From an uncultured Gemmatimonadales bacterium (lineage in GTDB: Bacteria; Gemmatimonadota; Gemmatimonadetes; Gemmatimonadales; GWC2-71-9): a stretch of 64,000 bases of DNA. The position numbers and the translations under genes are program-made. The notes beneath the pieces were generated by a model, which had not been told where the DNA came from, did not search any database, and worked only from the letters and a program-made list of their open reading frames with translations. Position 1 is the stretch's first letter; each line of letters starts with the position of its first letter. Shown here in pieces: positions 1-64,000 of this stretch. The stretch is taken from assembly GCA_963842945.1 (NCBI GenBank), contig CAWJIM010000024.1, forward strand, positions 256,001-320,000. The letters run 5' to 3'.

Positions 1-92
1 TCCGCAGCCTTTCCGAGGGCGACCGGGTTGAGTTCGACATCGTGCAGGGTGCGAAGGGCCCCGCCGCCGAGAACGTAACCAAGGTGAAATAG
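1..92 (+). CDS. Cold-shock protein (CspA family), 3' end only
   Basis: Frame from nt 3 reads RSLSEGDRVEFDIVQGAKGPAAENVTKVK*, a typical CSD C-terminus; truncated by the window edge. Confidence 0.9.
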   Translation, partial: RSLSEGDRVEFDIVQGAKGPAAENVTKVK

Positions 93-124
93 GGCCAGCC
101 GCTTTGGCTGGCCATCGTTGTGAC

Positions 125-155
125 AAGAAGGCCGCTCATCTGAGCGGCCTTCTTT
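125..155. terminator. Bidirectional intrinsic terminator between csp and infA
   Basis: AAGAAGGCCGCTCA-TC-TGAGCGGCCTTCTT inverted repeat with T/A-rich flanks between convergent genes. Confidence 0.85.
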
Positions 156-209
156 GTTTGGCTCGGGAAGATGCTTCGCATACGCTCAGGATGACCAGCG
201 AGACGCTGG

Positions 210-428
210 TCATTTGTGCCGATAAATCACCCTTCCACGCGTCAGATCATAGGGTGACAGCACCACGCTGACCCGATCGCCCTCCAACACCCGAATCTTG
301 AACTTGCTCATCTTTCCCGCGGCGTAGGCCAGAATTTCGTGGCCGTTTTCCAGCATGACCCGGTAGTTTCGGTCGGGTAACACCTCGGTGACCACACCCT
401 CCATCTCGATTCCTTCTTCTTTAGCCAT
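210..428 (-). CDS. infA: Translation initiation factor IF-1
   Basis: 72 aa [18 protein letters not shown]...GKM...[31 protein letters not shown] upstream. Confidence 0.98.
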
Positions 429-509
429 CCAGTATCTCCTAGAGGGGTACGCGGCTACCGGTCTATGACGGGTGGAGCCGAGGGAATTTTGCCTCTCGAC
501 GGCCGGGAA

Positions 510-2223
510 TCAACTCCGAGGGAGCTCGGCCCGCGCCCGCTCGATCTGGGTCTCGACCAGCTCCGACCAGCTGCGCGATTTCGCCGACGTCAAAGGTGAG
601 CCGGGCGCCCGCGGCACTGTAGATGTCCGGCAAGTTGCGGGTGGCGCCAAGCGCCAGCGCCTCGCGGTACCGGGCCACCGCCTTGGCGGGATTATCCAGA
701 CTGTTGCGCCAGACCTGGAGTGCTCCGATCTGGGCGATACCGTACTCGATGTAGTAGAACGGGTACATGAAGATGTGCAGCTGGCGATACCAGCGAGCTA
801 CCCGCGCCTCCTCCAGTCCAGACCAATCCACCCCGCGCTCGAAGCGCTGCCGTATCCGGAGCCACGCCTCATCTCTGGCCCGGGCGTCGCCGCCCTGACC
901 GCTGGTATAGATCCAGGTCTGGAAGGCATCCACCGAGGCGATGTGCACCAGACTCAGCAGCACGTCTTCCAGGTGCTCCAGCCACGCGCTTCGGGCCTCG
1001 ACGGCATCGAAGTACCCCACCGGTTGCGCCAGATGAGGTGAGGCCAGGAACTCCATTGACATTGACGCGAGCTCCGCGGCCTCGGAGCCAGGATGCCGCT
1101 GCCAGATGAGCGGCAGCGGATGAGAGGCAAAGGCATGAAAGGCGTGTCCCGCCTCGTGCAGCAGGGTCATCACGTCGTCCACCAGACCGACCGCATTCAT
1201 GAAGATGAAGGGCCGGCCGTTGAAGTGGAGCGTTTCGCAGTAGCCACCCGGCGCCTTGCCCTTGCGACTCTCGAGGTCGAGTAGTCCCTCGTCGATCATG
1301 GTCTGAAACTCACGGCCCAGCGAGGGATGCACCCGATCGAAGACCTGCTTGGCCTTGCCCACCAAATCTGAAGCGTCGGAGAACGGGCGCAGCGGATTGC
1401 GGCGATAGGGGTCAACCGCCAGGTCCCATGGCCGGAGGACGTCCAGCCGCAGGCGCTGCCGCCGATGCTCCAAGACCCGTTGCACCGCGGGGGCCGCGGT
1501 TTGCTCGATGGCCGCGTGGAACCTCTCGCAGTCGGCCGGGGTGTAATCGAAGCGGAACTTGGCGGGAAAGATGTAGTCTCGAAAATTTTCGAAACCGGCA
1601 TTGTGGGCGGCACGGGTTCTGAGCTGATACATCTGGTCGAACAGAGCGGCCAGTTGGCTGCGGCTTTCGATGTAGGGTGCACTCGCCGCCCGGAAGGCTC
1701 GCTCCCGAACCGCCCGGTCCGGACTCTTCAGAAATGGCTGAAGCTGGGGGAGCGGCCGCTCCACACCCTCCCACTCGGCGGTCATCGATCCGGTGATCCG
1801 CTGATAGCGGGCGCTGTGCTCCTCCAGCTCGGCGAAGATGGGAACGTTCTCTTCCCGGAAGATTTCGATCTGAGTTCGGAAACGGGCCAGTGTGGTGGTG
1901 AGATCGGGCGTGCTGAAGCCGGTGGCCAAAAGCTTCCGGGCCAGCTCGACGCTCCGTTCCTCCATTCGGGGCAGGATTTCGGTGGAGAACCGGAGGTGAT
2001 CGGCCTCCTTGTCTCGATCGCTGGTGTCGATGGTGTACGCGATCATGGCCCGTGCCGCGGCCTCGGTGACCAATTCCTCCAGCCGGGACCATTCATGGAG
2101 CCACGGGGTGAGGTTGTCGGAGCCGAGCTGACGCGCCGCCAGGTCATCGAAAAATGGTGCTATGTCCTCCCACCTAGCGCGGGCAAGAGCAGAGGGCGAT
2201 GGCGGCAAATAAGACACTGTCAC
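510..2223 (-). CDS. M3 family oligoendopeptidase (PepF-like); frameshift near C-terminus
   Basis: HEAGH zinc motif, GKAPGGYC, AELASMSME, HIF.YPFYYIEY; GTG start at 2223 after AGGAG; corrected frame ends ELVETQIERARAELPRS* at 510. Confidence 0.9.
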
Positions 2224-2282
2224 GATGGCTCCTGTAACCGGATGAACGGGCAACCCCAGATATAACGACGATTCGGCGAGAG

Positions 2283-3680
2283 TCACAACCCATTTGGCCG
2301 GAGGCGGTGAAATGTCGTGCGCTGCTGGTATTGCATGCCAATCTCGAATAGCGCGCCTTCCCCCAGCGCGCGCCCGGTAAGCTGCAGACTGGTCGGCAAT
2401 CCGGCCTCTCCCAGGCCGTTCATCATGAAGAGCCCGGGAACCCCGCAGAGATTGGCAGCTCCGCTGATGTCGGTCCCGCCGGGAAACGCTGGGTAGGCTT
2501 TGTCGAACGGCCGGTCGATCGGCCAGGCCACTGTGGGTAGCGATGGAGCAGCGACGGCATCTACCTGGCTCAGCAAACCATCGAGGGCCTTTGCCGCAAT
2601 GCGCCGAACCCGAAGTGCTCGGAGGTAATCTTTTGCCAGGATGACCTGGCCGGCATACCCGCCGAGACGATCCTGGGGAGCGGTGAGCGTGGTGATGCTG
2701 CCGCTCTCAAACAGCGGCTCGAAGGCGCTGGCCCCCTCGGCGTCGATAATGATGCTGGCTGCCGCATCGAAGGGAAGATCCGGTAGCTCCAGATCCTCCA
2801 CCAGGTCGCTGAATTCTCGCAACACCGAGACCGAGTTTTCGAAGTTCCGCAGAACTTCCGGTTGAATCTTCTCCCGAGTCCCTTTCAAAATACCGATCCG
2901 GAACCGGCGGGACGCCGTGGCTGATGGAGCCACGAACTTCTCAGGCAGGGCGGAGGGATCTTCGGGATCGGGACCAGCCACCGCTGCGAGAACAATCCCA
3001 CAATCGCGGGCGGTGCGCCCCAGCGGACCCAGTTTATCCATGGTCCAGCTCAGTGCCATTGCTCCGTGGCGGCTCACCCGGCCGTACGTGGGGCGAAGTC
3101 CGCTGACCCCGCAGAACGCCGAGGGAAACTGAATCGACCCCCAGGTTTCGGATCCGATGGCAAATGGGACCATCCCAGCACCGACGGCGGAGCCAGGACC
3201 GCTGGATGATCCGCCGGACCAACGGCTCGGGTCCCAGGGACTTTTGCCGGGACCGGTGAAGCTGGCGAAGGCCTGACTATATCCCATGCCCCCGGCAAGC
3301 TCGACCATGCCGAGCTTGGCGCAGAGGACCGCTCCGGCTTCGCGCAGCCGGGTAACTACCGTCGCGTCACCCTGGAGCATCTGGTGTCGGTACGGCTCTG
3401 CTCCCCACGTGGTGGGGGCGCCCTTAGTGGCCAGGAGATCCTTGGCTCCATAAGGAATACCGTGGAGCGGTCCGCGGTCGGTGCCTCCGGCGAGCTCCCG
3501 GTCTCGCTCCGCGGCCTCCTCCAGGGCTGAAGGGCGAAGCACCGTCACCACCGCATTGAAGCGGGGACCCAGCCGCTCCAGTCGCTCGAGGAAATGCCTG
3601 GTGAGCTCCACCGCGGTGATTTGCCGCTTGCGCAGCAGCGTCCCCAGCTCCTCGACCGTAGAGAACGAGAAATCAGTCAT
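2283..3680 (-). CDS. Amidase signature family protein (GatA-like)
   Basis: GPLHGIPYGAKD, SGGSSSG, GSETWGSI..PSAFCGVSGLRPTYGRVS; likely start MTDFSFS at 3680. Confidence 0.9.
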   Translation of the reverse strand: MTDFSFSTVEELGTLLRKRQITAVELTRHFLERLERLGPRFNAVVTVLRPSALEEAAERDRELAGGTDRGPLHGIPYGAKDLLATKGAPTTWGAEPYRHQMLQGDATVVTRLREAGAVLCAKLGMVELAGGMGYSQAFASFTGPGKSPWDPSRWSGGSSSGPGSAVGAGMVPFAIGSETWGSIQFPSAFCGVSGLRPTYGRVSRHGAMALSWTMDKLGPLGRTARDCGIVLAAVAGPDPEDPSALPEKFVAPSATASRRFRIGILKGTREKIQPEVLRNFENSVSVLREFSDLVEDLELPDLPFDAAASIIIDAEGASAFEPLFESGSITTLTAPQDRLGGYAGQVILAKDYLRALRVRRIAAKALDGLLSQVDAVAAPSLPTVAWPIDRPFDKAYPAFPGGTDISGAANLCGVPGLFMMNGLGEAGLPTSLQLTGRALGEGALFEIGMQYQQRTTFHRLRPNGL

Positions 3681-4010
3681 CGGATGCGGGGCCGCGGTAG
3701 GAGCCGAGAAGACGAAATCGGGCTCGTCGCCATTGGCGAGCGGGACCTTTTTGAGACGCTCGACCCGCTCCAGGCCGCTCTGGATCTGATTGGTGATGGT
3801 GCTCAGGGCCTTGGGCGAGAGTCGTGAGCCGTACTGGGCTCGAATCGCTCCGGCAAGAGCCTTGGCGAGCGCTCCGGCAGGTGCGTTCGCAGGATCGTCC
3901 GGCGGACTCCAATCGAGCCGCGGAATGGATCCGGGAGTCACGCCCAGCACAGGAGCGAGTGCGGCAATGGCCAGGGACTCGGCGAAGGCGCGGCGGGTAA
4001 GATCGTTCAC
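3677..4010 (-). CDS. Small Tat-signal protein upstream of (here in frame with) the amidase
   Basis: GTG at 4010 overlaps the upstream TGA; MNDLTRRAFAESLAIAALA twin-arginine-like N-terminus; ends LANGDEPDFVF. Confidence 0.6.
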
Positions 4011-5928
4011 CCTGGAGTCTCCTTCGGCTGGGGGGCGGTGCTGCGTCCCTGCCGATGGTAGAGATAGGCCAGAAGAAGAAAGACGAGCCCCAGGATGAAC
4101 ACCGATCCCACCCGGTAGAGCGCATCGAGAGACGACAGATCGAACACTAGAACCTTGATGACCGCCAGCCCGGCCACGCCGAGCCCTGCAACGCGGGCCG
4201 GCTTGAGACCACGGCGAAAGCCCAGGCCCACTAACGCCGCGGCAAAGACCAGCCACCAGGCACTCACCGCAAGACTCGAGGCCAGCGAAGCGGTGTATGC
4301 GGAAACCGTTTTGAGCTCGAAGTATCGCCGGATCTCCGCGGTGACTCCGAACAGGATCAGGCCGCCGCCCAGGGCCCAGAGTCCGCCTTGCGGAACCGGC
4401 GACGCGCCGGCCAGTCCAGCTCGGCGCCACAGGCCGGCTGCAAGCAGCATGGAGACAAGAGCGGTGGCCCATAGTGCCATGGCCCAGGGTCCGAAGAACG
4501 CGGCATCACCGGCCGTCCTTCGAAGCAGGGCCTCGCCGAAGAGCTGATGGAGCGCCGCCCAGAATGTGGCCAGTGAATACCAGCGACCGTCTGTCCGCTG
4601 GGTGGGATGGTCCACCGCGGCCCAGAGGAGAACCAGCGCCAGCAGCGCCCACACTCGGGGGACACCGGCCCAGTGATTCCAGGCGGCAATTCCAAGGGCG
4701 GCCGCTCCCACCAGAGCGAAGGCGGGCCGAACACGTTGGTACCCAGCAACGAGGTAGGGCAGCCCAACCAGGAGCGCTGCCGCTCCCCGATGAGTGTCAA
4801 ACCAGTGCCGATCGAGCTGGTGGATGCTCCAGCCCAGGAGAAGCGGGGTCAGGAGGAAATACAGCGTTTCCCCCAACGACCAGCTGGGAGCTCTTTGCGC
4901 CGGGCCCGAGCGGAAAAGCCAGCATCCGCTCGTTGCGCAGGGCGAACCACCAGACCGGCAGGGCGAGCACCAGCCCGGCGGCAAAGATGGCCCAGGGGTG
5001 ATCCAGATGCCTGCTCGCCGCCGCCACGAAGGTCCAGCCGCCGGAGAAAGAGAGAAAGCGGGTTTCCCACCAGTGCTCCCGCAATCCGACGTGAATCCCG
5101 GCACTGCCTCCCAGCACGCCGTAGAGCAGGACTCCCCAGGGCGTGCCGCGGTCCGCCGCTCCGGCGTACGCCACGCCGAAGAAGCTCAGCGCCACCACGA
5201 ACATGGTAAGACGCCAGCTCCGCCGTGCAGCCACCAAGCCCAGTCCCGCGGCCATACAGGCGAGGTACAGGAGCAGCAGATCGGCATCGGCGTTGTTCCG
5301 CCCCAGCAGGAGCGGAGCGAAGAAGGCGCCGACCGCGGCCGTGGCGCCCAGCGCCTCGACGTCGATGGCGTAGGCGATCATGGCCAGGGATACCGACACC
5401 AGGGCCAGGCTAAGCACACCCGTGGTGGGCGGCACCACGCCGTACAACCGGGCGGCGGCCCATACGCTCAGGTAGATGATGGCCGCGCCACAGCCGATCA
5501 GGGCGGCGCCATAGGTGCGGTATCGTGGATGAAGGCGCCAACCGAGGGCCCCGACGATCAACCCTGCGGCGGCTCCGCCGATGCAGCGCATGACCGGCGA
5601 GATCCACCCCCGGTCGAACGAGAGCCGCAGCAGGTATCCCGCTGCGAGAATCAGCGCCACCACTCCTACGGCGAGGAGGACGCGTTGGCCGATCCACTGC
5701 TCGGATGAAAGCGCGAAGCGGGGCAGCGGGGACGCGGGGACGCAGGCGCGGTTGAGCGGGGAGGCTGGGAGGTTGGGACGGTGCTGCTTCCGAAGCTGGG
5801 ATCGCTGCCGCGCTGAGAATTCGTGCCCTGCTTCCCCGCTGCCCCGCTTCCCCGCCTAGCACCCTCACCTGCTCCTCGAGCTGCGCCAACCGACGCTCCA
5901 GCTGCTCCAACCGCTCCGCGTCGCTCAT
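4007..5928 (-). CDS. DUF2339-like multi-pass membrane protein (frameshifted, three ORF pieces)
   Basis: N-terminal coiled coil, low-complexity linker, many TM segments, C-terminal KVLVFDLSSLDALYRVGS..LG..LL..YLY. Confidence 0.8.
5716..5857. repeat. Inverted pair of 8-bp tandem arrays inside the DUF2339 linker
   Basis: AAGCGGGG CAGCGGGG ACGCGGGG ACGCAGGC (5716-5747) and CCCTGCTT CCCCGCTG CCCCGCTT CCCCGCCT (5826-5857). Confidence 0.7.
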
Positions 5929-7135
5929 CAGGCTTCGACTCCTTCCGCCGCCGACTTGGTGACTCGGGGGTATAGGTCTACTTGAAATGCCATGAGTCCC
6001 ACCAGAGCGACATAGCCGGCCGCCAGGTAGAAGGGCCAGCCGTGGCCGAGTCGCTGGAACGCAATGGTGGCGAGTATCGGGGCCAGCACCCGGGCCAGCC
6101 CGGCAAAGGTCTGGGCCACTCCCATGGTGGTGCCGAGCTCACGCCGGTCTGACGCCCGCGACATCAGAGACGTGGTGGCCGGAAACAGCAAGCGCCGTAC
6201 CAATCGGCACCAGAGGGATCACGATGGCCAGGGTCCAGAGGCTTCGGGGCAGCGGATACAGCGCGAGGCCGAGCACCAGGAGCATGGTGCCGATCCGCAT
6301 GGCCCAGGTCTCCCCGATCCGGTCTACGATGGGCCCGAGCAGCAGGCTCCGCATGACGAACGAAAGCACGCCGACGTAGAGAAAGATGTATCCGATGGTC
6401 TTCTCGTCGATCCCGAATTCGGCTCCGAGATACAATGCCATCACCGAGGTCATGGAGGCAAAGGCCAGCATCCCAACCCCGTAAATCCACAGCAGCCGTC
6501 CGATGGCGGTGGTCGGGTGACGCAGTGCCACCCAGGCCGGATGCCATGGGGGCCGCCGAGGCTGGGCGCTCTTCTGGGCCGGCTCCTTATGCGACTCGGG
6601 TAACCAGCTCCAGGCGAAAAAGACGTTGATGAGGCAGAGAGACGCCGCCACCAGCCCCGGTGCGGCCTGACCCAGGTGGGCGGCGAACGAGCCGATGGCG
6701 GGACCCACCATCACGCCGGCAGATGTTGCCGCCGAGAGCCAGCCCAGTGCGCGAGCCCGGTCGGCCGGTTCGACCGTATCCGCGACATAGGCCTGGGCTA
6801 CTCCGGTGGTTCCACCTCCCGCGCCCTGGACCAAGCGGGAGAGGAAGAGGAGCCAGACGCGTGCTGGCGAATCCGAATACCACATAGGCGATGGCGGAGG
6901 CGCTCAAACCGATCAGCAGGGCGGGCCGTCGGCCGTACCGGTCGGACATCCGGCCCCAGAGCGGCGCGGCCAGCAGCTGGGCAATGGAGAACGAGGCGAT
7001 CAGGCGGCCGATCGTCTCCGGCGTCGCGTGCAGCTTCAGGGCGTAGAACGGGAGCAACGGGAGCACGATCATGAATCCGATCATGTCCACGAAGTTGACC
7101 GCGATCAGCACGGCCAGCCGCCGGAATTGATTCAT
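5928..7135 (-). CDS. MFS transporter, TetA/DHA1-like (frameshifted)
   Basis: D..GF.IVLPLLPFY, motif A GRMSDRYGRRP, RLVQGAGGG, AYVAD...DRARALG; split over three ORFs. Confidence 0.88.
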
Positions 7136-8789
7136 CCGGTGCTTCCCTGCTCCGCGCCCCACCGCAAAGACCAACGCGCTCACGGCCATCAGACACCACT
7201 CCATAAGCTGCCGCCACTCCGACATCGGACTGTCGCAGGCTGGACAGAATCTCCAGCGAGATTGGCCTGGTGTCGTAGGTGTACAGCATGATCGAGGTCA
7301 CGAAATCGCCGAAAGCGGTGACAAAGGCCAGGCTCGCACCCGCCACCAGAGCCGGCCGGAGCAGCGGTAAGGTCACTCTCCGCAGGGTACGCCACCAGCC
7401 GGCGCCCAGAGTGGCCGCCGCCTCATCCAGCGAGGGATCGAGCCCGCGAAGGCCGGCCAGCACCGCCCGGCCGGTAAGGGGCAGATTCCGGACGAGATAC
7501 GCAAGCGGAAGGATCCAGAGGGTGCCGACCAGAATGAACCGGCCGGCCAGCGGGGCATGAACGCTGAAGGCGGTGGCCAGCGCAATGGCGAACACGGTGC
7601 CGGGTACGGCCCATGGCAACGTCAGCAGACCCTGTATCGCGCCGCCGGTTCGGACTCGGCGCCGGACTGACAGAATCCCGGCGAACAGCGCGATGGCGAC
7701 GGCCATAGCCGTGGCGGCGGTGGCCATCCACAGGCTGTTCAGCAGCGGACGGGCCCGGACCGGATCCTGGACCAGAGTGAGATAGTTGCGCCAGGTGTAA
7801 GCTGGGGGAAGCGGCTCCGTCGTCCAGGTGCCGGCGGGCACGAACGAGACCAGCAGCAGCGTCAGGTGCGGCAGCAATAGCACCAGGGCCAGGCCCCATC
7901 CGAGCACCGCCACCAGCAACCGCGCCGCCCGGCTCCGAATCGGCACCAGCGCCGGCGCGACGCCTTTGCGGCCACCGCTCTGCTCGTTGGTGGCGCGCGC
8001 TCCCCGAAGCAGCCAGAGTGCCAGCAAGGCGAGCAGGGTGAGTGACGCGGTCTCGACCATCGCCAGCTGGTCGTCGCCGTTCAGCCGGGTGGCCACGATC
8101 TGGGTCGGCATGACCCGGAAGCCGCCGCCGAAGATGTAGGGCGCGCTGAATGACGCCAGCGCAGTCATGAAGGTGAGCAGCGCACCGCCGCCAAGCGAGG
8201 GTAGAGCAACGGCAGCACCACCCGGCGCAACGTGCGTCCCCGGCCGGCGCCGAGGCTGGCCGCCGCCTCGAACACCGAGGCATCGAGCGAAGACAGGCCT
8301 GCGCGGGTAAACAGATAGAAGTAGACGTACATCGAATAGGCGTGGACCAGGAGAATCGCGGCCGCGCCCTGCAGCCGCCAGGGCGGCTCATCCAGGCCGA
8401 ACAACCACTGGACCAGCAGCGACGGTGAAGCCGCTTTCGCCGTAGAGGAAGAGAAAGGCGATCACGCCGACCAGCGGCGGCAACACCGCCGGCAGTGCGA
8501 CCAGACCTCCCAGCGTCCTCCGGCCGGGAAAGTCGTAGCGCCAGAAGAGGAAGGCGAGCGGCACCCCGATGCCGGCGGCGAGAACGACGGTGGCCACCGA
8601 GATCCACAGGCTGCCCCACAGCGCCTGCGCCTCGTTGCGCCTGCGAAAGAACTGCCGCACGAACTCGAGGGTCCACCCATCAGGCCCGCGAAACCCTTCG
8701 ATCAGCACCAGCAGCAGCGGATACAACACCAGCCAGGCCAGGAACAGCAGCAGGACGCCCGCCGGCGACACTGGAGCGGCGTTCGCGCC

Positions 8790-8793
<4 letters not shown>
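7132..8793 (-). CDS. ABC transporter permease, FbpB-like double domain (frameshifted)
   Basis: Two EAA loops (FEAAASLGA, DEAAATLGA), LPPLVG, PWAVPGTV. Confidence 0.85.
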
Positions 8794-9869
<1,076 letters not shown>

Positions 9870-9873
<4 letters not shown>

Positions 9874-10920
9874 CGCTGGGCTCTTCCTGTACCGCGAACG
9901 TGCTGGTCCCAATAACTCATCCAGCCAGGCCCGTTGCGGGAGAGCAGACCCCAGTCCATGTCCGCCACCACCATTTCCCGCTCGACCTGCGCCACCCAGG
10001 CCGGTACCTGGTCGGGCGGCAGGTCCGTGCGGGCCGGCAGCCGGAACACTTCGCGCGCAGTGAGCAGCTGGGCAGCCTCACTTCCAACGTATTCGATGAA
10101 TGCGCGAGCTGCCTCGGGATGCCGAGACCCGCGAACCAACCCCACCGCATCGTCGATCACCACGGTACCACTGCTGGGAAAAACGTATCCCAGCGGAATC
10201 CCTTTGGCCTGACTGATCAGGATGTCCTGCAGGTCCCACAGACTGACCAGCCCCTCCTGCCGGGCGAGCTTCTCGTACAACAACGCCGGACTGATGGTGT
10301 ATGTCTTGGTCTGTGCGTCGAGACGGCGAAGCCAGCTCCATGCCCCATCCGGTGTCACCGGTTTGACGAAGACTTCGCACCAGGATGAGACCCCAGATGG
10401 CGCGCATGGTACCACTCGCCATAGGATCGCGGATGATGACCTTGTCACGCCAGCGCGGCAGCAGCACATCGTCCCAATCCTTGGGCGCTGCTTCCCGGGA
10501 CACCGCTCGGCTGTTGAACGCAATCACTGCAGGCGTCCGGTATACCGGGTAGTAGAAACCGCTCACCGTACTCCCGCTCATGTGTCCGGCCCAGGAGGGA
10601 CGATATGGAGTGAGCAGGGAGTCGTGAATGCCCCGATCGAAGATGGTGGCTCGGTCCACCGAACCAGACATCGGCCTGAGGATTTACCCGCTCGAACCGC
10701 AGTCGGTCCAGAATCTCCTGCGATCCCATATCCAGCCAACGCACATCAATATCGGGCCGGCGCCGCTCGAAGTCGCGCTCCAGCAGCTCGAGCTGATCCC
10801 GCCCGTGGGGCGAGTAGAGCACGACTGGTGTTCGGTGATCGGAGGTGCAGGAGACAGCGGAGAAGACGGAGAGGATGGACCAGGCAAAGAGTATGGGACG
10901 GGCGGATTCGCACGGGTCAT
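9870..10920 (-). CDS. ABC transporter extracellular solute-binding lipoprotein (iron/polyamine/phosphonate class; frameshifted)
   Basis: Lipobox-like [46 protein letters not shown]. Confidence 0.85.
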
Positions 10921-13642
10921 TGCCGCAGGGCCAGGAGATTGGCAAACAGACGGAATGCCCCCGGCACTCCGGCCGGCAACTGTCGGAAGAAACTCAGGCC
11001 GGTGTACACATAGGTGCCCTTGCCCAGAGTCGCGATCAGCAGGCCACCCGAGAGCGGCGCCTCACCCGGGTCATGGGTCTCCAGCACCGGGCGGTAATGC
11101 CGATCCCAGCTGCGCGCGAAATAGAGTCCCCGCTCCTGGATCCACCCTTTCCAGTCGGCGGAGGCGAGACGGTTCGGTTTCCGGAACAGCGGATGATCCG
11201 GGACCAGGAGGTGAACCGGAGCGTGTTCATCCACCACGCGGTCGTGGCTTACCGGCAGCGCGGAACGGCTGGCTGCCGATGTCCTGTCGCCCGTGCCCGG
11301 CGGCGGAAGCGGCGGGCCGCCCACCTTCATCGGAAATGGCGCGAAGCCGCCGTTGAAGAACCGCTGCTGCTGATATTGGACGATGACCAGACCGCCGCGG
11401 CGGGCATAGTTCAGCAGCCGCCGGTTGTTCTCCACCAGCGCTGGATCTGTTTCGTAGGCCCGGGGACCAATCACGATGGCATCGAACCGGTCGAGATTTC
11501 CTCGCTCCAGAGTCTGTGGATTGAGCAGCGTGATCGGGAGCCCGACGTCAGTCAGAGCTTCCGGGCACCCGGTCTGCCGCTCCGCGGACGTAGCCAACCC
11601 GGGTCAGCCTGGGCAGCACCAGGGAAGCGAGCTGCAGCGTGGCGGAAGCATGCCGGGTGTACGCCCGGGGACGAATGTGGGGGTAATCCACGGTGTAGAG
11701 GCCAACATCGTAGGCCGTGCCGTTTGCGTCGCGGGCCACGGCCTTGATCTCCACTCTCCCCGACTTGATCTTGGACGGCGGTTTCACCTCGAAGTCGAAG
11801 GTCTCGCGCTCATCCTCAGCAGTAAAATTGAAGCGCTGCGGGGAAACGGCCGGCCAGCCCGGCGGCACCTGCAGACTGACGGTGCCACTCGTCGAGTCCC
11901 GTGCTCCGTGGGTCAAGGTGACGGTGAATCGATGGGGGGCCAGTGAGCTCAGCGGCCACAGCTCGGTGGACGGCTCCAGCTTGACGTCCACCCGGGGCAC
12001 AACGAACAGCGGCCGGCGCACCTCTCCCCTCGCCTGATCGTTGAATTGGAAGACCGCCTCCTGCGTGCGCGCGGCGCCCAAGCTGTCTCCCTCGCCCGCG
12101 TTGGCCTCGACCGTCCCCAGAAAGGTCGGTGACTCGAAGGGCTCTCCGTATGGCAGACTCCCGGCCACCCCTCCGGTCTGACTCTCGGGCCACCGGTATA
12201 TGTCCCCGGCGCGCGGCAGCATCAGGAAGTACGGCGTGGACAGGGGCTGTTCCAGCACTGGATAGTCGAGCGAGATGGTGCCCAGTTGTCCGGGAGGAGA
12301 TCGTCTGTGACGCGGTCGGCCGGTCAGGGCTGCGGCATTCTCCGAGCGGGATGCACTGCGCGGCCCGCATGTCGGCAATCCGCGGTCTATCCGAAGTATT
12401 CCAGGTGGAGAGCGTCCAGTGGAGCTGCTCATCGGGAACGACGCGGTCGTCGTCCACCAGCACGTCGAACACGGTTCCTCCCAGGTCCCAGGCCGCGGCG
12501 TTGAGATGCCCCAGCTGATCTTCCAGTTCGATTCCGCGGGTGTAATACACACCCCGTGCACCGGGAGAAGCCTGCGGCGGCACCGCCACGGCGCGGTCGA
12601 GATCACTCGCCGCTCGAGCCAGCAGCCCACGCTGGAGGCCGGGATTTCCCCGGGCGACGAGGAGGGAGTCGATTCGAGCCGAGTAACGCAGCAGCTCCGG
12701 CATGGCCGGAGAGGAGCGGACCAGGTCGGCTGAGCCGGATTTCCGCCGCTCGCCGAGCGGCATGGCCGACAGACTGGTATCGATGCCGCCAAAGAGCGCC
12801 ACGCCGGCCGAACCGGTGCGGTCCTCAACCAGAGAGAGTCTGACAGAGGATGGTCCCATGCGCTGCAGCTGTCCCATATCCTGGGAGCGGTGCAGGCTGC
12901 GCCCTGCCATGGCGATCTGGTGATAGGATTTCCCGACGGCTCGGTCGAACGTTCCGCCATTGAGGGTGAGGGTCGTGGCGCTGGAATCGAACCGGGCGCT
13001 GCGATACAGCTTGAGAACCGTCCAGGGCACCAGGCCCTCTTCGGCGAAGAGCTCGGGGAATCGGCTGGAGTCCCCGGCAATTCGAAACGCCTCGTGGGCA
13101 GACCAACCCGCGGCCTGATGTTGGCCATGTCCGTCGCGCGGGGTGCCGCTGAAGATCGAGACGATGATCTGAGGCCGAAACCGGCGAACGATTCTGACTA
13201 CATCCTTGAGAATCGTGTCCCGGGGCCAGTGCTGCCAGGTTTCGTCCATCGTCTTGGAAAAACCGAAATCATAGGCCCGGGTGAAGTACTGGCGGGCGCC
13301 ATCCAAACGCCGCGCGGCCAGCAGCTCCTCGGTCCGCAGCAGGCCCAGGGCCTCTCCCAGCTCTGGGCCGATGAGATTCTGGCCGCCCTCGCCCCGGTTG
13401 AGCGACAGATAGGCAGCCTCCGCTCCCATTCCTCGGACCAGGACCGTGAGTAGCTCGGTGTCCTCGTCGTCCGGATGAGCGCCGATCATCAATACCCGCT
13501 TGTAGTGCCCCAACATGCGGAGCTCCTGATCGAGCGCCACAACCCCGCCGTTGGAGGGCGGCTCGAGCTGCGCCGCTAATGGCAGCGTGAAAGCGAGCGA
13601 GATGGAAAGGATGGAAGCGACGGAGCGAAATTGCCGACGCAC
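10917..13642 (-). CDS. Secreted PIG-L/LmbE family deacetylase with NEW3-like and C-terminal GATase-like domains (frameshifted)
   Basis: Signal peptide; AHPDDED, RGEGGQN, RTEELLAARRLDG, HGQH; later VPPGW, GIQERG-like GWIQERGLYF, FRQLPAGVPGA.RL..NL. Confidence 0.88.
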
Positions 13643-13696
13643 AGACCCGGCCGGAGTGGAGTGAGGCTGGAAGGTAATTGCGTCGGGAACGCTATG

Positions 13697-14200
13697 TCAT
13701 TGCGGAGCATCTCCCAGCGGGATCTCGCGGCAGGCGGCGCGAAAATCAGGGTGCCGGTTCCAGAGATACAGTCCCATGCAGGCCGCCGCGAGCGTATTCG
13801 CCACCACTACGGCCCAGAAGGGGAACAGCTCGTTGGTTCGCTCCGAGAACACCTCGAGCAGCCCATAAAACAGCACCTCGAACACCAGAAAGACCGGGAG
13901 GAGGGCGTACCGCACTACCGGGTCGCGCACTCCCCAGTGGACCAGCGCGACCAGGCCCATGCCGAGCAGCGCAAAGACCGCGAAGTGGAACGCGGTATAC
14001 ACCAGTATCGCTCCAAAGACCAGATGACTGGTGTCGGGAGTGGAGTCGCCGAACAAGACGACCTGACCCAGCAGACTCGGCGTCTGGAATGGGTGACCGG
14101 CAATGGTATCGAGGATGAGAAACCACGTGGCGACGGCGAGACCACCCAGGATCCCGACATCGGTGCCCTCAGCCATGGTGGAGTGGCTGGTATTCAGCAT
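13697..14200 (-). CDS. Hypothetical membrane protein (~4 TM)
   Basis: GGAGGTGA RBS; 167 aa with hydrophobic segments; no family recognised. Confidence 0.75.
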   Translation of the reverse strand: MLNTSHSTMAEGTDVGILGGLAVATWFLILDTIAGHPFQTPSLLGQVVLFGDSTPDTSHLVFGAILVYTAFHFAVFALLGMGLVALVHWGVRDPVVRYALLPVFLVFEVLFYGLLEVFSERTNELFPFWAVVVANTLAAACMGLYLWNRHPDFRAACREIPLGDAPQ

Positions 14201-14320
14201 GCCTCACCTCCGGAGCAGGCCCTAGTGATGCCGCTAACGGATGCTTGCACATTGGGGCCGGAACCTCCGGAGCGCAAGGCGACAGGTTCGGCTGCTATCG
14301 TACTCATGATGTGTTCCGGG

Positions 14321-14653
14321 TCACTTGCCCCCGGACGAGGGCGTGCGAGTGCATTTGCCGCAGGGACACCCACGCAGCAGTTGTTCGAAGGTATAGATCC
14401 CCGTACTGTGGCCGTCGCTCCAGTGTATCCGGAGACCGTAGGACCCGACCAAAGCCAGGCTCAGCGGTTTGATGTCGGCGGGCACGGTGGCCGGATCGAG
14501 CAGTGGACGCCCGCTGATCTCCTCGACGCAGCCGGCACAGGGACAGGCCAGCCGAAGCAGTCGTGCCGGGAATAGCGCCTCGTGGCCCCGGTCATCCCAT
14601 TCGATGAGGATGCCGTCGTCGCGGCGGTTAATCGCGTAGGGAACCGGGATCAT
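14321..14653 (-). CDS. DUF971 / gamma-butyrobetaine hydroxylase N-terminal-like zinc-binding protein
   Basis: I.WDD.GH, LRLACPCAGC, VGSYGLRIHWSDGHSTGIYTF. Confidence 0.9.
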   Translation of the reverse strand: MIPVPYAINRRDDGILIEWDDRGHEALFPARLLRLACPCAGCVEEISGRPLLDPATVPADIKPLSLALVGSYGLRIHWSDGHSTGIYTFEQLLRGCPCGKCTRTPSSGGK

Positions 14654-14707
14654 GGGTGAGAGCTAAAGAGCTGGAAGTTGGGCGCTGGGAGGTTGGAGCT
14701 GGAAAGA

Positions 14708-14735
14708 AAAGACCCCCCGAGAACGAGGGGTCTTT
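14708..14735 (-). terminator. Intrinsic terminator downstream of the sigma factor gene
   Basis: AAAGACCCC...GGGGTCTTT stem followed by a T-rich tract on the minus strand. Confidence 0.7.
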
Positions 14736-14762
14736 GCTTTAAGCTCCCAGCTCGGCTTGCGA

Positions 14763-15656
14763 TCAGGCCACTAGATCCTTCAGTCGCTCTCCGGTTTCGC
14801 CCTCGCGCAAGCGAAGCAGAGCGCGATCCCGGAGCTGTCTGATCCGCTCGCGGGTGACCCCCATCATCCGGCCAATTTCCTCGAGGGTTCGGCTGTTGCC
14901 GTCGTCCAAACCAAAATAAAGCCGCAGCACCTTGGCGTCCCGGGGCGGCAAAGCGGCGAGGGCCGCTTCGATGTCCCGAGTCTGGCTGTTAGCCATGGTG
15001 CTCATGTCGGTGCTTTCCTGCTCACCGCTGGTGAACCTCTCGATCCGCTCGTTGCCTTCGCCGTCCCGGGTGGGGTGGTCCAACCGGACCGCCTCCGAGT
15101 TCAGCGCGCTCAGCGAGCGAACTGCCTCGACGGTGAGACCGGTAGCACGGGCGAGCTCCTCGGTGGTGGGCATGCGGCCCAGCCGGTCTTTCAGGAGCGT
15201 AGTAGTGCGGCCCAGCCGGCTTAGGTCAGCGGTTCGGTTCAGTGGAACCCGGACCGGCCTGCCGTGACGGGCGATGGCCGCCTGAACTGCCTGGCGAATC
15301 CACCAGACGGCATAGGAGATGAACTTGACCCCACGGTCCGGATCGAATTTCCGGGCCGCGGTCATGAGCCCGAGGTTTCCCTCGCCAATCAGATCAACCA
15401 GGGGAACTCCCCGGTTCTGGAACTTCTTGGCCACCGACACGACAAAACGCACGTTGTGACGGGCCAGGCGCTCCTGGGCTCCCACATTTCCCTTGAAGGC
15501 TTTACGGGCCAGCTCCATCTCCTCTTCCCGATTGAGGAGGGGGACCCGGCTGATCTCGTCGAGGTAGAGATCGAGACTTTCCCGGCCTTCATCGATTGCA
15601 CGGGCGATCTGCGCTGGTCGTACCGGCCGACGCTTGCTACGTGCCTTGATTGTCAC
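14763..15656 (-). CDS. RNA polymerase sigma-70 family factor, RpoD/SigA-like lacking region 1.1
   Basis: LDLYLDEI...PLL..EEE, NVRFVVSVAKK, DLIGEGNLGL..AA.KFDP.RG.KF.SYAVWWIRQ, region 4 TLEEIG..MGVTRERIRQ; probable GTG start 15656. Confidence 0.93.
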   Translation of the reverse strand: MTIKARSKRRPVRPAQIARAIDEGRESLDLYLDEISRVPLLNREEEMELARKAFKGNVGAQERLARHNVRFVVSVAKKFQNRGVPLVDLIGEGNLGLMTAARKFDPDRGVKFISYAVWWIRQAVQAAIARHGRPVRVPLNRTADLSRLGRTTTLLKDRLGRMPTTEELARATGLTVEAVRSLSALNSEAVRLDHPTRDGEGNERIERFTSGEQESTDMSTMANSQTRDIEAALAALPPRDAKVLRLYFGLDDGNSRTLEEIGRMMGVTRERIRQLRDRALLRLREGETGERLKDLVA

Positions 15657-15735
15657 GCTATTAGCCTCCCACGGGACCCGTGTCCCCTGCTCGGTGAACA
15701 GCCACGACTGAGGCCGAGCCAATTTGAAGTCGGCC

Positions 15736-15775
15736 AATATACTACCTAAGATATGAGAAATCAACACCTTAGGTA
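15736..15775 (-). promoter_or_regulatory. Putative sigma-70 promoter with overlapping inverted repeat / IHF-like site
   Basis: Minus strand TTGATT-N17-TATATT; TACCTAAG-N17-CTTAGGTA (15743-15775); AATCAACACCTTA matches WATCAA-N4-TTR. Confidence 0.5.
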
Positions 15776-15931
15776 AATTGTAGCGGGATGGCGAGTTGCG
15801 GCACTGTGAGCGGCTTTAGAGCCGGAAATGGGCTCCGGCACGACTGTATGCAACTTTGGCAGGGCTGCGACGGCTCAATGCGCCCTTGGTGTAGCAATTT
15901 GGAACGGCTGTGTTCCGTTCCTTAATAGGGG

Positions 15932-16564
15932 TCAGTGGGGGGGCCCTCCCATTCCCTTCATCTCCTGCGGCTTTTCCTTGATGGACGACGTGGCACCTTC
16001 CCCGTGCTTTACCAGCTCCACCTGGAAGCCCTTGCCAGCAGCTTTGACCAGCGAGAATGGCACCTCGGGTGCAATCCAGCTGTCGGAGGCGTGCTCAGTG
16101 CTCTTGAAGTGGAGAGTCTCATAGCTGCCCCCAGGTACCGTGATCTTCTCCTTCCCTACCAGGCTTACACCCTTACACATGTCCGCGAAAAACGACTGCT
16201 TGTCCATCTGGCCGCGCACCATCTTCATCATGTCGCCGCCCATCTTCATGGCCGGCTGAGAACCAGATTTGAAGACGATCTCCTCAACCTGATTCAACTC
16301 CGTAAGGGTGCCGGGAACCAGCATCTGATAGACCGAATTTGCCGTCCCACCCTCCATCCGCAGCTCCACCCACTGCAGCTTCTTGCCGCCGCGATCCTCC
16401 TGCCCAACGACAGCGTATCGCACCATATACGGCTTGCTGTTGTAGGTACCCTCGTACTCTGACCAGCTACCCTGGGACGGGAATTTCATCTGGCTGATAC
16501 AGTCGCCCTGAGCCCATGCGGAAGGGGCCAGCGCAAAGAGTAGAGGAATAGCGAGCTTGTTCAT
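15932..16564 (-). CDS. Secreted hypothetical protein
   Basis: Signal peptide MNKLAIPLLFALAPSAWA; EKITVPGGSYET motif; two Cys; follows pntB. Confidence 0.75.
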   Translation of the reverse strand: MNKLAIPLLFALAPSAWAQGDCISQMKFPSQGSWSEYEGTYNSKPYMVRYAVVGQEDRGGKKLQWVELRMEGGTANSVYQMLVPGTLTELNQVEEIVFKSGSQPAMKMGGDMMKMVRGQMDKQSFFADMCKGVSLVGKEKITVPGGSYETLHFKSTEHASDSWIAPEVPFSLVKAAGKGFQVELVKHGEGATSSIKEKPQEMKGMGGPPH

Positions 16565-16586
16565 GGGGGGGAACCTCATGAGGAGA

Positions 16587-17993
16587 CTAATGCGTGCCGG
16601 GACCGGAGAGTTGCTTGACCAGCTCCCCAACCACGTTCTTGGCATCGCCGAAGAGCATCCAGGTACGCTCTGAAAAGTATAGCTCGTTGTCGATGCCGGC
16701 GAATCCCGGATTTTTGCTTCGCTTGATGGCAAACACGGTTCGGGCCTTGTCCGCATCGATGATCGGCATGCCGTAAATGGGACTGCTGTGGTCCGTGCGC
16801 GCCGCCGGATTGACCACGTCGTTCGCCCCCACCACCAGAGCCACATCGGCTTGAGGCATCTCGGGATTGATCTCCTCCATCTCCACGAGGTCGGTATAGG
16901 GAATGTCGGCCTCCGCCAGCAAGACGTTCATATGCCCAGGCATCCGGCCTGCCACCGGGTGAATGGCAAACTTGACGGTGACGCCGCGTTTCTTGAGCTG
17001 ATCGTAGAGCTCACGCACCTTGTGCTGAGCCTGAGCCACTGCCATGCCGTACCCAGGAACGATGACCACGAGATTGGACTGCTCCAGCACCTGCGCCCCG
17101 CCTTCGATGGTCTCCGACTTGTACTCTTTCTGGTCGCCCCCCGCCTTGGCCTGCTGAGTCTGTCCGAAAGCGCCGAACAAGACATTGGTAAAGGAGCGGT
17201 TCATCGCCCGGCACATGATGATGGCCAGGATCAAACCGCTCGAGCCGTCGAGGGCTCCCGCCGTGATCAGGAGCTTGTTGTCCAGCACGAATCCCATCGC
17301 GACGGCGGCAAGACCGGCGTAGGAATTCAGGATGGCGATCACCGTGGGCATGTCGGCGCCGCCGATTGGAATGATCAACAGCACGCCGAACATCAGCGCC
17401 AGCGCGATAATGATCGGGAACACCATTGGTGCCCAGCCCGCGGCGGGATGCAATGTGAGGAGGACTCCGACCAGCAAGGCCGCGCCCAGCAGAGCCAGGT
17501 TGCTGACGTTCTGAAACGGATACGTGACGGGTCGCTGGGGAATCCACTTCACCTCCTGCAGCTTTCCCGCCGCCATGAGACTTCCGGTAAAGGTGAGGAA
17601 GCCAAGGACCACCTCCACAATGATGGCCACCATCCGGAAGGTGGTCAGGTTCTCCGGCCCTTCCGAGAACCAGAGATAGTACTTGGCGGTGCCCACCAGC
17701 CCCGCGGCGAGACCGCCGAAGGCGTGGGACAGGGCGGTCCGCTGCGGAACCGCGGTCAAGGGAACGCGGGAGAGCGGGACGCCCACCACAAAGCCGGCGA
17801 GAATGGCCAGAGCAATCCAGCCATGGTGTACCACCTCGGGCTGGGCCCAGGTGACCACGATGGCGATGGTCATGGCGGCGACGCCGGCGTACACTCCGTT
17901 CCTGGCGGTCGCTGGAGTGTTCATCCAGTGGAGTGCGAAGATGAACAGCACCGTCGCTATCAGATAGGCGAGCTGGACGATGCCGTGGCTCAT
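16587..17993 (-). CDS. pntB: NAD(P) transhydrogenase subunit beta
   Basis: IGGADMP, LNSY.G, CRAMNRS, PGYGMAVAQAQ, IHPVAGRMPGHMNVLLAEA, GANDVVNP. Confidence 0.98.
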   Translation of the reverse strand: MSHGIVQLAYLIATVLFIFALHWMNTPATARNGVYAGVAAMTIAIVVTWAQPEVVHHGWIALAILAGFVVGVPLSRVPLTAVPQRTALSHAFGGLAAGLVGTAKYYLWFSEGPENLTTFRMVAIIVEVVLGFLTFTGSLMAAGKLQEVKWIPQRPVTYPFQNVSNLALLGAALLVGVLLTLHPAAGWAPMVFPIIIALALMFGVLLIIPIGGADMPTVIAILNSYAGLAAVAMGFVLDNKLLITAGALDGSSGLILAIIMCRAMNRSFTNVLFGAFGQTQQAKAGGDQKEYKSETIEGGAQVLEQSNLVVIVPGYGMAVAQAQHKVRELYDQLKKRGVTVKFAIHPVAGRMPGHMNVLLAEADIPYTDLVEMEEINPEMPQADVALVVGANDVVNPAARTDHSSPIYGMPIIDADKARTVFAIKRSKNPGFAGIDNELYFSERTWMLFGDAKNVVGELVKQLSGPGTH

Positions 17994-18298
17994 TTGCGGT
18001 CAACCGGCTTCCGTTCCGACTTGAACATCTTGAGCATCCGGTCGGTGATCAGAAAGCCGCTCACGATGTTGGTCATCGAGGCGAACAGCGCGATGGCACC
18101 CAGGATGCGAATTCCCTGGGGATAGTCGGCCCCGGTAACGATGATCGAACCGACCACGGCAATGGCGGAGATGGCGTTGGTGATCGACATGAGCGGGGTG
18201 TGCAGCAGCCGCGAGACCCGGCGGATCACTCCCACCCCAATAAAGGAGGCGAGAACGAAGACGAACATCATGGACCAGAAATCGAGCGTTTGCGTCAT
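17990..18298 (-). CDS. pntA: NAD(P) transhydrogenase subunit alpha, part 2 (membrane)
   Basis: LHTPLMS.TNAIS, NIVSGFLITDRML.MF. Confidence 0.96.
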   Translation of the reverse strand: MTQTLDFWSMMFVFVLASFIGVGVIRRVSRLLHTPLMSITNAISAIAVVGSIIVTGADYPQGIRILGAIALFASMTNIVSGFLITDRMLKMFKSERKPVDRK

Positions 18299-19449
18299 GC
18301 TCCCGCCTTCTGCAGGGCTTCCTGCGTGCGCTGGTGCTTCACCACCCCGTCGTGGGTGATGAGCGCACCCTGTTGGATGACATCGCTGAGATCGAGCTGA
18401 AACCGGTTCTCTTTGGTGAAAGCCTGCACGAAAGCGGTGAGATTGCGGGAGAAGAGCAGGCTTGCGTGGAGCGGCATGGATGAGGGAAGGTTGAGCGGCG
18501 CCAGAATGGTGACACCATGCGCCAGGATCTTTTCTCCAGGGCGAGACAACTCGCAGTTGCCTCCGCCTTCAGCAGCCAAGTCCACAATCACGGCGCCGGG
18601 TCGCATCGATCGCACCATCTCGGCGGAGATGAGGCGGGGCGCGAATACTCCCCCGATGAGCGCGGTGGTAATCACCACGTCCGACTGGCTGCACTGCGCC
18701 GCGAGCAGCTCCTGCTGCCGCCGGCGGTCCTCATCACTCAATTCCTTGGCGTAGCCACCTCCAGCCGAGGCCGCCTCTTTCAGCTCGATGCCCACGTACT
18801 TGGCCCCGACGCTCTCGATCTGCTCCTTGACCTCAGGCCGGACATCGGTGGCGAATACCGTGGCCCCAAGCCGCCGGGCGGTAGCTATGGCCTGAAGGCC
18901 GGCTACACCGGCCCCGATCACGAACACCTTTGCCGGGGGCACAGTGCCGGCGGCGGTCATCAACATGGGGAAGTACTTGTTGAGCTCGGTAGCCGCGAGG
19001 AGCGCGCCCTTATAGCCGGCTATGTTGGCCATCGAGGACAGGGTGTCCATCGTCTGGGCCCGGGTGGTGCGAGGGATCGCGTCGGTGGAGAACGCGGTCA
19101 CCCCCCGGTCAGCGAGAGCGCGGACCGCACTCAGGTTGCGCAACGGCATCAGAGACCCCAGGTAGACACTGCCTCGGCGCATCCACTGAACCTCGTCCCC
19201 CTGCCCGTTGCGGCTCTGTGGAGCATTGACCTTCAGCACGAGATCGGCGGAGGCCAGCACCACAGCGGGGTCGGCCTCGATCCCGACCCCGATCTCGCGG
19301 TACGCGGAGTCGGCGAACCCCGCGCTCTCCCCTGCCCCCGCCTCCAGCGAGACAGTGTAGCCCGACTGAACGAGCTTCTTGCAAGACTCCGGAACCAGCG
19401 CGACTCTGCGCTCGCCCGGCGAAGTCTCTTTGGGGACTCCGATATGCAT
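18295..19449 (-). CDS. pntA: NAD(P) transhydrogenase subunit alpha, part 1 (NAD-binding)
   Basis: ERRVALVP, PRTTRAQ.MD.LSS..NIAGY, GAGVAGLQAIATA.RLGA, GGYAK, GGNC. Confidence 0.96.
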   Translation of the reverse strand: MHIGVPKETSPGERRVALVPESCKKLVQSGYTVSLEAGAGESAGFADSAYREIGVGIEADPAVVLASADLVLKVNAPQSRNGQGDEVQWMRRGSVYLGSLMPLRNLSAVRALADRGVTAFSTDAIPRTTRAQTMDTLSSMANIAGYKGALLAATELNKYFPMLMTAAGTVPPAKVFVIGAGVAGLQAIATARRLGATVFATDVRPEVKEQIESVGAKYVGIELKEAASAGGGYAKELSDEDRRRQQELLAAQCSQSDVVITTALIGGVFAPRLISAEMVRSMRPGAVIVDLAAEGGGNCELSRPGEKILAHGVTILAPLNLPSSMPLHASLLFSRNLTAFVQAFTKENRFQLDLSDVIQQGALITHDGVVKHQRTQEALQKAGA

Positions 19450-19484
19450 TGGTGTAGGTCGCTGGTCTCGGGATAGGAAAAAGA

Positions 19485-19547
19485 AGTCTGGAGCCCGGAG
19501 TCCGAAGTCCCAGGCCTAGAGCTCAGGGTCTAGAGTCTAGAGTCTGA
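19485..19547. repeat. Degenerate 7-bp tandem array, 9 units (AGTCTAG-like)
   Basis: AGTCTGG AGCCCGG AGTCCGA AGTCCCA GGCCTAG AGCTCAG GGTCTAG AGTCTAG AGTCTGA. Confidence 0.8.
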
Positions 19548-19599
19548 AGGCGATCTCGACTAGAGGGCCGAGGCCATCCCGGGACGATGACTCGCCCGC

Positions 19600-21429
19600 T
19601 TACAGTTTGATCTTGGGCAGCTCGAGGCCCGGAGCCAGGCCCCCGGTCAATCGTTTCAGCTGGGCATTCAGCTCCGCCTCGACCTTGTCGAGACTCTGGC
19701 GTTCTCCTGCAATTCGCTGGGTTGCCTGAGTCCGGACCTCGGCTACCCGCCGTTTGACCGGTTGCACCTTCTCGGCCACGAGGCTGTCTACCTTGGCCCG
19801 AGCCATCCGCTCCGCTCGAGCGACCTCCTCTCCCACCACGGCTTTGAGCCGCTGGGCAATGGCCTGGTCCAAGTTGCTCTCGATCGAGAGCCGGGGTGAG
19901 GAAAGGGTCCCTCCAAGCTGGGCCACCACACTCAGATCGTTGAGCCCGCCGATCACCCGCCAGACCAGCCGCTCGATGTCATTGGCCTTCCGCCCGGCTG
20001 TGTCGGCGGTCCAGGCCACCTTGTTTGCTCGCACCGCCCACCGCCCCGACAGCGCGGAGCCTCGCATGCTGAACACCAGCTCAGCAGAGCCGATGCCGGG
20101 GGCCATCCGAAAAGGAAGGCCAGGCAGATCGAACGAGGGCAACTTGATTCCACGGAGACGGGCATTCACCGAATCGTGAGTTTGCGAGGTGAGATGATTG
20201 ATCACTGCCCCGATATCGACTGCAGCAACAGCCGATCTCTCCGCGCGGCGGCCGACGGAAATCACGGCCGGTCGCCCGTACAAGGCTGGCGCAGAGGTGA
20301 GTCCCTGGACGCTCGCCGTGTAAGCGCCGCGGATCGGGCTGGTACCCCCAATGGCGAAATCGATCGACCCTCGCTGCAACAAGAACTGGGGAAACTCCGC
20401 CGCTTTGGGAAAGTCGATAGTGGATCCCGCTGCCCGGAGGCGCTGTGGCCCGGGCCTCGGCCGGGGCAGTAGTCCGGGCGGCATGTACTTCTGGGCCAGC
20501 TCCGCCCAGTACAGCGCCTGCTTGAAGCGGTCGATGCTGACCTTCCCGAACAAGGCAGTGCCGATCTCGGGAGCGGAGAAGGTGGGAAGCTTCAGCAGGG
20601 ACTTGGCGAAGGCGATGTCTTGCTGCGTGGCCTGGTTGACCAGCTCGACTCCCTGGCCCAGAAAGGTTACCGCTGCTCTGGCGTTCCGCTCCAGCGAATC
20701 CACTCGCCGTCGTGCGGCGGTAATGTCGCGCAAGGCCTGCTGAACTGACTGGACCGCCTGCCGGGTGCCCTCGAGGCCGAGGGTCTTGGGATCGGTGGCG
20801 GAAAGACGTTGCACTAACGCGCGCGCTGAATCGACCGTGGGGCGAATGTCCAGGTGCTGGAATGTCTGCTCCAATGCCTGGCGGGTCGAATCGGTCCGGG
20901 CCAGGACGCGCTCCGCCTGCTTTACCGTGGTGAGCTGATCCGGATTCAGAACCAGCTGCCGAATGGTATCCACCGGTGTCAACGAGAGCAGCGGAACCTT
21001 GAATTGATCGGTCCACTGCTGTACGGCCCGATAGACCTGGGGCGTGAATCCCTTGCCGCTGGGAGGGCGCGCCGGCGTCTTGCGATTGGCACCGAAGCGC
21101 ATTCCGCTCAGGCTCAAGTTCTCGATCACGATCTTCTTCTCCACCAGCGCCGCCGGATTGAGCTTGAGCCGTATCGCATCGGCGTCGAGGAGATTTCGAG
21201 TCAGCACGAAAGGATCGGCTATCTGCAGGGCCTGGAGCTCGACCGAAGCCTGCCGCGGGAGCAGGTCGAGCTTGCCGAGGTCTACCTGAGTGCCCAACAG
21301 CTCGGTGCTCGCTTCCTCCGTCGTGTCCCGCGCCACCGGCTCGGCAAAGATCCAGACCAGAATACCGAGCAGGATGAAGAGCAGGAGCAGGGGCCCGATG
21401 GCCTTCCAGCGAAACACCTTGAACTTCAT
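19600..21429 (-). CDS. TIGR03545-like family protein (AsmA-like N-terminus, coiled coil)
   Basis: Start MKFKVFRWK overlaps the upstream stop; N-terminal TM; R..G..I.FP motif; SNLD near C-terminus; paired with a TIGR03546-like gene. Confidence 0.75.
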   Translation of the reverse strand: MKFKVFRWKAIGPLLLLFILLGILVWIFAEPVARDTTEEASTELLGTQVDLGKLDLLPRQASVELQALQIADPFVLTRNLLDADAIRLKLNPAALVEKKIVIENLSLSGMRFGANRKTPARPPSGKGFTPQVYRAVQQWTDQFKVPLLSLTPVDTIRQLVLNPDQLTTVKQAERVLARTDSTRQALEQTFQHLDIRPTVDSARALVQRLSATDPKTLGLEGTRQAVQSVQQALRDITAARRRVDSLERNARAAVTFLGQGVELVNQATQQDIAFAKSLLKLPTFSAPEIGTALFGKVSIDRFKQALYWAELAQKYMPPGLLPRPRPGPQRLRAAGSTIDFPKAAEFPQFLLQRGSIDFAIGGTSPIRGAYTASVQGLTSAPALYGRPAVISVGRRAERSAVAAVDIGAVINHLTSQTHDSVNARLRGIKLPSFDLPGLPFRMAPGIGSAELVFSMRGSALSGRWAVRANKVAWTADTAGRKANDIERLVWRVIGGLNDLSVVAQLGGTLSSPRLSIESNLDQAIAQRLKAVVGEEVARAERMARAKVDSLVAEKVQPVKRRVAEVRTQATQRIAGERQSLDKVEAELNAQLKRLTGGLAPGLELPKIKL

Positions 21430-21941
21430 GGCCGGAACATCTTGTACAGGTTGTACACCTGGGAAGCGGTGATGGCCTTGTAAAAGCGAGACTGACGAAC
21501 CCGCTCTCCGATGGTGGCACGGTACTTCGCCACCCCGTAGCGAGCGGCAAAGAAGATGGGCACCGCCAGAACCAGCCAACCGACGAAGCTCCCCAGCACT
21601 ACGGTGTTGTCAAAGTTGGTGTAGGGCACGACCGGCGTGTTGGTCAAGTCCGTCCAGAGCGGCCGCAGGCCCGGCGCAGTGAGCAGGCGCAATCCGATTG
21701 CGTCAAAAACCGGATCGAGCAGAAAACCCATCGGGACAAACAGCATCCAGCCCAGCATCCCGCCCCCGAACGAGACATTGAGGAGCACCAGGAGGGAGAA
21801 GATCACCAGGTTGTGCAGATTCATCAGCGGGGTGAGGCCCAGGGCAGAACCCAGTGCCATGCCGGCGGCCACCTGCCCGGGGGTTCCGGCGGAATGCAGC
21901 GTCTTGATGATGGATTGAATGAGCTTGAGAAGCCCCAGCAT
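21426..21941 (-). CDS. TIGR03546-like (DUF2062) membrane protein
   Basis: L.S..TPGQVA.G.ALG..LGLTP, F.LDP.FD.IG..LL, T.FDNTVVLGS. Confidence 0.85.
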   Translation of the reverse strand: MLGLLKLIQSIIKTLHSAGTPGQVAAGMALGSALGLTPLMNLHNLVIFSLLVLLNVSFGGGMLGWMLFVPMGFLLDPVFDAIGLRLLTAPGLRPLWTDLTNTPVVPYTNFDNTVVLGSFVGWLVLAVPIFFAARYGVAKYRATIGERVRQSRFYKAITASQVYNLYKMFRP

Positions 21942-21948
21942 GCGCTAA

Positions 21949-22026
21949 GGTCGAAGGTCTGGAGTCCAGGGTCAAGGGAGATGGCCGCCTGCCCTTGACT
22001 CTGGACTCTCGAGTCTTGACTCTCCC
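21949..22026. repeat. Inverted 7-bp tandem arrays forming a long hairpin
   Basis: GAGTCCAGGGTCAAGGG (21962-21978) pairs with CCCTTGACTCTGGACTC (21992-22008); further degenerate heptamers flank both arms. Confidence 0.8.
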
Positions 22027-22029
22027 CTG

Positions 22030-24550
22030 ATGCCGCCACAAAACCGCCGCGCACCGGAGGTGCATAAGTTCGGCGGCGCCTCACTGGCCGACCCACCCGC
22101 CCTTCGGCATGCCCTTCAGATCGTTGCGCGTACCCGCTCCGCTCCCCCGGTTGTGGTGGTGTCGGCGATGGCTGGTGTCACCGATGCCCTGCTCGAGGTA
22201 GCCCGGAGCGCAGGGTCGGCGGATGAGGGAGCGGTGCGGGCGCTGATCGACCGGCTGCGATCCCGCCATACCGAAGTGGCTCGGACCATGCTGCCCGCGG
22301 CGCGACTCCGCTCATCGCTGATTGCCCAGATCGACGAAGCGTTTACCGAGCTGGAGGCACTAGCCCATGGACTTCGGGTGCTTCAGGAGCTGACCCCGCG
22401 CACCAACGACAGCTTGATCTCCCGGGGAGAGCGTCTCAGTGCCAGAATCTTTGCTGCCGCCCTCGAGGCCCAAGGGATCGCCGCCCGATATGTCGATGCG
22501 CTCGAGGTGGTACATACCGATGCCAGCTTCGGCCAGGCTTCGCCCGATTTCGCCCGCACCGACCGAAGCGCGCATCGCGATACTCGGTCCGCTCCTGAAG
22601 CGGGGGACCATCCCGGTGATCCCCGGGTTCATCGGAGCCACGCCAACCGGCGAGGTGGCAACACTGGGCCGCGGCGGATCAGATCTGACCGCCACGCTGC
22701 TGGCGCGCTCCCTCGGTGCCTCTCGAGTGAACCTGTGGAAGGATGTGCCCGGACTGCTGACAGCCGATCCCCGGGTGGTCCCGGATGCGCGAGTCATCCC
22801 ACAACTTCATACCCGGGAGGCGGCGGAGCTGGCCTATTACGGAGCGAAGGTGCTTCACCCACGAGCATTGACCCCCATAGCCGGGCGACGGATCTCGGTA
22901 CACGTTCGGCCCTTTGCCGATCCTGATGCTCCCGGAACGGAGGTGTCCGAGCGAGTGTCGCCCGGTCGCGTCCCCGTCAAAGCGCTGACCGCCGCCGGAG
23001 GGCAGGCCCTGATCACCGTCACCGGCAACGGCATGCTGGGCGTGCCCGGCATTGCTGCCCGGACCTTCTCCGCCCTGCACGGCCGCAGCATCTCGGTGTC
23101 GCTGATCTCGCAGGCGTCATCGGAGCATTCGATCTGCTTCAGTGTTCCCGAACCGTTGGCGGAGGCGGCGCGCCAGGGGCTGCTGGAGGAGTTCCAGCAC
23201 GAGATCGACGGCCGGGAGATCGATGGGGTGGAGGTCAGCCCGGGCATGGCGACCATTGCGGTGGTCGGGCTGGGGATGCACGGCACGCCCGGCGTAGCGG
23301 CTGCCACGTTCGGCGCACTGGCGGCCGCCAACATCAATGTCGTGGCCATTGCGCAGGGGTCGTCCGAGCTGAACATCTCCGTGGTAGTGTCCGGCGACCA
23401 AGCAGCCGAAGCCCAGCGTCGGATCCACAGCGCTTTCCAGCTGTCGCGAATCGCCGGCGGCGCGGTGGTCCGGCCAGAGCGCATGGACCTGGTTCTGCTC
23501 GGCTTTGGACAGATCGGGCGGGCGCTGGCCTTACTGGTCGGAGCGGTGAAGCGTCCGACGCTGTCGCTTCGGATCGTTGGGATCATCGACCGCTCCGGCT
23601 TCGTGTTCGAGTCCGAAGGCATTGCCCGCACTGCCGTACGGAGCCTGATCAGGCACAAAGGCAAGGGACGGCCGCTCGCCCGAGAACCAGGAGGAACCTC
23701 AGCGAGCACCGCTGAGGCACTGGCCCATGTTTCATCTCATGCCCTCTCCCGACCGGTGCTGGTAGACCTCACGGCAAACGAGTCCGGACCGGTGCTGGAA
23801 CAGGCGCTCACGCTCGGGATGGATCTCGTACTGGCCAACAAACGTCCTCTTGCCGGTTCTCGGAGCCAGAGCGACGCTCTCTGGCAGACGGCGCGGGCTC
23901 GGGGCCGGCGGATTCTGCACGAGGCAACCGTCGGCGCGGGGCTTCCCATCATTGACACCTATCACAAGCTGGTGGAATCGGGTGACCGGGTGGATCGGAT
24001 CGAGGGTTTGCTCTCGGGAACTCTGGGCTACGTACTCAGCGAAGTGTCAGCCGGAGTTCCGTTCAGCAGAGCAGTCAAACGGGCCATGCAGCTGGGCTAC
24101 ACCGAGCCCGACCCGCGCGAAGACCTTTCGGGCATGGACGTGGCACGCAAGGCCCTGATCTTGGGACGTCTGCTCGGCTACACCGGCGAGCTCTCCACTC
24201 ACACAGTGGAGTCCCTGGTCCCAGGCTGGGGGCGCGCGCTGCCGCAGAATGAGTTTATCACTCGACTAGAGCAGCTGAATGAGAAATGGGCGCAGCGGGT
24301 GGATGAAGCGAGCGCAGCCGGTGCCGTGCTCCGGTATGTGGCGAGCGTGACAACCCGAAAGATCGCGGTGGGCGTGCGGGCGGTTCCACTGGCGAGTCCC
24401 TTTGCGGCCATCAAGGGTTCCGACAATCAGCTGGTGTTCACCACCGCCCGGTACAAGGCCAACCCACTGGTCATCACCGGGCCAGGTGCCGGTGCCGAAG
24501 TCACCGCCGCCGGGGTGCTCAACGACATTTTGCGGCTGGCCGGCGCGTGA
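22030..24550 (+). CDS. thrA: Bifunctional aspartate kinase / homoserine dehydrogenase (frameshift ~22570)
   Basis: HKFGGASLA, VVSAMAGVTD, TLGRGGSD, EAAELAYYGAKVLHP, two ACT domains, G.GQIG, ANK, EATVGAGLP, GYTEPDPR.DLSG.DVARK, GPGAG..VTA. Confidence 0.95.
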
Positions 24551-25506
24551 CCCGGATCGAGAGTGTCACGGCATTCGCCCCCGGCGGCGTCGGCAATGTC
24601 GGACCGGGACTCGATATCCTCGGGCTGGCGCTGGAGGGCGATGGCGACTCGGTTCGCGCGGAGTGGTCGAACGTACCAGGCATCTCCATCCTCGATCCGG
24701 GCCATCCCGACCTGCCGAGGGAGTCGAATCGCCATACCGCGGGGCTGGCTGCAACCGCGGTGGTGGAGCGCGCGCGAGATCCGAGATTGAAAAAGGCGGG
24801 AATCGCGCTGAGCGTCTGCAAGGGCCTCCCTCTCTCCGGTGGCCAGGGTGGCAGCGCCGCATCGGCCGTGGCGGGGGCTGTGGCCGTCAATGCTTTGCTG
24901 GGAGATCCGCTCGACCGAGAGGCGCTGGTGGAAGCATGTCTCAACGCGGAGGAATCGGTATCGGGCCGTCATGCCGACAATGTTGCTCCGTGCCTGTTCG
25001 GCGGGATCGTGCTGGTCCGCTCGCTGGACCCTCTCGACCTGGTCCAGCTCCCGGTGCCTGACGAGTTGTGGGTCGTGCTGGTGCGACCGGACCAGCAACT
25101 CCGTACAGCCGAAGCGCGATCGGTGCTGCCGCGGGACGTCTCTCGAGAGGTCGCCCTGCACCAGGCGGCGCAAGTCGGGGCCATCGTCGCTGCCCTGGCC
25201 AGCGGAGACTATGCCCTGCTGGGCAGGGCCATCGATGACCGGATCGCCGAGCCGGCTCGCACGCGGCTGCTGCCCGGGTTTGCGGAAGCAAAGCGGGCTG
25301 CGCTCGACGCCGGTGCGCTGGGAAGCTCCATCTCCGGTGCCGGCCCCACGGCCTTTGCCCTTGCCCGCGGTGCTCCAGCAGCCCAGCGAGTGAGTGAGGC
25401 GATGACTGCTGCCTATGCCGCCAAGGGGTTTCCCAGTCGGGCCCGCATTTCCCGGATCGATCGCCGGGGCGCCCGACTGATCGAGCCCGAGGTGCAGAGC
25501 CGATGA
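24547..25506 (+). CDS. thrB: Homoserine kinase
   Basis: NVGPGLDILG, KGLPLSGGQGGSAAS, HADNVAP...GG, ISGAGPT; lies between thrA and thrC. Confidence 0.93.
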   Translation: MTRIESVTAFAPGGVGNVGPGLDILGLALEGDGDSVRAEWSNVPGISILDPGHPDLPRESNRHTAGLAATAVVERARDPRLKKAGIALSVCKGLPLSGGQGGSAASAVAGAVAVNALLGDPLDREALVEACLNAEESVSGRHADNVAPCLFGGIVLVRSLDPLDLVQLPVPDELWVVLVRPDQQLRTAEARSVLPRDVSREVALHQAAQVGAIVAALASGDYALLGRAIDDRIAEPARTRLLPGFAEAKRAALDAGALGSSISGAGPTAFALARGAPAAQRVSEAMTAAYAAKGFPSRARISRIDRRGARLIEPEVQSR

Positions 25507-26799
25507 GGTTTCAGACCAATAGGCCGGCCAGCTGGCAGAGCTGCATGAGCTGCGGGAACGAGGTATCGGAAACCGATCCAGCGCCGCGCTGCAAGCTCTG
25601 CAACGGCCTGCTGGTGGTGCGTCACCGGCCACCGGAGATCAGTCCGGCACAGCTGATCCACCGCTTTACCGAGCGCCGAGGAGGACCTCCCGGAGCGACC
25701 TCCTCGGGGGTGTGGCGCTTTCGGGAAGTGGTGCTGCCGTCCGCTGAATCGGTCGTTTCCTACCCCGAGGGCAACACCCCACTGCTTCACCGAGTCGCTC
25801 TGGACCGCTGGGCTGGAGTGGACCACCTGTTGCTCAAGCACGAAGGTCACAACCCCACCGGGTCGTTCAAGGACCGGGGGATGACGGTCGGCGTGACCCA
25901 GGCGTTGCGTATCGGGGCCCGTGCCGTTGCCTGTGCCTCCACCGGAAACACTTCGGCGTCCCTCGCGGCCTATGCGGCGCAGGCGGGACTTCCGGCTCTG
26001 GTCCTGGTTCCGTCAGGCGGCGTAGCCACAGGCAAGTTGGCGCAGACGCTCGCGTATGGCGCGCGCACTCTCCTGGTTCGAGGCGACTTCGACCAGTGCC
26101 TCCGGATGGTGGAGCAAGCCAGCACCGAGCTAGGCGTCTACCTGCTCAACTCGATCAATCCATTTCGCATCGAGGGGCAGAAGACGATCATCTTCGAGCT
26201 GCTGCAACAGCTATCCTGGGATGCACCCGATTGGATCGTTTTTCCGGCTGGCAATCTGGGAAACACCGCAGCCTTCGGCAAAGCACTGGCCGAAGCTCAC
26301 GACTGGGGACTGATCGCGCGCAAGCCTCGACTGGCGGCAGTGCAGGCGGAAGGGGCTGCACCCTTTGCCCGGAGCTTTGCCGAGGGGTTCACCCGGCGGC
26401 ACCGGGTGAAAGCGGAGACTGTAGCGACGGCAATCAAGATCGGAGACCCGGCTTCATACGACCGGGCGGTGGCGGCGATCCGGGAGACCGAGGGTGTGGT
26501 GCTCTCGGTTCCCGACTCTGAGCTGCTCGAAGCCAAGGCTGTCATCGATGCTTCGGGAGTGGGCTGTGAACCAGCCAGTGCCGTGACCCTCGCAGGACTC
26601 CGCCGGCTGGTGCAGCGGGGCAGCGTCAAGCCAGCCGACCGAGTCGATGGGCATTCTCACCGGACACATCTTGAAAGACCCGGGTCTGCTGCTGCGGTAT
26701 CACCAGGAGCTGGACCCGCCGCCGCCCGGCGCCAACCGTCCCATCGAGATCGAGCCCACGCTGGAAGCTCTGGAGGCGGTGCTCCGCGCTGACTCCTGA
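25503..26799 (+). CDS. thrC: Threonine synthase (frameshift ~26648)
   Basis: EGNTPL, KHEGHNPTGSFKDRGM, CASTGNTSAS, NSINPFRIEGQKT, GNLGN, CEPASA; corrected tail LTGHILKDP...ADS*. Confidence 0.95.
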
Positions 26800-27006
26800 C
26801 CCGGTACAATTCTCCCAAAATCATGCTCGAACCAGCGTGTGCGCCGGTCCGGTTCCGATCGATTCCTGAGGTCGAATTCCCGTTTTCAGAGGGGGAAATT
26901 CGGTTTTGCCTATTGCAACTGGGCGGAGTCTGTATACTGTTTGACACGGTAGTTTTGCTGGTTCCGAGGTGCACGCCTAGTTCTCACTCAATTAGGGAGA
27001 CTCGCG

Positions 27007-27381
27007 ATGGCCACCAAGAAAAAGACTGCCGGTAGGAAAAAGTCCAGCAAGAAGTCTTCACGGCGGCCAGCAACACGGAAGAAGGCAGCCAAGAAGACCA
27101 CCAGAAAGAAATCCTCTTCCGGTAAGAAGCGCGCCCCGAATCCCGCATTCATGAGACCTTTGCAGCCCAGCGCAAAGCTCGCCGCGGTCATTGGCAACAG
27201 CCCGATGCCCCGGACGCAGGTCATCAGCAAACTCTGGGCGTACATCAAACGGAACGGGCTGCAGGATGCCAAGAATCGGCGGGCCATCAATGCCGACGAG
27301 AAGCTCCGTCCGCTGTTTAATAACCGGAGCCAGGTTACCATGTTCGATCTGGCCAAGATCGCCAACCAGAACCTCAGCTAG
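27007..27381 (+). CDS. SWIB/MDM2 domain protein with Lys-rich histone-H1-like N-terminus
   Basis: [36 protein letters not shown]...LQD..NRR.INADEKL, VTMF. Confidence 0.92.
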
Positions 27382-27407
27382 CTCGGCAGTCCGCCGCAGG
27401 ATAGCCG

Positions 27408-27435
27408 AGGGCGCCCCCGCTGGGGCGCCCTTTTT
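27408..27435 (+). terminator. Intrinsic terminator
   Basis: AGGGCGCCCC-CGCT-GGGGCGCCCT followed by a T run. Confidence 0.85.
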
Positions 27436-27475
27436 ATTCGCGATTCCCTTCCCTGCATTCTATTTTCCACCCCCT

Positions 27476-29152
27476 ATGGCCGGCGAATACATCTTCACGA
27501 TGCAGGACCTCCGAAAGGTGGTCCCTCCCTCCCGCGAGATCCTCAAGGGCATCTATCTCGCGTTCTTTCCCGGGGCCAAGATCGGCGTCCTCGGATCGAA
27601 CGGCGCTGGAAAGTCGACTCTGCTTCGCATCATGGCAGGGGTGGACAAGGACTTCCTGGGAGAGGCCCGTCCCCTGCCGGGGATCAAGATCGGCTATCTG
27701 CCGCAGGAGCCGCGGCTCGATCCCGAGAAGGATGTGCGCGGAAACGTGATGGAAGGAGTGAAGGAGCAGCAGGCGCTGCTGGACCAGTTCAATGCCATCA
27801 GCGCGCAATTCGCCGAGCCGATGGACGACGCTCAGATGAACCGTCTCCTCGAGAAGCAGGGCAATCTGCAGGAGCGGATCGACAGCCTGGGTCTCTGGGA
27901 GCTGGACCACAAGATCGACCTGGCTATGGATGCCCTGCGCCTCCCCCCGGGAGACGCGGACGTCAACAAGATCTCCGGTGGTGAGAAACGGCGGGTTGCT
28001 CTGTGTCGGCTGTTGCTGGAGCAGCCGGACATGCTGCTTCTGGATGAGCCCACCAATCACCTCGACGCCGAGAGCGTGTGGTGGCTGGAGCGCTATCTCG
28101 CCGAGTTCAAAGGGACGGTCGTGGCTGTAACCCACGACCGGTATTTCCTCGACAACGTGGCCGGCTGGATCCTGGAGCTGTATCAGGGCGCCGGAATTCC
28201 CTGGGAAGGGAATTATTCCTCCTGGCTGGCGCAGAAGGAGCGACGCCTGTCGCAGGAGGAGAAGCAGGCCTCGGCCCGGCAGAAGACGCTGCAGCGGGAG
28301 CTGGAATGGATCCGGATGTCGCCCCGCGCCCGCCAGGCCAAGAGCAAGGCACGCATCACCGCATACGAAGAGCTCCGGGCCGAGAGCGAGCGGCAACAGG
28401 AGGGCAGCGCCGAGATCCTGATTCCGGTTCCGGCCCGGCTGGGCGACGAGGTGGTTGTCGCCGAAGGCCTGAGCAAAGGATTCGGAGAACGCCTGCTGAT
28501 CGATGACCTGAGCTTTTCCCTGCCTCGGGGAGGCATCGTTGGCGTGATCGGCCCCAATGGCGCGGGCAAGACCACGTTGTTCCGCATGATCACCGGCCAG
28601 GAGGAGCCCGACAGCGGCTCGTTGAAGGTTGGGTCCACCGTCCAGATCGCCTATGTGGACCAGAGCCGGGAGGCGCTCGATCCTGAGAAGACCGTATACC
28701 AGGAGATCTCCGGAGGTCAGGACCAGCTCCAGTTCGGCAAGCGTACGGTGAACGCCCGGGCCTACGCCGCCGGATTCAACTTTCGCGGAGCCGACCAGCA
28801 GAAGAAGGCCGGCACCCTGTCCGGTGGAGAGCGAAACCGCCTGCATCTGGCCAAGCTGCTCAAGAGCGGCGGAAATCTGCTCCTGCTGGACGAACCGACC
28901 AACGACCTCGACGTGGATACGCTTCGGGCTCTGGAGGAAGCGCTCCTCGGCTTTGCCGGCTGCGCCGTGGTGATCAGTCACGATCGCTGGTTTCTGGACC
29001 GGATCGCGACCCATATCCTGGCCTTCGAAGGCAACAGCGAGGTGATCTGGTTCGAGGGCAACTACCAGGACTACGCCGCCGACTACCACCGACGGAAGGG
29101 CGCCTCAGTCGACCAGCCGCATCGAATCCGCTACAAGAAGCTGGTTCATTGA
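27476..29152 (+). CDS. ettA: Energy-dependent translational throttle protein EttA (ABC-F)
   Basis: [25 protein letters not shown], two ABC domains, [17 protein letters not shown] linker, PHRIRYKKL end. Confidence 0.96.
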
Positions 29153-29227
29153 AGACGGGCGACGCGGCAGAATAGAGCAACAGAGGTCGGTGGGGTAGCG
29201 CAGAAATGCCGAGAGGAGAGCTCACCG

Positions 29228-30010
29228 ATGTGTCTGGCCTACAGACTCGCAATACCCCTAGCCTTCGAAAAAGCCGGTACGCCGTCCCGCACCGCCCCGA
29301 TCGTGTACGCGGCGGGTGTCCTGACGATCATGTGCCTGGGCTGCGCGCCGGCCGGGCAACAGACCTCCAGCGAGAAGAGCGCACCCAACATGCTCAGCAC
29401 CACAGAGCGCGATGCCGGCTGGCAGCTGCTGTTTGATGGCAAGACGACAACCGGATGGCGAGGCTACCGGAAGGACTCGATGCCGCGCGGCTGGCAGGTC
29501 CTCGACGGTGCCCTCACCAGAGTGGATTCGGCGGGCGACATCGTGACTGACGGCCAGTACGCCAACTTCGAGCTGACCTTGGAGTGGCAGGTGGCTCGAG
29601 GGGGAAACAGCGGGATTTTCTACCGCGTCAGCGAGGACGGCGACTATCCCTGGCGCAGTGGGCCGGAGATGCAGGTTCTCGACGACGCAGGCCACCCGGA
29701 TGGGCGATCGCGGTTGACCTCAGCCGGGGCGTTGTATGGGCTGTATCCTGCTCCCGCCGGCGTGGTCCGACCCGCGGGGGAATGGAACGCGGTGCGCATC
29801 GTGCTCAATGGCCACCACGTGGAACACTGGCTCAACGGGGTCAAGGTGGTGGAGGCAGAGCTGGGAAGTCCCGACTGGGAAGCCCGAGTGAAGCAGAGCA
29901 AGTTCCTGGAGATGCCTCGCTACGGCAGAAACGCCTCGGGCCACATCGGCCTGCAGGATCACGGCGACCGAGTCGCGTATCGCAACATCAAGATCCGCCC
30001 TCTGCCATGA
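29228..30010 (+). CDS. DUF1080 (3-keto-disaccharide hydrolase family) lipoprotein; start uncertain
   Basis: GWQLLFDGK...GW, NSGIFY, E.QVLD, GEWN, HWLNG, GHIGLQDHG..V.YRNIKIR. Confidence 0.92.
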   Translation: MCLAYRLAIPLAFEKAGTPSRTAPIVYAAGVLTIMCLGCAPAGQQTSSEKSAPNMLSTTERDAGWQLLFDGKTTTGWRGYRKDSMPRGWQVLDGALTRVDSAGDIVTDGQYANFELTLEWQVARGGNSGIFYRVSEDGDYPWRSGPEMQVLDDAGHPDGRSRLTSAGALYGLYPAPAGVVRPAGEWNAVRIVLNGHHVEHWLNGVKVVEAELGSPDWEARVKQSKFLEMPRYGRNASGHIGLQDHGDRVAYRNIKIRPLP

Positions 30011-31243
30011 GGTCGCTCCGGCTCCGCCTCTCCGCCATGATGTTCCTCCAGTACTTCATCTGGGGCCGTGGTATGTGACGCTGGGCACGTACCTCGGCCC
30101 AAACGCTTCAGTTCGACGGCACCCAGGTCGGCCTGGCGTACGGCAGCACCGCGATCGCCGCGATGATCTCGCCATTCTTCATGGGAATGATCGCCGATCG
30201 GTTCTTCTCGACCGAGCGGCTCCTTGCCGGGCTCCATCTCGCCGGAGCGATCGTGCTGTACTGGGCGTCAACGCTGGAGAGCTTTCGGGCGTTTCTATCC
30301 GGTGCTGATCGTCTACGCCTTGCTGCTACATGCCGACGCTCGCGCTCACGAATTCCATCTCCTTTCATCACCTGACCGACCCGCCGCGAGAGTTCCCCAC
30401 GGTGCGGGTGCTGGGGACGATCGGCTGGATCGTGGCCGGACTGATCGTGGGGCAGCTCGGCGTAGAGACGACCGCGATCCCGATGCGGATCGCCGCCGCT
30501 GCATCGATCCTGCTCGGCCTCTATTCGTTTGTGCTGCCGCACACACCGCCCAGTACCACGGCCGGCGCCGTTCAGCGTGCGAGACGTCCTGGGGCTCGAT
30601 GCCCTTGCGCTGTTCAAGGACCGCTCGTTCGCGGTGTTCATGCTCGGCTCGTTCCTGCTCTGCATCCCGCTGCAGTTCTACTACGCCTTCACCAATCTCT
30701 TTCTGAACGAGATCGGGCTGCCGGAGCCGGCGAGCAAGATGACGCTGGGGCAGATGTCAGAGATCGGCTTCATGCTGCTGCATGCCCTGGCTCCTGCTCC
30801 GGCTGGGCGTCAAGCGAGTGCTGCTCGTGGGCATGGCTGCGTGGACGCTGCGGTATCTCCTGTTCGCCCACGGCAACGCGGGCGGCTGGGCCTGGATGCT
30901 CTACCTCGGCATTCTGCTCCACGGGGTGTGCTACGATTTCTTCTTCGTCACCGGGCAGATTTACGTGAACCAGCGGGCCCACCAGCGGATTCGCGCTGCC
31001 GCCCAGGGGTTGCTCGCATTCGTCACCCTGGGCTTGGGACTCTTCATCGGGGCATGGATTTCGGGCCGGGTGGTGGATGCGAACAGCGTACGAGACGCGG
31101 CGGGACTGGTGACGCACGACTGGCACACCATCTGGCTCATTCCCGCGGGGCTTGCCGCCGGAATCCTGCTTCTGTTTGCGGTGCTCTTCCGTCCTTCGGT
31201 GGCGGTCCGATCACCCGGCTTGGCCGGCGCATCCCTCTCCTAA
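30007..31243 (+). CDS. Nucleoside:H+ symporter family MFS permease (several frameshifts)
   Basis: [65 protein letters not shown]. Confidence 0.88.
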
Positions 31244-31247
31244 ACGC

Positions 31248-32487
31248 TCAGGGTTTCCAGCTGCCCGTGGCCACCGCAGGGACGAAGCTGCCCAGCTCGT
31301 CGGGCGGGAAACGCAGCGTACGCCCCTGTTCCGCGCTCATGTAGGCGGCCATGAGGATGCGCACCACCTCGAGTCCGTCGTCGAAGGTGAGCATCGGCGT
31401 CTGACCCAGCAGGAAGGCTCGAGCGAAGTGCCGGTTCTCCGCCTCGTAGCCATAAGCCGCGGCCTCGTTCGCCACCACCGGCATGAGCCCGACCTCGGCG
31501 TTCTGCTTCTCCACCAGATCCTCGCCGACTGCGTCCCCCGACCTCCCGACTGAAGAAGAGCTTGAGCCCGCTGTCGAGAGTGTTCCAGGACATCGAGTAC
31601 TCGGGACCAAGAAGCTCCGCCGAGAGCCGGAGCCCTGGGCCGACGAAACTCCATGAGGTGGTCGCCTCGCCCAGCACCGTCCGGCCGTCACTCTCGAACT
31701 CGAGCGTGACACTGGCGAAGTCTTCGGCCGGGCGCGTGGTGTAATCGACCTCCGGTCCCATCGCTTCGGACAGGCTGCTGGCATACTCGGGGCGGGTCCA
31801 CTTGAGCGACGCGATGCGCGCGGTGACCCGGGCGAGACGCAGGGACGCGCGGGGCGCGTCGGGCTCGGTCAGGAGATAGCGCACGACTTCGACCGAGTGG
31901 CACATCATGTCGTTGAGCACTCCGCCGCCCTGCAGCCGCCCCTGCCAGAACCAGGGCGCATGGGGTCCGCTGTGCTCCTCGGCGGCCCGGGCGAGATAGG
32001 GCCGTCCCGCGACCGCGGCGCCGCGGGCCCAGATGAGGTCATGCCCCCGCACGACCTGGGGCGCGAAGAGTTGGTTCTCCAGATATCCGTGCTGCAGGCC
32101 GGCCTGCTGCACCAGCGCGGCAATCCGCGTCGCTTCCGCGACATTCCGAGCGAGAGGCTTCTCACAGGCCAGGCCGGTGAGCTTCCCCCGGCCGCTGGTT
32201 ATCGCGTGCACGATCTCTTCCACGTTCTCCAGCCGGGCATGATTCGGGCCACAGAGCCAGAGTGCTTCGATGGCGGGATCGGCCACCATCTCCGTGATCG
32301 AGCGGTAGGGCTTGGCGGGACCGACGTCGAGGTCGCGAGCGAGGGCCGCCGCCGCGCGAGCCCGCTCTTGATTGGGACTCCACACGCCGAACACGTCGGC
32401 GTCGCGCACAGCCACGAAAGCCTGGAGATGGAACCTGGCGTTGAAGCCGCTGCCGATGATTCCGATTCCCAACCGCTTGCCCCCCAT
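31248..32487 (-). CDS. Gfo/Idh/MocA family NAD(P)-dependent oxidoreductase (frameshift ~31535)
   Basis: [27 protein letters not shown]. Confidence 0.9.
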
Positions 32488-32521
32488 AGCCACCCTCCAG
32501 GACATCGTGATCCTGCCCGGC

Positions 32522-33169
32522 TCAGTCTCGATATTGCACGCCGATCTTCCGGAGGGCAGCCTCAGGACAGCCCGACCACTCCGGAACAAAGGTGTTCCCC
32601 AGGTACTGCAGGTCCTTCACGCCCATCTCGCTCGACCAGAATCCGGACGCGGTGAGATCGCGGAAGGAGTTGAAGAATGCCACTCCGGGCTTCATCTCCG
32701 GCCGAGCGCGAGCAGGCCATGCAATGTCGTCCAGGAGCCTGGTCCGATCCCGGTCGGCACATGCCACGAAGCGCTTGCCGAAGCGGCGGCCGCACTCCCA
32801 GTCGATCCATGCCAGCCCGCCTCGCATGGCCGTTCTAGCCTCCGGGGCGGTATCCTGGTCCGCCATCATGAAGTCCATGAACTCAGGCACCCCCGCGTCG
32901 GTGGCGCTGCCCGATCGCCCGTCCCGGGGGATCACGAGATCGGCGAGGACGCGGACGGTCTCGTATTCCTCAGCGGTGAAGAACTTGAGGTCCAGGGTCG
33001 AGTGCCCGGCGCCGACCCACAGGCGGAGGACTCTCTCCCTCTGGGCTGGGGATGGTCGCCATGACAGCGCGACTCCGAGGGGGAGCGCTGCCAGCAGCTT
33101 GAGGGCGTCCCGGCGCTTAAGGCCCTCGCCGCCCTCGATTCTAGGCTCTGGACTCTTGGCGTTCTTCAC
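32522..33169 (-). CDS. Gluconate 2-dehydrogenase subunit 3 family (Tat-exported GMC partner)
   Basis: LKRRDALK, L.DLVIP.D..SGSA.DAGVPEF.D, FF...RDLT..GFWSS..G..DL.Y.GN. Confidence 0.88.
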   Translation of the reverse strand: MKNAKSPEPRIEGGEGLKRRDALKLLAALPLGVALSWRPSPAQRERVLRLWVGAGHSTLDLKFFTAEEYETVRVLADLVIPRDGRSGSATDAGVPEFMDFMMADQDTAPEARTAMRGGLAWIDWECGRRFGKRFVACADRDRTRLLDDIAWPARARPEMKPGVAFFNSFRDLTASGFWSSEMGVKDLQYLGNTFVPEWSGCPEAALRKIGVQYRD

Positions 33170-34849
33170 AGGGCATTTCGTTTCCATTGATCCGCTATGT
33201 AGTCGCTGGTGCGCCAGGACAGGGCCAGAATGGTCCAGGTGGGGTTCTTGTCGGCTTGACTGACGAAGGGCCCGCCATCGGCGACAAAGAGGTTTTTGAC
33301 CTCATGGGACTGGCAGTGCCGATTGAGAACAGAGGTTCCGGGGTCGTTCCCCATGCGAGTGCCTCCGACCTCGTGGATGATTCGGCCCCCAGCAGCGATC
33401 CCGAAGCCGTCCTCGGCCGTGGGCATCGGCGTGAGTGGCTGACCTCCCATCTCGGTGATGATCGCCCGCAGGGTTTCCTGCGCATGCCTCGACTGCGCGA
33501 TCTCATGCTCGCTCCATTTCCAGTGGAAGCGGAGCACCGGGATACCCCACTGATCGACCATGTTCGGATCGATCTCACAGTACGAGTCGACGTTCGGGAC
33601 CATTTCCCCCCGGCTGGCCAACCAGATCGTGGCACCGTAATACCGTCTATAGTCCTGCTTGAGCCGCTTTCCATAGCCCCCGCCGGCGGGATATTGATGG
33701 ACGTCATTCATGGTCCCGTAGCCGGGCTGGCCCCGCCCGCCCCCCACCTCGATGTGGTAGCCTCGGGGAAAGTCCAGTTTTCGGTTATCCAGCCACCAGG
33801 GCATGTAGATATGCGCGCTACCGACCCCGTCCTCGTTGTGCGGTACCTGGTTCATAAGACGAGGGATCACTCCAGTGACGTCACTGCCGGTCGTGTCGGT
33901 GAGATACTTCCCACGGCGCCGCTGGAGTTCGCCAGCCCGTCGGGGAAGCGGGCTGATGTGGAGTTGAGCAGGAGCCGGGCCGACTCGCAGGCGCTCGCGG
34001 CGAGCACCACCGCTCGAGCGCGAACGTGCCGGACTGCTGCGCTGGTCTTGTCGACGTAGGACACGCCGCTGGCGAGTCCCCGCCGGTCCACCGTTACCTC
34101 GCGGGCCATCGCGTTGGTGATCAGAGTGAGCCGGCCAGTGGCGAGCGCGGGTGCGATGAGCACGCCAGGGGAAGAGAAGTTCGAGTTGGTCCGGCAACCA
34201 CGGTAACACTGCCCGCAGTAGTGGCATGCCGCACGACCGTTGTGCGGCCGGGTGAGCACCGAGATGCGGGCCGGAATGCAGGTGACCCCCAGCCGGCCGC
34301 ACGCATCCTTTACTAGGAGCTCGTAACAGCGTGGCCGAGGCGGCGGCAGGAAAATACCGTCCGGATGGTTTCGCAGAGCTTCCACACTCCCGAAGATTCC
34401 GACCAGACGATCGACCCGGTCATAGTAGGGCTTCAGCTCATCGTATCCGATGGGCCAGTCATCCCCCAGACCATCGATGCTCTTCCCCGGAAGTCGTCGG
34501 GACCGAATCGGAGCGAGATACGGCCCCAATGATTGGTCCGCCCACCGAGCATGCGCGCCCGCCACCAGTCGAAGCGGGTGCCGGGCGCGACCGTATAGGG
34601 CTCTCCGGCGATATCCCACCCACCGATGCAGCCGTCGAACTCGCCGAACGGGCGCTCCCTGGTCGGCGCGCCGCGCCGGGGTGATTGGTAGAACCACTCG
34701 AACATCGCCGAATCCTTGCGGCTGTCCCACATCCGCCCGGCCTCGAGCAGAACCACATTGGCGCCGGCCCGGGTAAGGGCGTAGGCCGCCATCCCCCCGC
34801 CGGCGCCGGACCCCACGATGCACACGTCATACGGAGGAGCGCGTCCCAT
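33166..34849 (-). CDS. GMC family flavoprotein oxidoreductase (two frameshifts)
   Basis: IVGSGAGGG, RARMLGGRTNHWGR, CHYCGQCYRGC, HEVGGTRMG, NLFVADG, NPTWTILAL. Confidence 0.92.
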
Positions 34850-34851
34850 TC

Positions 34852-36540
34852 CTAGAGCTGATTCCTCTTGAGCTGTTCCACTGCGTAGGCGGCGGCACGC
34901 GCGGTCAGCGCCATGTACGTGATTGATGGGTTCTGGCACGCCGACGAGGTCATGCAGGCGCCATCGGTCACGAACAGGTTCTTCACATCGTGACAACGGT
35001 TGTAAGCATCGAGGACCGATGTCTTCGGGTCGCGACCCATCCGCGCCGTTCCCATTTCATGGATGGAGAGGCCCGGGGCGTTGTCCTGCACGAACGCCTT
35101 GATGTCCTTGACCCGGGCCGCTTCCAGCATCTCCGCCGCAGTGACCGACATGTCCTGAAGCATCTTGCGCTCGTTGTCGCTCCACATGCAGTGAATCCGC
35201 AGGGCTGGAATGCCCCACGCATCCACCTTCGTCTTGTCCAACTCGACATAGTTGCTCGACCGAGGGAGGCACTCACCGAAGCCATAGAAGGTGAAATTCC
35301 ACTGGCCGGGTTGCCGCAGCTCCGCCTTGAGCGAGGCGCCGATCCCCTTGGTGGTGGCGCCTCGAGCCCACCCATCCCGGCCACCCCCACCCTGGAACCC
35401 ATAGCCCCGAACGAAGTCCGGATGTCTGGTCTTCAGATTTCTGAACCGGGGAACGTAGACCCCGTTCGGCCGTTGGCCAAAGGTGTCGTACTTCTCCAAG
35501 CCGGGAATAGTGCCGCTGGCGCCTCCCCCCATGGTGTGGTCCATCAGGTTCCGGCCCAGCTCACCGCTGGAGTTGGCCAGTCCCGTGGGAAACCGCCGGC
35601 TCGAGGAGTTGAAGAGGATACGGGTGGACTCGAGCGCGGAGGCGCACAGAAACACGACCCGGGCCTGGAATTCGAGCGGTTGCCGGGTCTGCGCGTCGAT
35701 CACCCGCACCCCGGTCGCGCGGTCCCGGCGTTCATCGTAGATGACACTGTGTACCACGCTGAATGGGCGAATCGTCAGCCGGCCGGTGGCCCGTGCGGCG
35801 GGAAGCGTGACGTGAACGCTGTTGAAGTAGGAGCGAGTGGTGCACCCGCGCCAGCAGGGTCCACAGTAGTGACAGGCTTCGCGTCCGTGATGGCGCTGGG
35901 TCAGAATGGCACAGCGCCCGATGGTCATGAGACGCTCATCCCCGAAGTGCTTTGCGATTCCCGCCTGGACTACCTTCTCGGCGCAGTTGAGCGGCATCGG
36001 GGGGAGGAACTTGCCGTCGGGCAGGTGGGGAAGTCCCAGCCGTTGGCCGCTTACCCCGATGAAGTCGTCGACATAGTCGTACCACGGCTCGATGTCGGCG
36101 TAACGGATGGGCCAGTCCACCGCGATCCCCTCGCGCGCATTGGCTTCGAAGTCGAGATCGCTCAGCCGGTAGGTCTGACGTCCCCACATAATGGAGCGTC
36201 CACCCAGGTGCCGGCCGCGGATCCAGTAGAATGGCTTGTCGGGATCGAAGGTGTACGGGTTCTCCACGTCGTTGACGAAGAACTGGCTGGTCTGTTCCTC
36301 GAAAGGGCCGGCCTTGCTCTGGATGAAATGGATGGTCTCGGCATCCTTGCGGTCGCGGAGCCCGCGGAACTTGAACTCATAAATCGGCTTGTGCTCCAGG
36401 TAATCGCGAGCGGGGTCGATCGATCGGCCCGCCTCCAGGACCAACGTGGCGAGGCCTCGCTCGGTCAGCTCCTTGGCGGCCCATCCACCGCTCATCCCTG
36501 AGCCCACCACGATGGCATCATAGCTCCTCCGCATGCTCAC
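34852..36540 (-). CDS. GMC family flavoprotein oxidoreductase
   Basis: VVGSGMSGGWAAKELTE, LGGRS.MWGRQ, CHYCGPCWRGC, HEMGTARMG, NPSITYMALTARA. Confidence 0.95.
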   Translation of the reverse strand: MSMRRSYDAIVVGSGMSGGWAAKELTERGLATLVLEAGRSIDPARDYLEHKPIYEFKFRGLRDRKDAETIHFIQSKAGPFEEQTSQFFVNDVENPYTFDPDKPFYWIRGRHLGGRSIMWGRQTYRLSDLDFEANAREGIAVDWPIRYADIEPWYDYVDDFIGVSGQRLGLPHLPDGKFLPPMPLNCAEKVVQAGIAKHFGDERLMTIGRCAILTQRHHGREACHYCGPCWRGCTTRSYFNSVHVTLPAARATGRLTIRPFSVVHSVIYDERRDRATGVRVIDAQTRQPLEFQARVVFLCASALESTRILFNSSSRRFPTGLANSSGELGRNLMDHTMGGGASGTIPGLEKYDTFGQRPNGVYVPRFRNLKTRHPDFVRGYGFQGGGGRDGWARGATTKGIGASLKAELRQPGQWNFTFYGFGECLPRSSNYVELDKTKVDAWGIPALRIHCMWSDNERKMLQDMSVTAAEMLEAARVKDIKAFVQDNAPGLSIHEMGTARMGRDPKTSVLDAYNRCHDVKNLFVTDGACMTSSACQNPSITYMALTARAAAYAVEQLKRNQL

Positions 36541-37208
36541 CTTCCTGTCGGCGAATGGACTCCAGTGGCAACGCATGGGTCGTAGCGCCCCGGGATGGTT
36601 ACCATGTGGAGCTCGCGGTTCACTCCGATCTCTGACGTGTAGTAGCCGTAGATGGTGAGGAACTTGATCTGCTGCCAGAAGGGCGCGGGCTGCTCGACCG
36701 GCTTCTCCTGCTGCGCCTCGCGAGGCTTCTCCGCTGGCTTCTCCTCCGGCTTCTGACTCGGTTCTAGCGGCTTCTTCTCGGGAGGCTTCTGCTTCGGAAC
36801 AAGCCCGAACTCCTGCTCCAGCACCAGGAGAATCCGCTGCTGTTCAGCCGGCTTGGCAGCGGCAAAGTCCTGACCGACCTCAGCCCGGCTGCGATGGTCG
36901 AGGTCCACCAGTCCGGCAAGGAAACGGGTCCGCTCATCGGTATGGTAATGCTCGGCAACGATGAGTTCGATGAACTGGGGCACTCCTGCCGCCTGCGCCC
37001 CCGGAGTGTCGGTCTCGGGGATAATGCACTCGGCGATCGCGGAGACGGTTGCCCGCTGGTGAGGGTCGAAGAGGCTTGGGAGAGCCTCGCGCTGTACCAG
37101 GGCGTTCAGCCGCTGGCCCAGGAGGAACAGATCTTCAGGCCGGTGCCGGGCGAGCACCGGAATACATACAGCACTGCCGAGAACACGCACGACCTCTCGC
37201 CTATTCAT
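36537..37208 (-). CDS. Gluconate 2-dehydrogenase subunit 3 family (Tat-exported GMC partner)
   Basis: MNRREVV, IIPETDTPGA..AGVP.FI, K.LT..GYYTSE.G. Confidence 0.9.
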   Translation of the reverse strand: MNRREVVRVLGSAVCIPVLARHRPEDLFLLGQRLNALVQREALPSLFDPHQRATVSAIAECIIPETDTPGAQAAGVPQFIELIVAEHYHTDERTRFLAGLVDLDHRSRAEVGQDFAAAKPAEQQRILLVLEQEFGLVPKQKPPEKKPLEPSQKPEEKPAEKPREAQQEKPVEQPAPFWQQIKFLTIYGYYTSEIGVNRELHMVTIPGRYDPCVATGVHSPTGR

Positions 37209-37238
37209 CAGGAGCCTCCAGGTTTCAGTGCTCCTCCC

Positions 37239-38084
37239 TCAGGCATCTCCCAGATCCAACTGCTTGAGGTACTGGTAGCTCGCCCGGGCGAAAGCGAGCG
37301 GGTCCTTTGGATCGTCATGCTCGACGAAGAAATGGCGAGCTCCCGCCTGCTGGCGCCGAGTGAGGATGCGTCGGAAATCTATGACTCCCTTGCCCACATC
37401 CACGTGCTGGTAGGCCGGGGGGCCGGCGGAATCCTTTACATGCACCATCTCGAAGCGGCCCGGGGATCGGTTGAAGTATCGCACCGGGTCTTGGCCGGCC
37501 TTGCTGATCCACATCAGATCGAGCTCGAACGAGACATTGGCCGGATCCGTCTCCGCCAAAAGTACGTCATAGGGGATCTGGCCGTCGACCGGGCTGAATT
37601 CGAAGTCATGGTTATGGTAAGCCAATCGGAGACCAGCGCGCTTGGCGGCCTCGCCCAGCCGATTGAACTCAGCGGCCCGGCGCTTGATGTCGTCGATGGT
37701 GCGGCGATCCTCCTCCGCCAGCCAAGGGATCACGATGTACTGGTGGCCTATGAGATTGGCTCTCTCGAGAGTGCCGGACCAATCCTGGCGCATTGTGTCG
37801 ATGGGAACGTGGGCCGATGGGGCCTGGAGCCCATGGCGCCGGAGAATGGCTTTGATCTCCTCGGGCCGGCGATCGAAGTATCCGGCGAACTCCACCTCCA
37901 CGTAACCGATCGACGCCAGGCTGGCGAGGGTGCCTTCAAAATCTTCACCCAGCCGCCGACGGACGCTGTAGAGCTGGATACCGATGGGACTGAGGGGTGC
38001 CCCAGCACTGCCGGGGAACCCTTTCAGGGTAGTCAGCCAGGCCAGGCCACCGATAAATGAGCGTCGATTCAGGGATTCCCCCAC
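37239..38084 (-). CDS. Tat-exported sugar phosphate isomerase/epimerase (xylose isomerase-like TIM barrel)
   Basis: NRRSFI, GIQLYSVR, YHNHDFEF, ELDL.W, HVKD, VEHD; start uncertain. Confidence 0.9.
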   Translation of the reverse strand: MGESLNRRSFIGGLAWLTTLKGFPGSAGAPLSPIGIQLYSVRRRLGEDFEGTLASLASIGYVEVEFAGYFDRRPEEIKAILRRHGLQAPSAHVPIDTMRQDWSGTLERANLIGHQYIVIPWLAEEDRRTIDDIKRRAAEFNRLGEAAKRAGLRLAYHNHDFEFSPVDGQIPYDVLLAETDPANVSFELDLMWISKAGQDPVRYFNRSPGRFEMVHVKDSAGPPAYQHVDVGKGVIDFRRILTRRQQAGARHFFVEHDDPKDPLAFARASYQYLKQLDLGDA

Positions 38085-38151
38085 AGATCGTGAGTAGGCC
38101 CAAGATGTGGCTCCAAATCGTGGGACGCCAGCACGATCGACTGCACCACTG

Positions 38152-38183
38152 CCCGGCTTCCCTGCTTCCCTACTTCCCCGCTT
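38152..38183. repeat. 8-bp tandem array, 4 units
   Basis: CCCGGCTT CCCTGCTT CCCTACTT CCCCGCTT. Confidence 0.75.
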
Positions 38184-38193
38184 ATAATTGTCC

Positions 38194-40347
38194 ATGCTCA
38201 CCCCACAGACTCGCATTCCCTACCTGCCGGCCCGCATCGAGGGTCTTTCAGCGCTCGCCATGAACCTGTGGTGGAGCTGGAGTCGGGAAGCGCGGGCGCT
38301 CTTTCAGTCAATCGACGTCGCGCTGTGGCACCGTACCCGGCACAACCCGCTGGAGCTGCTCTGCCGGGTCGAGCCGGCACGCCTCGCCGCGTGCGCCAGC
38401 GACAGTGACTTTCTCCTGCGTTACGACGCGGTCATCCAGCGGATGGAGCATGAGGCCGACCACAGCGACACCTGGTTCGCCAAGAACTATCCCGATGTGG
38501 ATGGCCGGCCGGTCGCCTACTTCTGCGCCGAGTTCGGGCTCCACAACTCGGTGCCGATCTACTCTGGTGGTCTCGGTGTGCTTGCCGGCGACCACTGCAA
38601 ATCGGCCAGTGACCTCGGTGTTCCGCTGGTCGGCGTCGGGCTGTTCTATCGCAAGGGTTACTTCGATCAGCGGTTGAATCTGGAAGGCTGGCAGGAAGAC
38701 AGCGACGAGGAGTACGACGTAAGCGCCACTCCTCTCGTCCCCGTGATGGGATCCGGCCGGCAACCCTGGCTCACCACGGTGCAGACATCGGGACGGCCGG
38801 TCCACGTGCGGGCCTGGCAAGTCATGGTGGGTCGAGTACCGATTTACCTGCTCGACACCAACCTCGATGCCAATCATCCCGACGATCGCGGTCTGATGAA
38901 CAAGCTCTACGCCGGCGGGCCCGAGCTCCGGGTGCGGCAGGAGTGGATTCTGGGTGTGGGCGGCGTCCGGGTGCTCCGGGCCATGGGCATCGATCCGGGC
39001 GTGTGGCATGCCAACGAGGGCCATGCGGGATTCATGTTCATTGAGCGACTGCGGGAGCTGATCGTCGCCGGTACGCCGCTGGATGAGGCGATACACCAGG
39101 TTCGTGCGCAGAGTGTATTCACCACTCACACTCCGGTGCCTGCCGGACACGACGCGTTTCCGGCCGACCAGCTCGAGGCCTGTACCGGCCCGGTCTGGGA
39201 AGAGATGGGAATTACCCGGGAACAGCTGCTCGGCCTGGGAGCGCACCCCGGCCATAGCAATCAATTCCACATGACGGCGGTGGCCATGCGCCTCTCGGCC
39301 CGGGTGAACGGCGTCTCCCGGCGGCATGGGCAAGTCACTCGCAACTTATGGCGTGATCTCTGGCCCAACCGCCCGTGGGAGGCAGTTCCCGTCACCCACG
39401 TGACCAATGGCGTCCACCTGGCCACATGGATGTCGAGTCCGGTCATGGAACTGCTGGACGAACACCTGGGCCCCGATTGGGGAGACCGACTGGAGGAGCC
39501 GAGCTTCTGGGATCAGGTCCTGACTCTGGATCATACCAGGCTTTGGGAAGCCCATTTGAGACAAAAGCGCGCGCTCGCCAACTTCATTCGGGAGGACACC
39601 AGGCGGCGCTTTGCCGGCCAGCTCAAGGAAGCGTCGCAGGTCGTGGGCGCGGGAACGCTGCTCGACCCCATGGCCTTCACCATCGGCTTTGCCCGTCGGT
39701 TTGCCACCTATAAACGGGCGAACCTGATGTTCCGGGAGATCGATCGGTTGCGCCGGCTGCTGGTGGACCCGTGGCGACCGGTGCAGATCATCTTCGCGGG
39801 AAAGGCCCATCCGGCTGACAATCCGGGGAAGGAACTGCTGCAGAGCGTCTATCAGTTCACCCGGGATCCAGGATTCGAGGGGCGGGTCGCTTTTCTGGAA
39901 GATTACGACATGCACCTCGCTCACCTTCTGGTTCAGGGAGTCGATCTCTGGCTCAATCTGCCCCGGGTTCCTCTCGAAGCCTCCGGCACCAGCGGAATGA
40001 AGGCGGCCCTGAACGGTGTGCCTCAGCTGAGTACGCTCGACGGCTGGTGGCAGGAAGGGTACGACGGCTTGAGCGGGTGGGCGATCGCTCCGGCGGCAGA
40101 AGGCATGGATGCCGATGCGGCGGATGCTGAAGACTTCTACCGGCTGCTGGAGGAACAGGTGGTGCCGCTCTATTACACCCGCAATGCCAACGGGGTTCCG
40201 CTCGGCTGGGTGGAAAAAATGCGCCACGCACTGCGGCTGGCCGGCAGCCGGTTTACCGCGCGACGAATGATGCGAGAGTACGTGCAGGAGTACTACGCTC
40301 CGGCAATTCAGGGGGAGGCGTCAGGCGACGACCCACCCACGGCATGA
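38194..40347 (+). CDS. glgP: Alpha-glucan (glycogen) phosphorylase
   Basis: NLWWSW, AYFCAEFG, YSGGLGVLAGD, H.NEGH, ARRFATYKR, GKAHP, PLP motif EASGTSGMKA. Confidence 0.96.
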   Translation: MLTPQTRIPYLPARIEGLSALAMNLWWSWSREARALFQSIDVALWHRTRHNPLELLCRVEPARLAACASDSDFLLRYDAVIQRMEHEADHSDTWFAKNYPDVDGRPVAYFCAEFGLHNSVPIYSGGLGVLAGDHCKSASDLGVPLVGVGLFYRKGYFDQRLNLEGWQEDSDEEYDVSATPLVPVMGSGRQPWLTTVQTSGRPVHVRAWQVMVGRVPIYLLDTNLDANHPDDRGLMNKLYAGGPELRVRQEWILGVGGVRVLRAMGIDPGVWHANEGHAGFMFIERLRELIVAGTPLDEAIHQVRAQSVFTTHTPVPAGHDAFPADQLEACTGPVWEEMGITREQLLGLGAHPGHSNQFHMTAVAMRLSARVNGVSRRHGQVTRNLWRDLWPNRPWEAVPVTHVTNGVHLATWMSSPVMELLDEHLGPDWGDRLEEPSFWDQVLTLDHTRLWEAHLRQKRALANFIREDTRRRFAGQLKEASQVVGAGTLLDPMAFTIGFARRFATYKRANLMFREIDRLRRLLVDPWRPVQIIFAGKAHPADNPGKELLQSVYQFTRDPGFEGRVAFLEDYDMHLAHLLVQGVDLWLNLPRVPLEASGTSGMKAALNGVPQLSTLDGWWQEGYDGLSGWAIAPAAEGMDADAADAEDFYRLLEEQVVPLYYTRNANGVPLGWVEKMRHALRLAGSRFTARRMMREYVQEYYAPAIQGEASGDDPPTA

Positions 40348-40357
40348 GACGAATGGC

Positions 40358-41872
40358 ATGGCGACGATACGGCAGCCCGACCGGGAGGTAGCCGAGTCAG
40401 CGCCGCTCCGCACGACCAACGGTCAGCCGGTTTCCGTGGTGCACGTGACGGCAGAGTACTACCCGTACGCCCGTATCGGGGGTCTGGCCGAAGCGGTGAG
40501 CGGTCTGGCCAATTTCCAGCGCGCAGCCGGACTGAACGTCGCGGCGATTCTTCCCCTCTATCGCACGGTCCGTGATGTCGAGCCCGACCTCGAGCCGGTG
40601 GGTCAGCCTTTCATGGTCCCGATGGGCACCCACACCGAGGAAGCGCGCGTGTTCCGGGTGTCCGGCGCCAGCGCCGGGCCCCAGGTCTTCTTCATCGAGC
40701 ACCTGGATTACTTCAACCGACACGGGATTTATGGCGAAAACGCCATAGACTATCCGGACAACGCCCGACGCTTCGCCTTCTTTGCGCTGGCGGCAGTGAC
40801 GGCGCTGCCTCGGCTGGTTCCGGGAGCAGTACTCCTCCACGCCCACGACTGGCACACCGCGCTGGCGCTGGTCTATCTCCGCACGCTCCTGAAGGCTCGA
40901 TTCACTGCGCCGGTCACCGGGGTGCTCTCGGTCCACAATCCAGGCTACCAGGGGCACTTTCCGCCTGACGTCATGCCGCAGATCGGGCTGCCCTGGGAGC
41001 TGTACAACTGGCAACAGCTGGAGTGGTACGGCAAGGTCAATTTTCTGAAGGGCGGACTGGCGTTCGCCGACTTCGTCACCACGGTCAGCCCTACCCAGGC
41101 CGAGGAGCTCCGGACACCGGGCGGCGGTTTCGGCTTGCAGGAGGCATTCATCTGGCTGGCCGATCGCTTGGTGGGAGTCCTCAACGGCATTGATCAGCAC
41201 GCGTGGAACCCCGCCAAGGACTCGCAGATCACCGCCCAATACTCGGCTCAGAATCTGGAGGGAAAGCGCCGTTGCAAGGCTGGGCTGCAGCGATCCTTCG
41301 GGCTGCCGCAACGGCGAAAGGTTCCGCTCTTCGGAATGACCGGTCGCATGGTCACTCAGAAGGGGCTCGATCTCATACTTCAGAGCCGTCAGCTGCTGGA
41401 GACCGACGCCCAGTTCGTGTTTCTCGGCAGCGGTGAGCAGAAGTATGAGACCGCGCTGGTGGAGCTGGCCTCCTCGGCGCCGGATCGCATTGGCGTGCAG
41501 CTCGACTTTACCGACCGGTTGGAGCACCGGCTCATGGCCGGAGCCGACATCTTCCTGATGCCCTCGTTGTACGAACCCTGCGGCCTCACCCAGATGCGGG
41601 CTCAACGCTACGGCTCCCCACCCATTGTGCGCCACGTGGGCGGTTTGGCCGATACGGTGGAAGATTCGGTGACGGGGTTCGCCTTTGACGGCTACACGCC
41701 GGAAGCCTTCCAGGAGGCTACTTTTCGCGCCCTGGACTGCTTCAATCATCCTTCCACCTGGCAGACGATCATGCGTCAAGGCATGGCTCGGGACTTCAGC
41801 TGGGAGCGATCCGTGGCCACCTATCTCGACGTATATCGGCGCGCCGTCGCCCGGACTGCGGCCTCGGCGTGA
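40358..41872 (+). CDS. glgA: Glycogen synthase (GT5)
   Basis: E..P.ARIGGLA, H.HDWHT, HN.GYQG, QKG.D, MPS.YEPCGLTQM, GGLADTV. Confidence 0.95.
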   Translation: MATIRQPDREVAESAPLRTTNGQPVSVVHVTAEYYPYARIGGLAEAVSGLANFQRAAGLNVAAILPLYRTVRDVEPDLEPVGQPFMVPMGTHTEEARVFRVSGASAGPQVFFIEHLDYFNRHGIYGENAIDYPDNARRFAFFALAAVTALPRLVPGAVLLHAHDWHTALALVYLRTLLKARFTAPVTGVLSVHNPGYQGHFPPDVMPQIGLPWELYNWQQLEWYGKVNFLKGGLAFADFVTTVSPTQAEELRTPGGGFGLQEAFIWLADRLVGVLNGIDQHAWNPAKDSQITAQYSAQNLEGKRRCKAGLQRSFGLPQRRKVPLFGMTGRMVTQKGLDLILQSRQLLETDAQFVFLGSGEQKYETALVELASSAPDRIGVQLDFTDRLEHRLMAGADIFLMPSLYEPCGLTQMRAQRYGSPPIVRHVGGLADTVEDSVTGFAFDGYTPEAFQEATFRALDCFNHPSTWQTIMRQGMARDFSWERSVATYLDVYRRAVARTAASA

Positions 41873-43566
41873 GCACGCGCTCGATGGATTTCGTGTTTAC
41901 CCTGCACAGCCACCTACCGTACGTGCTGAACCACGGGCGGTGGCCCCACGGCAGCGATTGGCTGTGTGAAGCGGCGCTCGATACCTATCTCCCGCTTCTG
42001 GAGATCCTCCAGGGACTCGAAGCCGATGCAATTCCCGCCCCCGTTACCATCGGATTCACGCCCGTTCTCGCCAATCAGCTCATCAATCCCACGTTCGTCT
42101 CCGAAATGGAGACCTTCTTCGAGCAGCGGATCTCCGCGTGCGATGAGGCGCCGTCGTCCCTGGGCAAGACCAGCGAGAGTCACCTTGTCCCTCTGGTGCG
42201 CTACTGGCACGACCGATTGGTCCGGCTGCGCGAGCTGTTCCACGCGGTGGGGCAGGACATCATTGGCGCGTACCGTGCCCTGGAGGCCGCAGGCCGGCTG
42301 GAGATCATCGGCTCGGCCGCCACTCACGGCTACCTGCCGCTGCTCGCTCGAGACGAAAGCATTCGGCTTCAGCTGGCGGTAGGTGTGTCCGAGCATCGCC
42401 GGATATTTGGACGATCGCCCAGCGGCTGCTGGCTGCCCGAATGCGCCTATCGGCCGAGAGGGCCCTGGGAGCCATGGCCCACGGCACCAAGGACCGGAAT
42501 GCGTCGGGGGATCGAAGAACATCTGGCCGATGCCGGCTTTCAATTCTTCTTCGTCGATGCTCACCTGGCGGCGGCGGGCAGACCGCTTGGCCTCTCGGGT
42601 GATCCGGCGGGCGATCCCACGGTCCACGCTCCACTCACCCGGCCAATGTCCACCGAGGCACTGCGGTCCCCTTATCGGGCTTACCGGGTGGCCCACGGGC
42701 CGGTGGCCGCCTACGTCCGTGACCCTAAAGCCTCCATGCAGGTGTGGAGTCGGTTTGAAGGCTATCCCGGCGACGAGTGGTATCTGGAGTTTCACAAGAT
42801 GCGCTGGCCCGGAGGACTCAAGTTGTGGCGGGTGAGCGGGCCCGGCGTCGATCTGGGCGAGAAGCAGCCCTACAACCCGGAAGGCGCGGCAGATCGCGCC
42901 CGGGGACACGCGGAGCATTTCGCGCATCTGCTTGCAGGGATTGCCGCAGGTCAGTCGCAAAACCGCGACGGCGTGGTGGTGGCGCCCTTCGACACCGAGC
43001 TCTTCGGCCACTGGTGGTTCGAGGGACCCATGTTCTTGGGCAATATGTATCGAGCGCTGGTGCGGCAGCGGGAGATGATCTCTCCCGCTACTGGTTCTCG
43101 GCACCTGCGGGAACATCCGCCTCGAGCCGCGATCAGGCTTCCCTGGGGCTCCTGGGGTGCCAACGGTGATAGCAGCATGTGGCTGAGCCAGCATACCGCG
43201 TGGACCTGGGAGCGGCTCTGGCCGCTCGAGCAGTCGTTCTGGGACGTGGCCCCCAGCAGCATCGGGTCAACCAGCGCCCGACCAGTTCTGGCGCAGGCGG
43301 CTCGGGAGCTGCTGCTCGCCCAGTCGTCCGACTGGCAGTTCATCATCTCGACCGGCGCCGCCGCCGATTACGCCGAACAGCGCATCCGGCAGCACTGCGC
43401 GGACGCCGAAGAGCTGATTGCGGCTCTGTCCGCCGGTAACGACTCCCAGCTGGAGAGTGCGCAGCGCCGGGCGGAAGAGCTGGGACAGCGGGACCAGTTG
43501 TTTCCCAATGTTATTCCGGCCATTGCCGCCGCTCTGGGCGGATCGCGCTCCCTCGTAGTCGGATAA
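41869..43566 (+). CDS. GH57 1,4-alpha-glucan branching enzyme (DUF1957)
   Basis: LHSHLPYV, THGYLP, WLPECAY, PFDTELFGHWWFEG, RELLLAQSSDW.F. Confidence 0.93.
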   Translation: MSTRSMDFVFTLHSHLPYVLNHGRWPHGSDWLCEAALDTYLPLLEILQGLEADAIPAPVTIGFTPVLANQLINPTFVSEMETFFEQRISACDEAPSSLGKTSESHLVPLVRYWHDRLVRLRELFHAVGQDIIGAYRALEAAGRLEIIGSAATHGYLPLLARDESIRLQLAVGVSEHRRIFGRSPSGCWLPECAYRPRGPWEPWPTAPRTGMRRGIEEHLADAGFQFFFVDAHLAAAGRPLGLSGDPAGDPTVHAPLTRPMSTEALRSPYRAYRVAHGPVAAYVRDPKASMQVWSRFEGYPGDEWYLEFHKMRWPGGLKLWRVSGPGVDLGEKQPYNPEGAADRARGHAEHFAHLLAGIAAGQSQNRDGVVVAPFDTELFGHWWFEGPMFLGNMYRALVRQREMISPATGSRHLREHPPRAAIRLPWGSWGANGDSSMWLSQHTAWTWERLWPLEQSFWDVAPSSIGSTSARPVLAQAARELLLAQSSDWQFIISTGAAADYAEQRIRQHCADAEELIAALSAGNDSQLESAQRRAEELGQRDQLFPNVIPAIAAALGGSRSLVVG

Positions 43567-43568
43567 TC

Positions 43569-45537
43569 ATGGCTTCCATCCGTTTCGTTTTTGGTCTCCA
43601 TCTGCACCAGCCAGTCGGCAATTTCGATCACGTGTTCGAGCAACATGTGGCTGATGTGTATCGGCCAATCCTCGAACGGCTGTCCGGCCGCGGATTCCTC
43701 CCAGCGGTGCTGCATCTCTCCGGCCCGTTGCTGGAGTGGCTCGAGGCCAACAACACGGCGTATCTCGATTTCCTGGGCCGGCTGGTCAGCGATGGAAAGG
43801 TGGAGCTGCTCCTGGCCGGCTTCTACGAGCCCGTGCTCGCCTCGATCCCCCGCCGTGACCGGGTGGAACAGATCCAGTGGATGCGCGAAGGCATTCGCCG
43901 CCGGTTCGGCGTGGATGCGAGCGGTCTCTGGCTCACCGAACGGGTGTGGGAGCCCGAGCTGGCAGCCGATCTGGCCAACGCCGGCGTTCGCTACGCGCTG
44001 GTGGATGACCGGCACTTTCTGGTCTCAGGATTTGCGGCCGACCAGCTGCACACGCCCTATTGGACCGAAAGCGACGGCCGGCGGGTGGCGCTCTTCCCCA
44101 TCGACGAGCGGCTCCGGTATCTGATTCCCTTCCGGCCTCCGGAGGAGACCGCGGACTACCTGCGTGAGCTGCGCGGCGCCGGCCACCGCCTGGCGGTGCT
44201 GGCCGACGATGGCGAGAAGTTCGGCGGCTGGCCCGGCACCAAGGAGTGGGTGTACGAACGTGGCTGGCTGGACCGATTCATGGACACGATGAGCGGATTG
44301 ATCGAACGGGGCGAGGTTGAGCTCAGTACCCTGGCGGACGCGCTCGAGCACGTGCCCAGTGGCGGCATTGCTTACCTGCCGAGTGCCTCATACCGGGAGA
44401 TGGAGGGGTGGTCTCTGCCTCCGGATGCGGCGCTCCGGCTGATCCGGCTGGAGCGTGACCTGGGCGAAGCGCGCATCTCGGGCCCCGATGGCCCCCTGAT
44501 CCGGGGCGCACATTGGCGGAACTTCCTGGTGAAGTATTCCGAGTCCAACCGGATGCACAAGAAGATGCAGGCGCTCTCGCTCCTGCTCCGCGAGGCCGGC
44601 GACCCACCCGCTGGCCCGGCGCGCAATCGGACGGGCCCAGTGCAACGATGCTTATTGGCATGGAGTATTCGGCGGCCTGTATCTGCCCCACCTCCGAGAA
44701 GCGATCTGGCGCAATCTCGCCCTGGCTGAACGGGAGCTGCGGAGGGGCCAGGGTTTGGCGGCCGAGGTCTGGGACATCGACGGCGATGGCCACGAGGAAA
44801 TCTGGGTCCATTCCGATCGGTTTTCAGCCATCGTGAGTCCCTGGCGAGGGGGAGCCCTCGAGGAATACACCCTGTTTTCCACTGCGACCAATTACGCCAA
44901 TACGCTCACCCGGCGACGGGAGGCCTATCACGATACCGCCATGGAGCAACGCGCTGAGACCGGCAGCCACGAAGGCGGAACACCCAGCATCCACGATATC
45001 GAAGAGGGGATCCACCTCGACCAGCGTCCGCCGATCGACGCCGACGATCGCGCTCTTTTTGTTGATCGGGTGATCTCCAGCACACTGCAACGGGAGCAGT
45101 ATGCCGCGGGAGATTACCAGCCGGTCAAGTCGTGGGCGCGCTGCCGCTATATCGGTGACGTCGGGCACGAGCCCGATGCGGTCGAAATCAGGATGAATGG
45201 AGAAGGACTTGCGAAGCAGTACCGGTTTTTGCCGGACGGGAGCATTACGGTGAGCTACACCTGGGAGGAATCAGTCGGTCAGCCCAGCGACTTCTTCACC
45301 ACCGAGCTCTCGCTCTTTGCTCCGCTTCCACTGGTCACCGACCCGCAGGCGGACATCTGGACCTTTCCCATCGAGACGGTGGCCAAGTCAGAGCGGGGGC
45401 TGGACCGTACTCGTCAAGGCGAGTCGGTTACCCTGCGCTGGCCGGTGGAGACGGGTACCGCAACCATCGAGCTCCCGGCCACGCAGACCCAGTCAATGGA
45501 ACCCGCCATCGCGGCTAAGACCGCCGATCTTGCCTGA
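43569..45537 (+). CDS. GH57 alpha-amylase / 4-alpha-glucanotransferase (frameshift ~44615)
   Basis: H.HQPVGNF, WLTERVWEP, DDGEKFG.WPGT, WRNFLVKY.ESN.MH, QCND.YWHG.FGGLYLPHLR, TLTRR.EAYH. Confidence 0.92.
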
Positions 45538-45559
45538 CCTGATTGACAAAACCTGACTA

Positions 45560-45952
45560 TCACCGGGGCGGAAGCAACACCCGCTCGGCGCAGGTATTAC
45601 AAATGCCATGCGTGGTGTGAGCATTGTGCTGACGTTCCAGGAACTGCTCCATTGCCAGCCACTCGTCTCCAGCCCGAACTCGACGACACCAGGCGCAGAT
45701 CACTACCAGAGATTCGAGATACTCGATCCGCCGAAATGCCCGGTAGGTGATGGTGACGACAACCGCTCCTACCGCCAAGGCCAGCGCTGACTCGAGCAGG
45801 CCTTCGCTCGGCCGCAGCGGAGTGGCCGGGGTACCAAACAGCAGTCGTGGCAAATCCAGAATCTCGTCCAGCCATATGATCGCGATGATCAGGAGAAATC
45901 CTGCCACTTCCAGTGCCAGCGTGTAGCGGAACACCGCGCCTCGGAGCGTCAC
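45560..45952 (-). CDS. Small membrane protein with C-terminal Cys/His cluster
   Basis: Two TM helices, then ICAWCRRV...W...E.FL...THGICNTC; start inferred. Confidence 0.75.
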   Translation of the reverse strand: MTLRGAVFRYTLALEVAGFLLIIAIIWLDEILDLPRLLFGTPATPLRPSEGLLESALALAVGAVVVTITYRAFRRIEYLESLVVICAWCRRVRAGDEWLAMEQFLERQHNAHTTHGICNTCAERVLLPPR

Positions 45953-46209
45953 GAGCCTTAGCCTCAAATGAGTGTTTATAACAGATAATAGGATCGCCGC
46001 GCCTGGGCTGTAGCTTCCCGCCTCAACGCAGCAATTGCCGTCGCGGCCAGGCGATATCAAGACACTAGGATGGAGCGGCTGGAAGGTGCAAACTTTTGCG
46101 ATGGGGCCAAGCAGGAAGTGGCTGGGTGGCGCGTGTCTTGCCCCCGCTCCGGCTATCCCCAACCGATGTAGGCCAAATGTTCAGCAACAGTGCCGTTCGG
46201 CCTGTCCGA

Positions 46210-46821
46210 ATGCAATACGCGTTCGCGCTTTGCGGGGCGATGCTGCTGTCGGCCTGCGCCTCCAAGTACTCCCAAGTTCCAGCTCGCCTCGATCTGGCTC
46301 CGTACGGCCGGATTGCCATCGTCACGTTTGCGGCGGATCGGCCCAATGATCCCATGAGCACATTGGCAACTCAGCGCTTTGCCGAGGCCTTGCTCGCGAG
46401 CCAGACCGGTGTCGAGCTGCTCGAGCTGGGATCAACCGACTCTTCACTGAAAGCGCTTCCAGCTGCGACTGATGCGGTGGCACTGGCTCAGGCCCTTGGG
46501 AAGCAGAAGAACGTTCCGGCCGTTTTCGTCGGCTCGCTCAAGGTGTCGCAGCTGAAGCCCCGCGGACACATCGGCGCATCGGGCATGAACGTGCAGGCCG
46601 GCGTGTCGGCCGAGCTCACCGTGAGGCTCCTGTCGACCAGCACCGGAGGCACGGTCTGGCGCTCCAGCTCGATGGCGAACGGCACGGTGGGACAGCTGAA
46701 TATTTCCGACCGGCTGCCGTCGATCGCGGTGCGGGACAAGGAAGAGGCGTACGGTGAGATCGTCCGTCAGCTGATCGTGGATGTCACTCGCGACCTTCGT
46801 CCCACCTGGGTCAAGCAGTAG
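46210..46821 (+). CDS. Hypothetical lipoprotein (CsgG/LpoB-like alpha/beta domain possible)
   Basis: Lipobox LSAC; RIAIV.F, V..RL..T.TG.TVW. Confidence 0.75.
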   Translation: MQYAFALCGAMLLSACASKYSQVPARLDLAPYGRIAIVTFAADRPNDPMSTLATQRFAEALLASQTGVELLELGSTDSSLKALPAATDAVALAQALGKQKNVPAVFVGSLKVSQLKPRGHIGASGMNVQAGVSAELTVRLLSTSTGGTVWRSSSMANGTVGQLNISDRLPSIAVRDKEEAYGEIVRQLIVDVTRDLRPTWVKQ

Positions 46822-46841
46822 CCGCCCTACCCGAGGCGTCG

Positions 46842-46875
46842 AAACAGCCCCTCTTTATCGAGGGGCTGTTTTTTT
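46842..46875. terminator. Intrinsic terminator between convergent genes
   Basis: AAACAGCCCCTC-TTTATC-GAGGGGCTGTTT plus a T run. Confidence 0.85.
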
Positions 46876-47433
46876 GCCCCTGCTCACGGTCTCTTCGTCC
46901 AGGCGAGCCCGGATGGCGGCCAACAAAGGGTCTGCCGCGGTATACTGCTGCCCGTAGGCGAGATTGAAGGCGTAGTCAAAGTCGGGAGGGTTTTTCCCCT
47001 GGGTGTGCTGCAGAATGGTTTCCAGCTTGTCCAGCCCTTTGGCCAGCTTCGCTTCGGGAGAGCTTGCGGCCTCGTAGTCGTCCCACAATTCGACAATCTC
47101 GCGACGCAAATCAGGCGGGAGCGGCTCGCTGAGCTCCAAAAGGTCGGCGCGTTCGTGGCTGGCTTTCGGCATTCCCGCTGACTGCAGCGGCGCCGGCACG
47201 TCGCCTCCCAGCGCTTCGCCCAGATCGTGGATCAGACACATCTTGAGCAGCCGTGCCAGATCAATCCCGGGTGTGCGGCCGTAAAGAAGCATGGCCATAA
47301 GTGCGAGGCGCCAGGTGTGCTCCGCCACGCTTTCCCGATCGCCGGCGGAAGTCCAGCCGCTGCGAGTGACTGTTTTCAGCCGCTCGGCCGCACGGAGGAA
47401 GCTGAGGACGCCCTCGATGTCGGTGGGCTGCAT
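46855..47433 (-). CDS. HD domain phosphohydrolase (HDDC2/YfbR-like)
   Basis: LK...R.GW, ESVAEHTWR, IHDLGE...GD, EAK..K.LDKLE. Confidence 0.9.
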   Translation of the reverse strand: MQPTDIEGVLSFLRAAERLKTVTRSGWTSAGDRESVAEHTWRLALMAMLLYGRTPGIDLARLLKMCLIHDLGEALGGDVPAPLQSAGMPKASHERADLLELSEPLPPDLRREIVELWDDYEAASSPEAKLAKGLDKLETILQHTQGKNPPDFDYAFNLAYGQQYTAADPLLAAIRARLDEETVSRGKKTAPR

Positions 47434-47443
47434 CTCGACTCCG

Positions 47444-47944
47444 CTACTTCAGGCGTCGGTCATTCCTCGCCGGCGGCCACGCACCCAACAACCGGCGCAC
47501 CACTACCAGCTCACCAATATGGTAAGCGGCATGGTCGGCAGCCAGCAAAATCTCCCGAAGATACGTCTGGCCTTCGCCGTGGGGGATCCGGGCTTCGAGA
47601 GTGATCTTGGGATCTTTACTCAGGTCCTGCAATCCGGCCCGATCTCGAAGAAACTCCCGGACGCTCGTGTCCCAAGCAGTAGAGTCCGGCGGTGAGGCTG
47701 AGGATGGCCAGTAATCATCCGGCCACTTGAGCTCGCGGTACTTGGGATTGCGGCAGAAATCCAAGATGTCGGCCTGGGTAATCCGGAGGTGCTCGACCAG
47801 CTGCCACGGGGAGTAAGGCAGACTCGCCGGATTGGTTCCCTGCAAATGAACCGGCAAATCGGTCACGGCCGCCTCGAAGCTGATATGCGCGTCCTCCCAG
47901 CTCAACAGCTTCGTCAGGTGTTCTCGGATACTCGAATCGGCCAC
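47444..47944 (-). CDS. DinB family protein
   Basis: AH..F, YSPWQLVEHLRI.Q.DI, T.LRE.LL.ADH.AYH.G. Confidence 0.88.
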   Translation of the reverse strand: MADSSIREHLTKLLSWEDAHISFEAAVTDLPVHLQGTNPASLPYSPWQLVEHLRITQADILDFCRNPKYRELKWPDDYWPSSASPPDSTAWDTSVREFLRDRAGLQDLSKDPKITLEARIPHGEGQTYLREILLAADHAAYHIGELVVVRRLLGAWPPARNDRRLK

Positions 47945-47947
47945 GGC

Positions 47948-48536
47948 TCACTCCGGATTGGATTTCGGGCCGCTCTCCAACGCGCCGCGCAGCGCTCGGA
48001 ATGCACGCGCCAGATCGGGCAACTGGTGGTTCGCATTCAACCCGCTGGGGTTGGGCAGGACCCACAAGCGCGCTCTCGCCGATCACTTCCTGCTGGCGTC
48101 CCATAACGGCTTTGGGCCGGTCGAACGCTGTACGATAGGCGCCGATTCCAACTACCGCCACCCAACGCGGACAGTAGCGCACGACCTTTCGCTCGAGTCG
48201 CCTTCTGCCTGACCGCAACTCGTCGGGGGATAGCTCCGCTGCCGTCGCGGTGGCCCGCGCGACCAGATTGGTGATGCCCAGGCCTTCCTCCAGGAGCAGA
48301 TGCTCCTCCCAGGGACTTACCAGCCGGTGAGTAAATCCGGCGGCGTACAGTGCCGGCCAGAAGCGATTTCCCGGCCGAGCGAAGTGGTGGCGCGTGGCTC
48401 CGGAGTAGAGCCCGGGATTGATACCGCAGAACAACACCTCGAGATCCGGACGGATCAGGTCCGGAACCGTGCGGCCTACGGCAGCCGCGACCTCAGCCTT
48501 GGTAGGCCGGGGGAAGCTCGAGGGACCATTCACCAC
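47948..48536 (-). CDS. mug: G/U mismatch-specific DNA glycosylase (frameshift ~48065)
   Basis: VLFCGINPGLYS, HHFARPGNRFW, GITNLV.R.T; corrected tail WVLPNPSGLNA...NPE*. Confidence 0.92.
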
Positions 48537-48538
48537 GC

Positions 48539-48895
48539 TCAGAGGAGAGTCAGCAGGATCGTCAGAATGAAAGCCGAGATCCACGACTTGAGATAGACGC
48601 CGCGGGCCTGGCGTCTGACTGAGGAGAGCTCCAGAGGATCGCTGATGTGCTCGGGGCCCGTATCCATGTCACGCTGACCGCGTGCGGCGAGCTTCACTCA
48701 GGTGCGTTCCCGGGCCTGAAAGAACCCCAGTGCGGCGGCCCAAAGCGGAACGATGAGCAGCAGCCTCCATCCGCGCGCCGCATCAGTATGGATCAGCATC
48801 GCCGCGGCTACCAGGCTGGCGGTGAGGAGCACGACGCCGAAGGTGAGCCGCTTACGACGCTCATGGGGACCGATGTTGGCGGTGGCGGTGGTCAT
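48539..48895 (-). CDS. Small 3-TM membrane protein with in-frame TGA at codon 66 (candidate selenoprotein)
   Basis: ...GFFQARERT-TGA-VKLAARGQRDMDTGPEHISDPLELSSVRRQARGVYLKSWISAFILTILLTLL*; the read-through frame stays open and stops 2 nt before the mug GTG. Confidence 0.7.
48670..48684 (-). promoter_or_regulatory. Putative bacterial SECIS hairpin
   Basis: mRNA CACGC-GGUCA-GCGUG; the G-initiated apical loop begins 18 nt after the UGA. Confidence 0.55.
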
Positions 48896-48917
48896 CGAGA
48901 TCCGATCGCGGCCGGCA

Positions 48918-49472
48918 CTACCCTGCCGGCTCTGCCGGCCGACCCGGAGCGATCCTCTTCTCTGCCCGACCCTTCACGTAGGCATAGATCGCCTGAATTT
49001 GGTCAGGGCTCAGCGTCCCTTTGAATGCGGGCATTCCGCGATCGGGACGCCCCTGACTCACAACCTGGCCGAACTTCTCCGGCGTAGCGACCGGACCCCC
49101 GGGAGCCAGCGATACCAGCAGATTGGCCGCCACCGGATTGGGCAGCACATCCTGGCCGTGGCACCGGGCGCAGTTCACGCTGTACTGCCGCCACCCTTCG
49201 TACTCGGTCTGGCTCACCTTGGGGGCATTTGCCGGCTGATTCGCTTCCGCCTTCTGCGGCGCGGTCGGGGGAGTATCGACGGCGGATGACTGGGACGGCG
49301 TGATCGGAGGGGTGGCAACTCCGGTATCAGGAGTGATAGCGGTGTCGACCGGGACTTGTGGTGCACCGCTGTCGATCGGCGCCGGCCCGCTCTCCGAATC
49401 CGACGCCCGGGACCCGCAACCTGCCAGGAGGATCAGCCCCGACAGCAACGCCACGCCAATCGGCCGCCTCAT
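48918..49472 (-). CDS. Lipoprotein monoheme cytochrome c
   Basis: Lipobox LAGC, Pro/Ala/Thr linker, CARCH, distal GMPAF, IYAYVKGR. Confidence 0.92.
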   Translation of the reverse strand: MRRPIGVALLSGLILLAGCGSRASDSESGPAPIDSGAPQVPVDTAITPDTGVATPPITPSQSSAVDTPPTAPQKAEANQPANAPKVSQTEYEGWRQYSVNCARCHGQDVLPNPVAANLLVSLAPGGPVATPEKFGQVVSQGRPDRGMPAFKGTLSPDQIQAIYAYVKGRAEKRIAPGRPAEPAG

Positions 49473-50246
49473 CCGCCGGATCTCACGGCTGGACGCCCCG
49501 GATGAATCTTGGCATCACTCCGACCTTTCACATACGAGTAGATCGCCTCGATCGTGGGCATCTCCATACCCAGAGAACACCATGAGGGCATGCCCTTGGG
49601 CGGGCCGGCCGGCGCAGACCGTCTGGACGAACAGCTCCTTGGTGTTGATGGGGCCGTCCGGCTTGAGCGACACGATGAGGTGCGGCGCGATGGTCGTTCC
49701 CTGCGCGTCCTCGCCGTGGCAACGCGCGCAGTTCAGGTTGAATTGCTTCCAGCCGTCGTAAACCTGCTGGGGAACCGTATCGAGCGGCGCCGTGTGGTAA
49801 GGATCGCGCAGGGGCGCATCGGCCGCGGCTGTCTGCGAGGGCGCGGCTGCGCTCTCCGCCGGCTTGGGGGCGCTGTCGGGCCGTGGAGCGGCCGCCTCAA
49901 CAGTGGTATCAGGACGCTGAGCGCTGGCCTGCGCTGCAGGTTTGGGCTTGGCCGGCCGGGGGGCCGGCTTCGGCGCAGCCGGCTTGGTGGCGACTGCTTT
50001 GGCGGTATCGGCGCGAACACCGGTCGATTCCGGCCGGCTTACGCCGGAGGTGTCCCGCATCTGAGCGTTGGTGTCGCTCGATGTACTGACCGCAGCGTCG
50101 GCGCCTGAGGTCGGGGTCGTATCCCGCGACACCACACCGGAGCGCTGTTCGCCCCCGCAGCCCGCGAGGCCGGCCAGCACGAGCACGCCTGTCAGTGAGG
50201 CCTTCCATCCCCGCAAAGTCCAATGCTTCCGGCAAGCACCAATCAT
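49469..50246 (-). CDS. Lipoprotein monoheme cytochrome c, paralog (frameshift ~49598)
   Basis: GAGGAGG RBS; LAGC; long linker; CARCH; corrected tail GRPAKGMPSWCSLGMEMPTIEAIYSYVKGRSDAKIHPGRPAVRSGG*, overlapping the next ATG. Confidence 0.88.
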
Positions 50247-50380
50247 GTGAATGAACCCCTCCTCTAGTGTGGCCGTCCAGCGCGTCGAGTGAGCTAAAGA
50301 TTGTCTGCTCGCCCTGGTTGCTAGGTGACGCAGGTCACGAGAACGGTGCAGGAATTCAGACCCCAAATTATTATCCCGGC

Positions 50381-51267
50381 ATGACGCAGAATCCGAACTG
50401 CTGTGACGTTGGGACTGGTGCAGATGCGCTGCACACCCGAGCCCGTCCGGAACATGGCCGCCGCCGTTCAGGGGGTGCGGGACGCGGCGGCACGTGGAGC
50501 CCAGATCGTCTGCCTCCAGGAGCTGTTCCGCAGTCAGTACTTCTGCCAGACCGAAGACCACCGCTGCTTCGATTTGGCCGAGCCGGTGCCGGGACCCTCA
50601 ACCGAGGAGCTGGGCGCGCTGGCCGCGGAGCTCGGGGTGGTCATCGTGGCGTCACTGTTCGAGAAACGAGCCCAGGGCATCTACCACAATACCGCCGCCA
50701 TTCTCGATGCCGACGGACGGTACCTGGGGAAATACCGGAAGATGCACATACCGGATGACCCCCAGTACTACGAGAAGTTCTACTTCACGCCCGGCGACCT
50801 GGGCTTCCGCTCCTGGGACACCCGGTTCGGCCGCATCGGCGTACTGGTGTGCTGGGATCAGTGGTATCCCGAGGCGGCCCGGCTGACCGCGATGAGTGGC
50901 GCCCAGATTCTGTTCTATCCCACCGCCATCGGCTGGCTACCGGCCGAGAAGGAAGAGCACGGCGCACAGCAACAGGCCGCCTGGGAAACCATCCAGCGAA
51001 GCCACGCCATTGCCAATGGGGTCTACGTCTGCGCGGTGAATCGGGTGGGATTCGAGGGAGCGTCGGACGCGGGGAATCGAGTTCTGGGGCGGCAGCTTTG
51101 TCTCCGATCCGGGAGGCCGGGTGATCGCAAAGGGAGGCACCGGCGAAGAAGTCCTGATCGCGCGGTGTGACCTCTCCAAGGTGGACGCCAGTCGGACGCA
51201 CTGGCCGTTCCTGCGGGATCGCCGGATAGACGCCTACGCCGACCTCACCAAGCGCTATCTCGACTGA
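50381..51267 (+). CDS. aguB: N-carbamoylputrescine amidase (nitrilase family; frameshifts)
   Basis: QELF...YFCQ, YRKMHIPDDP.YYEKFYF.PGD, VCWDQWYPEAAR, tail WPFLRDRRIDAY; adjacent to agmatine deiminase. Confidence 0.88.
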
Positions 51268-51304
51268 AAGCACGTCCTCCACTCCTGCTCAACTGGGCTA
51301 TCGG

Positions 51305-52336
51305 ATGCCGGCCGAGTGGGAGCCCCACCGCGGCACCTGGCTGAGTTGGCCCCATAAGGAAGCGTCCTGGCCGGGGAAGTTCACACCGATTCCCCGCATC
51401 TTCGCCCGCATGGTAGGTCTTCTGGCCGACCACGAGGAAGTCCATATCAACGTGGCCGGACCCGCAATGGAAGACGAAGTGCGGCGGCTTCTGTCCGATT
51501 GCGGCACTGACACCGGCAACGTGTTCTTCCACCTCCATCCTACGAACGACGCCTGGTGTCGAGATCACGGACCGATCTTCGTTCAGCGTCCGGAGGTCGA
51601 ACATCCTCAGGCCATCATCGATTGGGGGTTCAACGCCTGGGGTGGAAAGTACCCGCCGTACGATCTGGATGACGTCATACCTACCCGGATCGCCCAAGAG
51701 CTGAGCCTTCCGGTCTTCCAGCCGGGCATCGTGCTGGAGGGCGGCTCCATCGATGTGAACGGACGGGGGACCCTCCTGACCACCGAGTCCTGCCTGCTCA
51801 ACCCCAACCGCAATCCTGCGCTGACTCGCCTGGAGATCGAACAGTTTCTCCGGGCATACCTTGGCGTGCGTCACATCCTCTGGCTGGGCGACGGTATTGC
51901 CGGCGATGACACCGATGGGCATGTCGACGATCTCACCCGATTTGTCGACGATCGGACCGTGGTCACCGTTGTGGAGGAGGATCCCGCTGACGAAAACTAC
52001 GAGCCGCTCCAGGATAATCTGGAGCGGCTCCGGGGCATGACCGACCAGGACGGTCTTCCGCTGCGGGTGGTTACCTTGCCAATGCCGCGAGGCCTGTGGC
52101 ACGAGGGCCAGCGATTGCCGGCCAGCTACGCCAACTTCTACATCGCCAATGGGGTGGTGTTACTTCCCACCTATGATCCCGAGCGCGACGAAGAGGCGCG
52201 CGCCACTCTGCAGGAACTCTTTCCTTCCCGGGAAGTGGTTGGCATCGATTGCACCGATCTGGTCTGGGGACTCGGCGCCTTTCATTGCGTGACTCAACAG
52301 TGGCCGGCGGCAGCGGGGCAGACGGGAAGCGGGTAA
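51305..52336 (+). CDS. aguA: Agmatine deiminase family protein
   Basis: MPAEWEPH, W.RDHGP, FNAWGGKY, LEGGS, DDTDGHVD, ASYANF, G.FHCVTQQ. Confidence 0.92.
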   Translation: MPAEWEPHRGTWLSWPHKEASWPGKFTPIPRIFARMVGLLADHEEVHINVAGPAMEDEVRRLLSDCGTDTGNVFFHLHPTNDAWCRDHGPIFVQRPEVEHPQAIIDWGFNAWGGKYPPYDLDDVIPTRIAQELSLPVFQPGIVLEGGSIDVNGRGTLLTTESCLLNPNRNPALTRLEIEQFLRAYLGVRHILWLGDGIAGDDTDGHVDDLTRFVDDRTVVTVVEEDPADENYEPLQDNLERLRGMTDQDGLPLRVVTLPMPRGLWHEGQRLPASYANFYIANGVVLLPTYDPERDEEARATLQELFPSREVVGIDCTDLVWGLGAFHCVTQQWPAAAGQTGSG

Positions 52337-52411
52337 GTGGGGAAGTAACCGCGCCCGGCTGTTCTGCTGTCCCACTGCCCTGCTGCCCCGCTGCCCTGCT
52401 GCCCCGCTTCC
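52310..52411. repeat. Inverted 8-bp tandem arrays between convergent genes
   Basis: GCAGCGGG GCAGACGG GAAGCGGG TAAGTGGG ... CCCGGCTG TTCTGCTG TCCCACTG CCCTGCTG CCCCGCTG CCCTGCTG CCCCGCTT. Confidence 0.8.
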
Positions 52412-52799
52412 TTACGACTTCTGCCAGGTTCCTACCAGCGCTGCCCGGCGTCCACCGCAGGTGTCCATGCCCAAGCCGGCGATGCGAAGCTCGTCCTGAT
52501 CCCGGCTCACCACATAGCGAGCGTCTCCGGTCTGGCAGGCGCTGACGGCGGTATCGGCCTTGAAGACCAGGGTGTCGCCGTTGAAGCGACCGCGTCCCTT
52601 CATGTCCACCGAATCGGGCCAGCGGGGCGAGGGAAGCATCAGCTCCACGCCGCCGTTGGAGGCCAGCTTCATGTGAACTTCGCCTTCTCCGTAGAGGTCG
52701 CGCTTCCAGGTACCGGCGTATTTGCCACCCGTCTCCGCCGCAGGAGGCGAGCAGCCCCAGCAGCAGTGTCAGGATGACAAGAGACCGCGTGCCAATCAT
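52412..52799 (-). CDS. Small lipoprotein downstream of susD (frameshift ~52728)
   Basis: AAGGAG RBS; LASC lipobox; corrected frame YAGTWKRDLYGEGEVHMKL...ACQ...DTCGGRR..LVGTWQKS*. Confidence 0.7.
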
Positions 52800-52828
52800 C
52801 GGAACTCCTTCCTTGTGGAGGTTGCCAA

Positions 52829-54187
52829 TCAGCTCCGTGGCTGCGTCTCTGCCGTCGGTATGGGCAGAGTCGGGAAAATTACGTCGGGCGGGGGCCCCGG
52901 ACGATCGATTGCCTGAAGGTTGGCGGTCAAGCCATAACGCCGGTAGTCGATCCAGCTGTGGCCCCCTTCGTACATCAGGGAGTACCGCTTGTTGTAGAGC
53001 AGCTCGTTGATCAGTGATGCTTGATCGACCGGGCCGGCGTAGGGTGCCAGGAGTCCGGAGGTCTGCCGCACGACATTCAAATCGGTGACTGCAGGTCCCA
53101 GCTGGCTCAAGTTGATGTTGGCCTCGGCCCGCAACAGGATCAGCTCCTCGTTCTTGATGAGCGGGATCGGCGAGCTCGGACTAGGGTAGCGAATCCAGCC
53201 CAGGTCTGAGCTGAACGTCTGGATCGGAGTGGTGTTCGTTGTACCACCGGACCGGGGAGGCCGCTTCACCAGCTTGTTCAGGAAGCGCTGGTCCAAAGCT
53301 CCTCCCGGTTGCAGTTGCGCCTGAGTTTCCAGCGTCGGGTGCCCAAAGTTCTCGCTGGTCTGCGAGCTCACCGCGAGCGGATTCGTCACGTCACCCGCGC
53401 CGGTGCCGAAGTCCATGTAGACCCCAAGGTCCATCGGTGCCGCGGGATCCAGGAACGATTCGCCGAGGAACGTGAGTGCCCCGGCGTAATCCCCGCGGTA
53501 GACAGCCACCCGGGCGCGCAGGGCGCGATTGAACTTGAGGAAGGTTGCTGGAGTGTCGAACCCGGCGAATCCCGACGGCAGAGTAAACGGAAATGCCGCT
53601 CCCACCAGCTCGGCCACGCTCTGATCGAGCAAGGCAATTACATGATTCCAGGCCTCCGCGTTACTGACGAAGGGAGCCGGAGGTGCGCTGGCATCGCGGC
53701 CCACGTCGATCGGAATCTGATCCTGGGTATGGGAATCCAGGATGATCATGAAGTTGTAGGCCTGGAGCGTATGGGCAAAGCCGCTGGTGGCGCTTTGTTG
53801 CTCTGGCGTCAATGAGCTGGCAGTGGTAATGACCGCCAGGAGGTCGTTGGCACTGCGGATGGCCGAATACGGCTCCAGCCAGTGGTCGCCGCCAAAGGCG
53901 CGGCTACCCGGGTCAAGGGGGCCCTGCATCATCTCCTGTACGAATCGCGTATCGGCTGGGTCGATGCGGAACGCCTCTCGGCCCCAGATGGCGGCATCGA
54001 GCGCCCAGTCGGCCACATCCTGACGGGTGGCGATCAGGATGCCGTTGGCCGCCGCGCCGACCTGAGCGGCCGAAGGGTTTTCTCCGATGACCGCGGGGCT
54101 ATTGGGATTGGCAATGTCGAAGTCGCACCCGCCGACTCCGACCAGAGCGAGAACCGGCAGCAGTCTGCTGAGAGTGGTCGGTGTCAT
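52829..54187 (-). CDS. RagB/SusD family outer-membrane lipoprotein
   Basis: Lipobox VGGC, EELILLRAEA, LN.VR..SGL, R.SL.YEGGH.W.DYRR. Confidence 0.9.
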   Translation of the reverse strand: MTPTTLSRLLPVLALVGVGGCDFDIANPNSPAVIGENPSAAQVGAAANGILIATRQDVADWALDAAIWGREAFRIDPADTRFVQEMMQGPLDPGSRAFGGDHWLEPYSAIRSANDLLAVITTASSLTPEQQSATSGFAHTLQAYNFMIILDSHTQDQIPIDVGRDASAPPAPFVSNAEAWNHVIALLDQSVAELVGAAFPFTLPSGFAGFDTPATFLKFNRALRARVAVYRGDYAGALTFLGESFLDPAAPMDLGVYMDFGTGAGDVTNPLAVSSQTSENFGHPTLETQAQLQPGGALDQRFLNKLVKRPPRSGGTTNTTPIQTFSSDLGWIRYPSPSSPIPLIKNEELILLRAEANINLSQLGPAVTDLNVVRQTSGLLAPYAGPVDQASLINELLYNKRYSLMYEGGHSWIDYRRYGLTANLQAIDRPGPPPDVIFPTLPIPTAETQPRS

Positions 54188-54189
54188 GG

Positions 54190-57166
54190 TCAGAACCCCA
54201 AGTCGATCGAGAAGAAGAAGCTGCGACTCGGCGGGAACGGTGCCACATCGATATTCCGCACGATCGCTTGGTTGGCGAAGTTGCTCACCTCCGGGTCCAG
54301 CCCGCGATAGGGCGTGAACCGCAGGAGGTTCCGACCGGTCACCGACAGGCGGGCGTAGCGCACTCCACCCCCAAACAGCCGGCTGGTAAACGACTCGGGG
54401 ACGTTATAGGAGAGATTCAGCTCTCGCAGCTTCAGATACGATCCGTCCTGGACATAGGCATCGGTGAAACCTGCGCCTAAGCGATTGGTCCGGTCCGCCC
54501 CACCACCAGGCTCGAGATAATCCTTGCTGTTTAAGGAGATATCGTACAGGAACTCGGTCAGGTTGATGATATCCCCGCCTTATTTCCAGTCGAACAGGAA
54601 TCCCAGCGTAAACCGGTGGAAGTCGATGTCATTGGAGAAGGACATCTGAAAGTCCGGATTGGCATCTCCCACTTTGCCTGCGATCGGATTCCCCGCCGCA
54701 TCAGTCCCGATGATGCCAAAAATCTGCGTCGGCGAGCTGTCCTGCTCGATCTGGAACGTTCCCAGCGAAAGAGCAAAACCGCCGGTCTGGAAGGGCGGGA
54801 CGTTCAGCTCGGTGATCTTGGCTTTATTGGCAAAGAACGTGGTGCGGAAGATCCAGTTGATGTCCCGGCTCTGTACCGGCTGCAGGGTGAGCGAGGCCTC
54901 GACCCCTCGGTTCCGCATCCTGCCGCCGTTGCCAAAGATCCGGAGCTCCTGGCCCACCGAGGGGGCCACGGTTTGCTCCAGGATCAGATCCCGTATGTTG
55001 CGCTGGTAGACCGTCATGGTCAGCTCGGCCCGCCCACGTATAAACGTGGCATCGAACCCGCCCTCGAACTCGTCCTGTCGCTCCGGCTTGATGGTGGGAT
55101 CACCCGCGCGGTTTCCGATGTAAGTGCCGAATTGCCCCCGATGGTTCCGGTGGTGTCGGTGACGAACTTGGCGCCAAAGAGCGCCCGGTTTCCGGTCTGG
55201 CCGTAGGCACCCCGGAGCTTGAACTCCTCTACACCCCCGAAGGGCTCCACAAACCGGTAGGAGGCCGCGGCCTTGGGATAAAGGAAGAACTTCTCGGTGT
55301 CGCCGTTGGCGCTGCTCCGGTCGGCTCGAACGCCACCGGTAAGCAGTAAACGGCGATCGGCCAGCAACACCTCTTCCTGCGCGAAAATGCCGAGGTCCCG
55401 CACCGGCTCGATGCGGGATGAAACCGACTGGCTCGTCGTCTGCTGGACGTTCTCCTGACCCGAGAGCAGGGTGCGTCCCAGAACCTGGGTGGCATTCAGC
55501 TTTCGGTCTTCGTACTGAATTCCCGCCCGAGGTGGTCAACTGGGTTCCCTCCTCCGAGCCGGACGAGTTGTAGATGTGACTCATGTTGAGGGCGCGTTCA
55601 GGTTCCGGTTGGATGACCTGCTGGTCACCACGGTTCCAGGCTGGCCATCCGCATTCTCGTACTGCAGCTCGGGCGGCGACACCAGGTCGTTGTCCTGCTG
55701 GAAGTAATCCACGCCTCCGATGCCGATAAACTGCAGCGTGCTCTTGGCCGACTGAAACGGCGTCCATCGCAGCGTGCTGGTACCCAGGATCCGCCAGACG
55801 TCCTCCTCGTTGGTGAGCAGGGAGAAGGTCTGCAGCGGATTGCTGGCGCTAAAGGCATTGACCGGGAAGTCGGCCGCCGTGACGTCTTCGTGAATCCCGC
55901 TGCCCGGCATGCAGGTTCTGGAAGCTCGGCGTGGCCGAGAACGCGACGAAGGGGCTGGTGCTGGAGTTGTCGTTGTTGGAGAGTCCCCGCTCGGACATGC
56001 TGTGCGTGCCATCCAGATTGACCTGAAGCTGGAAGCCATTCCCCAGCACCTGGTCCAGATTGGAGCGAATCGACTGTTTCTTGTAGCCGGTGTTGATCGC
56101 AATGCCCTCGTCGTTCATGAACAAGCCGGACACATAGTACTTGGTGTTCTCGGTCCCGCCGCTCACACTGGCATTGGTCTCATAGGACAGGGCCGTTCGG
56201 CCATACAGCTCGTCCTCGAAGTTGAAGGATGTTCCCGGCTGGAATGCGGCGGTAACCGCAGCGGTGTCGCTGAACACCGAAAGCGCTTCGTCCAGAGCTG
56301 CCGAAGGTGCGGGATCCCAGCTCATTGGCCCGGGTGTGGGTTCCAAATTTCTGAGACAACGTGAACTGCGGCTTGCCGACCTGGCCCCGCTTGGTGGTGA
56401 TGACGACCACGCCATTGGTGGCCTTGGACCCGTAGATCGCCGCCGCCGACCCACCTTTCAGCACCTCGATTCGCTCGATGTCCTCGGGATTCAGGTCGGC
56501 AATCCGGTTGACCGGGTTGTCCTGGTTCCGGGGATTGCCGCCGCACTGGGCACAGCTGACGGCGTTCTGTCCATTGGGAATCGCGGCGTTGCTGACCACG
56601 ATCCCATCCACCACGTACAAGGGGTCCACGCTGGCGTTGATGGTCGAGACGCCGCGGAGGTTGAGCTGATACCCGCCGCCGGGCGCACCGGAGTTCGCCT
56701 GGATGTAGGCCCCCGGAATCTTGCCCTGTAGCGCACTCTCGAGGGTGGGAGCCGGCGCCCGGTTCAGCTCACTCGAGGAGACGGTTGCCACGGCGTTGGG
56801 CAGGTTTTGACGCTCCTGGCCGGTGGCCTGCCCGGTGATGACGATCTCCTCCAGGTTGAACGGGTCGGGCTCTAGAGCGAAGTCCGCCGTCGGTTGCGAT
56901 GCCGGAACGGCGATCTGTTGCCGCTTGTAGCCGATGGCCCGGACCACGAGGCTGACGTCACCCGCCGGCGCATTGAGGACGTAGTTCCCCTGGTTGTTGG
57001 TCCCGGCCACGATACTGGTTCCGCTGACAGAGACCGTTGCCTCGGGGACTCCCCCTTGAGTTTGAGTATTGGTTACCCGCCCGCTGATCTGGCGGACTTG
57101 TCCCACAGCGAGCTGAGCGCTGAGGAGCGAGAAAAACACGGACGTGCCGCACACGCGCAATGCCAT
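54190..57166 (-). CDS. SusC/RagA family TonB-dependent receptor (several frameshifts and one in-frame TAA)
   Basis: Carboxypeptidase-regulatory-like N-domain, LEEIVITG, PLYVVDG, DLNPEDIE.IEVLKG.SAAAIYGSKA.NGV..ITTK, YLKLREL, terminal IDLGF*. Confidence 0.92.
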
Positions 57167-57338
57167 GGCGCCTCCGAGGTGATGACCACATCGAGTCTGT
57201 GAAAGTTGGTACTACAGTGCATCAGGCCCCATTACCGCGCAAGGAGCCTGAACATCACCCCACTCGGCACAACCTCGTAACGGGTGCCACACGGTCAGAG
57301 CCGCGAGGCCGCGGGTGACATATCTCAGGCGGGCTGAA

Positions 57339-58573
57339 TTACGCCGTTGGATGATGACCAGAGAGACACCGCCCACACCAGTCATGACGCACGCGTTCGG
57401 CCGCAGATGGTAGAGCCACTGGTCGGGATCCGAAGCATCCAGCACTGCAAAGTCGGCCTGTTTTCCTGGCTCCAGCGAGCCGACAGCGTGCTCGAGCCCG
57501 ACCGCCCGTGCCGCATGGATGGTGGCTCCCTTCAGCGCCTCCGCCGGTGTCATCCGCAGCAGCGTACAGGCGAGCGTCAGCGTAAAGGGGAGGTGAAAGG
57601 AGGGAGCGGAGCCGGGATTGAAATCCGTCGCGATTGCCACCGGAACGCCGACCTCTATCAGTCGGCGGGCCGGAAGCGGAGGCTGGTTCAGGTACACCGT
57701 CGCCAGCGGCAAGCCCACTGCCACCACTCCTGCTCCGGCCATGCGCGCGGATGCCGCCTTCAGAGATGAACTCCAGGTGATCGGCCGAGACGGCACCCAC
57801 CTCGACCGCAAGCTCAGCTCCACCGCCGGAGGTCAGCTGGTCGGCGTGGAGTTTGGCCCGGAGACCCTGCGCGCCCGCGGCCCGAAGGATCTGCCTGGCT
57901 TCGGTCACGGTGTACGCTGAATCTTCGACGAACACATCGCAGAAGGCGGCCAGCCGCTCGCGCGCCACCCGCGGGATCATCCGCTCAATGAGGAGCTCGA
58001 GATATTCCGCTCGCCGCTCCCGGAACTCAGGGGGAACCACATGAGCACCGAGGAAAGTGGGCACCACCCGAACCGGCTGCTCCGCTGCCAGCCGCCGATA
58101 GACCCGGAGTAGCTTGAGCTCATTCTCCTCGTCCAGCCCGTATCCGCTCTTGCATTCAACGGTGGTGATGCCCAACGCGAGCATCTCCCGCAGAAACCCC
58201 TTCGCGCGGTGTCACGAGGTGGTCTTCGCCGGCGGCACGGGTGGCTCGGACGGTAGAGAGGATTCCACCTCCGGAGCGGGAGATCTCCAGATAGCTCCGG
58301 CCCTGGATCCTTTGGACGAACTCGTCCGCCCTCCAGCCGGCAAACGCTAAATGCGTGTGGCAGTCGATGAGGCCGGGAATAACCAACCTGCCGCCGGCAT
58401 CGATCCGTTCGGCGATGGTATAAGCATCCGGAAGGTCCCGTTCGGGTGCCGACCCAGGAGATCCGCCCGTGGGCGTCCCAGGCCATGGCAGCATCGGAGA
58501 TGACGTGCGTGTCGCCCTGCCCGCCTTCGGCGCGACAGGTGGCGAGCTGGCCGATATTTGCGAGGACCTTCAT
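57339..58573 (-). CDS. hutI: Imidazolonepropionase (several frameshifts; 3' end approximate)
   Basis: [52 protein letters not shown]. Confidence 0.92.
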
Positions 58574-58587
58574 GGAGGAGCTTATGG

Positions 58588-60267
58588 TCAACCGCTCACG
58601 TCGTTCACCATGGGCAGATCGACGCCCCGCTCCTTTGCCGTTTCGATGGCCAGATCGTACCCGGCATCGGCATGGCGCATCACTCCGGTACCGGGATCGG
58701 CGGTAAGAACCCGGCGGAGCCTTCGGTCGGCTACGTCGGTCCCATCGGCCACAGCCACCATGCCGGCATGAATGGAATAGCCGATGCCAACGCCACCGCC
58801 GTGGTGAAGCGAGACCCAGCTGGCGCCACAGGCGGTATTCAGCAGCGCATTCAGCAGCGGCCAATCGGCGATCGCATCGGAGCCATCCTTCATTCCCTCC
58901 GTCTCGCGATTGGGTGAGGCCACCGATCCGGTGTCCAGGTGATCCCGACCGATCACGATCGGAGCGCGCACCCGTCCAGTTTTGACCAGCCAGTTGAAGC
59001 GCTCGCCCATCTCGGCGCGCTCGCCGTACTCCAGCCAGCAGATCCGGGCGGGCAACCCCTGGAACGCGACCCGCTGCTGGGCCTGCCGGATCCAGCGTGC
59101 CAGTCCTTCCTTCTGAGGGAAGGTGTCCAGCACGGCCTGGTCGGTTGCGGCGATGTCGGCAGGATCTCCCGAGAGTGCAACCCAGCGAAACGGGCCGGCA
59201 CCCCGGCAGAAGAGTGGTCGGATGAACTCCGGCACAAAGCCGGGAATGTCGAAGGCCGACTGCATGCCACGGTGGTCGGCCACCTGTCCGCGAAGATTGT
59301 TGCCGTAATCGAACACCACGGCTCCGCGGGCCTGGAGATCCAGCATGGCCTGCACATGCACCGCCATCGAATCGAGGACCTTGGCTTCGTAGGCCTGCGG
59401 GTCCGCCTCGCGAAGCTGGCCGGCCTGCTCCAGATCGAGGCCGGTCGGGATGTAGCCCAGCCTGAGATCGTGCGCCGAGGTCTGGTCCGTCACCACATCG
59501 GGAACAACCCCACGGCGAAGCAGCTCGGGCAGCACTTCGGCGATGTTCCCGACCAAGCCAACCGAGAGCGCCTGCCCTCGCGCCCGGGCCGACTCGACCT
59601 GCTGGAGGGCGGTGTCCAGGCTGGTCTCCAATCGGTCGCAGTATCGGGTAGCGACCCGCCGGCGAATCCTCTCCTCGTCAACGTCTACCCCTAAAAAGGC
59701 GGCGCCGTTCATGGTGGCTGCCAGCGGCTGCGCCCCACCCATGCCGCCCAGTCCGCCGGTCACCACCAGCCGGCCCTTCAGGGTGCCCCCGAAGTGCTGT
59801 CGGGCGCATTCGGCGAAGGTCTCGTAGGTGCCCTGCAGAATTCCCTGAGTTCCGATGTAGATCCAGGAGCCGGCGGTCATCTGGCCATACATGGTGAGGC
59901 CCAGGGCTTCGAGCCGGCGGAACTCGTCCCAGGTGGCCCACCGTGGCACCAGGTGAGCGTTGGCGATCAGGACGCGAGGCGCCTCTTCGTGAGTGGTAAA
60001 CACGCCGACCGGCTTCCCGCTCTGAACCAGCAGCGTCTCGTCGTTCCCCAGACGGCGAAGCGTGGCGACGATGCGCTCGTAGCATTCCCAGTTGCGGGCG
60101 GCCTTCCCTCCTCCGCCGTACACGATGAGCTCATCCGGCCGCTCTGCCACCGCGGGATCCAGGTTGTTCATGAGCATCCGAAGGGCGGCCTCCTGGTGCC
60201 AACCACGGCAGGAGAGGGCCGATCCTCTCGGGGCAGAGATCTGATGGGGCTGCGTCAGCATCGACAT
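58588..60267 (-). CDS. hutU: Urocanate hydratase
   Basis: [66 protein letters not shown]. Confidence 0.98.
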
Positions 60268-60357
60268 AGGGCGCTCTGGAGATGGCCGGATCAAGGCTAG
60301 CCTTTCGCAGAATGGCCTGCAACCTTTTGGGCCGCCGTACGATCCAATCCCCCCGCG

Positions 60358-60930
60358 ATGACCGAACTCGGCCTGGGAGTGGCGACTCTGGAGCACGAAC
60401 CGACCGGCAGGACCGATCCGGATGCAGTGGACGCCACGCTCGCCGCCAGCGGAGATGCCAGTGCGTTCGAGCGGCTGTACCGGACGCACGTGCCCAAGGT
60501 GTACGGACTGATTCGCCGCATGCTCAACGACGACGATGCAGATGAAGTCGCCCAGGACATTTTCGTACGGGCCTGGCAGAAGCTCGGCACCTTTCGGGGC
60601 GAGGCCGCGTTTGGAACCTGGCTTCACCGACTGGCGGTAAACGTGATCCTGGCCCGGAGGGAGACGTTGGGCACCCGGCGCAAGCGGTACGTGGAGGGCG
60701 ACATGGTGCTGGAGACGGTTCCCAGCCGCCGGGCCACACCGGAGATGTCGATGGATTTCGAGGCAGCCATGGAGCGGCTGCCCGATGGAGCCCGGGAGGT
60801 GTTCGTGCTACACGATGTAGAGGGCTACCGTCATGAGGAGATTGCCCAGATGCTCGGCCTTGCTACCGGCACGTCCAAATCCCAGCTGCATCGTGCGCGA
60901 ATGGCGCTGCGTCAGCATCTGGAGCGCTGA
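60358..60930 (+). CDS. ECF RNA polymerase sigma factor
   Basis: GD..AFE.LY, QD.F..AW..L..FRGE..F.TWL.R, LP...R.VFVL...EG...EEIA..LG...GT.KSQL.RAR. Confidence 0.95.
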
Positions 60931-60939
60931 GGAGGAATC

Positions 60940-61638
60940 ATGACCCAGGATCCCTGGACCGATCGGCTGTCGGAATACCTCGACGGAGAGCTGCCCGAAT
61001 GGGAGCGGCATGCGCTCGAGTCGCACCTCGAGAGCTGCGCCGAATGCTCGCTGATCGTGTCCGATCTTCGGCGGGTGGTGCGCCGCGCGCGTACGCTCAA
61101 GAATCCTCCTCCGGCCACCGATCTCTGGCCCGGCATTGCCGCTCGAATCGGGGCAGGGATATCCAAGTCTCAGGACGTGGTGGATCTCGGCGCTCAGCGC
61201 CGAGTGCGCCGCCGCTGGGCGTTCTCCCTGCCTCAGCTTGCTGCGGCCAGCATTGCCTTGATGACCGTTTCGGGCGGAGCCGTCTGGTTCATGAGCGGGA
61301 CTGCCCGCCAGTCGGTGGTGTCAGCTCCCGCCCCGTCGAGCCCGCCCGAGGGCACTCCCGCCGTCAGCGTGGCAATGAAGCCCAATGCCTCTCAAAGCTA
61401 TGCCGCTGCCGTGGCCGACCTGGAGCGGGTGCTGGCCGAGGGGCGGGGCAAGCTCGACTCCACCACGGTCAGGATCATCGAACAAAATCTGGCCGCCATC
61501 GATCGGGCCATTGCTGAGGCACAGCGCGCACTCGACGCCGACTCAGCCAACCTGTACCTCAACACTCACCTGGCCGAAACGATGCGGCGTAAACTGGACC
61601 TGCTGCGCCAGGCCGCCGCCCTCGTTCCGGTGAGCTGA
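60940..61638 (+). CDS. Zinc-binding (zf-HC2) anti-sigma factor
   Basis: LSEYLDGEL...HLESCAEC (Hx3Cx2C), one TM, helical extracytoplasmic domain. Confidence 0.9.
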   Translation: MTQDPWTDRLSEYLDGELPEWERHALESHLESCAECSLIVSDLRRVVRRARTLKNPPPATDLWPGIAARIGAGISKSQDVVDLGAQRRVRRRWAFSLPQLAAASIALMTVSGGAVWFMSGTARQSVVSAPAPSSPPEGTPAVSVAMKPNASQSYAAAVADLERVLAEGRGKLDSTTVRIIEQNLAAIDRAIAEAQRALDADSANLYLNTHLAETMRRKLDLLRQAAALVPVS

Positions 61639-61650
61639 AAGGATCTCCAC

Positions 61651-62553
61651 GTGCTGTTCGCCCTCCTGACCGGTACCCTGGCGCTGTCACCCATTGTCCA
61701 GGCGGATACCACGCTCAACGCGGTGCGGGGTCAGCGCCTGGACGTCAATGCCTATGCGGGCGAGGTCACGGTGCGCGCGTGGAACAGAAACGCGGTTCGG
61801 ATCGAGGCCAGTGGCGCCGATCAGGATCAGCTCGAGATTTCCAGCAGCGCGACCGCCATCAGTATTCGGACCCATGGGCGACACGGCCCTCCCGAGGAGA
61901 TCACGCTTCGGATCAGCGCGCCCGCCTGGATCACGCTCAGCCTGAGTGGGGTCAATACCAACGCCAAGGTCGAAGGGATCCGGGCACCCATCTCGGTCGA
62001 GACGGTCGAGGGCGAAGTGGATGTCACCGGTGGGGAGAGCCTGATCTCGCTGCGTTCGGTTCAGGGGTCGGTCCGGCTGCGGGGAGCCAAAGGCCGGATC
62101 AACGTGAACTCGGTGAACGAGGACGTGGAAGTAGCGAACAGCTCCGGCGATGTCGCGGCCCAAACGGTAAACGGAGAGATCCTGCTGCAGGGGGTAAATG
62201 CTTCGAGCGTGGATGCCAACACGGTGAACGGCGACATCTCCTACTCCGGTCCGATCAGGAGCGGCGGCCGCTATGCGCTCTCAACCCATAACGGAGACCT
62301 GACACTGACCGTACCGGAGGGGACGAGTGCCGGGGTGACGGTTTCCACCTTCAGCGGCGATTTCGAGTCCGAATTCCCGGTCCCCCTGCGGGGCACCCGG
62401 AAAGGGAAAGGGTTCAACTTCACTCTGGGCTCGGGCAGCGCGCAGGTCACCCTCGAGTCGTTCCAGGGGACCATCCAGCTGGTTCGTCCGGGGAGCGAAG
62501 AAGACCCGGCCCGCCGTAAGCGAGACCATGACCGGGATCATGACGAAGACTAG
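61651..62553 (+). CDS. DUF4097 family beta-strand repeat protein
   Basis: Signal peptide; repeated (S/T)V(N/Q/E)G(D/E/S)(V/I) units; STHNGD, STFSGD. Confidence 0.88.
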   Translation: MLFALLTGTLALSPIVQADTTLNAVRGQRLDVNAYAGEVTVRAWNRNAVRIEASGADQDQLEISSSATAISIRTHGRHGPPEEITLRISAPAWITLSLSGVNTNAKVEGIRAPISVETVEGEVDVTGGESLISLRSVQGSVRLRGAKGRINVNSVNEDVEVANSSGDVAAQTVNGEILLQGVNASSVDANTVNGDISYSGPIRSGGRYALSTHNGDLTLTVPEGTSAGVTVSTFSGDFESEFPVPLRGTRKGKGFNFTLGSGSAQVTLESFQGTIQLVRPGSEEDPARRKRDHDRDHDED

Positions 62554-62903
62554 CCCACTACCTGCACTAAACCGTCGCATTTTGACGGGCTCTGCTCCGG
62601 GGGTGAGAACCGGCACACTCCCGTCCAGGAACCGGGCAGATTTGTAACACCGGCGATACAAACCTCTCGACAACACGGCTTACACTCAAGATTCAGACTG
62701 AGCCGCCGGCTTCGTACCTCGCTCCGGTTCTGTTGCCTAAGCGATTATTCGCTCGCCATTTAGCTCGCCGGACCTTACCTAGCTCTCTATGACCTGGGGA
62801 TGAGCTCCGGGTTGACAGCAGCGGGGTGCAACCCCCGTCGGGTCGGCTCCGAAAGATGGGGCAAGCTGTAAAGAAATCGGCGGCTGGTGGACGGTACAAA
62901 GCC

Positions 62904-62919
62904 GGGCACGTGTCTTGTA
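62904..62919 (+). promoter_or_regulatory. Putative sigma-54 (-24/-12) promoter
   Basis: GGGCACG-TGTC-TTGTA against consensus TGGCACG-N4-TTGC(A/T); correct spacing, two mismatches. Confidence 0.45.
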
Positions 62920-62971
62920 CTTCGGGCTGATCGGTAGTCCCAGACCGAACCTCAGCCCGGAGTCTCGAGCA

Positions 62972-63529
62972 ATGCATGCCCTGTTGAAGAACGCCCTTGT
63001 GGGTACAGTCGCGCTTGCGCTGGCCGGCTCCAGCACCGCGTCGGCCCAGGTAGGACTGACCTCGAACGTTGCCACCGTTGCGCTTACCGCGACGAAGGCA
63101 GCCACCCTGACGGTGAGCACGAACGTCGCCACCGCGACCCTGGCCAACATCACGGACAACTCCACGGCCAACCAGTTCACCCCGGTAAGCCTGACCACCG
63201 ACTGGAACCTGAACGCCGGCTCCTCGGTGCGGATGATCGGCTGGTTTGCCACCCCGGCGCAGGCGCTGGTGAACGGTACTGACCTGATTCCCTCCTCGAA
63301 GGTCGAGGGTCGGGTTGGGGCCACGGCGTTTGCCGCCTTCACCAACGGTGCCGTGGGCGGCGTCGGCGTCGCCGGCGGAAGCCTGCAGCTCTTCAGCCAG
63401 GCAGTGGCCGCGGGCAGCTACTTCGGTACCCGCACCGACCAGCTGGATCTCCGGTTGAACCTGACCGGCACGACCACCATGGCCGGCAACTACACCGGTA
63501 CGCTCAACCTCCAGGCGATCGTTCAGTAA
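62972..63529 (+). CDS. Secreted pilin-like beta-sandwich protein
   Basis: Signal peptide ending ASA-Q; Thr/Ala/Gly-rich; C-terminal AGNYTGTLNLQAIVQ resembles chaperone-usher subunit ends. Confidence 0.7.
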   Translation: MHALLKNALVGTVALALAGSSTASAQVGLTSNVATVALTATKAATLTVSTNVATATLANITDNSTANQFTPVSLTTDWNLNAGSSVRMIGWFATPAQALVNGTDLIPSSKVEGRVGATAFAAFTNGAVGGVGVAGGSLQLFSQAVAAGSYFGTRTDQLDLRLNLTGTTTMAGNYTGTLNLQAIVQ

Positions 63530-63557
63530 GCCACGAACGAAATACCTGGGCCTAGCA

Positions 63558-64000
63558 ATGGGCAGCCGTACGTTCGGTCTTCTCCTTCGCCCTGAGCGCC
63601 TTCCTGGTGCTCGGGGCGAAGGAGCTTTGTGGGCAGGCCCGGATCATCTCCTTGGCGGCAACGTCTCCTGCCGACCTCTCTCTGGTGATCACCTCCGGCG
63701 CAATACAGACCATAGCCGGGGTAACCGATAATGCGGTTAACAGCTTCCCGTCTCCGGTGGTCCTTCAGACCACCTGGAGCGTCAACCCGGGGCAGACCAA
63801 CACGGTGAATCTGGTGGCCTATTTCCTGGTTCCGGCACAGGCGCTGGTTGGCGGGACGACACAAATCCCCTCCAGCCGAGTGCTGGCCCGGATGTCGACC
63901 GGGCTTCCGACCGCGTTTACTGCGATTACGCAGAATGCCTTCGCCGGAGTGGGTACCGCCGGCGGCAGCCTGCAACTCTACTCGGTCGACGATCAACGGA
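63558..64000 (+). CDS. Paralogous secreted pilin-like protein (frameshift ~63588; truncated by window edge)
   Basis: Corrected frame shares TDN..N.F, TT.W..N, F..PAQALV.GT..IPSS.V and GVG.AGGSLQL with the preceding gene. Confidence 0.7.

Follow-up and report, generated by a model that had tools for sequence, protein, structure and literature searches.

The locus and its in-frame UGA

Does the TGA that closes a 65-codon open reading frame in this uncultured Gemmatimonadales soil bacterium end a small membrane protein, or does it encode selenocysteine (Sec) within a longer one? The frame lies on the minus strand of the window, i.e. the whole stretch of 64,000 nucleotides that was analysed, where it starts with an ATG at 48895 and ends with ...FFQARERT directly ahead of a TGA at 48700-48698. 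As the first-pass annotation of the locus had claimed, ORF analysis finds the frame open for 52 further codons (VKLAARGQRDMDTG...SWISAFILTILLTLL) until it closes at a second TGA at 48541-48539, and the GTG in the frame of the following UDG/mug gene was indeed located at 48536, 2 nt past this terminal stop. The predicted coding sequence (48542..48895, minus strand) comprises 118 residues with Sec at residue 66, based on the ORFs, on translation of TGA as U and on full-length Cys homologs. Assignment of codon 66 (48698..48700) as the Sec-encoding UGA draws on the codons found at this column in 110 genes, on the Cys of the wider family and on contigs from public runs. The computational analysis establishes a recoding signature, a Sec machinery in the genome, conservation of the gene and a confident fold prediction. 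Judged from these, 48895..48542 very probably encodes one 118-residue protein rather than a 65-residue protein followed by a gap, and we consider it just as probable that the product is an inner-membrane selenoprotein with Sec at UGA 48700-48698.

The two neighbouring genes, both on the minus strand, serve as context only. Upstream lies a gene for a lipoprotein-like c-type cytochrome (48918..49472; Pfam Cytochrome_CBB3, 46 bits), and downstream that of a UDG/mug-type DNA glycosylase whose frame is broken in the assembly (47715..48536; Pfam UDG, 64 bits, profile positions 2-102 of 141). No conserved partner gene emerged from the neighbourhood of 46 loci with 90 flanking ORFs. A cytochrome c is encoded upstream in just 3 of the 46 loci and a UDG-superfamily neighbour is found in 2 of the 45 others (L093 and L115) besides the window's own mug, while further flanking ORFs matched the beta-lactamase fold (5), Phenol_MetA_deg (4), DUF6498 (3) and Ogt (2).

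Conservation of the UGA codon

In a set of 110 distinct homologs, taken from genomes and metagenomes, the column of codon 66 holds TGA in 104 cases, TGC in five and TGT in one, while TAA and TAG do not occur. The 104 TGA-form genes themselves terminate with TAG (52), TAA (29) or TGA (23), and this mixture indicates that these organisms otherwise use TGA as a normal stop. Within the wider family, which comprises 2,615 cluster representatives at E <= 0.001, the residue at this column was determined in 149 representatives and is Cys in 145 of them, the others carrying Gly (2), Asp (1) or Trp (1). Cys is the classical partner residue of Sec, and the suggestion that the UGA takes the place of a conserved Cys is borne out by these relatives as well as by the six TGC/TGT genes. 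In both sets of sequences, Cys or TGA at the column is accompanied by conservation on both flanks. Most homologs have 52-55 conserved codons downstream of the Sec column, with A70, R72, G73, R75, D78, G80, Q96 and A97 as conserved residues; the first six are retained by Cys forms of the wider family as well. These Cys forms are single polypeptides, and some of them are nested within Sec clades. Among 28 aligned database homologs, nine have Cys at the column, in three the frame is read through with W at this position, and 16 end exactly after T65.

The gene occurs in 30 of 401 genomes of the phylum, of which 26 contain exactly one in-frame TGA and four have Cys, and it was found in none of the 24 other genomes of the same genus. 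One metagenome scan returned 169 confirmed relatives, and the best 80 of these 169 are nearly all TGA forms.

One alternative would be a sequencing or assembly error for a true TGC, TGT or TGG, or a pseudogene. The caution that the assembly is error-prone was well founded, as selA, selB, fdhA, mug and a cytochrome c gene are all split between frames, and contamination amounts to 6%. The same TGA recurs, however, in about 75 metagenome contigs and in a further 25 genomes, all of which are at least 90% complete. In addition, contigs from a pair of public soil runs (both belonging to one study, possibly the assembly's own source) span the codon with no difference listed; one of these contigs differs at 4 other positions within its 302 nt and is hence derived from a variant. 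Contigs from RNA libraries span just 48783-49071 and end short of the UGA. Since conservation downstream of the codon and frozen wobble bases in the hairpin described below are likewise unexpected for a pseudogene, the probability of an error or a decayed gene is practically negligible.

A SECIS-type hairpin within the coding sequence

A SECIS-like hairpin, CACGC-GGUCA-GCGUG, had been claimed to follow the UGA after 18 nt. The hairpin is present on the minus strand at 48670..48684, with the 5' arm CACGC at 48684-48680, the loop GGUCA at 48679-48675 and the 3' arm GCGUG at 48674-48670, whereas the distance has to be restated: it is 13 nt from the UGA to the stem and 18 nt to the loop. The bSECIS criteria given in the legend to Fig. 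2 of PMC13188914 comprise a loop of 3-9 nt, a stem of 4-16 bp, G in the first two loop positions, a UGA-to-loop distance of 16-37 nt and an MFE <= -7.5 kcal/mol. Here, a 5-nt GGUCA loop starting with GG is found on a 5-bp stem at a spacing of 18 nt, and the 45-nt stretch folds with -14.1 kcal/mol (-8.0 kcal/mol for the 22-nt core), so that the element lies within every one of these limits. Its description as SECIS-like is thereby upheld, as it also is by the conservation of wobble positions. The MFE fold of the 45-nt stretch further contains an extended lower stem (48656..48692, minus strand), based on the window sequence only; as this stem is missing from the RNAalifold result on 26 homologs, it is regarded as a prediction only.

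In terms of stability, the hairpin does not differ significantly from shuffled sequences (z = +0.20 and -0.38) and is by itself no more than chance would provide in the window's 65% G+C DNA. The observation rises above chance because of conservation, namely of the TGA in 104 of 110 genes, of the downstream peptide, and of synonymous sites that are frozen only in the hairpin. The 22-nt core folds in all 104 Sec forms, with energies ranging from -6.2 to -14.3 kcal/mol, and in the homologous stem 94.6% of cells pair. A covariation check, which had been recommended together with the hairpin claim, gave a weak signal: among 26 Sec forms one compensatory pair was detected, the window's own A-U, with 31 of 500 shuffles reaching the same score. 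The stem is nearly invariant and made of a GC repeat, so that two registers are possible and a register shifted by 2 still leaves 76% of cells paired; RNAalifold on the 26 homologs favours a different register, which is broken by the window sequence. When 48400-49000 was scanned against Rfam, no SECIS family was found, all seven matches being far below gathering scores.

Owing to the near-invariance of the stem and its two registers, synonymous-site entropy was used in place of covariation, calculated for 52 representatives below 85% nucleotide identity. Four-fold degenerate third positions display 1.2-2.0 bits across the gene, compared with only 0.14-0.40 bits at codons +6, +7 and +9, which are nearly frozen as CGC (48/49), GGT (47/51) and CGC (49/52), respectively. 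The Gly codon in the loop is GGT in 99 of the 104 Sec forms, while of four other conserved Gly codons three have GGT in only 3 of about 50 sequences each and the fourth in 13 of 50. In the six Cys forms, codon +7 is GGC four times and GGT and GCC once each, and one Cys form (L048) retains GGT together with the hairpin. As the peptide A-R-G-x-R-D is kept in Cys forms too, part of the nucleotide conservation acts at the protein level, and only the wobble positions argue for a role of the RNA. The SECIS would appear to be built from wobble positions of an already conserved A-[AS]-R-G-x-R peptide.

Selenocysteine machinery and probable decoding of the UGA

Recoding by means of a UGA, a SECIS and SelB is a textbook mechanism, and a search of the genome for its components revealed all of them: tRNA-Sec with anticodon TCA (70 and 63 bits), selA (287 bits), selD with an in-frame TGA of its own (366 bits), and selB (235 bits plus further pieces), whose score just misses the cut-off as the gene is broken up across frames. 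All 26 TGA-form genomes contain selA, as compared to 321 of 401 in the phylum sample, and a Cys-form genome, G173, is without selA and selD.

The codon is rendered as W in three database records, and a hairpin could in principle slow termination, which would be in line with recoding that does not involve Sec, be it that the hairpin promotes near-cognate insertion of Trp, Cys or Arg or that UGA has been reassigned throughout the lineage. The three records, however, also carry W at the next TGA and overrun the other full-length forms, as would be expected from a gene caller that reads TGA as W. Moreover, UGA terminates the gene itself and 23 of the 104 homologs, relatives almost always have Cys at the aligned position (145/149), and the GGUCN loop with its stem recurs in the elements that follow the UGA of fdhA and selD, both here and in related genomes. 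With the complete Sec machinery at hand in the genome, insertion of any other amino acid is considered highly improbable.

Insertion of Sec would instead proceed by reading of UGA 48700-48698 by Sec-tRNA(Sec) delivered by SelB, which in turn would be recruited by a minimal SECIS within the coding sequence, consisting of a 5-bp G+C-rich stem and a GGUCN loop 18 nt after the UGA. If selenium is short, termination at the UGA would leave a 65-residue fragment with two helices.

Structure and possible function of the protein

AlphaFold2 predicts a single compact fold for the read-through protein with a pLDDT of 95.7 and a pTM of 0.86 (49 sequences; all features on the minus strand). Helix 1 (residues 10-36, 48788..48868) and helix 2 (residues 41-63, 48707..48775) are predicted to be transmembrane; a conserved N-I-G..E-R-R-K-R motif precedes the former, and the latter ends with G-F-F-Q-A-R just before Sec66. 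They are followed by a short helix (residues 67-71) and a beta-hairpin (residues 74-83) with the sequence V-K-L-A-A-R-G-Q-R-D-M-D-T-G (48647..48697 together), and by helix 3 (residues 87-117, 48545..48637), whose C-terminal half forms the third transmembrane segment, in agreement with the third hydrophobic helix that had been anticipated after the UGA. In homolog alignments, N7 and R16 are nearly invariant, and G57, Q60 and T65 are conserved. The charge distribution places residues 67-83 in the cytoplasm according to the positive-inside rule, and by the same rule Sec is probably located at the cytoplasmic end of helix 2. There, it would lie inside a conserved Arg-rich patch, Q-A-R-x-[KR]-T-U-V-[KR]-L-A-[AS]-R-G-x-R-D.

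That both halves are placed in one domain at such confidence also bears on whether the locus might hold two small genes, the first for a DUF2892-like protein of 65 residues with two helices, the second for a protein of 52 residues whose translation begins at the GTG by UGAGUG stop-start coupling. A GTG does follow the TGA directly in the window and in 72 of the 104 homologs, gene callers list halves of 65-77 residues as proteins in their own right, and the N-terminal half alone resembles a stand-alone DUF2892 domain. The remaining 32 of 104, however, continue with GTA, GTC, GTT, ATC, ATT, ATA or CTG, which are not usual starts, and the internal stop would be TGA in 104 of 104 genes even though TAG, TAA and TGA are all used as terminal stops. 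Given, in addition, the undivided Cys forms, some within Sec clades, and the occurrence of selA in every TGA-form genome, a pair of coupled genes is very unlikely, and one continuous selenoprotein is preferred.

Comparison with solved structures afforded no informative relative: the best match by sequence profile has an E of 6.5, Foldseek returned nothing at E <= 0.001, and VIA-align reached a best Z of 7.0 with generic helical bundles. This lack does not show the 118-residue fold to be new. Structural neighbours of a natural Cys homolog, which serve as leads only, include clusters without names, fungal RAX1_C/RGS and one YgaP cluster.

Regarding function, Sec very probably replaces the nearly invariant Cys of a large family of membrane proteins of about 120 residues. 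Tentatively, it may act as nucleophile of a membrane-anchored site for redox chemistry or sulfur/selenium transfer, although we hold this to be doubtful; a partner Cys near the N terminus is present in just 31 of 104 Sec forms and absent from the window protein. More speculative still, and rather improbable as a whole, is a combined reading in which the protein would be the Sec form of a large family. Its one nearly invariant Cys/Sec would form the active site of either a sulfur/selenium relay or a redox sensor, anchored in the membrane and positioned at its cytoplasmic side. Under this reading, the UGA of the Gemmatimonadota genes could additionally serve as a selenium-dependent switch between the 65-residue two-helix and the 118-residue three-helix product, with the SECIS having arisen by freezing the wobble bases of A-R-G-x-R.

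To our knowledge, integral-membrane selenoproteins are few, and in this family Sec marks the key residue of more than 2,600 clusters, thus offering a handle for experiments on function. Soil Gemmatimonadota commonly carry the TGA form, which is present in 26 of the 401 sampled genomes. Existing records annotate the gene as "hypothetical protein" or as a protein truncated at the UGA; as gene callers split or truncate it, genome annotations are wrong at this locus. The family further illustrates clearly how a SECIS can be accommodated in the wobble bases of a conserved peptide, and how Sec and Cys have been exchanged repeatedly, the U of the loop being lost in the process (GGT to GGC).

Comparison with known families and SECIS elements

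The 118-residue family appears to be uncatalogued, as judged against the 119 selenoprotein families of a 2026 review, from which it is absent, and the NCBIfam selenoprotein models; in NCBIfam release 20.0, the read-through protein matched no family at E <= 10. The view that this is not one of the classical selenoprotein families has therefore held. The literature searched contained no DUF2892 selenoprotein. Titles and abstract openings on YgaP and selenocysteine gave nothing related, and the listings on selenocysteine or selenoproteins in Gemmatimonadetes/-ota named nothing on the 118-residue family.

A parallel to YgaP/DUF2892 had been drawn in the first-pass annotation, and it holds in part. 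Both families have in common an N-[IV]-G..[DE]-R..R motif and two transmembrane helices with W-R between them, and they may share a conserved Cys just after helix 2: hhalign against the genome's own DUF2892 protein aligns the DUF2892 Cys to the Sec column, albeit with a 7-residue gap and a probability of 53% (E 1.3e-4). The YgaP cluster superimposes on the Cys homolog over 64 residues with a TM-score of 0.76 by cluster-row length and 0.47 by query length. On the other hand, the window protein misses the gathering threshold of Pfam PF11127 (25.3 bits) with 19.7 bits for the 65-residue part and 17 bits at full length, and it was not returned by a genome-wide PF11127 search at E <= 0.01. In the family, PF11127 is the most frequent Pfam match, found at E <= 0.01 in 1 of 49 and 10 of 150 members. 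The three true DUF2892 genes of the genome (38-62 bits) are distinct from the 118-residue gene. In contrast to DUF2892, the 118-residue family has a 7-residue insertion before the Cys/Sec and the motif T-[C/U]-V-x-L-A-A-R-G instead of G-x-C-P-x-Y. Its first two helices resemble the YgaP/DUF2892 transmembrane hairpin; the beta-hairpin, the third transmembrane helix and the short helix ahead of them are additions.

Membrane selenoproteins compiled in Table 1 of PMC13188914, in which the 118-residue family does not appear, comprise a putative mercuric transport protein (PF02411), YeeE/YedE (PF04143), the SaoP permease and a cation-transporting ATPase. With these, the family shares the location of Sec in an integral membrane protein, the existence of Cys homologs and a prediction from Cys/Sec exchange plus bSECIS, while there is no sequence relationship, the read-through protein matching none of them in NCBIfam release 20 or Pfam, and size, three-helix fold and T-U-V motif differ.

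Closer counterparts of the recoding element are encoded in the same genome. A genome-wide scan for TGA, 14-36 nt, a 5-bp stem and a GGTCN loop in an open frame resulted in 25 candidates, including fdhA (FDH alpha, 411 bits; spacing 18), selD (spacing 32) and the 118-residue gene. Of the Sec-type selD genes located, 14 of 15 have a GCGCA/UGCGC stem capped by GGUC, at a distance of 32 nt from the UGA to the GGUC. In the 118-residue family, RNAalifold on 26 homologs indicates neither a conserved lower stem nor a bulged base. The stems differ between the three genes, being CGCGC/GCGCG in the 118-residue family (CACGC/GCGUG in the window), UCCCC/GGGGA in fdhA and GCGCA/UGCGC in selD. Yet, a G+C-rich upper stem of 5-6 bp and a loop containing GGUC are common to the elements of all three, in this genome and in its relatives. 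The E. coli fdhF element likewise presents GGUC in its apical loop about 18 nt after the UGA, where the G and U are needed for SelB binding, and the loop of the 118-residue gene starts at 18 nt, as does that of fdhA, in contrast to 32 nt in selD.

The gene in the window

What the first-pass annotation had described as a candidate unannotated selenoprotein, i.e. an in-frame TGA, an open extension of 52 codons and a hairpin in a small membrane protein gene, is fully present on the minus strand. The frame begins with ATG at 48895 (MTTATANIGPHERRKRL) and encodes two hydrophobic stretches followed by GFFQARERT, directly after which the internal TGA is located (48700-48698). Past this codon, 52 further codons stay open in frame (VKLAARGQRDMDTGPEH...SWISAFILTILLTLL) up to the terminal TGA at 48541-48539, and 2 nt beyond, at 48536, lies a GTG in the UDG/mug frame. 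The hairpin CACGC-GGUCA-GCGUG occupies 48684-48670 of the same strand; the distance of 18 nt from the UGA originally assigned to it is right for the loop, while the stem itself already begins at 13 nt. Window DNA has a G+C content of about 65% with long open frames, and shuffling the hairpin region leaves its folding stability about the same (z = +0.20 over 60 nt and -0.38 over 45 nt). By themselves, the open frame and hairpin are no more than chance would yield, and the case is one of comparison with other sequences.

Two contigs from public sequencing runs (X1, 151 nt; X2, 302 nt) span 48698-48700 with no difference listed there; the X2 contig shows four differences outside the TGA and therefore derives from a variant. 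Both runs belong to one study, possibly the source of the assembly, and contig support for the TGA is weak and not independent. RNA-library contigs (two libraries, another study) match 48783-49071, covering the 5' end of the gene and the upstream cytochrome c, and end before the UGA; they are no proof of transcription.

Homologs and the codon at the Sec column

A protein-database search with the read-through protein gave 38 proteins at E <= 0.01 among 108 candidates, and 28 of the 38 were aligned. Nine of these, all full-length (116-130 aa), carry Cys at the UGA column within the motif R-[DE]-[KR]-T-C-V-K-L-A-A-R-G-Q-R-D-M-D, while 16 stop right after the Thr preceding it. The other three have Trp both there and at the next TGA and overrun other full-length ends, as a gene caller using a TGA=Trp code would produce. 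When 401 genomes of the phylum were searched in six frames, 30 had the gene, including the window's own; 26 matches are interrupted by a single in-frame stop, a TGA at the same column in every case, and the four without a stop have Cys there. Past the column, 52-55 conserved codons ending in a hydrophobic helix follow in most of the 30 loci. Species-representative genomes contributed 14 loci, 12 of them Gemmatimonadaceae, Gemmatimonadales or Gemmatimonadota by contig title, one Methylomirabilota and one Rokubacteria. Metagenome contigs yielded 169 confirmed relatives, the best 80 of which were retained. Of the 124 loci L023-L146, 119 gave a match to a motif pattern; in the other five (L040, L050, L114, L119, L141), the gene is truncated at a contig end or diverges too far.

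Across the 110 distinct nucleotide sequences of these loci, the column codon is TGA in 104, TGC in five and TGT in one, with no TAA or TAG. A substitution error creating the window TGA is excluded by the TGA in homologs. The 104 TGA forms terminate with TAG (52), TAA (29) or TGA (23). A separate second gene behind the TGA would call for a start codon, and GTG does follow directly in 72 of them; since the other 32 have GTA, GTC, GTT, ATC, ATT, ATA or CTG instead, no conserved start codon exists for such a gene. Within the window's genus, the gene was found in none of 24 other genomes, compared to 4/4 and 8/9 in two sister genera; its distribution may be patchy, or else the contig binning is worth a look.

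A profile of 49 members searched against 1.84 billion cluster representatives retrieved 2,615 proteins at E <= 0.001, 1,109 at <= 1e-10 and 36 at <= 1e-30. When the window protein was aligned with 149 of the 150 listed hits, Cys was found at the Sec column in 145 hits, Gly in two and Asp and Trp in one each. The UGA thus stands in for the key Cys in a large family of uncharacterised proteins. The earlier suggestion of a replaced Cys, with Cys or TGA at this column in homologs and conservation past the UGA, is borne out by these data. The Sec column, N7, R16, Q60, T65 and A70 are among the best conserved positions in the listed hits, ten of which, looked up by exact sequence, are named "hypothetical protein" or not at all. 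Some Cys forms of the family (P0129, P0160 and P0172) are extended N-terminally by about 70 residues, with two zinc-ribbon-like C-P-x-C-type pairs fused ahead of N-I-G, which may hint at a metal- or redox-linked role.

The hairpin as a probable SECIS element

According to the legend of Fig. 2 in PMC13188914, the bSECIS consensus comprises a loop of 3-9 nt with G in its first two positions, an upper stem of 4-16 bp, a UGA-to-loop distance of 16-37 nt and an MFE <= -7.5 kcal/mol. The window element, with its 5-nt loop GGUCA, 5-bp stem and 18-nt spacing, lies within the criteria of this legend; its 22-nt core alone has an MFE of -8.0 kcal/mol, and a 45-nt fold reaches -14.1. Homologs have CGCGC-GGUC[A/U/G]-GCGCG, 94.6% of stem cells are paired in 26 Sec forms, and the 22-nt core folds in all 104 distinct Sec forms (-6.2 to -14.3 kcal/mol). 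With a stem that is almost invariant, classical covariation is poor. The only double change is the window's own A-U for G-C at two wobble positions, and 31 of 500 shuffles attain the covariation score. Owing to the GC repeat that forms the stem, 76% of cells still pair in a register shifted by two, and RNAalifold prefers another register, which the window sequence breaks and which loci L029, L052 and L145 fit via changes on both sides.

More telling than covariation is the freedom of synonymous sites, assessed at conserved four-fold codons of 52 representative Sec forms sharing less than 85% nucleotide identity. Third-position entropy is 1.2-2.0 bits across the gene and low at three codons only, all inside the hairpin: +6 (CGC in 48/49, 0.14 bit), +7 (GGT in 47/51, 0.40 bit) and +9 (CGC in 49/52, 0.37 bit). 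Other conserved Gly codons are GGT in 3/50, 3/50, 3/51 and, at a fourth, 13/50. Among all distinct genes, 99 of 104 Sec forms use GGT at codon +7, while the six Cys forms have GGC (four), GGT (one) and GCC (one); hence, the U of the GGU loop is kept only where a UGA needs decoding.

The same element occurs in known selenoprotein genes. In selD of the window's genome, an in-frame TGA within G-A-G-U-A-C-K is followed 27 nt on by GCGCA-GGUCC-UGCGC. Scanning the whole genome for a TGA, 14-36 nt, a 5-bp stem and a GGTCN loop in an open frame yielded 25 candidates, most in frames of non-coding appearance; the three convincing genes are selD, the membrane-protein gene and C5:152690-154180. The latter reads ...NQARI-U-HSSSVPGLG and encodes the formate dehydrogenase alpha subunit (fdhA; 411 and 362 bits over the N-terminal 330 residues, after which the assembly frame breaks), its element UCCCC-GGUCU-GGGGA also placing the loop 18 nt past the UGA. 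Additionally, selD was detected in 25 of 26 other family-bearing genomes searched, 18 of these matches with one TGA. Among 15 Sec-type selD genes placed by pattern, including the window genome's own, 14 carry GGUC 32 nt past the UGA, capping a GCGCA/UGCGC stem, with GGUG in the remaining one. Stem plus GGUCN is therefore what follows the Sec-UGA in the known selenoprotein genes examined.

Sec machinery and assembly quality

The window's assembly (24 contigs, 86.9% complete, 6% contaminated) contains all parts of the Sec machinery that had been named as a check: tRNA-Sec on two contigs (70 and 63 bits; tRNA-SeC with anticodon TCA by ARAGORN), selA (287 bits, spread over three frames), selB (235 bits for its N-terminal part, with more fragments elsewhere on that contig) and selD (366 bits). 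Across the phylum, selA is present in 321 of 401 sampled genomes, in 26/26 with the TGA form and in 3/4 with the Cys form; the selA and selD tallies take in G157 and G057, flagged unpublished, and no claim hinges on either. Genome G173, with a Cys form, is the sole family-bearing genome without selA or selD, and the hairpin of its locus L046 is degraded (GGC, CUA, 3-bp stem).

The warning of an error-prone assembly proved justified: selA (C2:138515-139839), selB (C2:8832-10665) and fdhA are broken across frames or cut, and indel errors are therefore frequent. The tRNA-Sec genes (C15:14378-14471 and C1:150251-150344) lie at equal offset in their loci, and other searches, e.g. for selB-like matches, hit both contigs in parallel, which suggests duplicated or strain-variant contigs and fits the 6% contamination. 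Next to the selenoprotein gene, the UDG/mug ORF (47715-48584, minus) aligns with just positions 2-102 of the 141-position Pfam UDG profile and continues for about 130 residues in a frame overlapping the DinB-like gene (47444-47944, minus), probably owing to an indel error mid-mug. A second cytochrome-c-like ORF (49469-50561, minus) contains N-C-A-R-C-H-G and gave no match in a Pfam search; the C-terminal end it should have, ..IEAIYSYVKGR.., is found in a different frame (ORF 49469-49591), which suggests a further frameshift, here in a tandem paralog of cytochrome c 48918-49472.

Evolution of Sec and Cys forms

In a FastTree tree (149 rows, 112 columns), deep forks lack resolution, and at least four Sec/Cys changes fall on well-supported branches. 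Gemmatimonadaceae Cys forms (P0004; L053, L086, L133, P0005-P0008) are nested in well-supported Sec clades and retain the A-A-R-G-Q-R-D peptide, but with GGC, consistent with recent Sec-to-Cys reversion and loop relaxation. As A-x-R-G-x-R is conserved in listed Cys forms of the wider family too, the SECIS seems to have been inscribed in the wobble positions of an older conserved peptide, whose codons GCN CGN GGN NNN CGN would suit a GC hairpin.

Structure, neighbours and possible function

AlphaFold2 with a 49-row alignment predicts a confident single domain (mean pLDDT 95.7, pTM 0.86) with helices 10-36 and 41-63, Sec66, a short helix 67-71, a beta-hairpin 74-76/81-83 and a long helix 87-117, the latter matching the third hydrophobic helix anticipated past the UGA. 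Positive charges ahead of helix 1 (R13, R14, K15, R16) and a net positive segment past helix 2 suggest, by the positive-inside rule, a cytoplasmic N terminus and Sec segment and an outward C terminus. No informative relative was found among solved structures.

Across 46 loci with 90 flanking ORFs, no neighbour recurs in more than five, and the upstream cytochrome c and downstream mug were rejected as conserved partners. DNA-repair neighbours, i.e. UDG upstream (L093, L115), Ogt downstream (L032, L035), a Holliday-junction-resolvase-like endonuclease (L027) and mug in the window, are too few for an association. Of 149 listed wider-family members, 86 have a second Cys up to 5 residues before the N-I-G Asn; among Sec forms this falls to 31 of 104, and the window protein lacks it. 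A fixed Cys-Sec redox pair is therefore rejected as a general feature. Sec as a rule takes the place of a catalytic redox Cys, and in E. coli the YgaP domain is associated with a rhodanese. On this basis the best guess, at well below even odds, would be a membrane-anchored nucleophile at the cytoplasmic face within a conserved Arg-rich patch, serving thiol/selenol redox chemistry or sulfur/selenium transfer.

Comparison with known systems

The Cys/TGA column, the frozen wobble positions, the machinery and the fdhA and selD elements together support the selenoprotein interpretation as a whole, and the gene very probably decodes Sec. As had been suspected, it falls outside the classical selenoprotein families, being absent from the 119 prokaryotic families and subfamilies in Table 1 of PMC13188914 and having no model in NCBIfam release 20. 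In PMC13188914 and the deep-Sep and BSepDB papers, DUF2892, YgaP, Gemmatimon*, "membrane protein" and "transmembrane" do not appear, and a full-text literature search gave nothing on this selenoprotein family. Hence, the family seems new relative to the literature, although supplementary tables or BSepDB itself could list it.

The proposed parallel to YgaP/DUF2892-like domains is supported only in part. N-I-G..E-R..R and W-R align, and the DUF2892 Cys meets the Sec column across a 7-residue gap; Pfam YgaP-like_TM/DUF2892, however, scores 19.7 and 17 bits against a threshold of 25.3 and is matched, below threshold, by 1/49 and 10/150 (listed) family members. Compared with the best of the three genuine DUF2892 proteins of the same genome (62, 39 and 38 bits), the family profile reached only 53% probability (E 1.3e-4). 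In contrast to DUF2892, the selenoprotein family has an added C-terminal module and is probably a distant relative rather than a member. Decoding would follow the standard bacterial mechanism. In E. coli, fdhF likewise carries a GGUC loop about as far from its UGA.
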